DNA from: Prorocentrum cordatum
Taxonomy: Eukaryota
Reading direction: 5' to 3'
DNA: 64,000 nucleotides
NCBI GenBank assembly: GCA_963575745.1
Contig: CAUYUJ010000002.1
Span: forward strand, 1,984,001 to 2,048,000
This document shows positions 1 to 64,000 of the stretch, piece by piece (the first letter of the stretch is position 1; every line of letters begins with the position of its first letter). The notes under the pieces are model-generated. The model was not told where the DNA came from, made no database searches, and was given only the letters and a program-made list of their open reading frames with translations. Both the position numbers and the translations under genes were made by a program.

Positions 1-130
1 TCTTGAGCGATCTTGGAGGCTATCTTGGGCTCCCTGAGGCCCTCTTGGAGCCATCTTGGGCGAGAAGGACCCTCTGACACCTCGCGGAAACCTCCGTCCA
101 GTGGTGGGGGTAGGGGGAGGGGTCAAGCTG

Positions 131-1785
131 CCCACCCGCCCGCAAGCCGTCTAGTCTAGCTCACTCCCACCCGCCATCCCAACACATAAGTCACACCCGA
201 GCCTGAGCATGTTCAGCGGTCGACTTTGGATGGACAGCCACTGGGGAACCAAAGCCGACCCCAGGTGCGCGACGCTTGGGCGAGGTGCGCCACGCGTGCC
301 AGAGGGGCCATGCGCGCCAGGCACCCCTGGGGCCCGAGCGTGCCAGGCACGCCTAGTGTGCAACGTGCTCCGAGTGCGCCAGGTGTGCCGCACACTCCAG
401 CCGCGCCAGGTGCGCCACTTTCGGGGCACGTGCGGAGTGCGTCAGGTGCCTGCGCACGTGACAGCACACATCGGCAAACATGTCGGCCCCCGCAATCCTG
501 GTCGAAAACCAATGCGCATCATTGTGTCTGGCGGGCCTGTGCGCAGCACGCCACGCGCCACCACCCCCGCCGCCCCTGTTAAAAAACACTTGACAGTATC
601 GCGCGGTGGCCGCGCATGATCCAGATTTAGCCGCGAGGTGCATGTTGTATTGTTTGTTGACAGGGATGATAGCCTTGCGCACAGCAGGGAATATGCTGAC
701 AGCCCCGCCGTCCCTGTCGAAACCAATACAAAGTTCTTGCGGGCCTCACGAATATGACTCAAGACTTTCTGCCTGAAAGTGTATTTTGCATTGTCACTTG
801 ACAGGGATGGTGGGGGAGCGCATCGGGTTGGCCGCGCATGCTCCAAATGTGGAGGCAAAGTGCGGTTTGTATTGTTTTTTTTGGCATGGAGGGGGGTGGC
901 ACATGGAGTCGGCAAGGTTCCGGGTTGGTCGCCGGCTGGGCAGGGGAAGGGGTGTTGATCAGGCTACCCACCCGCCCGCAAGCCGTCTAGCTCACTCCCA
1001 CCCGCCCTCCCAACACATATGTAACACCCGAGCCTGAGCATGTTCAGCGATCGTCTTCGGATGGACAGCTACTGGGGAACCAAAGCCGACCCCAGGTGCG
1101 CGACGCTTGGGCGGGGTGCGCCACGCGTGCCAGGGGCGCCACGCGCGCCAGCGTGCCAGGCACGCCTGGTGCGCCAGATGCGCCACGTGCTCCGAGTGCG
1201 CCAGGTGTGCCGCACACTCCAGCCGCGCCAGATGCGCCACTTTCGGGGCACGTGCGGAGTGCGTCAGGTGCCTGCGCACGTGACAGCACACATCGGCAAA
1301 CATGTCGGCCCCCGCAATCCTGGTCGAAAACCAATGCGCATCATTGTGTCTGGCGGGCCTGTGCGCAGCACGCCACGCGCCACCACCCCCGCCGCCCCTG
1401 TTAAAAAACACTTGACAGTATCGCGCGGTGGCCGCGCATGATCCAGATTTAGCCGCGAGGTGCATGTTGTATTGTTTGTTGACAGGGATGATAGCCTTGC
1501 GCACAGCAGGGAATATGCTGACAGCCCCGCCGTCCCTGTCGAAACCAATACAAAGTGCTTGCGGGCCTCACGGACATGTTCAAGACTTTCTGCCCGAAAG
1601 TGTTTTTTGCATTGTCACTTGACAGGGATGGTGGGGGAGCCGCATCGGGTTAGCCGCGCATGCTCCAAATGTGGAGGCAGAGCGCGTTTTGTATCATTTT
1701 TGTTGACAGGGATAGTGGGGGGTGGCCCGCATGGTGTTGACATGGTTCTGCGTTGGCCGCCGGTCGGTTGGGGGAGGGGGTGTAC
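131..1785 (+). repeat. Two head-to-tail copies (~131-955 and ~966-1785) of a ~0.83-kb dispersed element (family B)
   Basis: Both copies start CCCACCCGCCCGCAAGCCGTCTAG..CTCACTCCCACCCGCC, share a near-identical body with a GTGCGCCA-rich minisatellite, and end GGGGTGT. The same ends recur at ~27582 and ~43026. Confidence 0.9.
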
Positions 1786-2739
1786 ATAAAAAAAAGAAGA
1801 GTGATAGACTCCTCCCCGAAGGGGAAGAATGGTTTTTGGATGAGAAAATGCAGACATCCTTAGACCATTTGCGCCCAGAGAGATGATAGGATAAATATGA
1901 GCATCTTGGAGGCGGATTTCTGAAGCGTCCCAGCAGGCGGCTGAAACAAATGTTTTCTCTTTCGGGACGCGTGTGGACAGGTATGACGGGCTCAGCGTGC
2001 AAAGCAACAATATTAAGGCACCCACAAGACTCAAGCGACGATTTGCTTCAGGGCGTCGCGTTGGACAGAGACATTAGTTTGGCGTTACAGCTGGCCTTGA
2101 TTGGTTTGCTGAGTTTCAATGTACAGGGTCACTGACACAGCAGCGGCCGTATATACAGTAGCGTGATATTAGGATTGCGCTTGCGTTGGATTGAGCTTGG
2201 TGTATCCCGTCCGTCCCATTGGTCTGCCGCATTTGTTTCGCAGCCGAACTAGTTGTGCGACAACGCACGGCTCGTCCTGGTCAGGACCCCCCCCCCTGGC
2301 GTATGGAGCGTAAGGGGGTTCAAGATCCAGGCATTTTACGATTGTAAATATATGCAGACAAGTTTCCGACTGCATTTTTCTTGTCGCCTCACGATCGTAG
2401 CTGACCCCGCCACCTGCGCGTTTGCAGACGCTACGTTTAAATGCACAGGGTCAGCGACAATGGTTCCACATCGCATCGGGCTATCGGGCGCAAAGAAGCA
2501 TTGCCGACGCATCCATCCTCGTCGCCTCGTCCGAGCTTTGTCCCACCGCTTGCCCATGTTCCATATATGATCCAGGGCTCCGCCCCCCTCCAATGCCAAT
2601 GGGATCGGCCCCCCTCGCACCGCTGGATGGGTACGCCCGTGAGCCTTGCGAATGAGATCGCCCCCCTTCCTGTGGCCGTGGCCCTGAGGGCGTGGGGTTG
2701 TGGAGGGGGTGCTGGGTGTGGGTGTGGGGTGGTGTTACG

Positions 2740-2752
2740 GCGTCGTCGTCGA

Positions 2753-2784
<32 letters not shown>

Positions 2785-2800
2785 CCGTCGTCGTCGTCGA

Positions 2801-2832
<32 letters not shown>

Positions 2833-2862
2833 CCATCGTCGCCGTCGTCGTCGTCGTCGTCC
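2740..2862. repeat. (GTC)n microsatellite
   Basis: Imperfect GTCGTC array seen directly. Confidence 0.95.
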
Positions 2863-4005
2863 CCCCCCCACCATCCCATCTGGGGCGGGGGGGGGCCCTG
2901 TGGAACTCTGGGACCCATCCCGTCTGGGCGGGGGGGGCCTGTGAGCCCTCGACCCAGGATCGCATATGGCAATTTGGTTCTTGCTACCCAGAACGTGTGT
3001 TTGCGCTCGACTCGCCATGCCATACCCCTTGCTTAAATCACGAGCGCGCAAATAACCGCGCGTCGCGGCCTGGGTCAGACAAGTTGCCCTTCTCTCCAGC
3101 GGAGCGGCGCCCGGGGGAGAGGCTGCGCGAAGACAACGGCGCGTCGCGCATCGCGGGGCGGGATGCGTGAAGTTGGTTGGCCCAGTTTGCACAAATCTCC
3201 GCTGTTGCAGGGCGATGCACCTCACTCGCTGTGATTCATGAGCGCATACAGTGGAGACCCATGCCAAGAAGCACCCTTCCTGCCTTCAGGGTGCCCTGTT
3301 TTTTTTTGCGATGGACAGCGTGACGTTTTCACACACCAAGAATCAAGAGACGCCCTGGGGCTCAGGGTTGGGTTTCTTGTGGAAGGTTTCTTGTGGTCGA
3401 GCTCCTACTGTCCCAGACATGTGACGTCCAGTTTTTTTCTAGAAGTCCGGACCCTTTCCCCAGGAACGGTTTCTCATCCTGAGTCGTTTTGCTGACGGTC
3501 CCGAGGCCCAGCGAGGGCCCCCCGAGGCCGAAATGGGCCAATATTCAATAACCTCTCACCCTGATTTTTGCTACGGCGCGATCGTGGCTGGGATTGCACG
3601 TACCTTGTCTCCCGCTCGCGCCGCCGTCCGTGCCGCCGCGGCTGGAGAGTGCGCGGCCCCCCGCGGGCGCCTCCCGCAGCCGCCATGCGCTCGGCGCAGG
3701 CCAGGGGAGTGAAGGACCCGCTCGGCGCCGTAGGCCGCCGATCGGGAAGGCGGGGGACGAGGAGGCGGCAGGAGGCAGAGGGAGGAGGCAAAGGGAGGAG
3801 GAGGAGGAGGAGGTGGAGGGGGGCAGGAGGCAGAGGGCGGACGAGAGGCGGCAGGAGAAGAGCAGTGGAGGTCGAGACCCAGACAGGATCGCGTCGTACA
3901 GAAAAATCCAGACGGGAGGTTTTTGGCCAATTTCGGCCTCGGGGGCCCTCGCCTCCTCCTCCTCCTCCTCCTCCTCCTCCTCCTCCTCCTCCTCCTCCTC
4001 CTCCT

Positions 4006-7000
4006 ACGTGCGACAAAGGGCAAGGGCTCCGTCTACGACTACGCGATCGTCAGGTCCGACATCGCCACCCACATCACCGCAGAGGCAGTCTATGATGTGC
4101 CGTGGAAGACCCACTGCGGCATACAGGTAACCATCGGCGACTCCGAGCCCTGGGGCTACCGCACTATAAGGGTCCCCGATGCCCTACCCGCTCGAGCCAG
4201 GCCTAAGAGGGGCCCTGATGCGATGAGTAAACGGTCGAGAGCTCGAGCGGAGGCTTTGCGATCCAGGAGGGATAGGCTGCCCGAGCACCTGCGCGAGGAG
4301 TTCGATGCCCTCCACTACCCAGAGACCAAGCCGCCAGAGAACGACACGCCGTTCTTCCTCCCCGACTGCGTATGGGACACGGCCGCGTGCACCGTGGCCA
4401 CGTACCCCAAGTTCCAGGGCGACCTTGTGGGCACCAAGGAGGGCAGGGGCCACATTTTCCACGCGCACGCTCCCCTTCACACGAAGCAGGTCAACACAGC
4501 CTACGCGCACTGGGTCGCCACGCTCGAGATCGCGTTTCTGGAGACCCACTCCGTCCCCGCCGAGGAGAGGGCCAAGTGCCACGGCAGGGCGCAGGGCTAC
4601 CAGACGGCCCACTAGGTCGTGCAGGCGACCCCTGGCCGCGCGCACCTCAACGACCCCGAGGCAAGCTGGTGGAAGCATTTTGGCGCGCTTCTGCAGCGCT
4701 ACGCGGCGCGAGTCAAGAATGGCAAGGACGTGGCGGCGCAGGGCTCGACCGCGAAGCACAGCCAGACGAAGTTGAATCAGTTCGACAGCGACGACTTCCA
4801 CAATAATTACTTCGGCCCCAAGGTCGACCCCGCTGCGGTTGAGGGGTGGAAGCTGCAGGTTGCCTCCCGGGACTTCTGCGACGAGCACGACCTCCACCAC
4901 ATCTGCGCGACCACTGAGCGCCGGCAGCATGGCGCCACAGCCAGGGCCGCGGGGAAGGCCCGCAAGCGATACCTTGACTGGGCCAAGCGGGCCTGGAAAG
5001 AGTCCCCAGGGAAGCTCCACCGCGTCGTAGAGAACCCGAGCCCACCGAAGCTGGAGACTAAGCTCCATGGCGTCACCTTCGCCGGCCCCTACACCGTCAT
5101 GAATAGGGCCGCAGACGCTTGGAGGCAGATCTGGACCACCAACTCCTACGACGAGCAGCAGATCATGCAGGCCTACCTGGAAGCGATGCGCAGGGCGAGG
5201 GGGGGCCCGCTCCCCAGCATCGAGCCGCAGCACATCTACGCGGTAGTCAGCGTTGCGGACCCCAAGAAAGCCCGTGGGGTCGACACCGTCGGCCCCCTCG
5301 ACATGCAGAGACTGCCTCCCAGGGGCGTCAACCAGCTGGCCCAGCTCTACAACTTCGTTGAGTCCAATGGGCTATGGCCGCAGCAGTTCTGCGCCACTTT
5401 TGGCGCGATGGCCCCCAAGCCTGCAGGAGGCGAGCACACACACACACACACCACACACACCATCCCGAAGACCTGGAACAAGACCCGCACCGCAATCACC
5501 GACCAGTGGCCCAGGGGGCTCGGCGAGTTTTGGGACACCGCCATCCAGGGCCCCAGCGCCCTACGCGCCGCCTTAACCAGGGCGCCCCTCGACGAGACGG
5601 CGGCGGCCCCTGGCTTCTCCTACGCTACCCCCCCCCCATGGACGCTGGGGCGTTCTATGGCCCCGTCTACTTCGCCAAGCTCCTGGACACGGCCGTCCAG
5701 ACCAGATGCCCACCCATAGTCGTCGTCGTGCTGGAGGCGCAGCTGATCATGGCCTCCAGGTACTTGCGCATGCACGGCTGGATCAGCGACATCATCGACC
5801 CGCAGCGCCCCATCGCGCTGGCAGCGCGCACGGAGGGAAGCTTGCCAAGGTCTACGTGGGCCCCATTCTTGCCAATGCCCACCGCAACTACGCCTGCGCT
5901 GGCCTGCGGGCCCTCGTGGGCGACACGGTCGCAAGGACCGAAGGAGAACCCAAGCAGGTCGCCAGGGGCCTCGCAGACGTGGGCATCATCTTGTTCGATG
6001 GCATGACGGAGGCTGAGCTCAAGGTGTCCCCGATGACCACGGTGATTGCTTCCTCGGCTGCGGTCGCCCTCAACGTGCACACCTACCTCAAGCGCGCGGG
6101 CTACTCCATCAAGGCGCCCCGCACCGCGGTCGACCCGGGCATCGACACTGTCGGAGCCCGACGCAGAGCGGCGGTCAGAGCCGCTCAGAGGGCGCAGAAG
6201 GCCAAGCGCAGGACTGGGCGCATCATTTCCAAGATCCACAGGCACGCCTCGCTCGCCGAGATCGCGAAGGGCCTCTGGGCAACGGGATCCCGTCCGCAGG
6301 GCACCTACGGCCGCCAGGTCTCGGGCCTCTCCCCGCGCACCATCACCGAGCAGAGGCGCCAGGCCGTACAGGTCATAGCGGGAAAGGTCCCTGGACGCTG
6401 TCTCACCACCGCCCTCGCTGTGATCCTGGGCGACAAGGACCCAGGCATAGAGCCCCGAAGGCAGACCATTCTGGAGTGGCTAAACTTCTGGTTCGCGAAC
6501 CCGAACTACCACCAACGCATCTGCAAGGCCCGGCGGATCATCCACACGAAGGTCACCCGCAGCGGCGCGAGGCGCTGGCGCCAGGTGGTGGGCCCTATCT
6601 CCACCGTCCAGGCCATCCTCCTTGACGCTGGGTGGGACTGTCCTTCCCTTTTTGCGTGGTCTCGCCAGCCTCGAGAGGGTGAGCAGGGCCCGCAGACATG
6701 GCCCCTACCTCACAAGGACTGGAGACTGGGAGCAGAGACGCGAGCAAGTCGACCCGTCGCAGCTGGCCCTGGAGTTTTGCCAATCCATCGCGAGCGGCTA
6801 CTGGCAGGCTGCAGCGGGACATCCTGATGGCGATGGACTTCAGCGAGGAGGGGCCGACGTCCAAATCGCGACGCACGAGATGAACAAGTTCATGCGCGAC
6901 GGACAGTGCGACCAGTGGTCGCTGAACCTGTGCGTGGTGGCGGGAGCGCAGTGGCCCCGCGAGCGTCTAGTCGAGGCCGGCTGCCAGGCCGAGGCCACAT

Positions 7001-8420
7001 GCCCGAGGTGTGGAGCCGCCGTGGAGACGCTGATGCATCGGGTCTGGCTTTCCCCCAGCAGCCGCGACCATGAGGACTACGAGATATCTGATGCCCCCCC
7101 CCCCCCCCCCCCCCTCAGCCCTCGCATGCGCTGAGGCTGATCCTGCATGCTGGCTCTGTGGCCTAGCCGCCCGTGCGGACACGCACCTTGTATTTCAAGA
7201 TATGGGAGGGGGCGGTGACGACTCGGATGGCCTCCTCACCCTGCACGGCGACGGTTCGGGGGGCAAGTGCAGCGCCGACCCCCTTCGCCGCAGGGTGGGC
7301 GCCGCTGTAATCGCCATGCAGTCTCGCTTTGGGGAATGGGCCCCCTGGGGAGGTATCCTGTCGGTCTTGGAGGGCGCATTCCCAACGGTGCCGCGCGCCG
7401 AGCCCCTAGCATTCGCACTGGCCCATCGAGCACTCGTTTGGCGACCTGCGCTATGTCGCTGACAACGCGCCCCTTCTGGGCGGGTGGAGGTCGAGCCGCT
7501 GCCTGCAGCCCCGCGGCGCCAACCAGAACAAAGGCCCAGGCTCTGCGCATGTCCTGTGGGCGCCCTCACACAGCGAGGGCGCCGCCAACGTTTCGCGTGA
7601 CTCTGTTTCCTTCGCCCATACTCTAGGCAACGCCTGTGCAGACGCCTGGGCTGGTGAAGCCGCCCTTCGCGCATGGGGCGCTGCCATAGTTGGCGCCGCT
7701 CCCCCGACCGACTGGCGCGACGCTCAGTGTGCTCTTATTTGCTGCCGTGCCCGTCGCGCGCTCGCCGATGCCCTGGCCGTCGATCCGCGGGTCGCGGAGC
7801 GGCCCTCGCAAGCCAAGGGGCAGCGCGCCACCCAGTTGCAGCGCGCCTTGCTAGCTAGCCCTCGCGCCTTTGTGCTCCACGCGAGCAAGTGCAGGTGCTC
7901 GAGCTGTGGAGTCACTGTAGATAAGGCCCAGATCCGCCCTGCCTGCGCGTCGCCGCGCCAGCCTGCGGCACCGCAGCCTGTCGCTAGCGATCAGGTTCTC
8001 CCAGCACAGGGGGCGCCGCTCTCTGTGGCCGCGCGTCGCACGCCTCGCACAAGATGCACTGCGTGCAAAAATGCTGCCTGCATTTCTGCCGCGAATGCGG
8101 CAAGACAGCCACTGAAGACCCCAGGCGCCTCGCCAGCCCGCGCGGTGGTCTCGCCCGCAAGGGCAAGGATGATCTTGCAAATGTTGATAGGGGCCGGTTT
8201 ACGCGCGCCCGTGCGGGGCGCGACGGCCTCATTCCGTACATTCGAGCGGCGACCCGCGGCATGGCCGTGGAGCAAGCCGCCGCTGCTGCGCTCGTTGCCC
8301 CTGCCGCGAGCTATCCATAATTTCCAAGGGTGGCCCCGCGGCACGGCCGCGGCGTTTGCGCGCCACCGCGCGCTCGCGGCCGCTGCCGCCTGCGCTCTGG
8401 CGCGCGCCCTGGCGCGCATC
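4006..8420 (+). mobile_element. Decayed, 5'-truncated non-LTR (LINE) retrotransposon: end of APE endonuclease, RT, RNase H, C-terminal Cys motifs
   Basis: Endonuclease tail YDYAIV...WKTH (~4030-4115). RT motifs ARGVD, PKPAGGE, MDAGAFYG (D..KFYD-like) and LVGD (YVDD-like, ~5914). CPRCG..ETLMHRVW zinc motif (~7000). RNase H motifs HGDGSGG, TVPRAE and LGNACAD (7245-7645). In-frame TAG at 4613 and several frameshifts. (CCT)n flanks on both sides. The right boundary is approximate. Confidence 0.85.
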
Positions 8421-8937
8421 GTCGTAATCTTCGCAATCTTCCTCCTCCTCCTCCTCCTCCTCCTCCTCGCCATCGTCATCATCTTCGTCGCCGTCATCAT
8501 CATTGCCATCATCATCGGCATCATCCTCATCATCATCGTCATCATATTCCTTCTCCTCTTCCGGGGCTCGGGGCCACCAAGAAGCGGCTCAGGATGAGAA
8601 ACTGGTCCCGGGGAAAGAATCGGGAGTTCCAGGGGCCCCGCATGGAAGAAAACAGGGCGTCGCATGTCTGGGGAGGCGGCAGGGGGAGAGGGTCGGCGGC
8701 GAGGCCAGGGGGGGAGTCAGAGGGGGCGCACCTGCTCAGAGTGCTCGGAATGCCTCCGGCCTTCTGAGAGTCTTGCCGATCTTTCTCCGAAGACAGGGAC
8801 GGCTCCTCAGAAGGCCGGAGGGCTTCGGAGAAGCCCCGCCGCCCTTCTGAGAAGGTCTGCGCCCTCGCCTTTTCTCCCCCCTGAGCTCGCGGCCAACGCG
8901 GGAGGGGCGGGGGGCAGAGGGCAGCGGTGGAGAACGA

Positions 8938-8953
8938 TGTATATATATATATA

Positions 8954-9009
<56 letters not shown>
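8938..9009. repeat. (TA)n microsatellite, left target flank of the YR element
   Basis: TA array ends immediately before repeat A1. Confidence 0.95.
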
Positions 9010-9010
<1 letters not shown>

Positions 9011-9110
9011 TGCTTCCGTTTTCAAACCAGCTTGTCATCCCCCGCGCGCCGTCGAGGCCGCCTGGGGGGACGGCCTCTCAGATGGTCCGCGACCATTTCG
9101 CTCAAGCTCT
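9010..9110 (+). repeat. Split direct repeat A1
   Basis: ATGCTTCCGTTTTCAAACCAGCTTGTCAT...GACCATTTCGCTCAAGCTCT, repeated at 15125-15223. Confidence 0.92.
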
Positions 9111-9127
9111 TTTTGGACGGCCGGCGC

Positions 9128-10677
9128 ATGTCACCCCTCGGGCAGTCGGAAGCGATCGGTGGGTTGGCTGCTGTCTCGAACCTGGCGTGGAGCACCTTGC
9201 CATGGCTTTTGACGATCGCCGACCAGGCCAAGGATTGTGCGATCGGCGACTGGGTAGTGAAGCTCGGTCCTCTCTTGGCAGTGGCCATCTGGATCGGTGG
9301 CTTCGTGACAAGGCTGCTCGTGGGCTGCGCCTATGTCGGCTGCCCCACTCCGCCGTCGACGGCGCGTCAGTGGGAGAACCGCGGCGGGTGGCAGGCAAGG
9401 ACCATCGTCGGCGAGAGCACCGCTCGAGAGCTGAAAGAGGCGATGGAAATGGGGGCCGACGGCGACGCCATCAGGGGGAATCGTATCTGGTATTGCATGA
9501 GCCTGGACCTCGACGTGTACCTCATCGCCCTCGCCCCGCCGATGATCACGGGCCTCGAGGTGCTCGACAACGGCGGGGACGTAGTGGAGCAATTGGGCGC
9601 GAGACGGCGAGTGGGGAAACCGGTCTACGGTTCAGACTGGGCGCCCGCGCCCTTGGAGGTCGCGGAGGCGATCGAGTTCGTGAGCGACAAGAACCAGATC
9701 AAGACTCGCCTTCGGGGGAAACAGAGTCTAGCCTCAGCGAGAGCAGCGACAGCGGGAGCTCCAGCCCTTGAGGAGGGCAGCGGGCTTCTGCCGGACTTGA
9801 AGCCCTTGAAGTGGTACGTGGCGGCGGCATCGGCGGACACTCCAGTGGGTCACCCATGGCCTGGGACGGATGTCGACGTCTACTGCGTGGCTGGCGAGCA
9901 CGCGCTGGCCGCGGTGGACGCCGAGATCCTGCTCCTGCGCGCGCTCGACCCGATTAATGGGGAGATGCAGCTGGAGTTGGACGCCCAGGTGATGCCGATC
10001 GTGCACTCGGCCAACGGCGAGAGGAAGAGAGTGTTCCAGGACGCCGTGGAGAACATCAGCGAGACGAAGTGGGACAATTGGACCTTGTTGGTGCCTAGGA
10101 CCACAGCCTGGTGCCTGCGCTTCATAGCCGACCAGGACAGCCACCCCTGGGCCCGGCACACCAAGTGGCTTCACGAGGCCGGGCTGTCTGCCGCGGACCC
10201 GGGGGTGGCAGATCACGAAGTGGCGATGCGGGCCTTCGAGTTCGGGCTGAGCTTCGATCAGGCCAACATCAGTGAGTTGGCGGCTTTCGAGGTGCTGGCC
10301 CGGCGGGCGCAGATGGCGGAGTGAAAATACCGCGACCGCTTTGCCCCCCGGCGGGCCGACGAGACGGTGGAGGACGAGCACCTGCACATGGGGGCCGGGG
10401 AGACGCGCGGGCTGATCATGGTGGCGCCGACGCTCGTGGAGCACATCTCGAGCGAGCTCCACCGCGAGAGTGCCATCATGAAAGAGAAGAGGAAGCTGCG
10501 GAGGAGCGCCAGCTGTCGCGCTGCGGCGGCGGCATGAGCGGTGACACCAAGGAGAGCCTGCTGAAGAAGATCGAGTCCCAGGCCGCGGAGCTTCGCCGGC
10601 TCCAGGCCCGCCAGGACGCCGGGGGCGGCGAGGCTGGCGCAGGCGGCGGCCGCGGTGGCGGCCGCGGCGGGAAGTGA
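9128..10677 (+). pseudogene. gag-like ORF1 of the YR retrotransposon, disrupted
   Basis: ATG at 9128. Long ORF with PRTTAWCL...RHTKW...DQANISELAAFEVLARRAQMAE, then TGA at 10322. The same frame continues MGAGETRGLIMVAP...KEKRKLR. It lies upstream of RT. The gag label is positional inference. Confidence 0.7.
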
Positions 10678-12800
10678 CATCAAGATGCCTGTGCCCCGGG
10701 ACCTGCTTCCTGCTCCGGTCCTGGGGCTTTCGGGCAGTGAGGGGGTCTCCTCTTGCTGCCGGGCGGTGCGCTCTCGAGCGCGACGCCGGTCGTCCGTCGA
10801 CGCCTGGGCGGACGCGGGGCATTTCAGGCGCGGCAGCCTTTCGAGAGCTGCGCGCATTTGCCCTTGGGCACCTCTCCGAGCCCCAGAGGCCCGCCGCCTT
10901 CAAGCGCGACAAGGTCGCGCTGCCGACCCCCGGGCCGAAGTGCCACGGCCCCAGCCTGCTACGGGGGGAGGCGCTTGAGCGTTGGGGGGGCTGGCGTGAG
11001 CGGCTGTTGCGGCCTCGACCCGTGGGCGAGCCGGTAAAGCCACATTGCGACCAGAAGCTGATGAGCAGCAAGACGTCCTACGCAAAGTTCATGGGAGACT
11101 TGATTGACACAGGCGTGGTGAGCCTTGGTCCGCAGAGCGAGGCCACGCTGGGGATATTCTTCGTGCCCACGAGGATCGAGGCGCCCCGGCTCATCCTCGA
11201 CACGCGGCGGGTAAGCCAGTTTTTCGAGGAGCCTGCTCACGCCTCGCTGCCCACGTCGGGGGCCTGGCGTGGCACGTGCATCCCCCCTGGCGAGGAGAAG
11301 AACCTTGCCCAGGTTGATATCGAGGCTTGCTTCTACCGCATGGCCGTCCCCGACGGCCCCTCCGACTCTTTCAACCCCCCGGCGGTGGATCTCCCCGCCC
11401 AGGCGGGCTCGCCCTGACATCGACCTCCCCGCTGGAGTGGTGGCCTCGCCCCGCCTTGAGGTATTGCCCATGGGCTGGAGCTGGTCGCTGTACTTCTGCC
11501 AGGAGATCGCGGCGTCTTGCGTGTTCCTGAGCGGCTTCTCGCCCGGCTCGCTGGTTGAGGACTGGCGGGCGGCGCCGCGCCTGCAGAATGGCACGGCCGC
11601 GGCCACCTATGTCGATGGAGTCGCCATCGCGGGCGCCGACGGTGCCGAGTGCATGCGAGACTGCATCAGGGTGAAGGAGGTCCTCGAGCAGCGCGGCTTG
11701 CTGACCAAGGGGGTTGTTGAGCCGTGCGACGAGCAGGTCTTCACGGGCCTGACTTTCCACCGGGCCAGCGGGCGTGTCTCTTTGTCCCGCTCGCGCCTGT
11801 GGAGAATCCGCCGGGCCTTCTTGTTCGCCGCCAGTGCCGAGGCGTTGACGGGGGGCCAGGTCCGGCAGCTGCTGGGCCATTTCACCTGGGCCAGCCTTAT
11901 CAGGCGAGGGCTGCTGTCCGTCTTCGCGGCCGCGCACTCGTTCGCGGAGAAGGCCGGCGACCGCGCCCGGCGGCCTTGGGGGGCGGTTCGCCACGAGCTG
12001 AGGCTCGGGGCCGCGCTGACCGCCCTCGCCTTTGTGGACCTGTCGCGGCCCATCGCCAGCTCGGTGGGGGCCACAGATACGTCCGGGAGCCGCCGCGACC
12101 AGGACATTTGCGACGATGGCGGCTTCGGGGTGGTCAGCCGTGAGCTCGACCATGAGACGACCCAGAGAACCTTGCAGGTGAGTGCGAAATCGGAAACCGA
12201 ACGGTAGCCAGTATCCGGGCACGGGCCGCTTCTCTGGGCCTGCACCACGACCTCCATGGCCAATGAAAGAAAGAAGAGGCCTCCCTCGACACGCTCAGCG
12301 ACCTCCGCTTAAACCCGTACGACGCCAAGATGCAGGAGCCCTTGGAGCCCCTGAAGGTTACCTCGACGGTGCTTGTTGACCCCGAACGCGATGCGGACGG
12401 CGGCGCCCGCCCCTCTCGGCCCTCGGGCCCCCCCTCGATGCCGCGCAGCTCATTCGAGGAGGTGGGGGGGGCGCTGTCTTAGGATTACCACATGATTGGA
12501 AGGTGTGTTTCCATTGGCGTTTCGGACGAGACGCCGACATTATATTGCTGGAGGCTGAGGCTCTTCTTATGTGGGTACGGCACCTACTTTGATCTCGCAA
12601 TCGGCTAGGCCATCGTTTGCTCCTGCTTTCGGACAACATGTCTCTCGTGCTCGCCATCGGGAAGAGGAGATCATCGGTCCCTGGAGTGAACGCCTCGTTA
12701 CGCCGTATAGCCGCTGTGTGTTTTTTGGCGGACGCTGAGCTGACCGTGCGTTGGATCCGCTCGAGCTTAACCCTGCAGACCGTCCGTCTCGGCTACCTGG
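10674..12800 (+). pseudogene. Reverse transcriptase-RNase H (DIRS type), frameshifted
   Basis: GIFFVP...RLILDTR, VDIEACFY, LPMGWSWSLYFCQ, YVDG (catalytic-like motif), LLGHFTW. RNase H motifs ATDTS, IILLEA, LSDNMS and WIRS/ELNPADRPSR, spread over several frames. Confidence 0.88.
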
Positions 12801-13199
12801 GGCCCCAGTCAGTGATCGTATAGATGACGCGCGTAGCCTCATCCGGCTCAAGGCTCCTGGACTCGAGCTTCACCGACCGCCAGGCCTCGAGCATGACGAG
12901 GGGTCGCTTCGGCACGCCGCTGTTGAAGCCCCTGCTGAAGAGGGGCCCCGGTCCGCCGCGCATCGCGCGGTCACGGGGCTCGGCGACACCTGGGCGGAGG
13001 ACCCGGCCTGGGGAGATCGCCGCCGCCCCTTCTGCGCCGGCCCCGCCAGCGCGGAGGACCTCAGCAGCTCCAGCAGCGAGGAGGGGGAGACCTACGGCGT
13101 CGGGCACGGCTTCGAGAGCCGAGGGGCTTCGCCAGCGACGAGCTCGGGATCGTGCTCAGCAGGCAGCGGGGTCTACTCTGACGCCGAGTTCTGGGGGCC

Positions 13200-14147
13200 C
13201 TCGGACTTACTTGCAGGCGTGCAAGATCACAAGGGCGTCGCTGCAGTACTTCGACCTGTGGCACGGGCGTTTCCAGGACTGGATGAGGGGGCGAGGGGCG
13301 CGATGGCGGAACCTGGCCGAGTTAGACTGCCAGCTGAGCGCCTACCTCGACCACCTCTTCTTCGAGGGCCACGGGCACGACACGGGGGGCAAGGTGATCG
13401 CCGCGGTGAAGCACCACTGCCCCAGCCTAGACCTGGAGGGGAAGCTACCTGGGGCGCAGGCCGCCATGAAGGGTTGTTTTCGGAAGCTCGCTTCAGGGCG
13501 CACGCGGCGCCCGCTAGCCCGGGAGGGGCGGTTCGCTATCGTGGGCCTGGCGATGCTGGACAAGGAGGTGGAGTTCGCCGTGGGCCTGGTGCTGACTTGG
13601 ACGCAGCGCTGCGGGCGCGCAGCGACTTGCTGGGGTTGGAGCCGCGGTGCCTCATTCCACCGCAGCCCCGGGGCCTTCACCGGAGCTGGGGCCTTCTGCT
13701 GTGCCCGGAGGTGCTCGGGAAGTGCAGCAAGGGCCAGGTGTTCGACGAGGGGATGCTGCCCTCGGAGGCTGCCTCGCGCGCTCTTGGGCCTTTCCTGCGA
13801 GAGCTTCGGGGGCGGCCAGAAGCAAGGCCTCTTTGGAAGTTCACCGTCGCGGAGTTCGTCGCGATGTTCCAGCGGCATGCCCTCCGCCTGGGCATGGGCG
13901 ACCCCCGCCCGTGCCCGACATCGCCGCCGGACAGCGCAGCCTGGAAGAGGTGCAGGGGCGGCACCGCCACGCCAGCATCATGGGCACGCGGAGGTGCGGC
14001 CGGTCGGCGCGCCACCTGGCCGAGGTAGCCAAGGTGCCCGCCAACGCCCGCGCCTTCGGGGAGAACGCGCGGGTGAACCTCGGCGACGCCCTGCTGGGAA
14101 AACACAGCGCCGGCCCACCGCCACAGCCGCCAAGCGCCCTGCGGTGA
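13200..14147 (+). pseudogene. Tyrosine recombinase, frameshifted and degenerate
   Basis: Core-binding-like region AYLDHLFFEG...LPGAQAAMKG..K...RTRRPL, then LR..DLL.L, SKGQVFDEG and LEEVQGRHRHAS...RRC (decayed V..RGRW.S...RY). It spans three frames. Confidence 0.72.
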
Positions 14148-14266
14148 GGGCGACCGCCCGCGGCGACACCTTCGAGGGGGGCCGCCGCCTGAGCTTCGCA
14201 GCCCTGAGGCGCCGCGTGAGCGCCCTTTTCCATTTGGCCCTCTCCTCTAGCCGCCACCGGGCTCAA

Positions 14267-14997
14267 GTGCTCCTCGATTTGTTTGCCGGGCAGGGTTCAG
14301 TCAGCACAGCCATCCGTCGCAGCTCGGACTTCGGCGTTGTAACTATGGATTGCCGCATCGAGAGCTGGATGGACCTGACCGACCCTCGCCTCACTCAGAT
14401 CCTGCTCGGCTGGATCGGCGCTGGATATGTGCGCGGTGTCTGGGCCGCGCCGCCGTGCAGCGCCTGGTCGATGGCCAGTCGCATTTTTGTCTGAGCATTC
14501 ACTACATCTATGGTCATGAGCAGGCCACCGCCGAAGCTCGTAAGAAGACGGAAGTCGGCGACGGTTGTGTTAGACAGTTGCAGCAGATCATTCGTGCCTG
14601 TCTGTTGCGGGGTCTTCCAGTAGGATGTGAGAACCCCGCTGCCAGTTTGATGTGGAGAGACCCTGTCTCTGTGCACCTCAGCGAGCTGGCATCTTGCACG
14701 CCCGCAGTCTTTGATTTCTGCGCCCGCGGAGCGCGTTGGCGCGAGCGCGCCAAAATGCTCGCGTGGAACTGCGGAGGCGCGCCAACTGTTTTGATTAAAA
14801 AGTGCGTAGGGCCCAAACACTGGTGCAGCTGTTCTGGGCGCCCTCACATTTGTCTTGAGGGGAAGGCCCCGTGCGGGAAAAACTGGACCGCGCTCGCCGA
14901 GTCCTATCCCGCTTCGGTTGCTCGAGCCATCGCTCGCTGGCTGTGCCGATCCGCCGATAGAATTCAGTTCGCTCGCATGAATGATCTTTGGTGTTGA
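14267..14997 (+). pseudogene. C5 cytosine DNA methyltransferase carried by the retrotransposon, one frameshift near 14485
   Basis: Motif I VLLDLFAGQG (14267), motif IV APPCS (~14450), motif VI CENP (~14630), DFC..G..W (motif VIII region) and a terminal YP..VA..IA (motif X-like). Stop codon at 14997, just before B1. Confidence 0.88.
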
Positions 14998-15030
14998 CAT
15001 GCGCCGGCCAGGGGCCATGATGGGCATTCA

Positions 15031-15403
15031 GGTGCTGGTCAGTGCCCTGCCGTGAAGCTCGCCCGAGCCCCAGCCCCCCGCTCGCCTCGCACAAAAAGCA
15101 TCATCTCTGATCGCTGCGAAGGACATGCTTCCGTTTACAAACCAGCTTGTCATTCTCCGTGCGCCGTCGAGGCCGTCTTGGGACGGCCTCTCGAATGGCC
15201 CGTGACCATTTCGCTCGAGCTCTCCGCCTCCCCCCTCTCCTCCTCCGCTCTTTTCTTGAGTCGCTGCCTCACGTTTGCTCTTGTAAATGCCTGTTAATGT
15301 TCTTGGGTGCTGGTCAGTGCACTGCCGCGAAGCTCGCCCGAGTCCCAGCCTCCCGCTCGCCCCGCACAAAAGAACATCATCTCTGGTCACTGCGAAGGAC
15401 ATG
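15031..15403 (+). repeat. Split direct repeats B1 (15031-15127), A2 (15125-15223), B2 (15306-15403)
   Basis: GGTGCTGGTCAGTGC...GCGAAGGACATG occurs twice. B1 and A2 overlap at ATG. Confidence 0.92.
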
Positions 15404-15420
15404 TATATATACACACACCA

Positions 15421-16650
15421 ATACTACCACCCTTCGGGTGATATGGAGGTTCGGGGTGGGGAGGAACCAATGTCTCACTCGATCTGTCTCACTATCGATA
15501 TCAGTATCGGTCTCGCTCGATCAATCTCACTCGATCGATCTCACAATCGATCTCATTCGATCTATTTCATTCGATTGATCTCACAGGCAATATGACTATC
15601 GATCTCACTGTCGATCTCACTATCGATCGCACTATCGATCTCACAATCGATCTCACATTCGGCCTAACCACCAGTCTCACTATCGATATCACAATCGATA
15701 TCACAATCAACATCATCATCATCAGCATCATCGCCATCAACGTCATTAGCATCATCATCATAACATAATCAGGACACCGTCGTCATCATCATCACCTCAT
15801 CACCATCAGCATCATCATCACCATCACCAGCATCGGGACACCATCATCGTCACCATCATGATCATCATCATCACCAACATTGTCATCACCAGACCCCATC
15901 ATCATCATCATCATCATCATCGGAACGCCACCATCATCAGCATCGTTTTATCATCATGGTCATGAAAAACATCATCAACATCATCATCTTCACAATCGGG
16001 GCACCGTCATCTTCACCATTAGCAACACCATCACCAACACCATCATCATCGGAACACCAGCATCATCGTCAACAACATCATCAGCAGCATCATCATCATC
16101 AACATCATTTGGACACCATCATCATCACCATCAGCATCATCATCACAATCATTGGGGCACCATCATCAAAATCACCATCATTAGCTCATCATCATCATCA
16201 ACATCATCATCGCCGGGACACCTTTATCGTCATCATCAGCATTATCTTCATCATCATCACCGGGCTGCCATCATCATGATCACCATCACCATCACCAGCA
16301 TCATCATCAGCCTCATTATCATCGTCTGGACACCATCATCAGCATCTTCATCACCATCATCACCAAATCGTATGATCACCATCAACATCATCATGTTCGT
16401 CAACATCATCATCCGTATCATCATCATCATCATCGTCATCATCGGGACACCATCATCATCATCAGCACCAACATCATCAACAACATTATCATCATTGGGG
16501 CACTTTCATCATCACCGCCATCACCATCATCATCATCATCATCATCATCACCAACATCGCCAACAACATCATCAGCGGGACACCATCATCACCACCATCA
16601 CGATCATCATCATCAACGTCAACATCATCAACACCATCATCATCATCACC

Positions 16651-16713
<63 letters not shown>

Positions 16714-17982
16714 GGGACACCGACGGGACACCGGCGGGACACCCGCGGGACACCGCGCGCCACCGGCCTCCGAGTGGGACACTGGCGGGACACCGCGGGG
16801 CACCGGTTGCCAGAACGGAGACTTTTGGTCCGGCCGCGCCTCAGCTACAGGAGACTTATTTCTCGCCCGCCCACGCAGCTTCGTCTCGCCCGCACGCACG
16901 GCAAGCACGAACACGAAACGGAAACCGATTTCCCGGTAGGGGGGCTCTCCGTTCCACTTCGATCTCACCCCCCTCACCTCCGATATACACCTATACGACC
17001 ACCCTGCGGTTGTGATAAGGAGGTTGTGGGGGTGGGAAAGGGGGGAACCGACATCTGAATCACTCGATCCCACTATCGATCTCATTCAACGGAACACCAC
17101 GGGACACCAAGGGACACTTGTCGTTCTCACAATCGATCTCACTATCGATCTCACTCAACGGGACATCACGGGACACCACGGGCCACCACGGGACACCACG
17201 GGACACCGCGGGACACCTCTCGATCTCACTATCGGTCTCATTATCGATCTCACTATCAATCTCACTCAACGGAACACCACGGGACATCTCGGGACACCAC
17301 ATCGATCTCAGTATCGATCTCACTATCGATCTCACTCAACGGGACACCACGTGACACCTCGGGCACCACATCGATCCCAGTATGGATTTCACTATTCATC
17401 TTACTTTTTGGGACCACGGGACACCACGGGACACCTCGGGCACTACATCGATCTCAGTATCGATCTCACTATCGATCTCACTCAACGGTACACCACGGGA
17501 CACCTCACCACCGATCTCACTATCGATCTCACTTTTCGGGGCACCACGGGACACCTCGGGGCACCACATCGATCTCAGTATCCTCTCGCGATCGATCTCA
17601 CTATCGATTTCATTATCGATCTCACTCACCGGGATTCCACGGGACACCACGGGACGCCACGGGACACCCGCGGGACACCGGCGGGACACCGCGGGGCACC
17701 GGCCGCCGGAGGAGTTACATTTGGTCCGGCCGCGGCCCAGCCACAGAAGTATTCCGGGACACCGGCGGGACACTTGCGGGACACCGCGGGGCACCGGCCG
17801 CCAGAGGAGTTACATTTGGTCCGGCCGCGTCCCAGCCACATAAGGATTTCCTCTCGCCCCCCCACGCAGCTTCGCTTCGCCCGCACGCACGCACGACACG
17901 CACGACACGAACCCGAAACCGAAATCGATTTCCCGGTAGGGGGGGTCTCCGTTTCACGTCGGACTCACCCCCCAATTTCCGA
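15421..17982 (+). mobile_element. Two tandem non-autonomous elements (family E, ~15421-16982 and ~16988-17982) with conserved ends and ATCGATCTCACT / CAT / GGGACACC repeat interiors
   Basis: Shared start ACCACCCT..GG(T)TG..ATA.GGAGGTT and shared end GAAA(C/T)CGATTTCCCGGTAGGGGGG...CACCCCCC. A third copy is inverted at 21168-22912. Confidence 0.75.
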
Positions 17983-17984
17983 TC

Positions 17985-18036
17985 TATTTATCTATCTATC
18001 TCTATATATATATATCGATAGATAGATAGGTATATC

Positions 18037-18082
<46 letters not shown>

Positions 18083-18249
18083 CATATATATATAGAGAGA
18101 AATAGCTAGATATATAGCTATATCTATAGATAAATATATAGATATATATAGCTATATCGATAGATAGATAGATATATAGATAGATAGATAGATAGATAGA
18201 TATATAGATATATATATGTATATGTATATATAGATAGATAGATAGATAT

Positions 18250-18292
<43 letters not shown>

Positions 18293-18385
18293 TATAGATA
18301 TATATATATAGATAGATAGATAGATCGATAGATAGATAGATATATAGATATGTAGAGAGATAGATAGATAGATATATAGATAGAT
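17985..18385. repeat. (GATA)n/(TA)n microsatellite
   Basis: Seen directly. Confidence 0.95.
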
Positions 18386-18499
18386 ACTACGGGGGGCAGG
18401 GCACGAAAACAGCTGCCTCGATCCTCCATGGGAGTAGCGGGGCTCATTTTCTTAGTGTGTTTCGCGGTTTTCCGCGTCCTGGGCCTCGGAGGCCGCCGC

Positions 18500-19500
18500 C
18501 TCCGACCCCCCATGGGAGGACGGGGCGGCCGGGGAGGTCCAAAATAGTGCAGGAGGGCCTCCAGAGGCTCCCAAGACGGCCCAAGCGGGCCCCGAGTCGC
18601 CGAAAGACCGCTCCAGGACGCCCAAGATAGGCCCAAGACGGCCCGAGAGGCCCCCCAAGGCACTCCACGACGCTTCAAGGCGCCTCTCCAGAGCGCTTCA
18701 AGAGGCCGAAATCGTCAATTGTACGAAGCTTTTCGAACAATTTTGGCCTTCCGGCCTTTTCGGCTGTCCGACGTTCCAAGACGGCTCAATAGGCCCCCAA
18801 GAGCGCCCCAAGACGGCCCAAGAGGGCCCCAAGACGGCCCCAGAGTCGCCCAAGACAGCCCAACAGAGCCCCAAGATGGCCAGAAGATGTGCCCAAGAGG
18901 GGGACCACGACTCCAAAATTCGCCCTTCCCGCTTGAAGAGTGCCCCAGGAGGCCCCAAGGAGCCCCCAAGAGGCCCCAGGAGGCCCCCAAGAGGCACCCA
19001 GGAGGCCCAAACGAGGCCTAAAGAGGCCACAAAACAGCCCCGAGGAGGCCCCACAACGGTCCCACAACGGCTGCCGAGGAGCTGCGAAACTGCCTTCACG
19101 ACGTCCCCGACAGGCCAACCACGAGATCCAAACCAACACCCATGAGGCCTCTGACCCACCACCCAGGGCACGGTGGCGGGAGCAGTGACAGCACTTGTGC
19201 ACAGCATGTTCCGGCGGAAGACGTCCGGAACTCGCTGCAGGAGGAGGAGGAAGATCAGGAGGAGAGAGAGCTGGAGTGGGAGGAGGAGGAGGGGGACGAG
19301 GAGGCGGTGCCTGAGGCGCCCAAGACGGCCCGAGAGGGCCCCAAGACGGCCCCAAGAGAGGCCCAAGAAGGGAAACACGAACCGAAAATCCGAGCTTTCT
19401 ACCCCGAGAGGTTCTCGGGAAGTCCCAAGAGGGCCCCAAGAAGCTCCCAAGAAGGCCGACGAGGTTCCAAGAGATCTCCCAAGGTGGCCCCAAGAGGCAC
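18500..19500 (+). repeat. GGCCCCAAGA/CCCAAGACGG minisatellite-type repeat family (also 1-100, 20420-20930, 39790-40320, 45740-46200, 48020-48720)
   Basis: Degenerate ~11-nt units CCCAAGA(C/G)GG recur in both orientations across the window. Confidence 0.85.
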
Positions 19501-19662
19501 AACTCATTCCCTACCTAGGCTCTGCCTAGAAGGGTTCTTACTGTATAAGCTTAAAGGGCCGGACAGTGGACCACGCCCTGGGCGGTTCCCCCGGCATCCG
19601 CCCGGCGGTTCCCCCAGGATCCGCCCCGCGGTTCCCCCATTTACGTCCCCTGGGTTCACCCA

Positions 19663-20263
19663 GTTTAGCTAAGCTTAGCTTAGCTTAGCTTAGCTTAGCT
19701 TCGCTTATCTCAGCTTAGCTTAGCTGAGCTTTGCCTAGCCTAGCCTAGCCTAGCTTAGCTTAGCTTAGCTTAGCTTATCTCAGCTTAGCTTAGCTTGGCT
19801 TAGCTGAGCTTAGTTTTGCTTTGCCTAGCCTAGCCTAGCTTAGCTAAGCTTAGCATAGCTTAGCTTACCTTACCTTAGCTTAGCGCAGCATAGCGCAGCG
19901 CAGCATTAGCACAGTATAGCATAGCATAGCATAGCATAGCATAGCATAGCATAGCCAAGCACAGCATAGCATAGCATAGCATAGTATATCATAGCATAGC
20001 ATAGCAGATCATAGCATATCATAGCGCAGCATAGCATAGCATAGCATATCATAGCATTACTTAGCATAGCACAGCGCATCATAGCATAGCATAGCACATC
20101 ATATCATATCATAGCATAGCATATCATAGCATATCGCAGCATAGCAAAGCATAGCATAGCATAGCGCACCATATCATAGCATAGCCTATCATAGCATAGT
20201 ATAGCGCAGCATAGCAAAGCATAGCAAAGCATAACATATCATAGCATAGCACAGCATAGCGCA
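19663..20263. repeat. Pentanucleotide microsatellite, (CTTAG)n changing to (CATAG)n
   Basis: Seen directly; the switch is at about 19850-19890. Confidence 0.95.
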
Positions 20264-21088
20264 GAGTAGACGGCATGTATATGCAGGTGTAGATGTAAAT
20301 GTAGCTGTCAGTGTAGATGTAGATGTTGCTTTCCTAAATGCTCCAACTCCTAGGTAGGGTCGCACTGGGATAATTGTTTTACGATTGGGCTTTGACGGGT
20401 TTTATTTTTTTCTGCCTTATGGCATCCCGATGCTCCAAGACGGCCCAAGAGGCTTCCAATACCGCTCCACTATAGAGGAAGAGGCCTCCAAGAGGGCCCC
20501 AAGACGGCCCGCGAGGGCCCCAAGACGGTGCTTGAGGCGCCCAAGACGGCCCGAGAGGGCCCCAAGAGCCCCAAGAGAGGCCCAAGAAGGGGAACGCGAC
20601 CCAACAGCAGAGCGTTCCCCCCAAAAGGCCCACAGGAGGCCGCAAGAGGCCCCCAAGTGGTCCGACGAGGACCCCAAAAGCTTCCCGAGGGCCTAAAAGG
20701 CCCTAGGAGACGTCCAAGAGGCTTTAAAATAGCCCAAGAGTGCCCTCGATGCGTCAAAACTGCTTCCAGGAGGCCCCCGGGAGGCTTCCGGATTGCCTCA
20801 ATCTGGCCGCAGGTGGCCTCAAGTCGGGCCTCCACGCAGCCAAGACGGCCAATGACGGCTTCAGATTGCAGAACCGATGCCCCCAAGGGACCCTCAGACG
20901 CCCCCCCAAGAAGCACCCAAGAGGTGCCTCCAACAGCCAGTTGACGAAGCATGCGGAACACCCCAGAAGCTCCTCAGATGCCGTCGCGCGCCTGTGCTTG
21001 ATAGCGTTGTCCAAGATCGTCCAGCGCCCCCCCGGCCTGGGCTAGAACCTGAGCGCGCGCGAAGCGCGCGCGATGGCTCTAGTATGTG

Positions 21089-21126
<38 letters not shown>

Positions 21127-21167
21127 AAAAAAAAAAAAGAGAGAGAGAGAGAGTACGCACATATATA

Positions 21168-21471
21168 GGAGGTGAGGGGGTACGATCGAAGTGGAACGGA
21201 GAGCCCCCCTACCGGGAAATCGGTTTCCGTTTCGTGTTCGTGCGTGCCGTGCGTGCGGGCGAGGCGAAGCTGCGTGGGCGGGCGAGAAGAAAGTCTCCTC
21301 CCGCTGAGGCGCGGCCGGACCAAATGTTTCCTTTCAGGGGGCCGGTGCCGCGCGGTGTCCCGCCGGTGTCCCGCCTCCGGCTGAGGCGCGGCTGGACCAA
21401 ATGTTTCTTTTCTGGGGGCCGGTGCCGCGCGGTGTCCCGCCAGTGTCCCGCCGGTGTCCCGTCGGTGTCCC

Positions 21472-21506
<35 letters not shown>

Positions 21507-21596
21507 CGATGATGATGATGATGACGATGATGATGATGATGTCGGTGATGTTGGTGATGATGGTGATGGTGATGGTGGTGATGGCGATGGTGTCCC

Positions 21597-21645
<49 letters not shown>

Positions 21646-22912
21646 TTGTTGACGATGTTGATGATGATGATGATGATGATGGTGATGATGGTGATGATGA
21701 TGGTGTCCCGATGATGAGGATGTTGATGATGCTGCTGATGATGATGGTGTCCCGATGATGATGATGATGATGATGATGTTGATGAGCATGATGCTGTTGA
21801 TGGTGATGAGGTTATGATGAGGTTGATGATGATGATGCTGATGCTGATGATGATGGTGTCCCGATGATGATGATGATGGTGATGATGATGATGATGATGA
21901 TGTTGACGATGTTGATGATGATGATGGTGATGGTGGTGATCATGATGGTGTCCCGAGAATGATGAGGATGTTGATGATGTTGCTGATGATGATGGTGTCC
22001 CGATGATGATGATGATGTTGATGAGCAAGATGCTGTTGATGATGATGAGGTGATGGTGAGATGATGATTATGCTGATGATGATGGTGTCCCGATGATGAT
22101 GATGATGATGCTGTTGATGAGGCTGGTGATGATGATGATGATGATGATGATGACGGTGTCCCGATGTTGATGATGATGATGATGATGATGGCGGTGCTTG
22201 TGTCCCGATGGTGATGATGATGATGATGTTGATGATGAGGATGATGATGAGCTGGTGATGATGATCTTGATGATGTTGTCCCGATGATGGTAATAATGAT
22301 GCTGATGCTGATGCTGATGGCGATGATGGTGTCCCGATGAGGATGATGATGTTGATGATGGTGATGATGATGATGATGGTGACGATGTTGCTGGTGTCCC
22401 GATGATGCTGATGCTGTTGATGATGATGTTGTTGATGATGACGATGGTGTCCCGATGATGATGATGATGATGTCGATGCTGTTGTTCATGATGATGAGGT
22501 GATGATGGTGGTGGTGTTCCGATGATGGTGATGATGGTGTCCCGGTGATGATGAGGTTGATGATGATGATGATGGTGACGACGATGGTGCCCCGATGATT
22601 ATGATTATGATGATGATGATGATGTTGATGATGATGGTGATGAGGTGATGATGGTGATGATGGTGTCCCGATGATGATGATGCGATGATGATGATGGTGA
22701 TGCTGTTGACGTCGTTGACGATGATATTGACGATGCTGATGATGTTGACGTTGATTGTGAGATCGGCTGTGAGATCGATAATTAGTCAGATCGATTGTGA
22801 GATCGATCGAATGCTATAGATCGATAGTGAGATCGATAGTGAGACCGACCGAGTGAGTTGGTTCCTTCCCCCCCGAACCTCCTTATCACCCGAAGGGTGG
22901 TCGTGTAGGTAT
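21168..22912 (-). mobile_element. Family E non-autonomous element, inverted copy
   Basis: Reverse complements of the 15421-16982 termini, a (GAT)n/GGTGTCCC interior and TA-rich flanks. Confidence 0.75.
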
Positions 22913-24827
22913 ATGTGTATTTATATGTATATATATAACCGCAGAGGCTCTTTAATGATGCACCCCCCCTGAGCTCTCGGCGGGAATAGAAACTCGTCCC
23001 TCCTCCTCCTTCCCCTCCCTCCTCCTTCCCCTCCCTCCTCCTCTGCCTCCTCCTCCTCCCCCTCCCCCTCCACCTCCTCCTCTCCCTGCGCGCAGCAGCG
23101 GTGGCGGTGGTGTGTCGGAGAGGAGGAGGAGAAGGAGGAGGAGGAGGAGGCCGCCAGGCGTTGAGCGATGGGATGCTTGAGCACTTCTCGTGACCTCTCA
23201 TGCATCCGCTGACGAGAATAATTAATTTCCAACTATTGTCGGGGTCCCAGTCCGTCAATAAGCCGGCTGACAAATTATTGATTTTCCCGTTATTGCCCGG
23301 GGGGTTATTAAAGACCATTTGGGGTTATATATATATATAGAGAGAGAGAGATAGAGAGAGTACGCTTGTTCCGCGATCCGGGCGCCTGCCCTGAGGGTAT
23401 AAATTTGCCTGCCGCCCTGGGGCAGGCGTCCATGATGGCGGAGGAGTTCGTGTGATACCGTGTTTCGTCCGCCAAGGAGTAACGAGCCGATGTTCTGGGT
23501 GTCCGCTTCTGACGGGCGTACAGACCTCGCCGACTCTCGCAGGACAGCTCTCCGAGCAGTGCCAGTGCTGGGGAGAGGCCCTCGCCTGTCCCAGGCTGGC
23601 CCAGCGCCCCGATCTATGGGCTCAGGATGGGCCTGGCCAGAATCGGTGTATGTGCATAGTTCTCTTTCCTCTAACAATGATCGGCGGCGAGCGAGGGGGG
23701 GAACGAGAAGGCGAAGGCCTTCTCAGAAGGCGGTGGGACTTCCCAGAAGCCCTCACACCTTCCGAGAAGTTTTTCTCGCCTTCGGGGAAGGCTTCGAAAA
23801 CTTCTCGGAAAGCCGGGGGGCTTCCGAGCTCTCTGAGAAGGCCTTCTCCTTCTCACTTCCGCCCCACTCGGAAGGCCGGGGGACTTCCGAGCCCTCTGGG
23901 AAGGCTTTCTCCTTCTCCTTTCCCCCCCGCGCCCGCCGCCGATCAGAGGGGCCTGGGAGCGCCGGGAGGAGGAGGAGGAGGAGGAGGAGGAGGAGGAGGC
24001 GGAGGAAAAGGAGGATGAGGAGGAGGAGGCGGAGGAGCAGGAGGAGGAGGAGGAGGAGGAGGAGGCCGCCGAAATGAACTCGCCCTGGCGTGCCCGGTTG
24101 TGGCGGTGGGCGAGGCACGGGGCCGGCGGTGGGCGCTGTGGATCCCCGCGTCAATGTACGTGCAGGGGCCAGCGGCGTCCCACGGGGGGGGGGGCCCGCG
24201 CACGGGCTCCCGCCCGTCCCTTGCCCCACCCAGTAAGTCAGGCGCAACACCTCGGGGGGAGGGGAGACTTTCTCCTCCTCCTCCTCCTCCTCCCTCCCTC
24301 CTCCTCCTCCTCCTCCTCCTCCTCCTCCCTCCGCCCTCCTCCCTCCGTAGGCTCAGGGGGGATGCATCAATCCCCAAGCGTCCACGCATGGCCGATAGGG
24401 GCTTGATAGCCCGCCCCCCGCCCGAGAACCTACGGTTTGGCTGCCGGGGACCTTGTCGAAGGTCTATCGGCGATGCATCGCTGATTCCAGCGACGCTTCC
24501 GGGCCTGAGCCTGTCCCCCCGTGCTGTTTTCGTTCAACAGGGCTCACCCACAGAGTCCCGCGCAGAGGACCCCGCCCCTGGGATCCCTGCCCATCGGGCG
24601 GTGGTGGCGGGTAGCGGGGCGGCGCTCCCCACGAGGACCAGAGCCAGGGCGGACCAGGGCGAGAGCGAGGTGGGCAGAGGGAGGAGTCTCAGCCGAGGTC
24701 TCCCAGATGGGGAAAGAGCGCCAATGGATCACCTCGTAATTGAAAAGGGGGGGCTCCCAGAACACTCCCCCCCCCCCTTCAAGCGGGGGGGACATTTTCG
24801 AACCCTCCCCTCCCCCTTGGCTGGGGG

Positions 24828-27572
24828 TCAGGGTTAGGGGTTCGGGGTTCGGATTAGAGCTTAGGATAAGGGGTTAGGGATTAGGGTCAGGGTTAGGGGT
24901 TAGGGATTAGGGTTTAGGGGTTAGGGGTTAGGGTTTGTTTTTAGGGCTAGGGTCAGGGATTCGGGTTAGGGCTAAGGGCTAGGGTTAGGCGTAAGGGGCA
25001 GGGTTCGGGTTTAGGGTTGGGGTTGGGGTTAGGGTGAGGGTATTCGGTGTTAGGGTTTAGGGTTGAGGTCAAGTTAGCCAGCTCGAGCGAGCCAGAGGGC
25101 TCCGTCCACTTCCACCCACTTTCCCACCACATAAGAAGCAAGTGCGTCGCGTCCGACGCCTGTCGCTCATGTTATATCGTGGGCGGGTAGACGTTCAGCG
25201 CGCGACGTGAGCTGCGTCCTACTCCTGCCGCGTAATGGGCAACGTCGACGATAAACAAGACCGCGCGCGATGTACGCCTCGCCCCGGTCTGGCCTCTCAT
25301 GTTGCATCGTCGGCGACAACATGTCCAGCGCGCGAAGTGCGCCGCGTCTGATTCCAGCCACGCGCGTTGCACCGCCAATCGCTTCGCTCCTGCCGCGCAT
25401 GGAGGAGGCGGAGGACGAGAAGGAGGAGGAGGAGGAGGAGGAAAAGGAGGGGAGGGAGAGAGGGACGGAGGGAGAAACTGAGGAGGAAGAGGAGGATGCC
25501 TGTTGGGAATTTGGAGGGCGTCCTGGGAGCTTTCATGCATGCGCCTGAGGGCATATTGGATATATCTTCCGGGTTGGATCATTGTCAACACAAATCGGCG
25601 CTAACTTCACAATCCTTCACATACCAACTGAAAATCGATAGTTGTGTGGCCCCCCCAGGACCTCCTGGACGCCTTTTTTTCCGACCTTCTCGGGGGTCTC
25701 CTGAGGCATGTGCCTGAACCGCACTTGCTTGAGGCATTATCATTTGCCGCCCGCCCAGCTCCTCAACCCGACGGGCCGCAGCGTCGACGACAAGAAAGTC
25801 CATGTTGACGAGCAGGCGTCCCCGCGTGATGTGCGCCGCGCCCCATTCCCGCTACGCGGTTCGCAGCGCCGACGAGGAGAAAGTACATGTTGTCAAGAAA
25901 AACGTCGATGTTGTTGTGTTTGTTGCCAGGTAGGAGGGGGGGTCCCGCGCAGGGTTGGCCAGCCGTCCGCGCGCGACGCGCGCCGCGCCCCATTCCTGCT
26001 ACACGTTTCGCAGCGGCGACGACAAGAAAGTCAATGTTGTAGAGAATCTCGTTGACTTGCATTGTTTTTGGATGGGTAGGACGCGACCACCCACTTAGGG
26101 TTACCCGAGCGATGTCCGTTCCATTCCTGCTACACTTTTCGCAGCGTCGACGACAAGAAAGTCCATGTTGTCGAGAAAAAAACGCTGGCTTTGTATTATT
26201 TTGATAGGTAGGACGCGACCACCCGCTTAGGGTTACCCGCGCGATTTTTATCCCGTCCGATCCGCGAAACAATTTTCTCAGCGTCGACCACATGTTGGCG
26301 GGAAAGAATGAGTTTGAATTGTATTTCACAGTAAGGACGGTGGGGTTGCTATCGGCCGGCTAGGTGGGGGTTTGTGGGTGCTTAATCATAAGAAGTAAGG
26401 ATAGGGGGTAGGGCGGGGGCTGGGTCTAGGGGTCAGGGCTCGGGTTTACGGCCGGGGTAAGGGTTAGTGTTAAGTGTTAGGTCGGGGTTAGAGGTAGGGG
26501 TTAGGGTTCGGGTAGGAGTTAGGGTTGGGATTATGGGATTAGGGTTGGGGTTAAAGTTTGAGGTTCGGGGTTGGGGTTTGGGTTCGGGTTAGGGGTGAGG
26601 GTTTAGGGCGGAGGTCAAGTTAGCCAGCTCGAGCAAGCCAGAGGGCTCCGTCCACCCCCACCCGCCCTCCCACAACATAATAAGCAAGTGCGTCGCGGCC
26701 GACGCCTTTCGCTCATTTTATATCCTGGGCGGCTAAACGTTCACCGCGCGACACGAGCGGCGTCCTTTTCCTGCCGCGCACTGAGCAACGTCGACGAGAA
26801 ACACGACCGCGCGCGATGTACGCGGCGCCCCGCTCCGGCCTCTCATGTTGCATCGTCGGCGGCAACATGTCCAGCGCGCGAAGTGCGCCGCGTCTCATTC
26901 CAGCCACGCGTGTTGTACCGTCAATCGTTTCGCCCCTGCCGCGCCTCGAGGTGGGGGAGGAGGAGGAGGAGGAGCGGAGGGAGAGAGGGATGGAGGGAGA
27001 AACTGAGGAGGAAGAGGAAAACGCCTCTCGGGAATTCGCGGGGCGTCCCATTCCCGCTACGCGATTCGCAGCGCCGACGAGGAGAAAATACATGTTGGCA
27101 AGAAAACGTCGACGTTGCGGTGTTTTGTTGACAGGTAGGACGGGGGGTCGTGCGCAAGGTTGGCCAGGCGTCCGCGCGCGATGTGCGCCGCGTTTCCCGT
27201 TACACTTGTCGCAGCGTCGACGACAAGAAACTCCATGTTGTCGAGAACAACGATGACCCTGTTTTGATTTTTGATGGGTAGGACGCGACCACCCGCTTAG
27301 ATTGATCCAAGCGATGTTCGTTCCGACTTACCCCTGCTACAAGTTTCGCAGCGTCGACGACATGCTGGCGAGAAAAAGTGCGAGGTTGTACTATTTTTTG
27401 TCAGTTGGGACGGCGGGGGTGCTATCGGCCGGCTACGTGGGGATGTGGGGGTGTTTAATCATAGGAAGTAATGATTGTTTAGGGTTAAGGTTGGGGCTAG
27501 GTTAACATTAGGGTTCGGTCCGGGTTAGGGTTTAGGGTATGGGGTTCGGGTTAGGGATTAAGGTGGGGGTTA
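24828..27572 (+). repeat. Composite array: degenerate TTAGGG blocks (24828-25065, 26400-26610, 27478-27572) alternating with repeat modules C (GTCAAGTTAGCCAGCTCGAGC...) and D (GCAGCGTCGACGACAAGAAAGTCCATGTTG...)
   Basis: Module C starts at 25068, 26614 and 43556. Module D starts at ~25640, 27040, 42103 and 44130, and each D is followed by a telomere-like block. Confidence 0.85.
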
Positions 27573-27581
27573 GTGTCAAAA

Positions 27582-28192
27582 CGCCCTCCCCGCCCGCAAG
27601 CCGTCTCGCTCACTCCCACTCGCCCTCCCAGCACATACGTAGCACCCGAGCCTGGCCCGATCCGCAGCATATGCAGCAATCGTTTTTGGATGGCCAGCTA
27701 CTGGGGGCCAATCCGCCGCCGCCGCCGCCCGCCGCCGCCGCCGCCAACGCCGCGCCGCCGCAGCCGCCGCCGCTGTCCGCCGCCGCCGCCGCCACAGCGC
27801 TGCCCGCCGCCGCCGCCGCCGCCCCCGCTGCCAAATCGCCGCAGCCGCTGCCGCCGCAGTCGCTGCCGCCACCGCTGCCGCCGCTGCCGCCGCCACCGCC
27901 GCCGCCGCCGCCGCCGCCCCCGCCGCCGCCGCCGCTCTCGCCGCCGCCACCCCCGCAGCCGCCGCCGCCGCCAAGTGAATTCTGTATTGTTTTTTCGAAA
28001 GGGATGGTGGGAGGAGGCCGCACCGGGCTCGCTGCGCATATTCCGAATTTGGAGACAGTGTGTTTGGTATTGTTTTTGTGCAAGGGATGGTGGGGGCAAA
28101 GTGTGTGTTTTGCATTCATGTTTTACAAGGAATGGTGGGGGGGGCCCGCATGGACCTGGGTTGGCTCCCAGTCGCCTGGGGGACGGGGTGTA
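27582..28192 (+). repeat. Family B element with a (GCC)n interior
   Basis: Same 5' and 3' segments as 131-955, but the interior is a GCC microsatellite. Confidence 0.8.
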
Positions 28193-28239
28193 TTGGAGAG
28201 GCCTGACGGCCGGTGCCGCCGACCCTGATCGAATGGGGT

Positions 28240-28706
28240 TAGGAGGAGGCTGAGGAGGAGGAGGAGGAGGAGGAGCAGGAGGAGGAGGAGGAGGAAGAAG
28301 ATGAGGAGGAGGAGGAGGAAGAGGAGGAGGAGGAGGAGGCGGAGGAGGAGGAGAAGAGGAGAGAAGAGGAAGAGTAGGAGGGAGGAGGAGGATGAGGAGG
28401 AGGAAGAGGAGGAGGAGGAGCAGGAGGAGGAGGAGGAGGAGGCGGAAGTAGAGGAGGAACAGGAGGAGGAGGAGGAGGAGGAAGAGAAGAGGAAAAGGAA
28501 GGAATCAGTGAAATAATAAAAGGAGGATTTGGAGGTGGAGGAGGAAGAGGAGGAGGAAGAGAAGGAGGAGGAGGAGGAGGAGGAGGAGGAGGAACAAGGT
28601 GAGGAGGAGAAAGGAGGAGGAAGAGGAGGAGGAGGAGGTGAGAACGAGCAAGAGTAGAAAAAGAGGACAAGGATGATGATGATGCTGATGCTGATGCTGA
28701 TGCTGC

Positions 28707-28749
<43 letters not shown>
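28240..28749. repeat. (GAG)n followed by (GAT)n microsatellite
   Basis: Seen directly. The GAT tract abuts the 3' end of the LINE. Confidence 0.95.
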
Positions 28750-29506
28750 CCACGCATCCAAGAAGGTCTGGAGCTCCCCGCTCGATACAGCCTCCCGAGG
28801 CCATGGCCTTTCCCTCTGGCGCTGCGGACGCAAGGCCTGACCCGTGCCCAAGGCACACTCGCAGACTCGCCTGAAAGCCTTGAGGCCGCCGACCGCCCCA
28901 GCCAAAGGCAGGCGATCAGCAAAGCATCTGAGCCCTCACGGCAACTCAGCTCGCAGACAGCTCAGCGCGCCACATCAGAGCAACAGTCTCCTGGGCACCA
29001 GGCCACAGACGGAGACGACTTGCTCTGAGGTGGCCTTCGGAGGCGATCCTGACGGTCGGCCGTAGCCTACCACCACGGTTCGGCCTCCGCCTGGCGCGCA
29101 CAGAGCACAGAGCGGGCTGGAGCGCAGCAAGCTGCGCGGGCTGCCGCGCCCAAGGCGCGCCAGCAGCTACATTAAGACGGAGGCGCCGAAGGCGCCAAGC
29201 GACAAACGTTGCCCAAGAGGGCGGGAGGGAGTGAACCCTGACGTGTGCCGAGCCCCACGGGGTACAGCCTACGCCGCGGGGTCCCTCCCCCCCCAGAGGT
29301 AGCGGCTCGGCGCAGGCATTCGTGATCCTTGGACCCGCCTGCGACCCGAGCTGATCAGAATGCTGGCTCGATCGGAGGCAACCATGGCGGTGTGCGAACC
29401 TACCGCCACGGTCCAGCCTCCGACTGGCTGCACAAGCAGAGCATGCCAACACGTCTGTTCGCGTGATGGCAGACAGAGCGAGGCGGCAAGCGTGGCAAGA
29501 AAGAGC

Positions 29507-32500
29507 CTAGCCACCATCGACACGCCTGCGCATGCGCCGCAGCGGCTCAGGGTCGCCGATGCCGCCCGCCCCAGCGGGCTGCAGGCCGCGCTTCAGCCTG
29601 CTGAGCACCGCCTTCTGCCTATCGTTCTTGGGGGCCTTCGTGCACTTCGCTGCCAAGCCCGCCATCCTGCGGCTCTGCGTCCAGTAACCGCACTTCACGC
29701 AGAAGAGGTGGCTACCAGCCCGCCACAGGTCGTGGGAGCCGTGGGCGTCCAATCCCCACCAAGGCGGGAGCTGCGGCGGCGGCAGCGGCGGGGTCCCGCC
29801 ACCGGTCCCAGAAGAACCCCCCGACGACGGTGGGCTACCCCGCTGGCCGCCGCCAGGCGCGCCGCTGCCAACTCGCCCTGCACTCGCCTCGTCTCCTTCC
29901 ACCTGTGTTGGTGCCTCGCTGGCCTGACTGTGAGACAGCAGCGCCGCGCCCGCCGTGATGAGCGCCGCGGCTGCAGCGACCGATCCGCCTCTGCTCTCGG
30001 CCCCTGAGGCCCAGGAGCCCGCGAGCGCGTCGCCCCTGCCCGCGCGCCGCTGGCAGGCCCAGACCGTGTCGCCGTCGACGTCCAGCCACGTCCCGTGCCG
30101 CCCGCACGTGCGCTGCGGGCAGTCTGGGAAACTGCAGTGAGCTCGCCATCGCATCTTGCAGCCGCGCCAATCGCACCGAATTGCTCCCAGGCCTGGGCCC
30201 TCGTGCCCGTCCGCTGCCGTGAGCTCGGCGTCGCCTTCCTGCATCGCCGAACCCAGCCAGCAGAAGACCTTCTTGACGAGGCGATCCTGCCTGCGGCTCC
30301 TTTCCCGCGCGTCGTCGTCGCTGGGATGCATCTGCGCGCCCTGCACGGCGCGGGCATCGGCGCTGTGATTGCCCCGCCGCTGCCAGGCCGTGACGCGCTC
30401 CGCCTGCACGTCCGCCAGCGTGGCGTGAGCCTTCACCTTGTGGATGGTGACGCTGCCGACCCCTACGTCGTCGAGGGCCGCCCAGAACCGCGCCCAAAGC
30501 TCGCGGCAAGGCCGCTGCCACTGCAGGCACCACGCCCTGCCCGCCGCGAAGCCGTCCACGAGCAGCTTGCAGTCAGTGAAGATCCGCACAGGTGGTAGGC
30601 AGCTCTGGATGCCCTCGATGGCCGCCACCAGCTCCGCTGCCCCTGATTCTTGGGGGTACGGCCAGGGGAGCGGGCCGAAGAGGCTGACTGCCTCGCTGTC
30701 GGGTCCCATGACGACGACCGCCCAGCCGCCGCGCGCCGAGACGAGGCTGGGGTCCAGAACGCCCCCGTCCGTGAAGAGGTCGCCCGAGAGCGGCTGCCCC
30801 ACCAAGTCGGCATGGCCCTCCTTCCGCGCCTCCCTGGCGTCGGTGGGCGGTGGCAGGGTCCTTCGGTGCTCGGGTGCAAGAGCGCGGGACCAGAGCGGGT
30901 CCTCGTCTCCCTCGATGCTAGCCATACCGACGATGGTGCGAAAGGGGATGTCGCCAGGGGGGCACCGCTCGCCCGCCTCCTCGTTGGAGATCCACTCGCC
31001 GCGGCTGACCTCGGTGGCTGGGCACTGCCACGCCAGGTGCCGCGCTGCGCCGTGCGCAGGGCATCCCCTGGGGCACCAAGGAGAGGAGGCCAATGGGCGT
31101 TCCTCAAAGAACCGCCGCGCCACTGGCCAGAGACATCCGACCAGCGCGTCCTTGGCCGAGCTCATCTGCTTGGCCTTCTGCTTGCTCATGCGCTTTCGTG
31201 CCAATGTGCGCCTGATACTGGACAGGGCGCCTCCATCACGCAGGTGCTCCAGTCCTGGGTGCTTGCTCGCTGCCCGCCACAGCGCCCTCTCGTGGCCATC
31301 GGCGATGTGCTTGGCGAGCGTGGAGGCCCCCAGGGTCCGTAGGTCCAGCGGCTGCTGCTTGTCGTTGGTGAGCAGCCCTGGCAGTGTGGCGGCCCAGCCC
31401 AGGCGGTGGCAGGCTAACACGCACGCAGCAGCTGGCCCGCGTCCAGCCAACGCCTCAGGCCCGCCTCTGGCCAGCAGCGCCCTAGCCCCTGCGAGAGCGC
31501 TGCCCAGGGCCCTCAGGTCCCTGCTGTCCGAGTTGAACTGCACCGCCTTGGCCCATGCGATAATGGGCAGCGCCACGTGGTCGTACAGCGGGTCGCAGTG
31601 CAGGCGCTTGCTGAGGAGGAAACTGAGGCTGAGGCTCTTGCCTGGGCCGTGCCCATGGTGGACGGCGTTGACCTGGCTCCTCCACTTGTTGAGCTGCGAC
31701 GTCGGCCAACCCACCACACTCAGCCCATAGCGAGTGGCAGGCCGCAGACCAGTGTTCGCCACTCGAGCTGCTGCTGGGGTCTCCTGCGAGCGGATGGCGC
31801 GCAACCTCTGCAACTGGGATGCCGCCTTCGTGTGCCGCTTCTCGAGGACCACGAACGCTTGGCCGTCGAGGCAGTAGTCGACCCCCAGGTTCTTGACCGA
31901 GCCGGCGATGGGAAAGGCGATGCCTCCCATTAGCTTGGCGACCAGTGATGCCAGCTCTGGCGAGCTGGCCAGCAGCTCGCTCTTTGCTGCTGAGACCTTG
32001 CAGCCTAGGGCCTCCAGCTGTGAGATGACCGCCTTCGTCGCCTGGGCCACATAGGCTGCGACCTGTGCCATCGGTCCGTGGCACCCGACGCAGCAGTCGT
32101 CGAACATGATGGCGAGGGTGACTCTGGGCTCGAGCGCCCGCCACAGCCGCGCATGCTCGTCCGCGAGCACCAACAGGCCGCACTTGAGGAGCCGACCCGC
32201 ATGCGATCACCCCGCGATGAGTCCCGCATCCAGCAGGTAGGCCTCGGATACGCTACCGTCAAGCATGAAGCGGCGCTCCCCCGCGTACAGGGCGAGGGCC
32301 ATACCCAGCAGGCCCCGAGGGTAGCCAGCCAGGACGCCTCGGCCCTGGATGATGGCCAGGTCCACGAGCTCGTAGGCCTTCCATAGGTCGATGAGTGCCG
32401 CTGCTGCTCCTTCTCCGCGTGCGTGCGTGGCTTCTGCGCGCAGGGCCTGCCACCAGACTGCCTCTTCGGCCGCTCGGCCGCGCCCCCCCCAGAAGGCGCC

Positions 32501-35500
32501 TGCGACGCCAGGGTCAATCTGCGAGCCCCAGCGCCGCGCCACGGGCTGACGGACTCGGCTCCAAAGGCGCGGGAGCCAGCCCAGCAGCCCAATGGGCCGA
32601 AACCCGCCCTGGGGCTTCGGAAGCATGACCACGAGCGAGTCCGTTATGACGTCGGGCCAGCCGCCGATCTCCTCACACTTCATCCCGAAGTCAACGACTG
32701 CCTCCAGAAGCTCGTCGCTGAGGTCCGCGGCCTTCCGCGGGTTGAGGCGGTCGCTGCCGACGCCAGTGCCGCGCCTGAAGGTCCTGGCGGCCGCGCGCAG
32801 CTCATCGGCTGAGGGCCTGGGGAGGGCCTCGCCGCCAGGCGCGGGAGCTGCGGCCGAAACCTATCGCGGTCTCGCCTGACCCGCCAGACCTCTGTTGACC
32901 ATTGCTTCGCCACAAGCTTCACTCGGTCTGGGGCATGGGCTGGGGCCCCGTTGTACTCGTCGTCGGGGGCCCATCCCCTGGGCCCGCGCCGATAGGCGTG
33001 GAGCCCGCCTGCGCCTTCAGCCATGGAGTGGCGGATCCACTCCTTGAAGCCCTGGCCACGAATGACGGCGAAGGCTGCTCCATCGGCCTCCGCCTCGGCC
33101 CTGGCCTCAGCGGCCCAGTCGGCCAAGGGGAGCAGGCTGGGGCACTCGGCAGCCAGGGCTACCCGTGCTGCCCACTGGGCTCCGAGGGGAAGGCCCACCG
33201 TGGACGGGGGCTTGGGCGCCCTGCTGCTCGCTTGCGCTGCTCCGTCGCCGTTGCTGCTGACGTCGCCGTCGGAGCTGCAGTCGCTGCCCCCGCGCCTGCC
33301 GCCGTGGTACCGCATGAACTGCTTGACGCCCTGCAGGTAGCAGTAGTGCTCGTCGTCGGCGATGGCCCAGGCGTCGGGGTCGCTGTCCTCCAACTCGCGG
33401 ACCTCGCGCGCGTACCTGTTGCGCACGCCCTCGGAGGCCTGCCAACTGTCCTCGCACATGTCAACTGCCCGAGCCCAGCGGGCTGCCGCTCGCTCGCCAA
33501 ACGGCCGAGCCGAGCTGGCTCGAGGGGGCGGGGGTGGGATCGCGCTGATACCCTCCGCTGATGCGGCCCCCCTTCCCGCCCCCGACGCCGACGCATCGCT
33601 GACGCCTTCTCCAGTGGCCCTCGCTCTGCTGGCCTCCGCTGCCGCTGCGAGGCTCGCAAAGGAGTTAACTTGGGGCTGGGGTGGGATCGCGCTGACCCCG
33701 TCCGCAGATGCGGCTCCCAACCCAGCCCCGTCAGACTGGCCCTCTGCGACGCCGACCTGCTCGCCCTCGTCGCCATTGCCACCCTCGTACTGGCTGAGGC
33801 GCTCGTAGGCGTAGTGCGTGCAGGGGCCCATCCACTCTGCCTTGTCCTGCTGCACGTCGGGGGCGCGCAGGCGCGGCAGCCAGCCGTTGGCCAGTCGCGC
33901 CAGTGTGCGCCTGACGCCTGCATCACCCACCTCGATGGCACTCCACCCCCCCGCGTCCACTGGGCAGGATGCCAGCCTGCAAAGCACTGGAGGTAGGGGA
34001 GCGACGTCGCCTATGCCTTTCTCCGTCTCGGCATGGCCGTGGACGATGGGCGCGCCTGGGAGGGGCTTGCTGTAGTCACCCCGCTCCTCCAGCCAGCGCC
34101 TGGACTCGTGGTAGCTGTCCGCCGCCCTGCGCAGCTCCTCCTCCCAGCAGTCGTGGTCGAGAAGGCCGAGCTTCTGAAGAATGCGCACCAGCTCCTGTCT
34201 GCCTGCGCCGCCGCGACGCCAGGCAGACTCGCATACTTCCCTGGCAGTCTGCAGGCGACGCCCAAAGTTCTGGGCCAGGCCCGTCGCAATGTGCGTCGGC
34301 AGCCCTAGCATGCGAAAGATGTAAGGCACGCAATTTTCCAACCACTCGTTCTCGTCCGCGTAGTGGTCGGGGTTGCTGGGGTTGGAGACCCACCCGCGGG
34401 CACGGCGCCCGAGCACCCGCTTGTAGCGCTTGATTGCCCTGGCCTCCATCCGCCCCGCCGCCCGCTCGTCGTTGTCCAGTTGGCACTGGGCGAGCCCTGC
34501 CGAAGAAACGGCATCCGAGCCTCCGCCGACGAGCTGATGGATCTGCGTGAAATAGTCGCTCAGATGCATGAGCTTCTTGCCCTGGTAGCTGGCCTTGGGC
34601 CCCTTGATGGGGCGCGCCCTGGCCTGCGTGCCGAAGCTGAAGCTCGGCGGGCCCCCGCGGCCACGATGCAAACTGGCGTCATCGGGCGGGATCTGGTAGA
34701 TCCAGACGAGCTCGTTCTCCACTCCCTCGCATAGGGCGCGGTAGACCTCCGTCATGGCCTGCATGTCCCCCCCCCACTCCGATAGCGTCCCGCAACTCGT
34801 CGTGGTTCCACTCCTTGGCTGGCATAGGCCCATATGGCCTGTCCTTGGGAAAGGCTGCGGGGCCCTTGACGCGGAATGACTGGCCAAGGTCGCCCTGACA
34901 AGCCAAGTAGAGCTTGACCCCGATGTGGGGCCTGCACGGGTTGGCGTAGCCCTGCTCCGTCATATTGAGGCGCTCGCACCCGCTGACGAGGTCCAGCATA
35001 TCTGCACTGACGATGAACCAATCGAGCTCAGATGGCTCCTTGACGGGGGAGTGCTGGCAGGTGCCCTTGCCCGAGTCGACGACGTGGCCGCCCAGCTTGC
35101 GCAGCCAGTGCCCCGCGCGGAGGTGGAACCTGTCAGGCTCGACGTTCCAGTCCCCCGCCAGGACCCAGGGCTTGCCATTGCACTTCAGCGCGGCTCCTAC
35201 CTGCTGCAAGACGCCCTGGCTGTGCTCGCCCACGTCGTCGTTGTCCAGGTAGACCGAGCCCAGCAGGAAGCCTCCAGGCACGACGCCATTGATGTGCACG
35301 ATGGTCGCGCGGCCCTCGGCCGCGTGGCAGCTGTCCTTGCTGCCGCCCGCGCCTGGCCCGCACATGCCACGCGAGGTGCGCACGGCCACGACAGTGCCGC
35401 TGCTGACGGCGCGCTGGAGGCTTGCGCCGACCGAGCTCACCCCTGGGGTCAGCACGGCGCCCCAGCCAACCTGACGACACCACTGCTCCTGCTCCACGGC

Positions 35501-35650
35501 GCGGTAGCCGTTGAGGTGGTGCTCCTGGATGCACAGTGCGTCGCCGAGGTGCGCCTCCGCCACCGCCTGCTGTTGTGGGCCCTGCTGCTCGCCGAGGATG
35601 GTGGTGAAAGGGCCCCATCCACTGCCGTTGAGGCTCACGATGGTGAAGTG
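29507..35650 (-). pseudogene. LINE ORF2 (APE endonuclease, RT, RNase H, C-terminal zinc motifs) with frameshifts at ~34770 and ~32850 and a TGA at 32207
   Basis: Endonuclease SLNG, CIQEHH, LAGDWN, LDWFIV, RPH. RT PKPQGGFRPIGLL, IDLWKAYE, IAG*S, MFDD. RNase H FTDGG, AAEL, FTDCK, KVKAH, GNHSAD. C-terminal HLFCVKCG. Stop at 29507. Confidence 0.92.
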
Positions 35651-36863
35651 AGGGCGGCAACCCCCGCTTCCCCCTTCTGCGGATCCCCGCGGAGCGGAGT
35701 CCTTGGAGGAGCTTCTGGGCACGAAGCTTGCGCATGGCGGCGGCTGCGGCGGCCTTGCCTGCAGCGTCGCCTGCCTCCTCGCCGTTGCCCACCTCGCCCG
35801 ACACGGCCTCTGCTGCCCCCTCCTCGGTGGCCTCTTCCTCCAGGGAGTCCAAGATGACGTCGACGTCCTTCTCGTCGATCTCCTGCTCGTCGCCGCTCCC
35901 GTCACGCTCCGCCGCGGCACCTGCTGCGGCAACGCGCTGTGCCAAACGCCGCAACTCTGCGACTTGGCCGTCCCATTGCTCAGCGAAGCCAGGGGCGAGC
36001 ATGCCTGAGCACTGATTAAGAGCGGCGAGGAAAGCGGTGGCTCGCTCACCCTCGCTGAGCTGGGCGCCTGGGGACGCTGGGGCAGCCGTCCCTCGCGGCC
36101 CTTCCTCCCGCTGCTGTGCTTCACGCTCGCGGAGCTGTTGCGCCAGGAGGTTGTCGATGAGCGCCTGGAGCTCCTTCTCGCCGGCCTGACTCTGCGCATG
36201 TTTGCCCTCCAGCTCGAGCTTGTGGGCCTGTAGTTCAGCGAGCTGCTTGTCCGCCGCCGAGATCCTGCTCGCCAAGGCCGCCGTGGTGGCCTCCTGGTTC
36301 TTCTGCTTGCGCTCCAACTCACTGAGCTGGACTGATGTGGGCTTGGTTGCTGCCAGCTCGTTTTCCAACTGCTGCGCCTCCTGCCGTTTGGATTCGAGAA
36401 TGGCCTCCGTGCCGTCCACGCCCTCGATCTTCTTGATCTCACTTCGTAGCTTGCCCAATCGGCGGACACGTTCTGACTTGTCGTCAGGCTGCGACCCAAC
36501 GCCTGCCGCCCCAGCGCCACCGCCATCGACTCCTGGTCCTGCTTGGCTGCTGGTCTCCAACTTTTTGACCTTCCTCCGCAACTGGTTGAGCTCGTGGCGT
36601 TCTCTGGCGTCCAGTTGTGACATGCCACTCCACCAAGAACTCGTACCAGAGCCGCTTTCCCACCAGTCGTAGCCGCAACTCCTGCAGACATGCCGAGAGC
36701 CCCAATTCTTCTTGGCTCCGCACTGAGGGCAATCCCAGACCCTGGGCGCTGCACCGCTGCCGCCCGCGCCTGGAGCTTGGCCGCCCCGCTGTCCACGGCC
36801 ACTACTGGCTCTGCCGCCGCCACCTCGCGCGGCACCTCGAGCACCACCTCCTCGTCCTGCCAT
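35133..36863 (-). CDS. LINE ORF1-like protein: RGG-rich N terminus, RanBP2-type zinc finger, coiled coil
   Basis: MAGRGGGARG..., WDCPQCGAKKNWGSRHVCRSCG, then a long E/K/Q/L-rich heptad region. The open frame overlaps the start of ORF2, so the functional end is uncertain (~35660). Confidence 0.75.
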   Translation of the reverse strand: MAGRGGGARGAARGGGGRASSGRGQRGGQAPGAGGSGAAPRVWDCPQCGAKKNWGSRHVCRSCGYDWWESGSGTSSWWSGMSQLDARERHELNQLRRKVKKLETSSQAGPGVDGGGAGAAGVGSQPDDKSERVRRLGKLRSEIKKIEGVDGTEAILESKRQEAQQLENELAATKPTSVQLSELERKQKNQEATTAALASRISAADKQLAELQAHKLELEGKHAQSQAGEKELQALIDNLLAQQLREREAQQREEGPRGTAAPASPGAQLSEGERATAFLAALNQCSGMLAPGFAEQWDGQVAELRRLAQRVAAAGAAAERDGSGDEQEIDEKDVDVILDSLEEEATEEGAAEAVSGEVGNGEEAGDAAGKAAAAAAMRKLRAQKLLQGLRSAGIRRRGKRGLPPSLHHREPQRQWMGPFHHHPRRAAGPTTAGGGGGAPRRRTVHPGAPPQRLPRRGAGAVVSSGWLGRRADPRGELGRRKPPARRQQRHCRGRAHLAWHVRARRGRQQGQLPRGRGPRDHRAHQWRRAWRLPAGLGLPGQRRRGRAQPGRLAAGRSRAEVQWQALGPGGGLERRA

Positions 36864-37051
36864 TGGTCGAGCCCGCCGCGGCTGGGCTCCCAATCGGGCG
36901 ACTGGGGCCGGGTGTCGGTGATGTAATATGGAAAGAGCTGTGGCCCCAAGGGCCACACTGAAAGCTTGGAAGATTGTGAAACTGACCCAAGAATGGACGC
37001 GACGGCTAGAGCCAGCCTCATGAGACCAGACATCTGCCCTGATCGCGCCAC

Positions 37052-37070
37052 CTTGAGCCAAAATGGCTAC

Positions 37071-37073
<3 letters not shown>
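37052..37073 (-). other. Dinoflagellate spliced leader, perfect 22-mer
   Basis: Reverse complement reads TCCGTAGCCATTTTGGCTCAAG, matching DCCGTAGCCATTTTGGCTCAAG. Confidence 0.97.
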
Positions 37074-37162
<89 letters not shown>

Positions 37163-37165
37163 TTG
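37074..37165. repeat. (GAT)n(GAC)n microsatellite
   Basis: Seen directly; it abuts the SL. Confidence 0.95.
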
Positions 37166-37367
37166 ATGAGGAAGAGGAAAGCAAGAGGGAAACAGAGGAG
37201 GAGGAGGAGGACGGATAAGAGGGGAATGAGGAAGACGAGCAGGAGAAGAAGGGTAGGAGGGGGGTGAGGAAAAAGAGAATAAGGAGAAGGGGGGGGGCCT
37301 GAGGGAGGAGGGACAAGCAGGACCAGCGGGGGAGAGGAGGAGGAGGAGAAGGAGGAGGCGGAGGACC

Positions 37368-38045
37368 AGTGTAAACCCAAAACTCATTAACGATGTTGGA
37401 ATTATCCCTCCCTCCAAGCTTCGTCTTCATAGGCCCCTACAAGGGTTCATGTCCACTGAGGGAACTGCCTCGTTGGGAGACAACCGTTTGAAGACCCTGA
37501 AAAGTGCCAAAACACCATTTTCGGAACTCCAACGCCACGAATCAACCTGACTGTTGAGTCTTGATGATCCTGAACCGTGCCAGAACGCCATTCCTAGACC
37601 TTCTACATAACGAATCAACGTAAATTGTTGCGCCCTCACAATCCAGAGTCCTTCCTACCACCATTTCTCGTACGTTGGCCATAAGAATCCGTGAAACTCT
37701 TGCAGCTGTTGAAGACGAATGCGCGCGGCGTTAAAACGAGAATCACATGTCGGAAAAGAACCACCCTCATTCCGCGAAAATCTTGCAGCCTTTAAGACGA
37801 ATGCGCGCGGCGCTAAGGCGAGAACCACATTCTGAAAAGGAGCCGCCATCAATCCGTGAAACTCTTGCAAGTGTTATAGACAAATGTGCGCGGCGCTAGG
37901 GCGAGAGCCACATTTTGGAAATGACCCGCCCTGGCTCCGGGCAACTCTTATGAATGTTTCAAGCGAATGCGCGCGGCGCCAAAGCGAGAGCCACATTTGG
38001 AAAGCGAGAGCCACATTTGGAAGCTGTTGCCCATTTCTCACCATC
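37368..38045 (+). repeat. Dispersed repeat family G (GCGCGGCGCTAAGGCGAGAACCACAT subrepeats); inverted copy at 51790-52349, related segment at 46730-47270
   Basis: AGTGTAAACCCAA...CGATGTTG..ATTA.CCCTCCCTCCAAGCT matches the reverse complement of 52297-52349. Confidence 0.8.
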
Positions 38046-38331
38046 AGGATCATAAGTGGTGGGGAAGTCACGCGCGAAAGGCCCGGCCCGCCCTTTCGAC
38101 CCGCCTCGGGGTGTGACAGGGAGGAGCTATCTATGAGGAAAATGAATCAATAGGGGGCCGAGAGGAAGAAAAGGAGAAGGGAGGGGGGGGGGCCTGATGG
38201 AGGAGAGACAGGGAGGACCAGCGGGGGATGAGGAGGAGGAGTAGGAGGAGGAAAGGAGAGGAACATGAGGAAGGAGGAGGAGGAGACTACGGGTAGGAAG
38301 ACGACGATATAGTGTACCAAAAAGAAACTAA

Positions 38332-38494
38332 ACATAAAAACTCCGGAGGTCTGGCGCTGGATTTCTAGTTCTCGGATCGGCGCTGCACCCCCCTCCCTGG
38401 CGCGCGGAGCGCGCCAGGGGCGGCGCCGGAGGCGCCGCCGGGGGGGCCCCAGCGCCGATCCGAGAAATCCGCGCGGACCTCTGAGTTTTTATGT
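38332..38494 (+). repeat. T-shaped (branched) inverted-repeat element
   Basis: Outer arms ACATAAAAACTC...CTCGGATCGGCGCTG and CAGCGCCGATCCGAG...GAGTTTTTATGT enclose two GGA-loop hairpins. Confidence 0.85.
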
Positions 38495-38867
38495 GTATGC
38501 CACTTTTTGTTCCCCTAGAACAGGAGGAGGACGACGAGGAGGAAGACGAGGAGGAGGAGGAGGACGACGAGGAGGAGGAGGAGGAGGAGGAGAAGACGAC
38601 GAGGAGGAGGAAGACGACGCGGAGGAGGAGGAGGACGACGAGGAGGAAGACGACGACGAGGAGGACGACGAGGAGGAGGACCACGAGGAGGACGACGACG
38701 ATGGAGGCCGTGGCGCCGCGGTCATACCCACCGGTCCCCTCAGGCGCTGCCGCCGCGCCTCCCCCGGCTGCCGCCGAGACTGGGGCCCCCGGACCGCCGC
38801 GCCTCGCTCGCGGCGACGCCGCGAGGCGCCCACGGGTTTCGGGGCGAGGATCGGGGCGGACGAGAGC

Positions 38868-39041
38868 TCGAGTAGGGGGTCGACTGCAGAATCGATTTAC
38901 CCCAGATTTGGTTTTCTCGTCAAGTCTGAGAAAGACATGCAGAAGTCCCAGCAGAATGCAGAACATTCTAGATTTTCGTCGTAGATTCGATGGAGAATCA
39001 ATTTTGGGGTAAATCAATTCTGTAGTCGATCCCCTACTCGA
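38868..39041. repeat. MITE-like long inverted repeat (family F), uninterrupted copy
   Basis: TCGAGTAGGGGGTCGACTGCAGAATCGATTTACCCCA ... TGGGGTAAATCAATTCTGTAGTCGATCCCCTACTCGA. An interrupted copy lies at 39491-40554. Confidence 0.85.
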
Positions 39042-39559
39042 AAGGCGGGGTGTTGGTAGAGTCCTGATCCTGCCCCAGAGATCCGGGGCGGACGAGAGCG
39101 GGGTGTTTTGGAGGCCTGGAAAGGGGCACCGACACCAACACAGGTGGCTGCCTCCACAGGGGTAAGATGATCCTAGATTTCGGTGTCGGGGGCAATGTTC
39201 CGGCCACCTTGGAAGCCAGAATCTTACCACCATCACCGAGATCGGGATCCTCTTCCCTCGGTGGAGGCACACCGCCTAAATTGGTGCTGGTGTCAACCTT
39301 CTGGCCTGCGACCACGGGGCGGGGCGAGAATCGGGGCGGACGAGAGCGGGGTGTTGGTAGAGTCCTGATCCTGCCCCAGAGATCCGGCAGGCCTCGGAAC
39401 AAGTTAGCGAACACATGCCACATTCATCCGTCAACGCCTCCCCCATCCCCCCAATGTTCAAAGTTGGCGGTGGGTCTGGCGGACGAAAGCTCGAGTAGGG
39501 GATCGACTGCAGAATTGATTTACCCCAGAATTGGTTTTCTCGTCGAATCCGAGAAAAAT

Positions 39560-40449
39560 CCGCCGACCCTGTCGGCGTGTGGAAGAGGCTTCTCCGTCTG
39601 CTCCCTCTTCGTCGTCGTCGATGTTCCTTCTTCTTTCCCCACAGCGTCGTTGCTTCTACCCCTCTCCCAAGGCCGTCGTACTTGAGTCGAAGGGAAGCCC
39701 CTTCCCTTTGATCCCTTCCCGGGGAAGGGGGGGTGGTCCCGGGGTAGCTCCCGCGGGGGGTCCCGGGTTTATACGCCGCCCTCCCGGGGAATCCCGGAGC
39801 CCCAAAAGGCCCCAAGACCGGCCAAGAGTGCCCAAAGAGGCCCCCAAGATGATCCAAGAGGGCCCCGAATCGCCGAGTGATCTGTCCAAGACGCCTTGAC
39901 GGCCTCCAGACGGCCCAAGAGGCCTGCGAGACGCCCCAAGAGGCCTCCAGGACCGTTCCCACGAGAGCCCCAAGAGGCACAAATCATGGATTTCCCATGC
40001 GCTTTTCAAGGATTTTGGCGTTCTCGCCTCTCTCGCTTCCCCACGCGCCAAGACGGCCCAAGAGGCTCCCAAGATCGCCCCGACACGGCCCAAGAGGCCT
40101 CTTGGAGGTCCCCAAACGGCCCAAAAGTGCCCCAAGACGGCCCAAGATGCCTCCCAGATGCACAAAAGGCCCCCAAAACGGTTCCAAGAGAGTGCCCAGA
40201 CGGGGGAACCGAACGGACATTTCGAGCCCTCAGCCCCGAGAAGTTCCCAAGAGGCCCCCCAGGAAGCCCAAAGAGGCCCCAAGAGGCCCCCGAGAGGCCC
40301 CCAAAAAGCTCCCAGGAAGCTACAAAACAAACTAGGAAGCCGCCGACAGAACACAACCCCACACCACACAGACAGAACGCTGTTATTTCTCCCCAATGAC
40401 AGAACGCTGTCTCCAGGGTCGGCGGCATCGGCCGTAAGGCCTTCGCAAT
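39560..40449 (+). mobile_element. Helentron/Helitron2-like non-autonomous element inserted into a family F repeat
   Basis: Subterminal inverted repeats CCGCCGACCCTG (39560) and CAGGGTCGGCGG (40414), a 5' palindrome, a 3' hairpin GGCCGTAAGGCC and a minisatellite interior. The flanks rejoin to give the sequence seen at 38925-38950. Confidence 0.7.
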
Positions 40450-41002
40450 ATGCAGAAGTCCCAGTAGATGGCTGAACATTCTAGATTTTCGTCGTAGATT
40501 CGATGGAGAATCAATTTTGGGGTAAATCAATTCTGCAGTCGATCCCCTACTCGAAAAGCGGGGTGTTGGTAGAGTCCTGATCCTGCCCCAGAGATCCGAC
40601 GTCGTGACTTTTTCAGTGCGGGGTCCCCGGGCCAGTTTTTCGTCCTGAGTTGTTGTTTGACAGTCCCGAGGCCAGGCGAGGGCCCCTAAAGGGCCGAAAT
40701 TTGCGAAAAGCTCCGTCTTGATTTTTGTCAATGCTTTGGATCTCTTGGTCCCTGAGATCCTGGCGTCTCAATTTTTTCGAGCCGGGCGTTTTCGCCCTTT
40801 CTTCGGGCCCTGGGGCCCTCCTAGATCGATCCGGCTCGAGAGACGACGCATAAAGACGGGGTCTGGGGCTCTTTGAATGGTTTTTCACGATGTTGCAACT
40901 TTTCGCTACGTCCCACGCCAGGGTCCTGCCCATCACAAGAGAATCAACGCGGACGTTTTGCCAATCGACGCTCCAAAATGCGCGGCAGGACTGGGCTTGG
41001 GC

Positions 41003-41040
<38 letters not shown>

Positions 41041-41341
41041 GTGTTTATATATATATATATATATATATATATGGTCGCCTCCCCCCCAAAGATCATACAT
41101 TTTCTTTTCTAGTACCGCCATCGTCGATCGATCTCTCCTCCCCCCTCACCCTCCACCTCCTCCTCCTGAAGGAACCCCTGTGGTTTTGTTGTTTTTTCTT
41201 TGGTTTTGCAGGCCCGAATGCTCGCGCTGACCTCCCTCTTAGCACCCTTCCATGCGCCTCAGACCAAGAAAACCAAACATACACAATGTATCGCGCCTTC
41301 GATGCAAGGAAACCCTGTGTACGTTTGTTGTTTTTGGTTTG

Positions 41342-41740
41342 TTCCCAACCATCCTGTGGTGTTGGGTCCTCGTTTTGAAGAGACGGTGGTCCGCGTCTCC
41401 TCCTCCTCTCCTCTCCTCTCCTCTCCTCTCCTCTCCTCTCCTCTCCTCTCCTCTCCTCTCCCTCCACACACCCCTCACACGTTTCGTGGCCCCATAGGGA
41501 GCTCCACCGAAGGCCCCATGGCTGCCGTCCGCATGCTCCCGCACACCCATTTCGGCACACCCCTCACACGTTTCGTGGCCCCACAGGGAGCTCCACCGAA
41601 AGGCCCCAGTGCTGCCGTCCGCATGCGTCCCGCACACCCATTTCGGCACACCCCTCACACGTTTCGTGGCCCCATAGGGAGCTCCACCGAAGGCCCCAGT
41701 GCTGCCGTCCGCATGCGTCCCGCACACCCATATCGGCACA
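41342..41740 (-). repeat. 90-bp satellite (about 3 units) with its conserved 43-bp end, truncated by the gap
   Basis: Reverse complement of the 62214-63607 unit and end motif. Confidence 0.9.
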
Positions 41741-41840
41741 NNNNNNNNNNNNNNNNNNNNNNNNNNNNNNNNNNNNNNNNNNNNNNNNNNNNNNNNNNNN
41801 NNNNNNNNNNNNNNNNNNNNNNNNNNNNNNNNNNNNNNNN
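41741..41840. other. Assembly gap (100 N)
   Basis: Run of N. Confidence 1.
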
Positions 41841-42102
41841 CCTCCTCCTCCTCCTCCTCCTTCTCCTCCTCCCTCGTTCACCTCTCCCTCCTCCCTCCAC
41901 CTCCTTTTCTTCTCCTGCGAATCCTTCCGCTCCTCCGCCTCCTCCTCCCTCCTCCCTCTCCTCCTCGTCGTCCTCGTGCTCGTCCCTGTCCTCCTCCTCC
42001 TCGTCCTCCTCCTCTTTTTCCTCCTCCTTCTTCGCTCCCTCCTCCCCCTCCTAGCCCCTTCGATCAGGGTCGGCGGCACCGGCCGTCAGGTCTCTCCAAT
42101 AT

Positions 42103-43191
42103 CCGTGTTGCCCCCCAGGACCTCCTGGACGCCTTTTGTTCGACCTCTTGGGGGTCTCCTGAGGTACTTGCTTGAACCGCACTTTTTTGAGGCAGTATGA
42201 CTTGCCGCCCGCCCAGCTCCTCAACCCAACGGGCCGCAGCGTCGACGACAAGAAAGTCCATGTTGACGAGCAGGCGTCCCCGCGCGATGCGCGCCGCGTC
42301 CCATCTCTTTTACGCGATTCGCAGCGCCGACGAGGAAGCACATGTTGGCAAGGGAAACGTCGACGTTGCTGTGGCTTTTTGCAGGTAGGACGGGGGGTCC
42401 CGCGTAGGGTTGGTTTGGCGTCCGCGCGCGATGTGCGCCGCGCCCTATTCCTGCTGCGTGCTTCGCAGCGCTAACGACAAGAAAGTCCACGCTGAAGAGA
42501 CAAACGTTGATTTTGCATTGTTTTTGATGTGTGGGACGCGACCACCCGCTTGGGGATACCCAAGCGGTGTTCACTCCGGCCCATTCCTGCTACACTTGTC
42601 GCAGCGTCGACGACAAGAAAGTCCACGCCGACGAGGAACATTTTGACTTTATATTGTTTTTGTTGGGTACGACGCGACCACCCGCTCGGGGTTACCCAAG
42701 CGATGTTTATCCAGTTTTATGTAAGTTGCTTTCTTTCGCATCTCGACGCCATGGTGGCGAGGAAAATATGGAGTTTGGGTTGCTTCTTACAGTTGGGACG
42801 GCGGGCTTGCTATCGGCCGGCTAGGTGGGGGGTTGGGGCGTGGGGGTGTTTAGTCATGAGAAGTAGAGGTTGGGGTTAGGGTTGGGGTCAGGGTTACGAT
42901 CAGTGGTCAGGGTTGGGGTTGGGGGTCGGGTAGGGGTTAAGGTGTAGGGTGAGGGCTAAGGGTAGGGGTGAGGGTGGGGGTTAGGGTTTTGAATCAGGGG
43001 TTGGGGTGGGGATGTGGGTCAAGACCCCCCCCCCGCCCGCAAGCGTCTCGCTCACTCCCACCCGCCCTCCCAACACATACGTAGCACCCGAGTCTGGCCC
43101 GAGCCTCAGCATATTCAGCAGTCGTCTTTGGATGGGTAGCTACTGGGGGCCAACCCGCCGCCGCCACCGCCGCCTCCGCCGCCGCCGCCGC

Positions 43192-43222
<31 letters not shown>

Positions 43223-43289
43223 GCAGCCGCTGCCGCTACCGCCGCGCCGCCGCCGCCGCCACCGCCGCCACGCCGCCGCCGCAGCCGCC

Positions 43290-43320
<31 letters not shown>

Positions 43321-44850
43321 AGCCGCCGCCGCAGCCGCCGCGCTTGCGCCAAGTGTACATTGTATTGTTTTTTTGACAGGGATTGTGGTGGGGGGGAGGG
43401 GGCGCATCGGGTTGCCTGCGCATGTTCCGAATTTGGAGGCAGAGTGTGTTTTGTATTGTTTTTACAAGGGATTGTGGGGGGGGTGTCGTCGTGGATGGTT
43501 GGCCCCGTCGCCTGGGGGGGGGGGTGTTTATTAACAGGGAGCAGTGATATAGGTAGTCAAGTTAGCCAGCTCGAACGAGCCAGAGGGCTCCGTCTACTCC
43601 CACCCGCCCTCCCGCAATATACGAAGCAAGTGCGTCGCGTCCGACGCCTCTCGCTCATCTTTTACCGCGGGCGGCTAGACGTTCAGCGCGCGACATGCGC
43701 TGCGTCCTGCTCCTGCCGCGCATTGAGCAACGTCGACGAGAAACAACACACCGCGCGCGATGAACGCCGCGCCCCGCTCCGGCCTCTCATGTTGCATCGT
43801 CGGCGACAGCATGTCCAGCGCGCGAAGTGCCGCGTCTCATTCCGGCCACGCGCGTTGCACCGCCAATCGTTTCGCTCCTGCCGCGCATGGAGGGGGGAGG
43901 AGGAGGAGGAGGAGGAGGAGGAGGAGAAGGAGGAGGAGGAGGAGGAGAGGAGGGAGGGAGGGAGAAACTGAGGAGGAAGAGGGGGATGTCTCTTGGGAAT
44001 TCGCGTGGCGTCTGGGAACTTTCTCGCATACGCCAGAAGGCTTCTTGGATATGTATTCCGGGTTGGAACATTGTCAACACAAGTAAGTGCTAACCTCACA
44101 ATGCTTCAAACCAAATGAACATCAATATTTGTGTTGCCCCCCAAGACCTCCTGGACGCCTTTTGTTCGACCTCTTGGGGTCTCCTGAGGCATTCGCTTGA
44201 ACTGCACTTGCTGGAGGCATTACGATTTGCCGCCCGCCCAGCTCCTCAACACGACGGGCCGCAGCGTCGACGACAAGGAAGTCCATGTTGACGAGCAGGC
44301 GTCCCCGCGCGTTGCGCGCCGCGTCCCATTCCCGTTGCGCGATTCGCAGCGCCGACGAAGAGAAAATGCATGCTGGCAAGAAATATGTCGACGTTGCTGT
44401 GTTTTTTTGACAGGTAGGACGGGGGGTCCCGCGTAGGGTTGGCCAGGCGTCCGCGCGCGATGTGCGCCGCGTCCCATTCGTGTTACTTTTGCGTAGGCGT
44501 CGACGACAAGAAAGTCCATCTTGACGAGGAAAACGTTGACTTTGCGTGTTTTTTTGGGACAGGTAGGACGCGACCACCCGCTTAAGGTTACCCGAGCGAT
44601 GTTCGATCCGTCCCATTCGTGCTTTACGTTTCGCAACTCGACGACACGCTGGCGAGAACAAATTGAGTCTGCATTGTTTTTTGACAGTTCGGACGGCGGG
44701 GTTGCCATCGGCCGGCTACGTGGGGACGCGGGGGTGCTTAATCATAAAAAGTAAGGATTCGGCGTAGGGTCGGGGTTAAGATTAGGAGTGGGGGGGTGGG
44801 TTAGGGGTTAGGGGTTAGGACAGGGATTCGGTTAAGGGTTAGGTGTGGTA
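42103..44850 (+). repeat. Second composite array: D, telomere-like block (42868-43010), B (43026-43530), C (43556-44120), D, telomere-like block (44760-44850)
   Basis: Modules match those at 25068-28192. Confidence 0.85.
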
Positions 44851-47800
44851 GGGATCGGGTTCCGGAACCAAGGGGCGGCGTGGCGAAAGGTGGGAAAAGG
44901 GGGGGAGGGAGGTCCGAATTCCACTCAAAAAGGAGGGGGGGGTCTGTACCCGCCCCCCCCCCCCGTTTGAAAAAGGCGGGGGGGGGGATCGCCGGCGACG
45001 GATCGGGAAAGGGATGGGGGAGGGGTCCGCCGACGACGGATCGGGGAAAGGGGAGGGGGGGTGGGGGGTACAGGACTTTTTTGGCGTCGTGAACTTGTTC
45101 GCGCTGCCCCGGCGTGTGGGCCGACCTATGGTTAAGTCGGGCCTGTCCTTCTACAGGAGGACCATTTTTGAGTATTTGTTGAATATGTTTAATGCTTCGT
45201 CCAAAATCCGCCTGCCCGACCTAACCCCAGGGCCCGACCCCCCCCTGAAGCCGAAGTCGGCAAGAATCGCGCGTCGTGGGTTTGTTCGCGCTGCCCCGAC
45301 GTGGAGGCTGACCTATCGCGTTTGGGCCCATCGGCTGTAGTTCCCAAATCGCCAAATCGATCCCCCAGCCCTTCGCGGACACCATCCTGACCAGTGCCGT
45401 TCTAGCTGCCTCCGGCCGTGGACGCGAGAGCGCCCAACAGAAAATAGCGGCAGCAGCAGGAAGAGGAGCAGGACGAAGAGCGCATGCACCCAGCAGTACG
45501 CATCTAGTGGGTTTCGGCCCATCACTCGGAGGTTGATAAACCTCCTACCCTGACGCGTCGATTAGCGAATTGGCCGTTTTCGGTTCGCGAGAGGGCGTTG
45601 CGGCCGTCATTTTTGCGGGTCCAGGTCCGTCGGTTTCGGTCTTGGGCCGTTTTCATTAAAGGGTGGTTTACTAAAGGGAGGTTTGTCCACCGCCGAATCA
45701 TGCCGCCTTGCATGGGTCGTGGGTCAGAGCAGTGCTGGATGCATCCCAGTGTCTCTTGGGATGCCTCTCGGGGGTCTCTGCCTCTTGGGGTGTCTTGGGG
45801 GCATGTTCGGGGTTGCGAGGGTCATCTGGGATGGAAAGTCTCCCACGGCCCCGTCGTGAACCCCCTCTTGGGGCCCTTTGAGTGGCTTATTGAGCCGTCT
45901 TGGGGGCCTCTCGGGAGCCTCTCGGGAGCCTCCTGAATTATCTTGGAGCGATACTGGGTGCCTATTGGGCCGTCTTGGAGGCCATGAAGCTCGAAAGCGC
46001 GAGTGCCCCAAAAACGTCCAACGGCTTGTTGTGGTCATCAATGCTTTGGGCCTCTTGGGGCTCATCTCGGAACCCTCTGGGGACGAACTGGAGGCCTCTG
46101 GGGCCGCCTGGAGACCGTCTTGGGCCGTCTCAGAGCGATCTTAGGCCGTATCGGGGCCTCCTAGACCGTCTTGGGGTCCTATTGGGCGAGTCTTGGTTTC
46201 TGGCCTCAGGGAAGTCACGCGACACACCCGGGAAAGCACTCACCACGCTTTGGTAAATCTGCGAGCTGGAGCTGGAGCATTTGCAGCACTCAAGACATAA
46301 AACTCGAAGGGACCTAAGGACACTTCATTCAGTGCCTACCGCACGGTGGCGGACGATGGGCAGAAGGAGAAGCGGTCTCCAACTACCCGAAAGTCCCCAG
46401 AGGACTCCAGGGGCGTGCAGAGATATATCATTGGAAATGTCGGAGGCCTCAGAGGCTTCCACAGGTTCATGGAGATACAAACAAAGCCACGAGTATGAGA
46501 AAGATTCCAGCATCGGGGCTCGAGTCGTCCTCCCCCTCCCCCTCCCCATCCTCCTCCTCCTGCTCATCCCCCTCCTCCTCCTCTTCCTCCTACTTCTCCT
46601 CCTCCTCCTCCTCATCATCATCCATCCTTCTTCATCATGAAGAGCTCCCCCTTCGCGACACCAGGCGCGTTGGTTGGCAGGGTGGGCCAGGCATTGCGCC
46701 TCAGATTCACACACAGCTTATGAACCTGAAGCTCGAAAATTCCAACAGCTAAGTACACGTATGTAGGGCGGTTCGTGTTCAACATGTGGTTCTCGCTATA
46801 TCGTTGCGCACATTCATCGCCAAAGCCCCCACACGTTGCAAGAGCGGAAGGCGGAAGTGTCAAAATGTGGTTCTCGCCAGAACGCCGCGCACATTCATTT
46901 TTTTCACTGCCAACAGCTACACGGGTGGAGGGCGCCCCCTTTTCGAAATGCTGTTCTCGTTTGAGACTTATTCAGCTCACGTTGTTTTACCATAAGTGTA
47001 AAATTGTGCAACAGCTATAAGCATGGAGGGCGGTTCCTCATTTACGCGGGTGTTTCGCTAGACGTGTCTTCAACAGCGTTTGCAACATGCGTAACATGGT
47101 GCAGCAACTCCGGGGATCGAGGGCGACGCTTCTCAAAATGCGGATACCGTTGGACATGCCCTCGAAGTGTGTGTTCTTTTCAACACGGGCTTCTCGCATG
47201 AATGGCAGGCCCATGTGGCGCTCGTCTTTCCAGAGGGCGCTTCCCGCAGTGACGAATAAGCATGTTGGGACCTCCGAGGAGGGCATGTTGGACGGGAGGG
47301 TGTATTGCAGAATCGTTGGTGTAGATTGGGTTGCTGCGGTCATCATCCTCAGCAGCAGCAGCATCATCATCAACATCAGCAGCAGCAGCATCATCAGCAT
47401 CATCAGCATTATCAGCATCATCAGCATCATCATCACCATCATCACCATCATCATCACCATCATTATCATCACCATCATCAGCATCAGCATCATCATCAGC
47501 ATCAGCAACATCATCATTATTTTCCTCATCCTCATCCTCAACCTCGTCTGCCTTCCCCAATCTATTCAAAAAATTGCCTACGGGCCTCTCCTTGGGCGCG
47601 TCTGGACTAGAACCTTGAAGCGGATTCGGCCGTGGCCACAAGGGCAGCCCAGGACATCCAAAAGGGCGACAAAAAAACGATCAAGAACCTCCTGCCCCAC
47701 TCCGGAGGAGGAAGAGCATGAGGAGGAGGAGGAGGAGGAGGAGGGGAGCAGGAGGAGGAGGTAGGACGTGGAGGGAGGACGGAGGGAAAGATGGCCCCCC

Positions 47801-49959
47801 CTCCCAGACATTCAAACGTCGCGACTGTTTCAAAACTTGGACCCCCTTCTCCGGGACCAGCTTTCCATCACAGTGAGGGCCCCGGAAGGCCGAACAGGTA
47901 ACAGACAATTCCCGTCGTGATTTCTTCAAGACGCGAGTGATTTTCGTTTTATATTCAGCTGCCTCCTGCAATTCCGCCACCGTGCCAGCGCAGCATTCTG
48001 GGTGTCAATTACTCGAGAAGACAAGGGGGCCTGCTGGGGGGTTCTTGGGGCAGAAGGTTCGATCTCTGGGTTCGTGTTCCCACTCTTGGGCCCTTCTTGG
48101 AGCCTTCTTGGGACCCTCTTGGGCAGTCGTGAGCGCATCCTGGGCCGTCTTGGAGCTCTCTTGGGCTGTCTTGGAGCTTTCTTGGGACCCTCTTGAGCTG
48201 TCTCGGGGGGGCGTCTTGGGCGCCTCTGAGCTGAGCCATCTTGGAGCGTCGGAAGCTCTAAAAGACGAGAACCCGAAAAGCATGAACGAAACAAAGGAAC
48301 ATAGTTGGTTGTTGCCTCTCGGGGCCATCTGAGGGGCCTCTTGGGGGCCTCTGTTGGCACTCCTGGAGCCTCCTGAGCCCTCTTGGGGCGGAAGCTCGAA
48401 TGGTCGTCTCGCGTTCACCCTCTGGGCCCTTCCTGGGGCCGTCCGGGGGCCCTCTTGGGCATTCTGGGGCGCCTCTTGGGTCGCCTTCGGACGTCGGAAG
48501 CTCCAACAGGCGAGAACCCGAAAAACAGTGAAAAGCCGAATGACAATAAATGATGTGTGCCTCTCGAGGCCCTCTTGAGAAGGCTCTTGGGACTGTCTTG
48601 GGACGCCTCGAGGGCCTCGTGGGCCGTCTTAAAGCCATGTTGGCCCGTCTTGAGGCCAACATGGCGGTTGGAGCTAAATTGCGCCGTCTTGGAGACATCT
48701 GGGCTTTGGGAGCGCGAAGATGTTGTATTTTGCGAGGGGCTATGGCCTCGGGAAGGGAGGGCGATGCGGCCCCCTGGACGCTAGAGAAGGGGGGCCAGAT
48801 AGACCTTGGCATTCTTCCACGCCTCAACGTTCGGGGGCGGCAAAGAGGGGGGTGATGACTAGGGGTGTGTGGATATGATGGCGAAGGCCATGATAACTCC
48901 CCAGAATTCATGACGCCTCTTCTTATTTCAATACGTCCCCGCCCCCCCCCCTGGGCCGCGCACATGCCGCTGGCCATGAGTTGCGCCCCGTCCTCTTGGA
49001 GGCCCCCCTCTTGGACGCCCCCGACACGTGCACAAGGTACGGCGGCGGATCCCGAGCCTCCATCGACCTCTCGGGACCATCCAGGCACCCCAGGAACGCT
49101 CTCGGCGAGGCGCAAATTGCTGGAGAGCACCCCAAGGCCGCAGAACCGACGAGAACGTCCACATGCTTTGGAACCTCTAACCTCGAAACTTCGCCAGCCT
49201 CCCCTGAATGTGCTCGTTGTTTGATTCCTTGTTTTGCCGATCGGCGCGAGCCCTCGCACACCCCTCCTCCCCCCCCCATGCCCCCATGGAGTAGGTCTTG
49301 GCTGCTTGGGGCGCCTGTTTCGAGCAGGTGTAGCCCCTCCCCCATTGGACGCACGTTCCCAAACAGTCGCACTAAGCAGACGTCCAGAGCCAGACCCCCC
49401 CCCGCCCTTCCTTCGGCCCAATGTCGAAACGCCGAATCAGAAAACGATCTCCTGAATCGGCTACTCGTACGGGTGTCCCTTCGGCGGAGCGACCGTCAGA
49501 GCGGGCCCACACGGATCCCGCCAGGAAAGGCTGGCGCGCTTGGATTGCTTGGAGGTGGGCCTTCCCGGCGGCCCTTTGAAGCCGCGTACCAAAGGCCTCT
49601 CGTCCTTACTATATCTCATGAATGACAAGATTGGGGAGGCTTGTCCAAGGGGGGTTGTCCAGGGTCCAGGAGGGTTGTCCAAAGGGTTGTTTGGGCAGCG
49701 TTGTCTTGCCAGCACGTGCACATGTCGCTATCATACATCCATCAGAAGCATGACACAACCAGGGAAACCCAGCTGGAAATCTCGCCTCTCATTCCCCCTT
49801 CCCCTCCTGTCCGTTCCTCGTCTCTCGTCACCCCCTTCCGCTCCCGTTCGGACGCCCTCTTTTACCACGCTTCCACAAACAGCTGTGCTGACTGGGGTCC
49901 CGTTGCGGTAGAAGCTAGTTCTTGCCAAGGGGCTAGCGCTCAGAGACATCTGCCAACAT

Positions 49960-50590
49960 CGGGGGTGGTCCGGCCAGTTTCGCCAGAGACGTCCTCGCAA
50001 CTCTGGATTCGGAGATGCTGCACGAGAGCTGGTCTGGCCAAGACATCCTCGCAACTCTGGGTTCAGAGATGCCGCGTGACATTTTCTGGCCAGTTTCGCC
50101 AGCAATTCTGGACCCAGAGATGCCCTGATTTGAGGGGGTCCAGAACTTTTCTTGTGAGACGTCGTCAGATGCTGCGCGAGAGATGGTCTGGCCCGTTTCG
50201 TTTGGGACGCCCTTGCACGTCTGGGCTTGGATCCTGCGACGACGTCGCAACTCTAGGCTCCGAGATGCCGCGTACGAGGTTGTCCAGATAGTTTCGCTTG
50301 AGATATCCTCGCAACTCTGGGCTCCGAGATGCCTCGCCCGAGGTTGTCCAGGTAGTTTAGCATGAGGAATCATCGCAACTTCTGGGGCTCCGATATACTT
50401 TTACCTGAGGTGGTCCGGCCAGTTTCGCATGAGACTTCCTCCAGATTTGGGGCTCAACGATGCCGCGCGCGAAGTTGTCTGGCAAGTGTCGCCTGATACT
50501 TAATCGCAACTCTGGGCTCAGAGGTGCCCTGACCGGAGGTGTTCCAGGCAGTTTCACCCGAGACATTCCACAGTTCTGGGTTTGGAGAAC
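49960..50590 (+). repeat. Degenerate tandem repeat (CCAGTTTCGC...CGCAACTCTGGGCTCCGAGATGCCGCG)
   Basis: The CGCAACTCTGG motif recurs roughly every 55-60 bp. Confidence 0.75.
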
Positions 50591-52502
50591 GGTACGTTGA
50601 CCTCAACGCCAGCCACATCGTTTATTCGATGCGTATGGTGTTGCCGCTCGAGTGCCAGCCGCATCCGTGATTGGGAATGATGCTCTCGCCCGAGCTCTAG
50701 CTACATTCTCGTCTGGGATTGGTGCTGTCGCCTGCGCGCTGGCCGCATTCCTCATCATTAGGCGTGGTGCTCTCGCCTCAACGCCGGCCATTTCCCCAAG
50801 TGGGTATTGCGCTGCCGCTCGAGCACCATCCACAATCACATGCTGGGACGCTTATGGCATGCATCTTGGAGGGATTTGTCCAGGTTGTCCAGGGGGGGGT
50901 CCGGGGATTTTTTGGGAGATCCGATTTTTCTCCATCGAATATAAAATGGGCCCTTCTTGCGTGCAGGCGACAGATCCGACAGCCTGAGCCTTCGTGTTCG
51001 CGCCCCCGCCCCATACCGCCGAGAACCTACGAAAACGTATCAAAATCCCGAAAGACTCGAGCCTCGGAACTCCCGCCCCCCTCCCTGAACCTCGAACCTC
51101 GCAGCTTCGTCCCCCCCCCTCTCCGGAGCCCCCTCGTGCCCCCGCCCGCCCTCTTCGAGTGTGGGATCGACTTCAAAATTGAGTTACCCCATGCACATGA
51201 TTTCTCCGTCGCGCGTACGGGAAGTGCGTAGACCGCTCCGTAGACCTACGAACATTCTATGCACTTTTTCGTAGACTCAACGAACAAATAATTTCAGAGT
51301 AAGTCGATTCTGTAGCCGATCTCCCACTCGACCCCTTGGAGGCCAGTTGTTCACGAGCGCTGCGGCGTCGCTCAAGGTCGGGTGGCGCTCCCTGCGCCCA
51401 GACGCGCCAGACCGCGGAGCCGCCGCGGCCGCGCGGCCGGGCGGCCTGGACAGCCCGGCCTCGGCGGGAGCGGGAGCCTGCGGCGCGCAGGCGCGCGGGG
51501 AGGCGGGCCTCCAGGGATCGAGGGAGGTCCTCCTTCCTCCTCCTCCTCCTCCTCCTCCTCCTCCTCGTCCTCCTCCTCCTCCGCCTCCTCTCCTCATCCT
51601 CCCCCTCCTCCTCCTCATCATCCTCCTCCTCCCTCCCCCTCCTCCGCCTCCTGCTGCTCCTCCTCCTCCTCCTCCTCCTCTTCCTCCTCCTCCCTTCCCC
51701 CTGCTTGAAGATAATTGTTCCCTGTCGCACCCCGAAGCCAGTTTTTTGGGCGGGCCGGGCGTTTCGCCTGAGACTTCCTCACCGATTATGATTCTGAAAC
51801 TAAAAACAGTCTTCCCGTAGCGCCGCGCACAATCGTTTTAAACTTTTGCAAGAGCTTCACGGATTGAGGGCGGGTCGTTTTCAAAATATGGTTCTCGCCT
51901 TAGCGCCGCGCACATTCGTTTTCAAAATTTGAAAGAGCTTCACGGATTGAGGGCGGTTGGTTTTCAAAATGTGGTTCTCGTCTCAGCGCCGCGCACATTC
52001 GTTTGAAAAAAGCGCCAGAGTTCCACGGATTCTCATGAGCAACATACTAGAAATGGTGTTTTGGAAGGACTCAGGATTATATGGGTCCAACAGTTATGCT
52101 GGTCCGCGGTGTTGGAGTCCCCAAAACGGCGGTCTGTCACGATTTCAGATCGTGAGGACGCAGCAGTCAGGTTGATCCGTGGCGTGGAAATCCCGAGAAC
52201 AATGTGTTGGCATGCTTTAAGGTCTTCAAACGGTTGTCTTCCAACGAGGCAATTTCCTCGATGGAAATGAACCGTTGTAGGGGCTTCTAAAGAGGGAGCT
52301 TGGAGGGAGGGTTAATTGCAACATCGTTGATGGCTCTTGGGTTTACACTTGTCCTCGTCGTCCTCCTCCTCCTCTTCCTCCCCGTCCTCCTCCTCCTCCT
52401 CCTTCACTCCTCCTCCACCCTCCTCCCTCCCTCCCTCCCTCCCTCCCTCCCTCCCTCCCTCCTCCCTCCCTCTCTCTCTCTCTCTCTCTCTCTTTCTTTT
52501 TT

Positions 52503-52538
<36 letters not shown>

Positions 52539-55173
52539 TCTGTCGATCTCTCTCTCTCTCTCTCTCTCTCTCCATCCCTCCCCTTCCTCCCTCCTCGTCC
52601 CCCCCGTCCTCTCCTCCCTCCTCCTTCTGCCGCCCTCCTCCTCCGCCTCTCCTCCTCCTCTCCTCGTCACCTCCTCCTCCCCTCTCCTCCCTCCTCCCCT
52701 CCTCCCTCCCTCCCTCCCTCCTTCCCTCCCTCCCCGATGACGTCTGGGAGGGCGGATGGATGGCTGGCTGGGATCTCAAGGCGTCGTGGAGCCGCAGTGG
52801 AGACCCATGCCAAGAGACACCATGCTTGCCTCCAGGGTGCCCTGGGTTTCTTGGGTTTCGATGGTTTTGCTATGGAAAGCGTGACGTTCCCACACCAAAA
52901 ATCAATGGACGTTCTGGGGTCTCAGGGTTGGATTTCTTGCGGAAGGTTTCTTGTGGTCGGGCCCCTACTGGATCCACATCGGCCGTTGGTCAAGGATTTC
53001 GGTTGCTTTGTTCGTCATCCTGATCATCCCACCTACCTTCTCTCCCCGTTCCCTCATCATCCTCCCCCCTTCTCTTCCATCCCTCTTCCTCCTGCCCTTC
53101 CTCCTCCGCCTCTCCTCCCTCCCCACCTCTCTTCCCTGGCCCTCCTACCTTCTCCTCCTCGCCAGCTGCCCCACGCCGTTGTTCTGGTGACAACGTGGAT
53201 CCCAGAGGACTCGACACTTTCCCACGGACTAGCTTCCCGTTCTCGGTCGTTCTTTGCCAGTCCTGGGGCCCGGAGAGGGCCCCAGGAGGCCCAGAGTGGC
53301 CCAAATTGACCATCACGATCTTCTCACGACGCGAGGGACCCCCTCCTCTGGGAGGGGAAGGGACAGACGTGGGCGGCCTCGGGCCCGACGAGGTGTCGCA
53401 GCCGGCCGCCGCTGCTGGCAGAGCGGCTCGGTCGTCGCTGGCGGCGGTGCTGCGAGGAGGGGGCGCCGGGGAGCGAGGATACGATTCCGAGGGTCGAGGT
53501 GCTTGGAAGTCTTTTTGAGGACCCGGTTTATCGTATGGCAGCCGAGGATGTGCACACCTTTGAGAAAAAGAAACGCGTCATCATGACGGCTTCTTGGGAC
53601 GTCTTGGGGCGTCGAACGCCAGAGGTCCGCAGAGGCCAACGTCTGGAAGGCTCCCGAGGGCCCCCCTGAGGGCCAACAACGGCAAAGTTTTGCAGGGTTG
53701 TCGCCATTTCTGAGCCTCTGGGAGGCTTCGGACGGGCAAGGCGCGCCCAAAAGTCTCGATCCTCGAATCCCCTCTCCTCCGACCAAGTAGGCTCAAAACA
53801 AATTCCTGGATCCTCTTTGGATCCGTCCTTGTCAATTTTCATCGTGGATGAATTTTCGACGGTCCGAGCCAACACAGCCAAGCTTTGGAGGGTTGTCGCC
53901 CTTTCTCGGCCTCTGGGAGGCTTCTCGTCGCCACGGCCGGATTCCCCCCGAAGTTCTGGTCAAGCGCACTCCCGGGGAGGTCCTCGAGAGTCTGGTCGAA
54001 ATGAGGTACGAGCGAGGATCGATGATAACAACCCTCCGCGCAAGAACTTGTTCCTCGGTCTCGGTTTCCTGGGGCCTGTTTCGAGCCACTGGGCCGTCGA
54101 AAGTTTACCCGGGATGAAGCATTGGCAAGGCCGCATCTAGAGAGGATCCGGGGATTTGTTTTGAGTCGATATTGGTCATAGGAGGAGGAGATTCGAGGAT
54201 CGAGGTGTTCAATTTTGTTTTGCCCGTCCCAAGCCTCCAGAGGCCCCTGGAGGCGTCACTATATAGGTAGTTCGTTGAGCAGTGTTTGTTTGCAGGAGGT
54301 TATAATATCCGCTTCACGCTATCACTGTGCCGCTGCCAATGCAGTTCAGTCGCGCATGCCCAGCACTGCACACTGTACAGTCAAGACGCGAGCATGATTA
54401 CTAATTTGGCTTCAGGATGGACTCCGGTTTTCGCTCCGCTCCTCAGATCCAGGTGGGGATACTTATCCGTGGCCGAGGCTCGCCTTGGCCTGTGGCCCGA
54501 AAAGCCCCTTCGCTCCTTGTCCAGGTGCGCACACTTTGCGGCAGAGCCCGCCGCTGGAGTCTCTCGCTGTCGGCGCGGGGCGCCGGGTTTGTCCTTTCAC
54601 GGCAGGGTTCCTTGGGATCGGGCGTTGCATTTTTTCACCCCGGGTCTGCGCCCGGTTTCGGGCCCAGCCGCCGAAAGATGGGATCCATAGTGGTGATTTT
54701 CTCGAGACCCTATTTTTGTCGCGACCTCGGATCTCAGGGTTGGCCCAGCCCACAGCACGGTGCAGGGCAGCCCAGAGTTGTACAGTCAACCCGCGTAGCA
54801 AGGATGGACAACCTTCGCAAGGGTACGGGTACGCTTGCATCCTTGCCCCTTCGGCCCATCCTTGGCGACTTTCGCTGGCCAGCCTCGTTCGAAAAACGTT
54901 AACATGGGCCTCCAAGGCCCTCGACCTTACCGCGCAATCTTGTGATACGGATTGGCTGTAGCGGGGGTCAGCCTTGACAGGGGTCAGCCAAGCCCTTCCA
55001 GCTGATGCCCCCGGTTTGGGGGGAACTGCTGCGCGGCTGGCCCAGCTTCGTGGCGCGGCCTCTGCCGAGCCCGCTCGGCACTCATCGGGGCCAGCCGGTC
55101 CCCAGCAGATGCTCCAGAGGTATAGACAAACGACGACCTCCATCGAAGAAACAACAACGGCATAATCATAACC

Positions 55174-55311
55174 TTTTGGCGCTCCACGCGGATTTCTTGG
55201 ATCCGCGCTGGGGCCCCCCCGGCGGCGCCTCCGGCGCCGCCCCTGTCGCGCTCCGCGCGCCAGGGAGGGGGACCCAGCGAAGATCCAATAACTCCGCTCG
55301 GAGCGCCAAAA
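55174..55311 (-). repeat. Second T-shaped inverted-repeat element (same core, different outer stem)
   Basis: Core 55205-55279 is the near-exact reverse complement of 38381-38455. Outer arms are TTTTGGCGCTCC and GGAGCGCCAAAA. Confidence 0.85.
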
Positions 55312-56585
55312 ACCTAGATCCATTATGGTTTTTCTCCTTCTGATCCAAGCGTCTCGACAAAAAAATCGGGATGGCCAGCTGTTCCTCGGATGGTGCCTCG
55401 TGGGACTCGGTTCTGGGCCCAGAGGCCATTGAAAGACAGCACGGAGTTCATGCGTTCGTCTCGGGGGAGGGTCGGTTGCTCTTGGGGACGCAGCTTGCGG
55501 AACCGGTGGTCAGAGGTTGTGCGGATGTCCTAGATGAATCAGGCGATCGCAAACATGGATCAAGGGGGTGTGGATTAGCGACGGGTCCCGCTTCCATGGG
55601 AAATCGCGGACGGATTTCAGCCGCCGAACGAGGTGGCACCAGCCACATTTTTGGGGAGGGCACCTCCCCCGATCCATGGATTTGGCGACCGCGCGCCAAA
55701 TCCATGGATCGCTAGTCCATGTTTGCGCGCTCCCGATAGATGAAGTAGCACGTTCCTGAATGGAGTTGCGCCGAGGGAAGAAGCACGAGGACCCTGACCA
55801 AGATGTCGCGGGATCTCGTCGACGCCAACTTGTGGTCGTGGTCAACGCCAGCCGTCGCCGATTCGCGAGGATGCGCCACGACTGGATGATGAGCAAGGTC
55901 GATGCCGATGTTTCTGCGGTCAGTCCTGGTCACTGCCATCGCATTCCTCCAAGGAAGCTTACATAACGGAGCTCGGGCCACGATGTCGGAGTTGGAGGGC
56001 CGAGGCTACCTGCTTCTAGAAGACCATCCTCTGGAGCATATGCCTAATAACTCTCTCCCCGTTCAAGCAACATGCGTCAATAGACAAATTGGGCGCCGTT
56101 ACGTGTATAGACACGTTCGGGGTGGATACGTCTGTAGGCAACGCGGCCGTTGCGTTTGGCACGGTAGAAGGTCGGAGAAAGGAAAGATCCGTCTGCGGTC
56201 TGTTCGGAAGGAGGAAAACAATACAGATCCAGCTCTATTGGCCCTCGTATTCCTCTCCTTTCCTTCCTCGCTTTCTCCTACAGGACGACGGGGGGGGAGG
56301 AGGAGGGCCAAGATAGTTGGACCTGTATTGTTTTCCTCCTCCGAATGTTCCTGCTCTGAAGCAGGTCCCGCATTACTGCTCCAGCGTCAAGAGGTTCTTG
56401 GGGCCCCTCGAGGGCGTTCCGCACCTCGGCGCCCTTTTGCGCACGCTGGCTCTCGCACGCGGGCGGGGCACCCTCGAGGCACTGCCGAGCTGGCCCCGGA
56501 GAGCAGAAGGGCAAGAGGTAGTGAGAGTGGTACGTTCCAGGATTGCGGAAGCCTTATACGGCCAGTTCCGCCGACCCTGAGGGGG

Positions 56586-56590
56586 GACGA

Positions 56591-56687
<97 letters not shown>

Positions 56688-56692
56688 AGCGA

Positions 56693-56754
<62 letters not shown>

Positions 56755-56772
56755 GCGGCGACGACGATGACT
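56586..56772. repeat. (GAC)n microsatellite
   Basis: Seen directly. Confidence 0.95.
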
Positions 56773-59700
56773 ACGGCGCTTTACGCTCAGAGGAGCAAGA
56801 GGTAATGAGAATGATCGGTTCCAAGATGTCCAGGGCCTCCAGGATTTCAGAGACTTCCTAACATTCCACCTGGGCTGCAGAAGCGAGGGCCGCCAGATAC
56901 GTCGGCACTCCTGGAACGCATCCTGGGCCAGTCCTGTCCTGACATCCTCCTCGTCCTGAGAGATGGAGCGTCGCCCCGCCTCGGCGGGAGGCCAGCAGGA
57001 TGGCAGCAGAGGCGGGCATGCAGAAGTGGCGGGCGCCAGCCGCAGAAGCCAGCGCACGCAGCAGGGCCAGGCACGGACACGCTCGCGGCGTGAGAACATC
57101 ACGACGGGAGGCTCTTGGTCGTCTTCGGCCTCCGAGGCCCCTCGCTGGGCCCCGCTTGGGAGGCCAACGCTGGACTTGGTAAACGGTTCGAGACTTTCGG
57201 GGGCCTCGTCTTGGAATCAATAAAGGAGAAGAAAGAGAAGAAGAACAATAACAATCAGAAGAAGAAGAAGAAGAGGAAGACGAAGACGAGCAACAAAAAA
57301 CATGCATGTTTGGATAAGGGTGAGCCTCGGCAGCAGAGGCGGGTACAATTCCGCAGGGCCAGATGGTGCAGGCGGGGCAGGCGGTGCAGGTGCCGTGGGC
57401 AAGCGTTCGGAGGAGGAGGAGAGGAAGCCGAAGGCGCGGCTCGTCCTGGAGAGCCCTCGTCGCCACGGCTGGATCGTCCTCTCGAAACTGGGGTCAGAGT
57501 GCACCTCTGGAGAGGTCTGGGGAGCAGCGGTGTCGACGGCCATCTCTTGTTGGGTCCCGTCCGCCGTGGACAGCAGCCTGCCCCTCCGGATTGGCAGCCG
57601 TTCGGCGCGCCGCTCTTCGGGGAGCTGGCTCGTCTCGGGATAGGGCGGGAGGGGAGCATCGGGCAGGTGCCTGTGGGGGTGGGGGGGTCGCCTCCCGTCA
57701 GGGACCTGCAACAGAAGGCGTCCTGATCGGCACCGCGCCCCGCCAGTTGTTCGCCACTGCCCGTCTACTGCGCGCCGTCTGAGGTTTCGTGCGGGCAGTC
57801 CACAAGGGTACCCTTGTGTCCTGTGCCTCGCGTCCCACGCAGGCACATTCATATGGCAATGTGGCCCTCGGAAGAGTCTTGTGTCGTCTCGCGCGTCCTC
57901 TTCGATCCACCCCGACTGTGGGGCGGGAGGGGAGCACGGGGCAGGTGCCCATGGGGGAGGAGGGCACGGGGAAAGCGGGCGGCGTCCCTGGCGCCGCGCG
58001 GCGGTGGCAGGCCGCGGAGGCGCCCTGGAGACGTCCAGGAGGCGCACGGGGGGGTGCTCCCGCCTTCTGCTGCTGCGCTCCGCTGCTCTCTCCGCCGCTC
58101 CTCTCGCCGATGCCGTCACTGCTGCCAGCGCTGCTTCTACTCTTACGTCCGGCAGATCCCTTTACAGGAGGAATATTCAAACATAGTCAAAGAATAGTCT
58201 GGCGACGATTGCTCTGATATGTTTGCATATGCTTGGAGTATGTGTGTTTTTTCGTCCAAAATCCGCCTGTAAGGGGGACATGCCCAGCCTAAATCTACTC
58301 TCGGCGTCGAGCCCGGGGGGGAGTGAGAAGGAGCGGGCCTTCTCAGAGAGCTCGGAAGTGCCCCAGCCTTCCGAGAAGAAGTTTCCTGAGCTTTCCCCGC
58401 AGGCACAAAAGACTTCTCAGAAGGCGCGGGGGCTTCTGAGAGGTCCCGCCGCCTTCTGAGAAGGCCTTCTCCTGCTCACTTCCCCCCCTCGCTCGCCGCC
58501 GAGCCACTGCTGTTGGCGCTGTTTCTATTCTGCCCGCACGCCTACAGCGTTTCCAGAGCAGGGCTTGCAACGACGGATTCTTACCGAGCTTTTTGTACCA
58601 CGCGCTGCAGCGGGGCATTGGGAGTTCATATCACCCGGATGTGTCCTCTTGGCCGCTTGCTTCTGGGCGTCGGAAACTTCTTTGGCCGCGATTGGTACTC
58701 ATTAGCCCCGACTGGCTGCTTGTCTTGAGCTCTCAGGCGTTCGATTGGCCGCGATTCGCCCCAAACAGTTGGGAGCCCAGATGCGCCATTGGGCCATGCA
58801 ATCCCAATGTAAACCTAAACTGTTTGCCGCTCTTTCCCCAATCTTGACCAAGTCTCGCGCAACATATCGGCTGCGTCGAGTCTCCTAGATGGCGGGTAGG
58901 GGCACGGAATATTGGGGGGGCATGCGCTTGTGCATTTGTTCTGGGCGAGCGTACGTTTCTATTTACAGATATTATGCCGAAATGTGGTGCACAATCGCTA
59001 TTTAGTTTAATTCGCAACCGTTCAGACCCAACGTTCCTGGTCTCGTAATCGGTCAGACCCAACATTCCTTGTCAGCTGCGTCGGCACTCCTAGAGGTTGG
59101 ACACGTGCATATTTTCAGGGCAGGCGCGCTCTCGCCTGTTCTTTGTAGTTCTGCCGAACAACGCCGTGCACAATCGCTGCATAGGTTCGCAAATTTTCAA
59201 GCCCAATGCTCCTGCGCTTGACTGTCAGTTGCAAGGTGCACGTCGACATTGACTGTGAGAATCCTGACGAGCGAGCCAACATTCCAAAAGCCACCGGAGG
59301 AGCCACACGAAAACGTGCGCGTGCCGAGGCATTGCGGGAAGGACCCCATCCATTTGAATTTTGTCTTCATGGCAGCAGGAGGCAGCATGCCAATTTGGGA
59401 TGCGCCGCCCCATCCGCGCTTCTTGTTCCGTCCCCCAGTGGTGTTCGCTCCTCTCCTCTTCTCTTCTCTTCTCTTCTATTCTCTTCTCTTCTCTTCTCTT
59501 CTCTTCTCTTCTCTTCTCTTCTCTTCTCTTCTCTTCTCTCCTCCTCCTCCTCCTCCTCCTCATTCCCCTGGTACAGTGCGACACGCTGGCGTCCGCCCGG
59601 CAGCGGGCGGCACGCTGGCGTCCATTTGTTTTGCGTCCGCCGGCTGATTCGCCCTGGTCGTCAAGGGCCCCGCAGATGAGCACCTACGCATCCGTAAGAA

Positions 59701-59936
59701 GAGCCCTGCTCTGTGCCGGCGCCATTCACGCGCGCTGGGCGACAGCGCCCCACCCGTCGAGCTACATGACGAGTCGCAAGAGGAGCTCACGGTCTTCCTC
59801 GGGTGCATCGCGTGTTGCCTCGAAGTCGCCACTCTGGGCGTGTACGGCCTCGCGCCCGTACCCCACCACCACTGCTGTGGGTGTATACTGCTTGCGGCAG
59901 CCTGCCACCGTGGGTATCAAGCGGCATCGAGCAAAG

Positions 59937-59958
59937 TCCGTAGCCATTTTGGCTCAAG
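59937..59958 (+). other. Dinoflagellate spliced leader, perfect 22-mer, upstream of a retrogene
   Basis: TCCGTAGCCATTTTGGCTCAAG. Confidence 0.97.
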
Positions 59959-60100
59959 CCATGATTAGCGACCCATTCGGCTCAGTGCATTTGGAAGTAA
60001 GCTCGACAAGGCTTGCATCCATTCGGATTTTCACGCCTGCCTGAATAGCCTTGCGGAACAAGCTGCGCTTCGGTTTTGGAGCAGTTTCCTCATCATCACC

Positions 60101-60580
60101 ATGGACAGCATTGGTGACGCTTACAGTTCCATTGGCGTCGTATCCGCATTGACATTCGGCTTCGCTGTCAGTGCGTTCGGCTCCATCGATGTCGGAGGAG
60201 GAGTGAATACAGGTCTCGTTTGGGCTGAATCTATTACCTTGGCGATGGCGTGTGGACTCAGTGCTATTGGCACAGCTTCGGTGGTTACTGTATACTACCA
60301 TATTAAAAGGTTGTCAGGGAACGACGATGATCTGTCATTGTATTTGAAGCAGACACGAGCGATCAGGAAAGTTTCGCGTTGGTGTACGTGGTCTGCGATG
60401 TTTAGCTTTTTATTTGCACTTGGGATTCACGCATTTGTGATATTGGAGCTGCCTCAAGCAATTGTTGTGGCCACTATCTTAATCGGGGCGCTCGTGACCA
60501 CAATGGTTGTGCTGTTCGTGTTAGGAAGGACATATGTACGAAATGAGCCTGTGCATGTTTGGGATCACAAAGACTCGTGA
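60101..60580 (+). CDS. Intronless putative four-transmembrane protein (159 aa), SL-bearing retrogene
   Basis: Intact ATG to TGA, non-repetitive, four hydrophobic segments, lower GC than the surroundings, 142 nt downstream of the DinoSL. Confidence 0.8.
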   Translation: MDSIGDAYSSIGVVSALTFGFAVSAFGSIDVGGGVNTGLVWAESITLAMACGLSAIGTASVVTVYYHIKRLSGNDDDLSLYLKQTRAIRKVSRWCTWSAMFSFLFALGIHAFVILELPQAIVVATILIGALVTTMVVLFVLGRTYVRNEPVHVWDHKDS

Positions 60581-62213
60581 CAGTCGCACGCGAGGAGTCC
60601 ATGCCATCATGGGCGCAAAGAAAACAGATCCTGGCGAAGGACCCACCAATATGCTTCAGCACCACATATGTGAGTATCGCCTTCAGTGGAACACTTCGTG
60701 GGACCACGAAACGTGTGACGGGTGTGCCGACATAGGCTTGGGAACGCACGCGGGCCTTGCAATTGGATCTTCGATGATTCCCTATGGAGCAACGAAGCGT
60801 ATGAAACGTGTGCTGAAATTGGCCTGTGGGCGCATGCAGGCCCTGCCACTGGGGCCTTGGGTGAAGCTCCCTGCGTGACCGCGGAACGTGTGAGGGTTGT
60901 GTCGACATGGGCGGGGGGACGACGCATGCGCGCGCTACCACTGAGAAGTTTGGTAGAGCTTTGGGGCCACGAAACGTGTTAAGGGTGGGCCGACATGGTC
61001 TGGGATATCGCAGGCAACACAACCCTATGGGGGACTCGGAGGGGCTCCCCATGGAGCCACGAGACGTGTGAGGGGTGTGCCGAAGTGGCCGGGGGACCGC
61101 ATGCAATACCAATATCCTAAGCGGTTCCGGTGGATTTCTCCAATGGAGTTCTCCAATGGAGCCACGAAGCGGGTGAGGGGTATGCCGCAATGGTCGCGGC
61201 GGCCCACCCCTTGGGGGCTTCGGGGGAACTCTTTATGAGGCCACGAAACGTCTGAGAGGTGTGCCGAAATAGTCAGGGGGACCCGAGCAGCATCACTCTC
61301 TTGCGTTCTTCTGTGGAATTCCCGATGAGGCCACGAATCGTGTGAAGGGTTTGCCAACATGGGCGGGGAACCGCATGCAGACCTTGCCAGTGGGGCCTTC
61401 GGTGGAGCCCCACAATGGGGCCACGAAGCGGGTGAGAGGTATGCCGAAAGGGAGGCGTCCTTTCTTAGGGGGCTGTGCACTCGGGAAAGGGGCTTCTGCG
61501 GGTTCGCGGGGTTCGGTTCGTCTTCCTTTCGGGCTCCTCGTGCGTTTTGCTGGATTCGGCTCGCGCGCAGGCGCCCTGTTCCAAGGGTCGGGGTTATGCA
61601 CATGCGTTTCTTTTCTTCAGCGCCATTGTCCAGGACGAAAGTTTAAATTCATGCGCCTGCCGGCGGAGCCCTTGCCAGGCCGTTCCCGGCACATGTCTTT
61701 TCTTTTCTTCCGCCGCGTGCCTGCGTCTCAAGCAGGCGCGCGCCCCGGGCCGGCCCCCGCGACCCAGTCCGAGGCCGCGCCCAGTGGACGCCTTGAAAAG
61801 TTAGCCTGGCGAAGGACCCAACCATATGCAGTTGAGAGTACCGCAATTGTGAATATCTTCTTCGGTGGCGCTCCCTATGGGGCCACGAGCCGTATGAGGG
61901 GTGTGCCGAAATGCGTGGCAGTGTACACAACACGAACGAAGACGATAGGTCCGAATATGAAAGCTTGAGCGCGTGCGAGTCGGATCGCGAGCGAGTCTGA
62001 TTATGAATGAATCTGCGCGCGATTGATTCTATTCGCATGAATGCGTGCATGGATACGCCCAGTGTAAATGTATGTATACGACTGTGAACAGTTTGGGTCT
62101 GCGTGACTCTCGGTACTCGTGACTCTGAGCGTCGCCTCTGCAGGGGGCTTCCCTGGGAACCCCGACGGCAGCGCCCGCGCGCCGCGACGCCCATGTCGGC
62201 ACGCCACACACCT

Positions 62214-63398
62214 GGTGTGCGGGACGCATGCGGACGGCAGCACTGGGGCCTTCGGTGGAGCTCCCTGTGGGGCCACGAAACGTGTGAGGGGTGTGCCGAA
62301 ATGGGTGTGCGGGACGCATGCGGACGGCAGCCATGGGGCCTTCGGTGGAGCTCCCTGTGGGGCCACGAAACGTGTGAGGGGTGTGCCGAAATGGGTGTGC
62401 GGGACGCATGCGGACGGCAGCACTGGGGCCTTCGGTGGAGCTCCCTGTGGGGCCACGAAACGTGTGAGGGGTGTGCCGAAATGGGTGTGCGGGACGCATG
62501 CGGACGGCAGCCATGGGGCCTTCGGTGGAGCTCCCTATGGGGCCACGAAACGTGTGAGGGGTGTGCCGAAATGGGTGTGCGGGACGCATGCGGACGGCAG
62601 CACTGGGGCCTTCGGTGGAGCTCCCTGTGGGGCCACGAAACGTGTGAGGGGTGTGCCGAAATGGGTGTGCGGGACGCATGCGGACGGCAGCCATGGGGCC
62701 TTCGGTGGAGCTCCCTATGGGGCCACGAAACGTGTGAGGGGTGTGCCGAAATGGGTGTGCGGGACGCATGCGGACGGCACATGGGGCCTTCAACACTGGT
62801 TCTGTTCGGTGGAGCTCCCTGTGGGGCCACGAAACGTGTGAGGGGTGTGCCGAAATGGGTGTGCGGGACGCATGCGGACGGCAACACTGGGGCCTTCGGT
62901 GGAGCTCCCTGTGGGGCCACGAAACGTGTGAGGGGTGTGCCGAAATGGGTGTGCGGGACGCATGCGGACGGCAGCCATGGGGCCTTCGGTGGAGCTCCCT
63001 ATGGGGCCACGAAACGTGTGAGGGGTGTGCCGAAATGGGTGTGCGGGACGCATGCGGACGGCAGCACTGGGGCCTTCGGTGGAGCTCCCTGTGGGGCCAC
63101 GAAACGTGTGAGGGGTGTGCCAATGGGTGTGCGGGACGCATGCGGACGGCAGCCATGGGGCCTTCGGTGGAGCTCCCTATGGGGCCACGAAACGTGTGAG
63201 GGGTGTGCCGAAATGGGTGTGCGGGACGCATGCGGACGGCAGCACTGGGGCCTTCGGTGGAGCTCCCTGTGGGGCCACGAAACGTGTGAGGGGTGTGCCG
63301 AAATGGGTGTGCGGGACGCATGCGGACGGCAGCCCTCGGGCCTTCGGTGGAGCTCCCTATGGGGCCACGAAACGTGTGAGGGGTGTGCCGAAATGGGT
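62214..63398 (+). repeat. 90-bp tandem satellite (about 13 units) with a 180-bp dimeric higher-order structure; degenerate units at 60690-61920
   Basis: GGGACGCATG recurs at 62221, 62311, 62401, 62491, 62581, 62671 and 62761. CACTGG and CCATGG variants alternate. Confidence 0.95.
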
Positions 63399-63452
63399 GA
63401 TGACGATGACGATGACGACGATGACAATGACGATGGTGATGATGATAATGAC

Positions 63453-63513
<61 letters not shown>

Positions 63514-64000
63514 GGAGTAGGGAGGAGGGGGAGGAGGAGGAGAGGAGGTGGGACGCGGGGCGCTGTCTCTTCAAAACGAGGACCCAACACCACAGGATGG
63601 TTGGGAAAAAGAGCGCCAGTCGTCGCATCACCGTATGCCCCCCCCTCACCCTGCTTTCTCTGTCCCTCGCCTGCCCTTCGCTTTCGCCCCTCCCGCTCCG
63701 CCCCCCCCCTTTCCCGCGCAATTCCGCCCAGGGATCGTCGGTGGGCGCGCGTCGGCGGTCACCGGGCACACGCGCCATGCACATTAGTTACTGCTGGGGG
63801 GCAGAGAAATCACCAGGGACCGGGGACGCGGCCCTGGCGGCCTCATTCAACACAGTTCTGTGTAAAAGACGTACGATTGCTTCACTTTTCTGCCGTTTTG
63901 GCAGGGAAGAAAAACACTTCCTCGTTGCGCGTGGTTTACCGGATCCGCGCACCATTGCCCATGAGTAGCGCCGTGGCCACAATATCCCCGGGGGCCACAC

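Follow-up and report, generated by a model that had tools for sequence, protein, structure and literature searches.

Results

Organization of the element

The minus strand of positions 28750–37073 of the window (the whole 64-kb stretch of DNA that was analysed) carries an element with the organization of a LINE. It begins with a spliced leader, followed by a 5′ UTR, ORF1, ORF2, and a 3′ UTR, and lies between microsatellites. P0001 and P0005 are proteins matched by the element; X1, X2, and X3 are DNA sequencing runs. The features are, in the direction of the minus strand:

37163–37365, minus strand: low-complexity CT-rich tract on the upstream side, forming the tail of a repeat present in high copy number (37336–38007)
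37074–37162, minus strand: microsatellite of (CGT)n followed by (CAT)n, immediately next to the 5′ end; probably a target-site duplication or target DNA
37052–37073, minus strand: dinoflagellate spliced leader (DinoSL), encoded in the DNA
36864–37051, minus strand: LINE 5′ leader (UTR), 188 nt, colinear with an X2 contig and unlike SL RNA gene introns
35661–36863, minus strand: ORF1, ATG at 36863, 401 codons to the stop point of its relatives, placed by these relatives and by the start of P0005
29507–35680, minus strand: ORF2, frame +1 with respect to ORF1 and lacking an ATG close to its start, stop at 29507–29509
35126–35548, minus strand: putative APE-type endonuclease domain of ORF2 (Pfam Exo_endo_phos, 24.0 bits; cut-off 24.5)
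31967–32620, minus strand: reverse transcriptase domain of ORF2 (weak RVT_1 match; colinear BLASTP alignment to P0001)
30335–30778, minus strand: RNase H domain of ORF2 (Pfam RNase_H, 33.6 bits; cut-off 25.8)
29576–29749, minus strand: C-terminal cysteine-rich motif of ORF2, aligning to residues 1157–1209 of P0001 (E 0.002), with no Pfam name
28750–29506, minus strand: 3′ UTR, last unique bases ...GGATGCGTGG, covered by contigs of X1–X3
28672–28749, minus strand: (ATC)14(AGC)2(ATCAGC)3(ATC)4, the microsatellite tail of the element and/or the other half of a (CAT)n target
28250–28671, minus strand: CT-rich low-complexity tract downstream, apparently the continuation of the tract split by the insertion

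Dinoflagellate nuclear mRNAs carry a 22-nt spliced leader at the 5′ end. The 22-mer TCCGTAGCCATTTTGGCTCAAG at the start of the element matches DinoSL exactly (22/22), as the initial annotation had noted, and no match is expected by chance (0 in 100 shuffles of the window). A second copy lies 22.9 kb away on the opposite strand (59937–59958, plus strand). The leader is directly abutted by the (CGT)n-then-(CAT)n repeat. Since its first T could equally close the last CAT unit, the assignment is unambiguous for the 21-nt core only. GT follows the leader directly (AAG/GTGGCG, the slash marking the end of the leader). The 5′ end consists of one full leader, without a stacked relict (relict sequence, CCATTTTGGCTCAAG). 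The copied unit thus has a DNA-encoded leader at its 5′ end, as DinoSL-relict retrocopies do.

The observation of a leader-headed LINE is confirmed: the (CAT)n tract, the leader, the GT, a UTR close to the annotated ~190 nt, both ORFs, and the 3′ UTR are all located. The description of the copy as full-length holds in that none of its parts is missing, but the copy is not intact: ORF2 is disrupted at three points. The frame changes within 34680–34959 and again within 32683–32860, and an in-frame TGA (32207–32209) interrupts the reverse transcriptase near its conserved palm motifs.

ORF1 has an N-terminal C4 zinc ribbon followed by a coiled-coil-like protein with a basic end. It matches no Pfam family at E≤0.01, and residues 1–81 give weak zinc-ribbon matches only. 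Identity to its relatives is 99% and 80%. The frame in the window extends past the point at which three relatives stop and runs on to 35136, because TTG (35660–35658) stands where the relatives end. No ORF1 relative is found in viral, metagenome, or prokaryote genome contigs, and a 24-nt piece of the 5′ UTR has no match in prokaryote genome contigs. The RNA fold of the 5′ leader has a z-score of −2.24.

P0005 begins at the ATG of ORF1 and is identical to it at 78 of 81 residues. It is also the sole match when the translated 5′ UTR is searched against proteins, a search that would have revealed gene calls reading through the leader. The EukProt record of P0005 is one that we take to be a transcriptome, and the LINE family is probably expressed. 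Because the protein begins at the ATG, it is uninformative on the 5′ end of the RNA.

Assignment to the non-LTR retrotransposons

ORF2 has matches to the three domains of an endonuclease–reverse transcriptase–RNase H element. The Exo_endo_phos match (E 3.9e-5; profile positions 31–161 of 225) falls just below the Pfam cut-off, and the RNase_H match, located after the reverse transcriptase, is above it (E 5.1e-8). With the in-frame stop read as X, RVT_1 matches over profile positions 2–193 of 205 at E 0.0082 and 16.3 bits (cut-off 29.6). The reverse transcriptase is colinear with P0001 on both sides of the stop (BLASTP E 1e-25 and 6e-37), and 16 of 20 long relatives have RVT_1 at E≤0.001. Therefore, we accept the domain despite the sub-cut-off score.

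The search returns 1451 relatives at E≤0.001. In the 20 long relatives scanned, RNase_H is detected in 11 and Exo_endo_phos in 5, the latter N-terminal of the reverse transcriptase in all 5; the domain order is endonuclease, reverse transcriptase, RNase H. As in other LINEs, a separate ORF1 precedes ORF2. Neither blastn nor tblastn finds a second copy within the 64-kb window, and the element, having no other matches there, has no terminal repeats (LTRs). A PDB sequence search with the reverse transcriptase/RNase H part and the endonuclease part gives 0 matches. Taken together, the sequence features support assignment to the non-LTR elements (LINEs) of the endonuclease–reverse transcriptase–RNase H type with an ORF1.

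The insertion site

The element has (CAT)n on its 5′ side and (ATC)n on its 3′ side, and beyond these repeats CT-rich low-complexity sequence follows on either side; the boundaries of a target-site duplication are not definable inside a microsatellite. The leader is the first sequence between these flanks, within one CT-rich tract, and is therefore most simply part of the inserted cDNA. A paralogous copy of the upstream repeat (51820–52381, plus strand) is also followed by a CT-rich tract (52381–52720), in this case without any LINE.

Positions 37074–37365 are 82% pyrimidine. Upstream of the leader, the last AG is at 37300 and the next, at 37068, is internal to the leader, leaving a 232-nt AG-free tract. 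Given this pyrimidine-rich tract, the internal AG would be no less likely than the terminal AG of the leader to serve as acceptor. The 53 long ORFs in the rest of the window give low-complexity Pfam matches only, so the neighbours are uninformative on read-through transcription. The window also contains a gap of 100 N (41741–41840).

Copies in other contigs

Positions 28600–37700, with the repeat 37062–37179 left out, were compared with the contigs of runs X1, X2, X3, and X19. Among the matches listed, contigs of the DNA runs X1–X3 cover 28600–37038, with several contigs at some places. The listed pieces differ from the window at 130 of 6314 nt (X1), 70 of 4217 nt (X2), and 95 of 5152 nt (X3), indicating that copies elsewhere, represented by contigs, diverge by 1.7–2.1% from the window element. 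One X2 contig is colinear from ORF1 to 37038 (17 differences in 1186 nt) and ends 14 nt before the leader, the nearest approach among the matches listed. Therefore, the leader region belongs to the element. At ~2% divergence, 22 nt would stay unchanged ~64% of the time, so the perfect 22-mer says little on renewal of the leader. From the RNA run X19 come no more than eight low-complexity pieces of 31 nt, confined to two places, and these are no evidence of expression.

Leader copies in metagenome contigs

Non-gene copies of DinoSL in metagenome contigs abut a microsatellite at 10 of 104 sites, compared with 329 of 67400 control positions (0.49%; binomial p 1.3e-10). This abutment is a new observation. 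In two of the ten, L054 and L112, the leader directly follows (CAT)n; a further locus, L114, has an imperfect CAT/CAG tract before the leader and is not counted. Stacked relicts are present at 10 of the 104 sites. GT follows the leader at 8, close to the rate of 1 in 16 that equal base frequencies would give.

No LINE ORF2 is found downstream of the 126 metagenome DinoSL loci, at least 1500 nt of downstream sequence being available at only 28 of the 104 non-gene sites. In accordance, tblastn on those loci with element pieces, P0001, and all relatives of at least 400 aa gives 0 matches. Among 97 ORFs behind the leader loci, Pfam identifies one Exo_endo_phos domain, in L002. We reject this locus as a LINE: the domain lies in a separate 399-aa ORF of an AT-rich contig, with no reverse transcriptase behind it.

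Discussion

Origin of the leader

The copy in the window probably arose by retrotransposition from a template RNA that carried a trans-spliced leader at its 5′ end and was reverse-transcribed up to that end. The initial annotation had proposed that the RNA was trans-spliced before integration. Of this proposal, the identity of the element as a LINE and the most simple placement of the leader within the inserted cDNA stand on what is found in the window; the trans-splicing itself is what we infer from them. The template RNA would have borne the 22-nt leader at its 5′ end, and target-primed reverse transcription would have reached the end of that RNA, so that the DNA copy begins with the leader. 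The target would have been a (CAT)n microsatellite inside the CT-rich tract. There, the (AUC)n 3′ tail of the element may have paired with a nicked (GAT)n strand and primed synthesis, a pairing that would also fix the orientation.

Alternatively, the leader could by now be a heritable part of the 5′ UTR, acquired once by trans-splicing, with RNAs starting at the DNA-encoded leader, e.g., from its T-rich core as a promoter. The idea that DinoSL relicts hold a promoter-like TTT(G) motif comes from earlier work (PMC5585692, PMC6050394), and a promoter role predicts, according to the text of the same authors, a single leader without a stack (PMC5585692, PMC6050394), which is what this element has. 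However, RNA synthesis would then have to begin at exactly base 1 of the leader, and the sequence gives no sign of such a start. Moreover, retrocopies that are expressed anew often undergo trans-splicing once more, as the stacked relicts at 10 of the 104 metagenome sites show. We consider a heritable leader unlikely.

A chimeric 5′ end would result if the reverse transcriptase, at the end of an uncapped LINE RNA, had moved to a second template, either SL RNA or the 5′ end of a different mRNA. Other LINEs are known to switch templates at their 5′ ends, and leader-bearing RNAs are abundant in dinoflagellate cells. A switch of this kind is nevertheless very improbable here: the join is exactly at the end of the exon (AAG/G), no sequence like an SL RNA intron follows the leader, and in an independent contig ORF1 and the 5′ UTR stay colinear to a point 14 nt before the leader. 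We regard it as equally improbable that chance or an artefact produced the junction, a LINE having come to lie beside an older leader relict or the assembly having joined two repeats at the microsatellite. The junction does lie in repeats, where assemblies fail, and the window has its 100-N gap (41741–41840), but base-exact adjacency has a chance of only ~3 in 100,000 per position, given just 2 leader copies in 64 kb.

Finally, the leader and the GT behind it could be a working SL RNA donor gene with a LINE behind, or the LINE could target SL RNA genes. The trypanosomatid elements SLACS, CZAR, and CRE have SL RNA genes as their insertion sites and a restriction-like endonuclease. Like the element described here, they are non-LTR elements physically associated with a leader sequence. 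In contrast to them, this element has a putative APE-type endonuclease and microsatellite flanks, (CAT)n on one side and (ATC)n plus CT-rich DNA on the other, and its 3′ flank holds neither the remainder of a leader nor an intron. A donor gene would account for the GT directly after the leader, since the sequence downstream of the leader in SL genes is described as starting with GU or GC (PMC6616646). However, all 28 environmental SL RNA genes compared have an intron of the form GTA[AC]A...GCAGGCCTTTTT; these genes are from other dinoflagellates, and introns are described as differing between taxa (PMC6616646). The profile of the 28 genes matches the LINE over positions 1–23 only (leader plus GT), and the intron-only profile has no match to the LINE leader. 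Identity to the intron consensus amounts to 10 of 42 positions, and a T-run is absent, so that the donor role for which the initial annotation had left room is not supported. With no tandem array, no 5S rRNA, and no Rfam family in the window, an SL RNA gene at this locus, whether as donor or as target, can practically be dismissed.

Relation to known systems

Slamovits and Keeling reportedly described in 2008 'recycled' processed cDNAs with DinoSL relicts in dinoflagellates. DNA-encoded relicts of DinoSL are an accepted mark of retroposed mRNAs (PMC12014239, a survey from 2025; PMC5585692; PMC6050394), a leader copy at the 5′ end being taken in these papers to prove that the sequence has passed through a mature trans-spliced RNA (PMC5585692, PMC12014239, PMC6050394). 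Leader relicts are given for more than one-fifth of the genes in two Symbiodinium genomes (PMC6050394, PMC11453091). As in these retrocopies, the transcribed unit is headed directly by the 22-nt leader in DNA form (PMC5585692, PMC12014239). The element described here differs in that the retrocopy is the retrotransposon itself, not a host gene, and in that no relict is stacked on the leader. In the passages of the literature consulted, no statement that LINEs start with the leader was found; Song et al. 2017 (PMC5585692) note, in the text on leader-tagged genes, only an enrichment of 'RNA-dependent DNA replication'.

A likeness in structure is to Symbiodinium LINEs, including SymbioLINE-Dnmt (de Mendoza et al. 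2018, PMC5890265), which are described as having an ORF1 and an ORF2 with Exo_endo_phos, RVT_1, and RNase_H in identical order, UTRs that are conserved at both ends, and no poly(A) tail. Compared with SymbioLINE-Dnmt, ORF1 here is a zinc ribbon with a coiled-coil-like protein and contains no methyltransferase domain at E≤0.01. The terms 'spliced leader', 'splice leader', and 'DinoSL' have 0 occurrences in the main text of PMC5890265. The trypanosomatid L1Tc/ingi elements are likewise LINEs in a trans-splicing host, but they are described as producing unspliced transcripts from the internal Pr77 promoter (PMC1874656, PMC8190864), whereas the window element has the leader as its first bases.

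Implications for dinoflagellate retrotransposition

Beyond the favoured origin from a trans-spliced template, a wider reading can be advanced tentatively, and we hold it to be more doubtful than that origin. LINEs of this genome may be promoterless, their 5′ ends being set by host trans-splicing. They would insert in one orientation into pyrimidine-rich microsatellites, where the AG-free polypyrimidine tract before the leader would allow read-through transcripts to be trans-spliced again at the AG of the leader. The same LINE machinery, not LTR elements, may then make the leader-tagged retrogenes of dinoflagellates, which number in the thousands. A 2018 review (PMC6050394) treats the copying retroelement as unknown, in its text leaning to Ty1/copia LTR elements.

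On the origin that we favour, a leader at the first base of a LINE shows LINE RNA entering the host mRNA processing route and reverse transcription reaching the very 5′ end, and the resulting leader-bearing insertion sits in a microsatellite. A leader-headed strategy would be opposite to that of trypanosomatid L1Tc, as described with its internal promoter and unspliced transcripts (PMC1874656, PMC8190864). The microsatellite signature common to the LINE and the environmental retrocopies makes the retrogene machinery of dinoflagellates testable via flanks and tails.

Insertion of a leader-headed LINE

The spliced leader of dinoflagellates (DinoSL, 22 nt), TCCGTAGCCATTTTGGCTCAAG, has two mismatch-free copies in the window, at 37052–37073 on the minus strand and at 59937–59958 on the plus strand; the number expected by chance is zero (100 shuffles of the window). 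The first copy heads a LINE, whose coordinates and description in the initial annotation are correct: leader, 5′ UTR, coding region, 3′ UTR and repeat follow in this order.

Features of the LINE
37052–37073, minus strand: DinoSL copy
After the leader, up to the ATG at 36863, minus strand: 5′ UTR, 188 nt
36863, minus strand: start of the coding region, ATG
29507–29509, minus strand: stop of the coding region
Ending at 28750, minus strand: 3′ UTR, 757 nt, last bases ...GGATGCGTGG
28749–28672, minus strand: repeat (ATC)14(AGC)2(ATCAGC)3(ATC)4

The leader is adjoined with no gap by (CGT)n and then (CAT)n (37162–37074, minus strand), and its first T may equally belong to the final CAT unit. The two bases directly after the leader are GT. 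In the predicted fold of leader plus 5′ UTR RNA (36864–37073, minus strand), the 3′ half of the leader and the 5′ UTR together form a long hairpin (MFE −83.1 kcal/mol, z = −2.24; equally good folds in 5 of 200 shuffles).

Upstream of the LINE lies a repeat (37336–38007, minus strand) that recurs inverted at 51820–52381 (plus strand), the copies being 76–80% alike. Public runs cover it ten to several hundred times more deeply than the LINE, depending on bin and run; the repeat is a very abundant element. Each copy ends in ...GGGTTTACAC, followed by CT-rich low complexity. Behind the second copy this tract runs on unbroken. At the first, it is interrupted by a block made up of (CGT)n(CAT)n, the leader-headed LINE and (ATC)n, and resumes on the far side, indicating that the leader is part of the insert. 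The element is inserted into a microsatellite, and a target-site duplication therefore has no definable limits.

Identity of ORF1 and ORF2

ORF1 has three relatives in public protein sets (one 99% and two 80% identical), all of which begin at residue 81 of the window ORF1 and end in ...RRRGKRG. Another record, P0005, begins at the same MAGRGGG as the window ORF1 and is identical at 78 of 81 residues. This EukProt record, which we take to be a transcriptome, is labelled as a Pyramimonas strain (green alga), yet matches the N-terminus of ORF1; the label could reflect contamination, mislabelling or a shared element. No Pfam family matches ORF1 at E ≤ 0.01, and residues 1–81 give weak zinc-ribbon matches and nothing stronger.

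Relative to ORF1, ORF2 is shifted to the +1 frame, and it has no ATG close to its start. The endonuclease matches Exo_endo_phos at 24.0 bits, just below the Pfam cut-off of 24.5 (E 3.9e-5), and RNase H scores 33.6 bits, above the cut-off of 25.8. The reverse transcriptase (RT) scores low against RVT_1 (16.3 bits), but the match spans profile positions 2–193 of 205, and both RT halves are colinear with P0001, the sole relative from a word-based search (E 1e-25 and 6e-37). An exhaustive HMMER search retrieves 1451 relatives at E ≤ 0.001; a stricter limit of E ≤ 1e-10 leaves 490. Among 20 long relatives out of 150 listed, RVT_1 is found in 16, RNase_H in 11 and Exo_endo_phos in 5, in the order EN-RT-RNase H. 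The same architecture is described by de Mendoza et al. 2018 (PMC5890265) for Symbiodinium LINEs; the terms 'spliced leader', 'splice leader' and 'DinoSL' occur 0 times in the main text of that paper. The endonuclease and RT domains are separated by ~600 codons (32861–34679, minus strand) that match no Pfam family at E ≤ 0.01. As a linker within the ORF2 of a LINE, this stretch seems long.

State of the copy

All parts of the full-length LINE claimed initially are there, but the copy is not intact. ORF2 shifts frame inside 34680–34959 and again inside 32683–32860, and the RT is interrupted by a TGA at 32207–32209. The window ORF1 has TTG at the point where its three relatives stop.

Contigs from three public DNA runs (X1, X2 and X3) together span 28600–37038 and differ from the window at 130 of 6314 nt (X1), 70 of 4217 nt (X2) and 95 of 5152 nt (X3), summed over the listed pieces. 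In one frame-break zone, all depth in X1 and X2 carries an extra base behind 32838, X3 being without cover there. In the other, a single X3 contig has one base fewer in the run of eight C at 34767, where X2 depth agrees with the window and X1 is without cover. When both differences are combined in silico, 37066–32210 becomes one frame of 1619 codons, which runs 899 codons further beyond the TGA. One X2 contig is colinear from ORF1 to 37038, ending 14 nt short of the leader. The window contains the LINE only once, and searches of viral, metagenome and prokaryote contigs yielded no relatives.

Origin of the leader

In dinoflagellates, trans-splicing adds the leader to nuclear mRNAs. Passages in PMC12014239, PMC5585692 and PMC6050394 treat leader relicts in DNA as an accepted sign of reverse-transcribed mRNAs. 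The simplest account of the LINE, and probably the right one, is that a leader-bearing RNA was copied to its end by target-primed reverse transcription. The template RNA would have carried the leader at its 5′ end, its (AUC)n tail would have annealed to the nicked microsatellite, and copying would have proceeded to the very end of the template.

The initial annotation proposed that the element may be promoterless and that the leader's AG could serve again as acceptor. An AG-free stretch of 232 nt and a tract with 82% pyrimidine both stop at the leader's internal AG (37068–37067); the terminal AG comes next, at 37053–37052. If the internal AG were the acceptor, a complete leader would stand before a 15-nt relict, a stack that the P. 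cordatum copy does not show. Searching metagenome contigs with the 21-nt core of the leader gives 132 distinct sites at 126 loci, 28 of the sites being SL RNA genes; a stacked leader and relict stand at 10 of the 104 non-gene sites. The main rival, that the leader relict acts as a promoter ('relict as promoter'), predicts, as put forward by Song et al., a single leader, as in the LINE copy; we consider it unlikely beside the leader-bearing RNA template.

The suggestion, based on the GT behind the leader, of an SL RNA donor gene is not supported. The gene profile matches the LINE over leader plus GT only, the intron-only profile has no match in the 5′ UTR, and the 5′ UTR is identical to the intron consensus of the 28 genes (common form GTA[AC]A...GCAGGCCTTTTT; examples L026, L029, L035, L064, L108 and L111) at 10 of 42 positions. 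GT follows the leader at 8 of the 104 non-gene sites, 3 of which resemble cut or variant SL genes. The leader's first base is A in 28/28 SL RNA genes; among the non-gene copies, 49 sites have T and 43 have A. No Rfam family is found in the window. As judged from these comparisons, the rejection is strong but not absolute, because the genes are those of other dinoflagellates and the introns of SL genes vary between taxa, as a passage in PMC6616646 states.

In a full-text literature search, no paper was found to say that LINEs of dinoflagellates start with the leader. A passage in Song et al. reports 'RNA-dependent DNA replication' as enriched among leader-tagged genes, and leader-headed LINE copies are therefore probably present in their data.

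Leader copies elsewhere

The second DinoSL of the window is followed, 13 nt on, by a degenerate relict-like stretch, CCCATTCGGCTCAG, and by a 159-aa ORF (60101–60580, plus strand) with the look of a small membrane protein; 59937–60580 (plus strand) looks like an ordinary leader-tagged retrocopy. A tandem array of ~14 copies of a 90-nt unit occupies 62071–63552, and an inverted stretch of 141 nt, 96–98% identical (41600–41740), ends exactly at a 100-N scaffold gap (41741–41840).

GC is below 0.40 at 23 metagenome loci (including L002, L003, L017, L018, L043, L047 and L061–L063). In these AT-rich contigs, the longest of which reach 118 kb, an exact DinoSL stands immediately before ORFs, mostly after ...TTTTA; among the ORFs are a DNA polymerase beta-like gene, a RecQ-like helicase and DUF4116 repeat proteins.

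No LINE ORF2 was found behind the metagenome leaders, at least 1500 nt downstream being available at only 28 of 104 non-gene sites. A microsatellite of at least 12 nt directly adjoins the leader at 10 of these 104 sites, compared with 329/67400 control positions in the same loci (0.49%; binomial p 1.3e-10) and 0/28 SL RNA genes. The ten include (CAT)n next to the leader at L054 and L112; L114, with an imperfect CAT/CAG tract ahead of the leader, is outside them. This association ties leader-tagged retrocopies as a class to targets in microsatellites, like that of the P. cordatum LINE.
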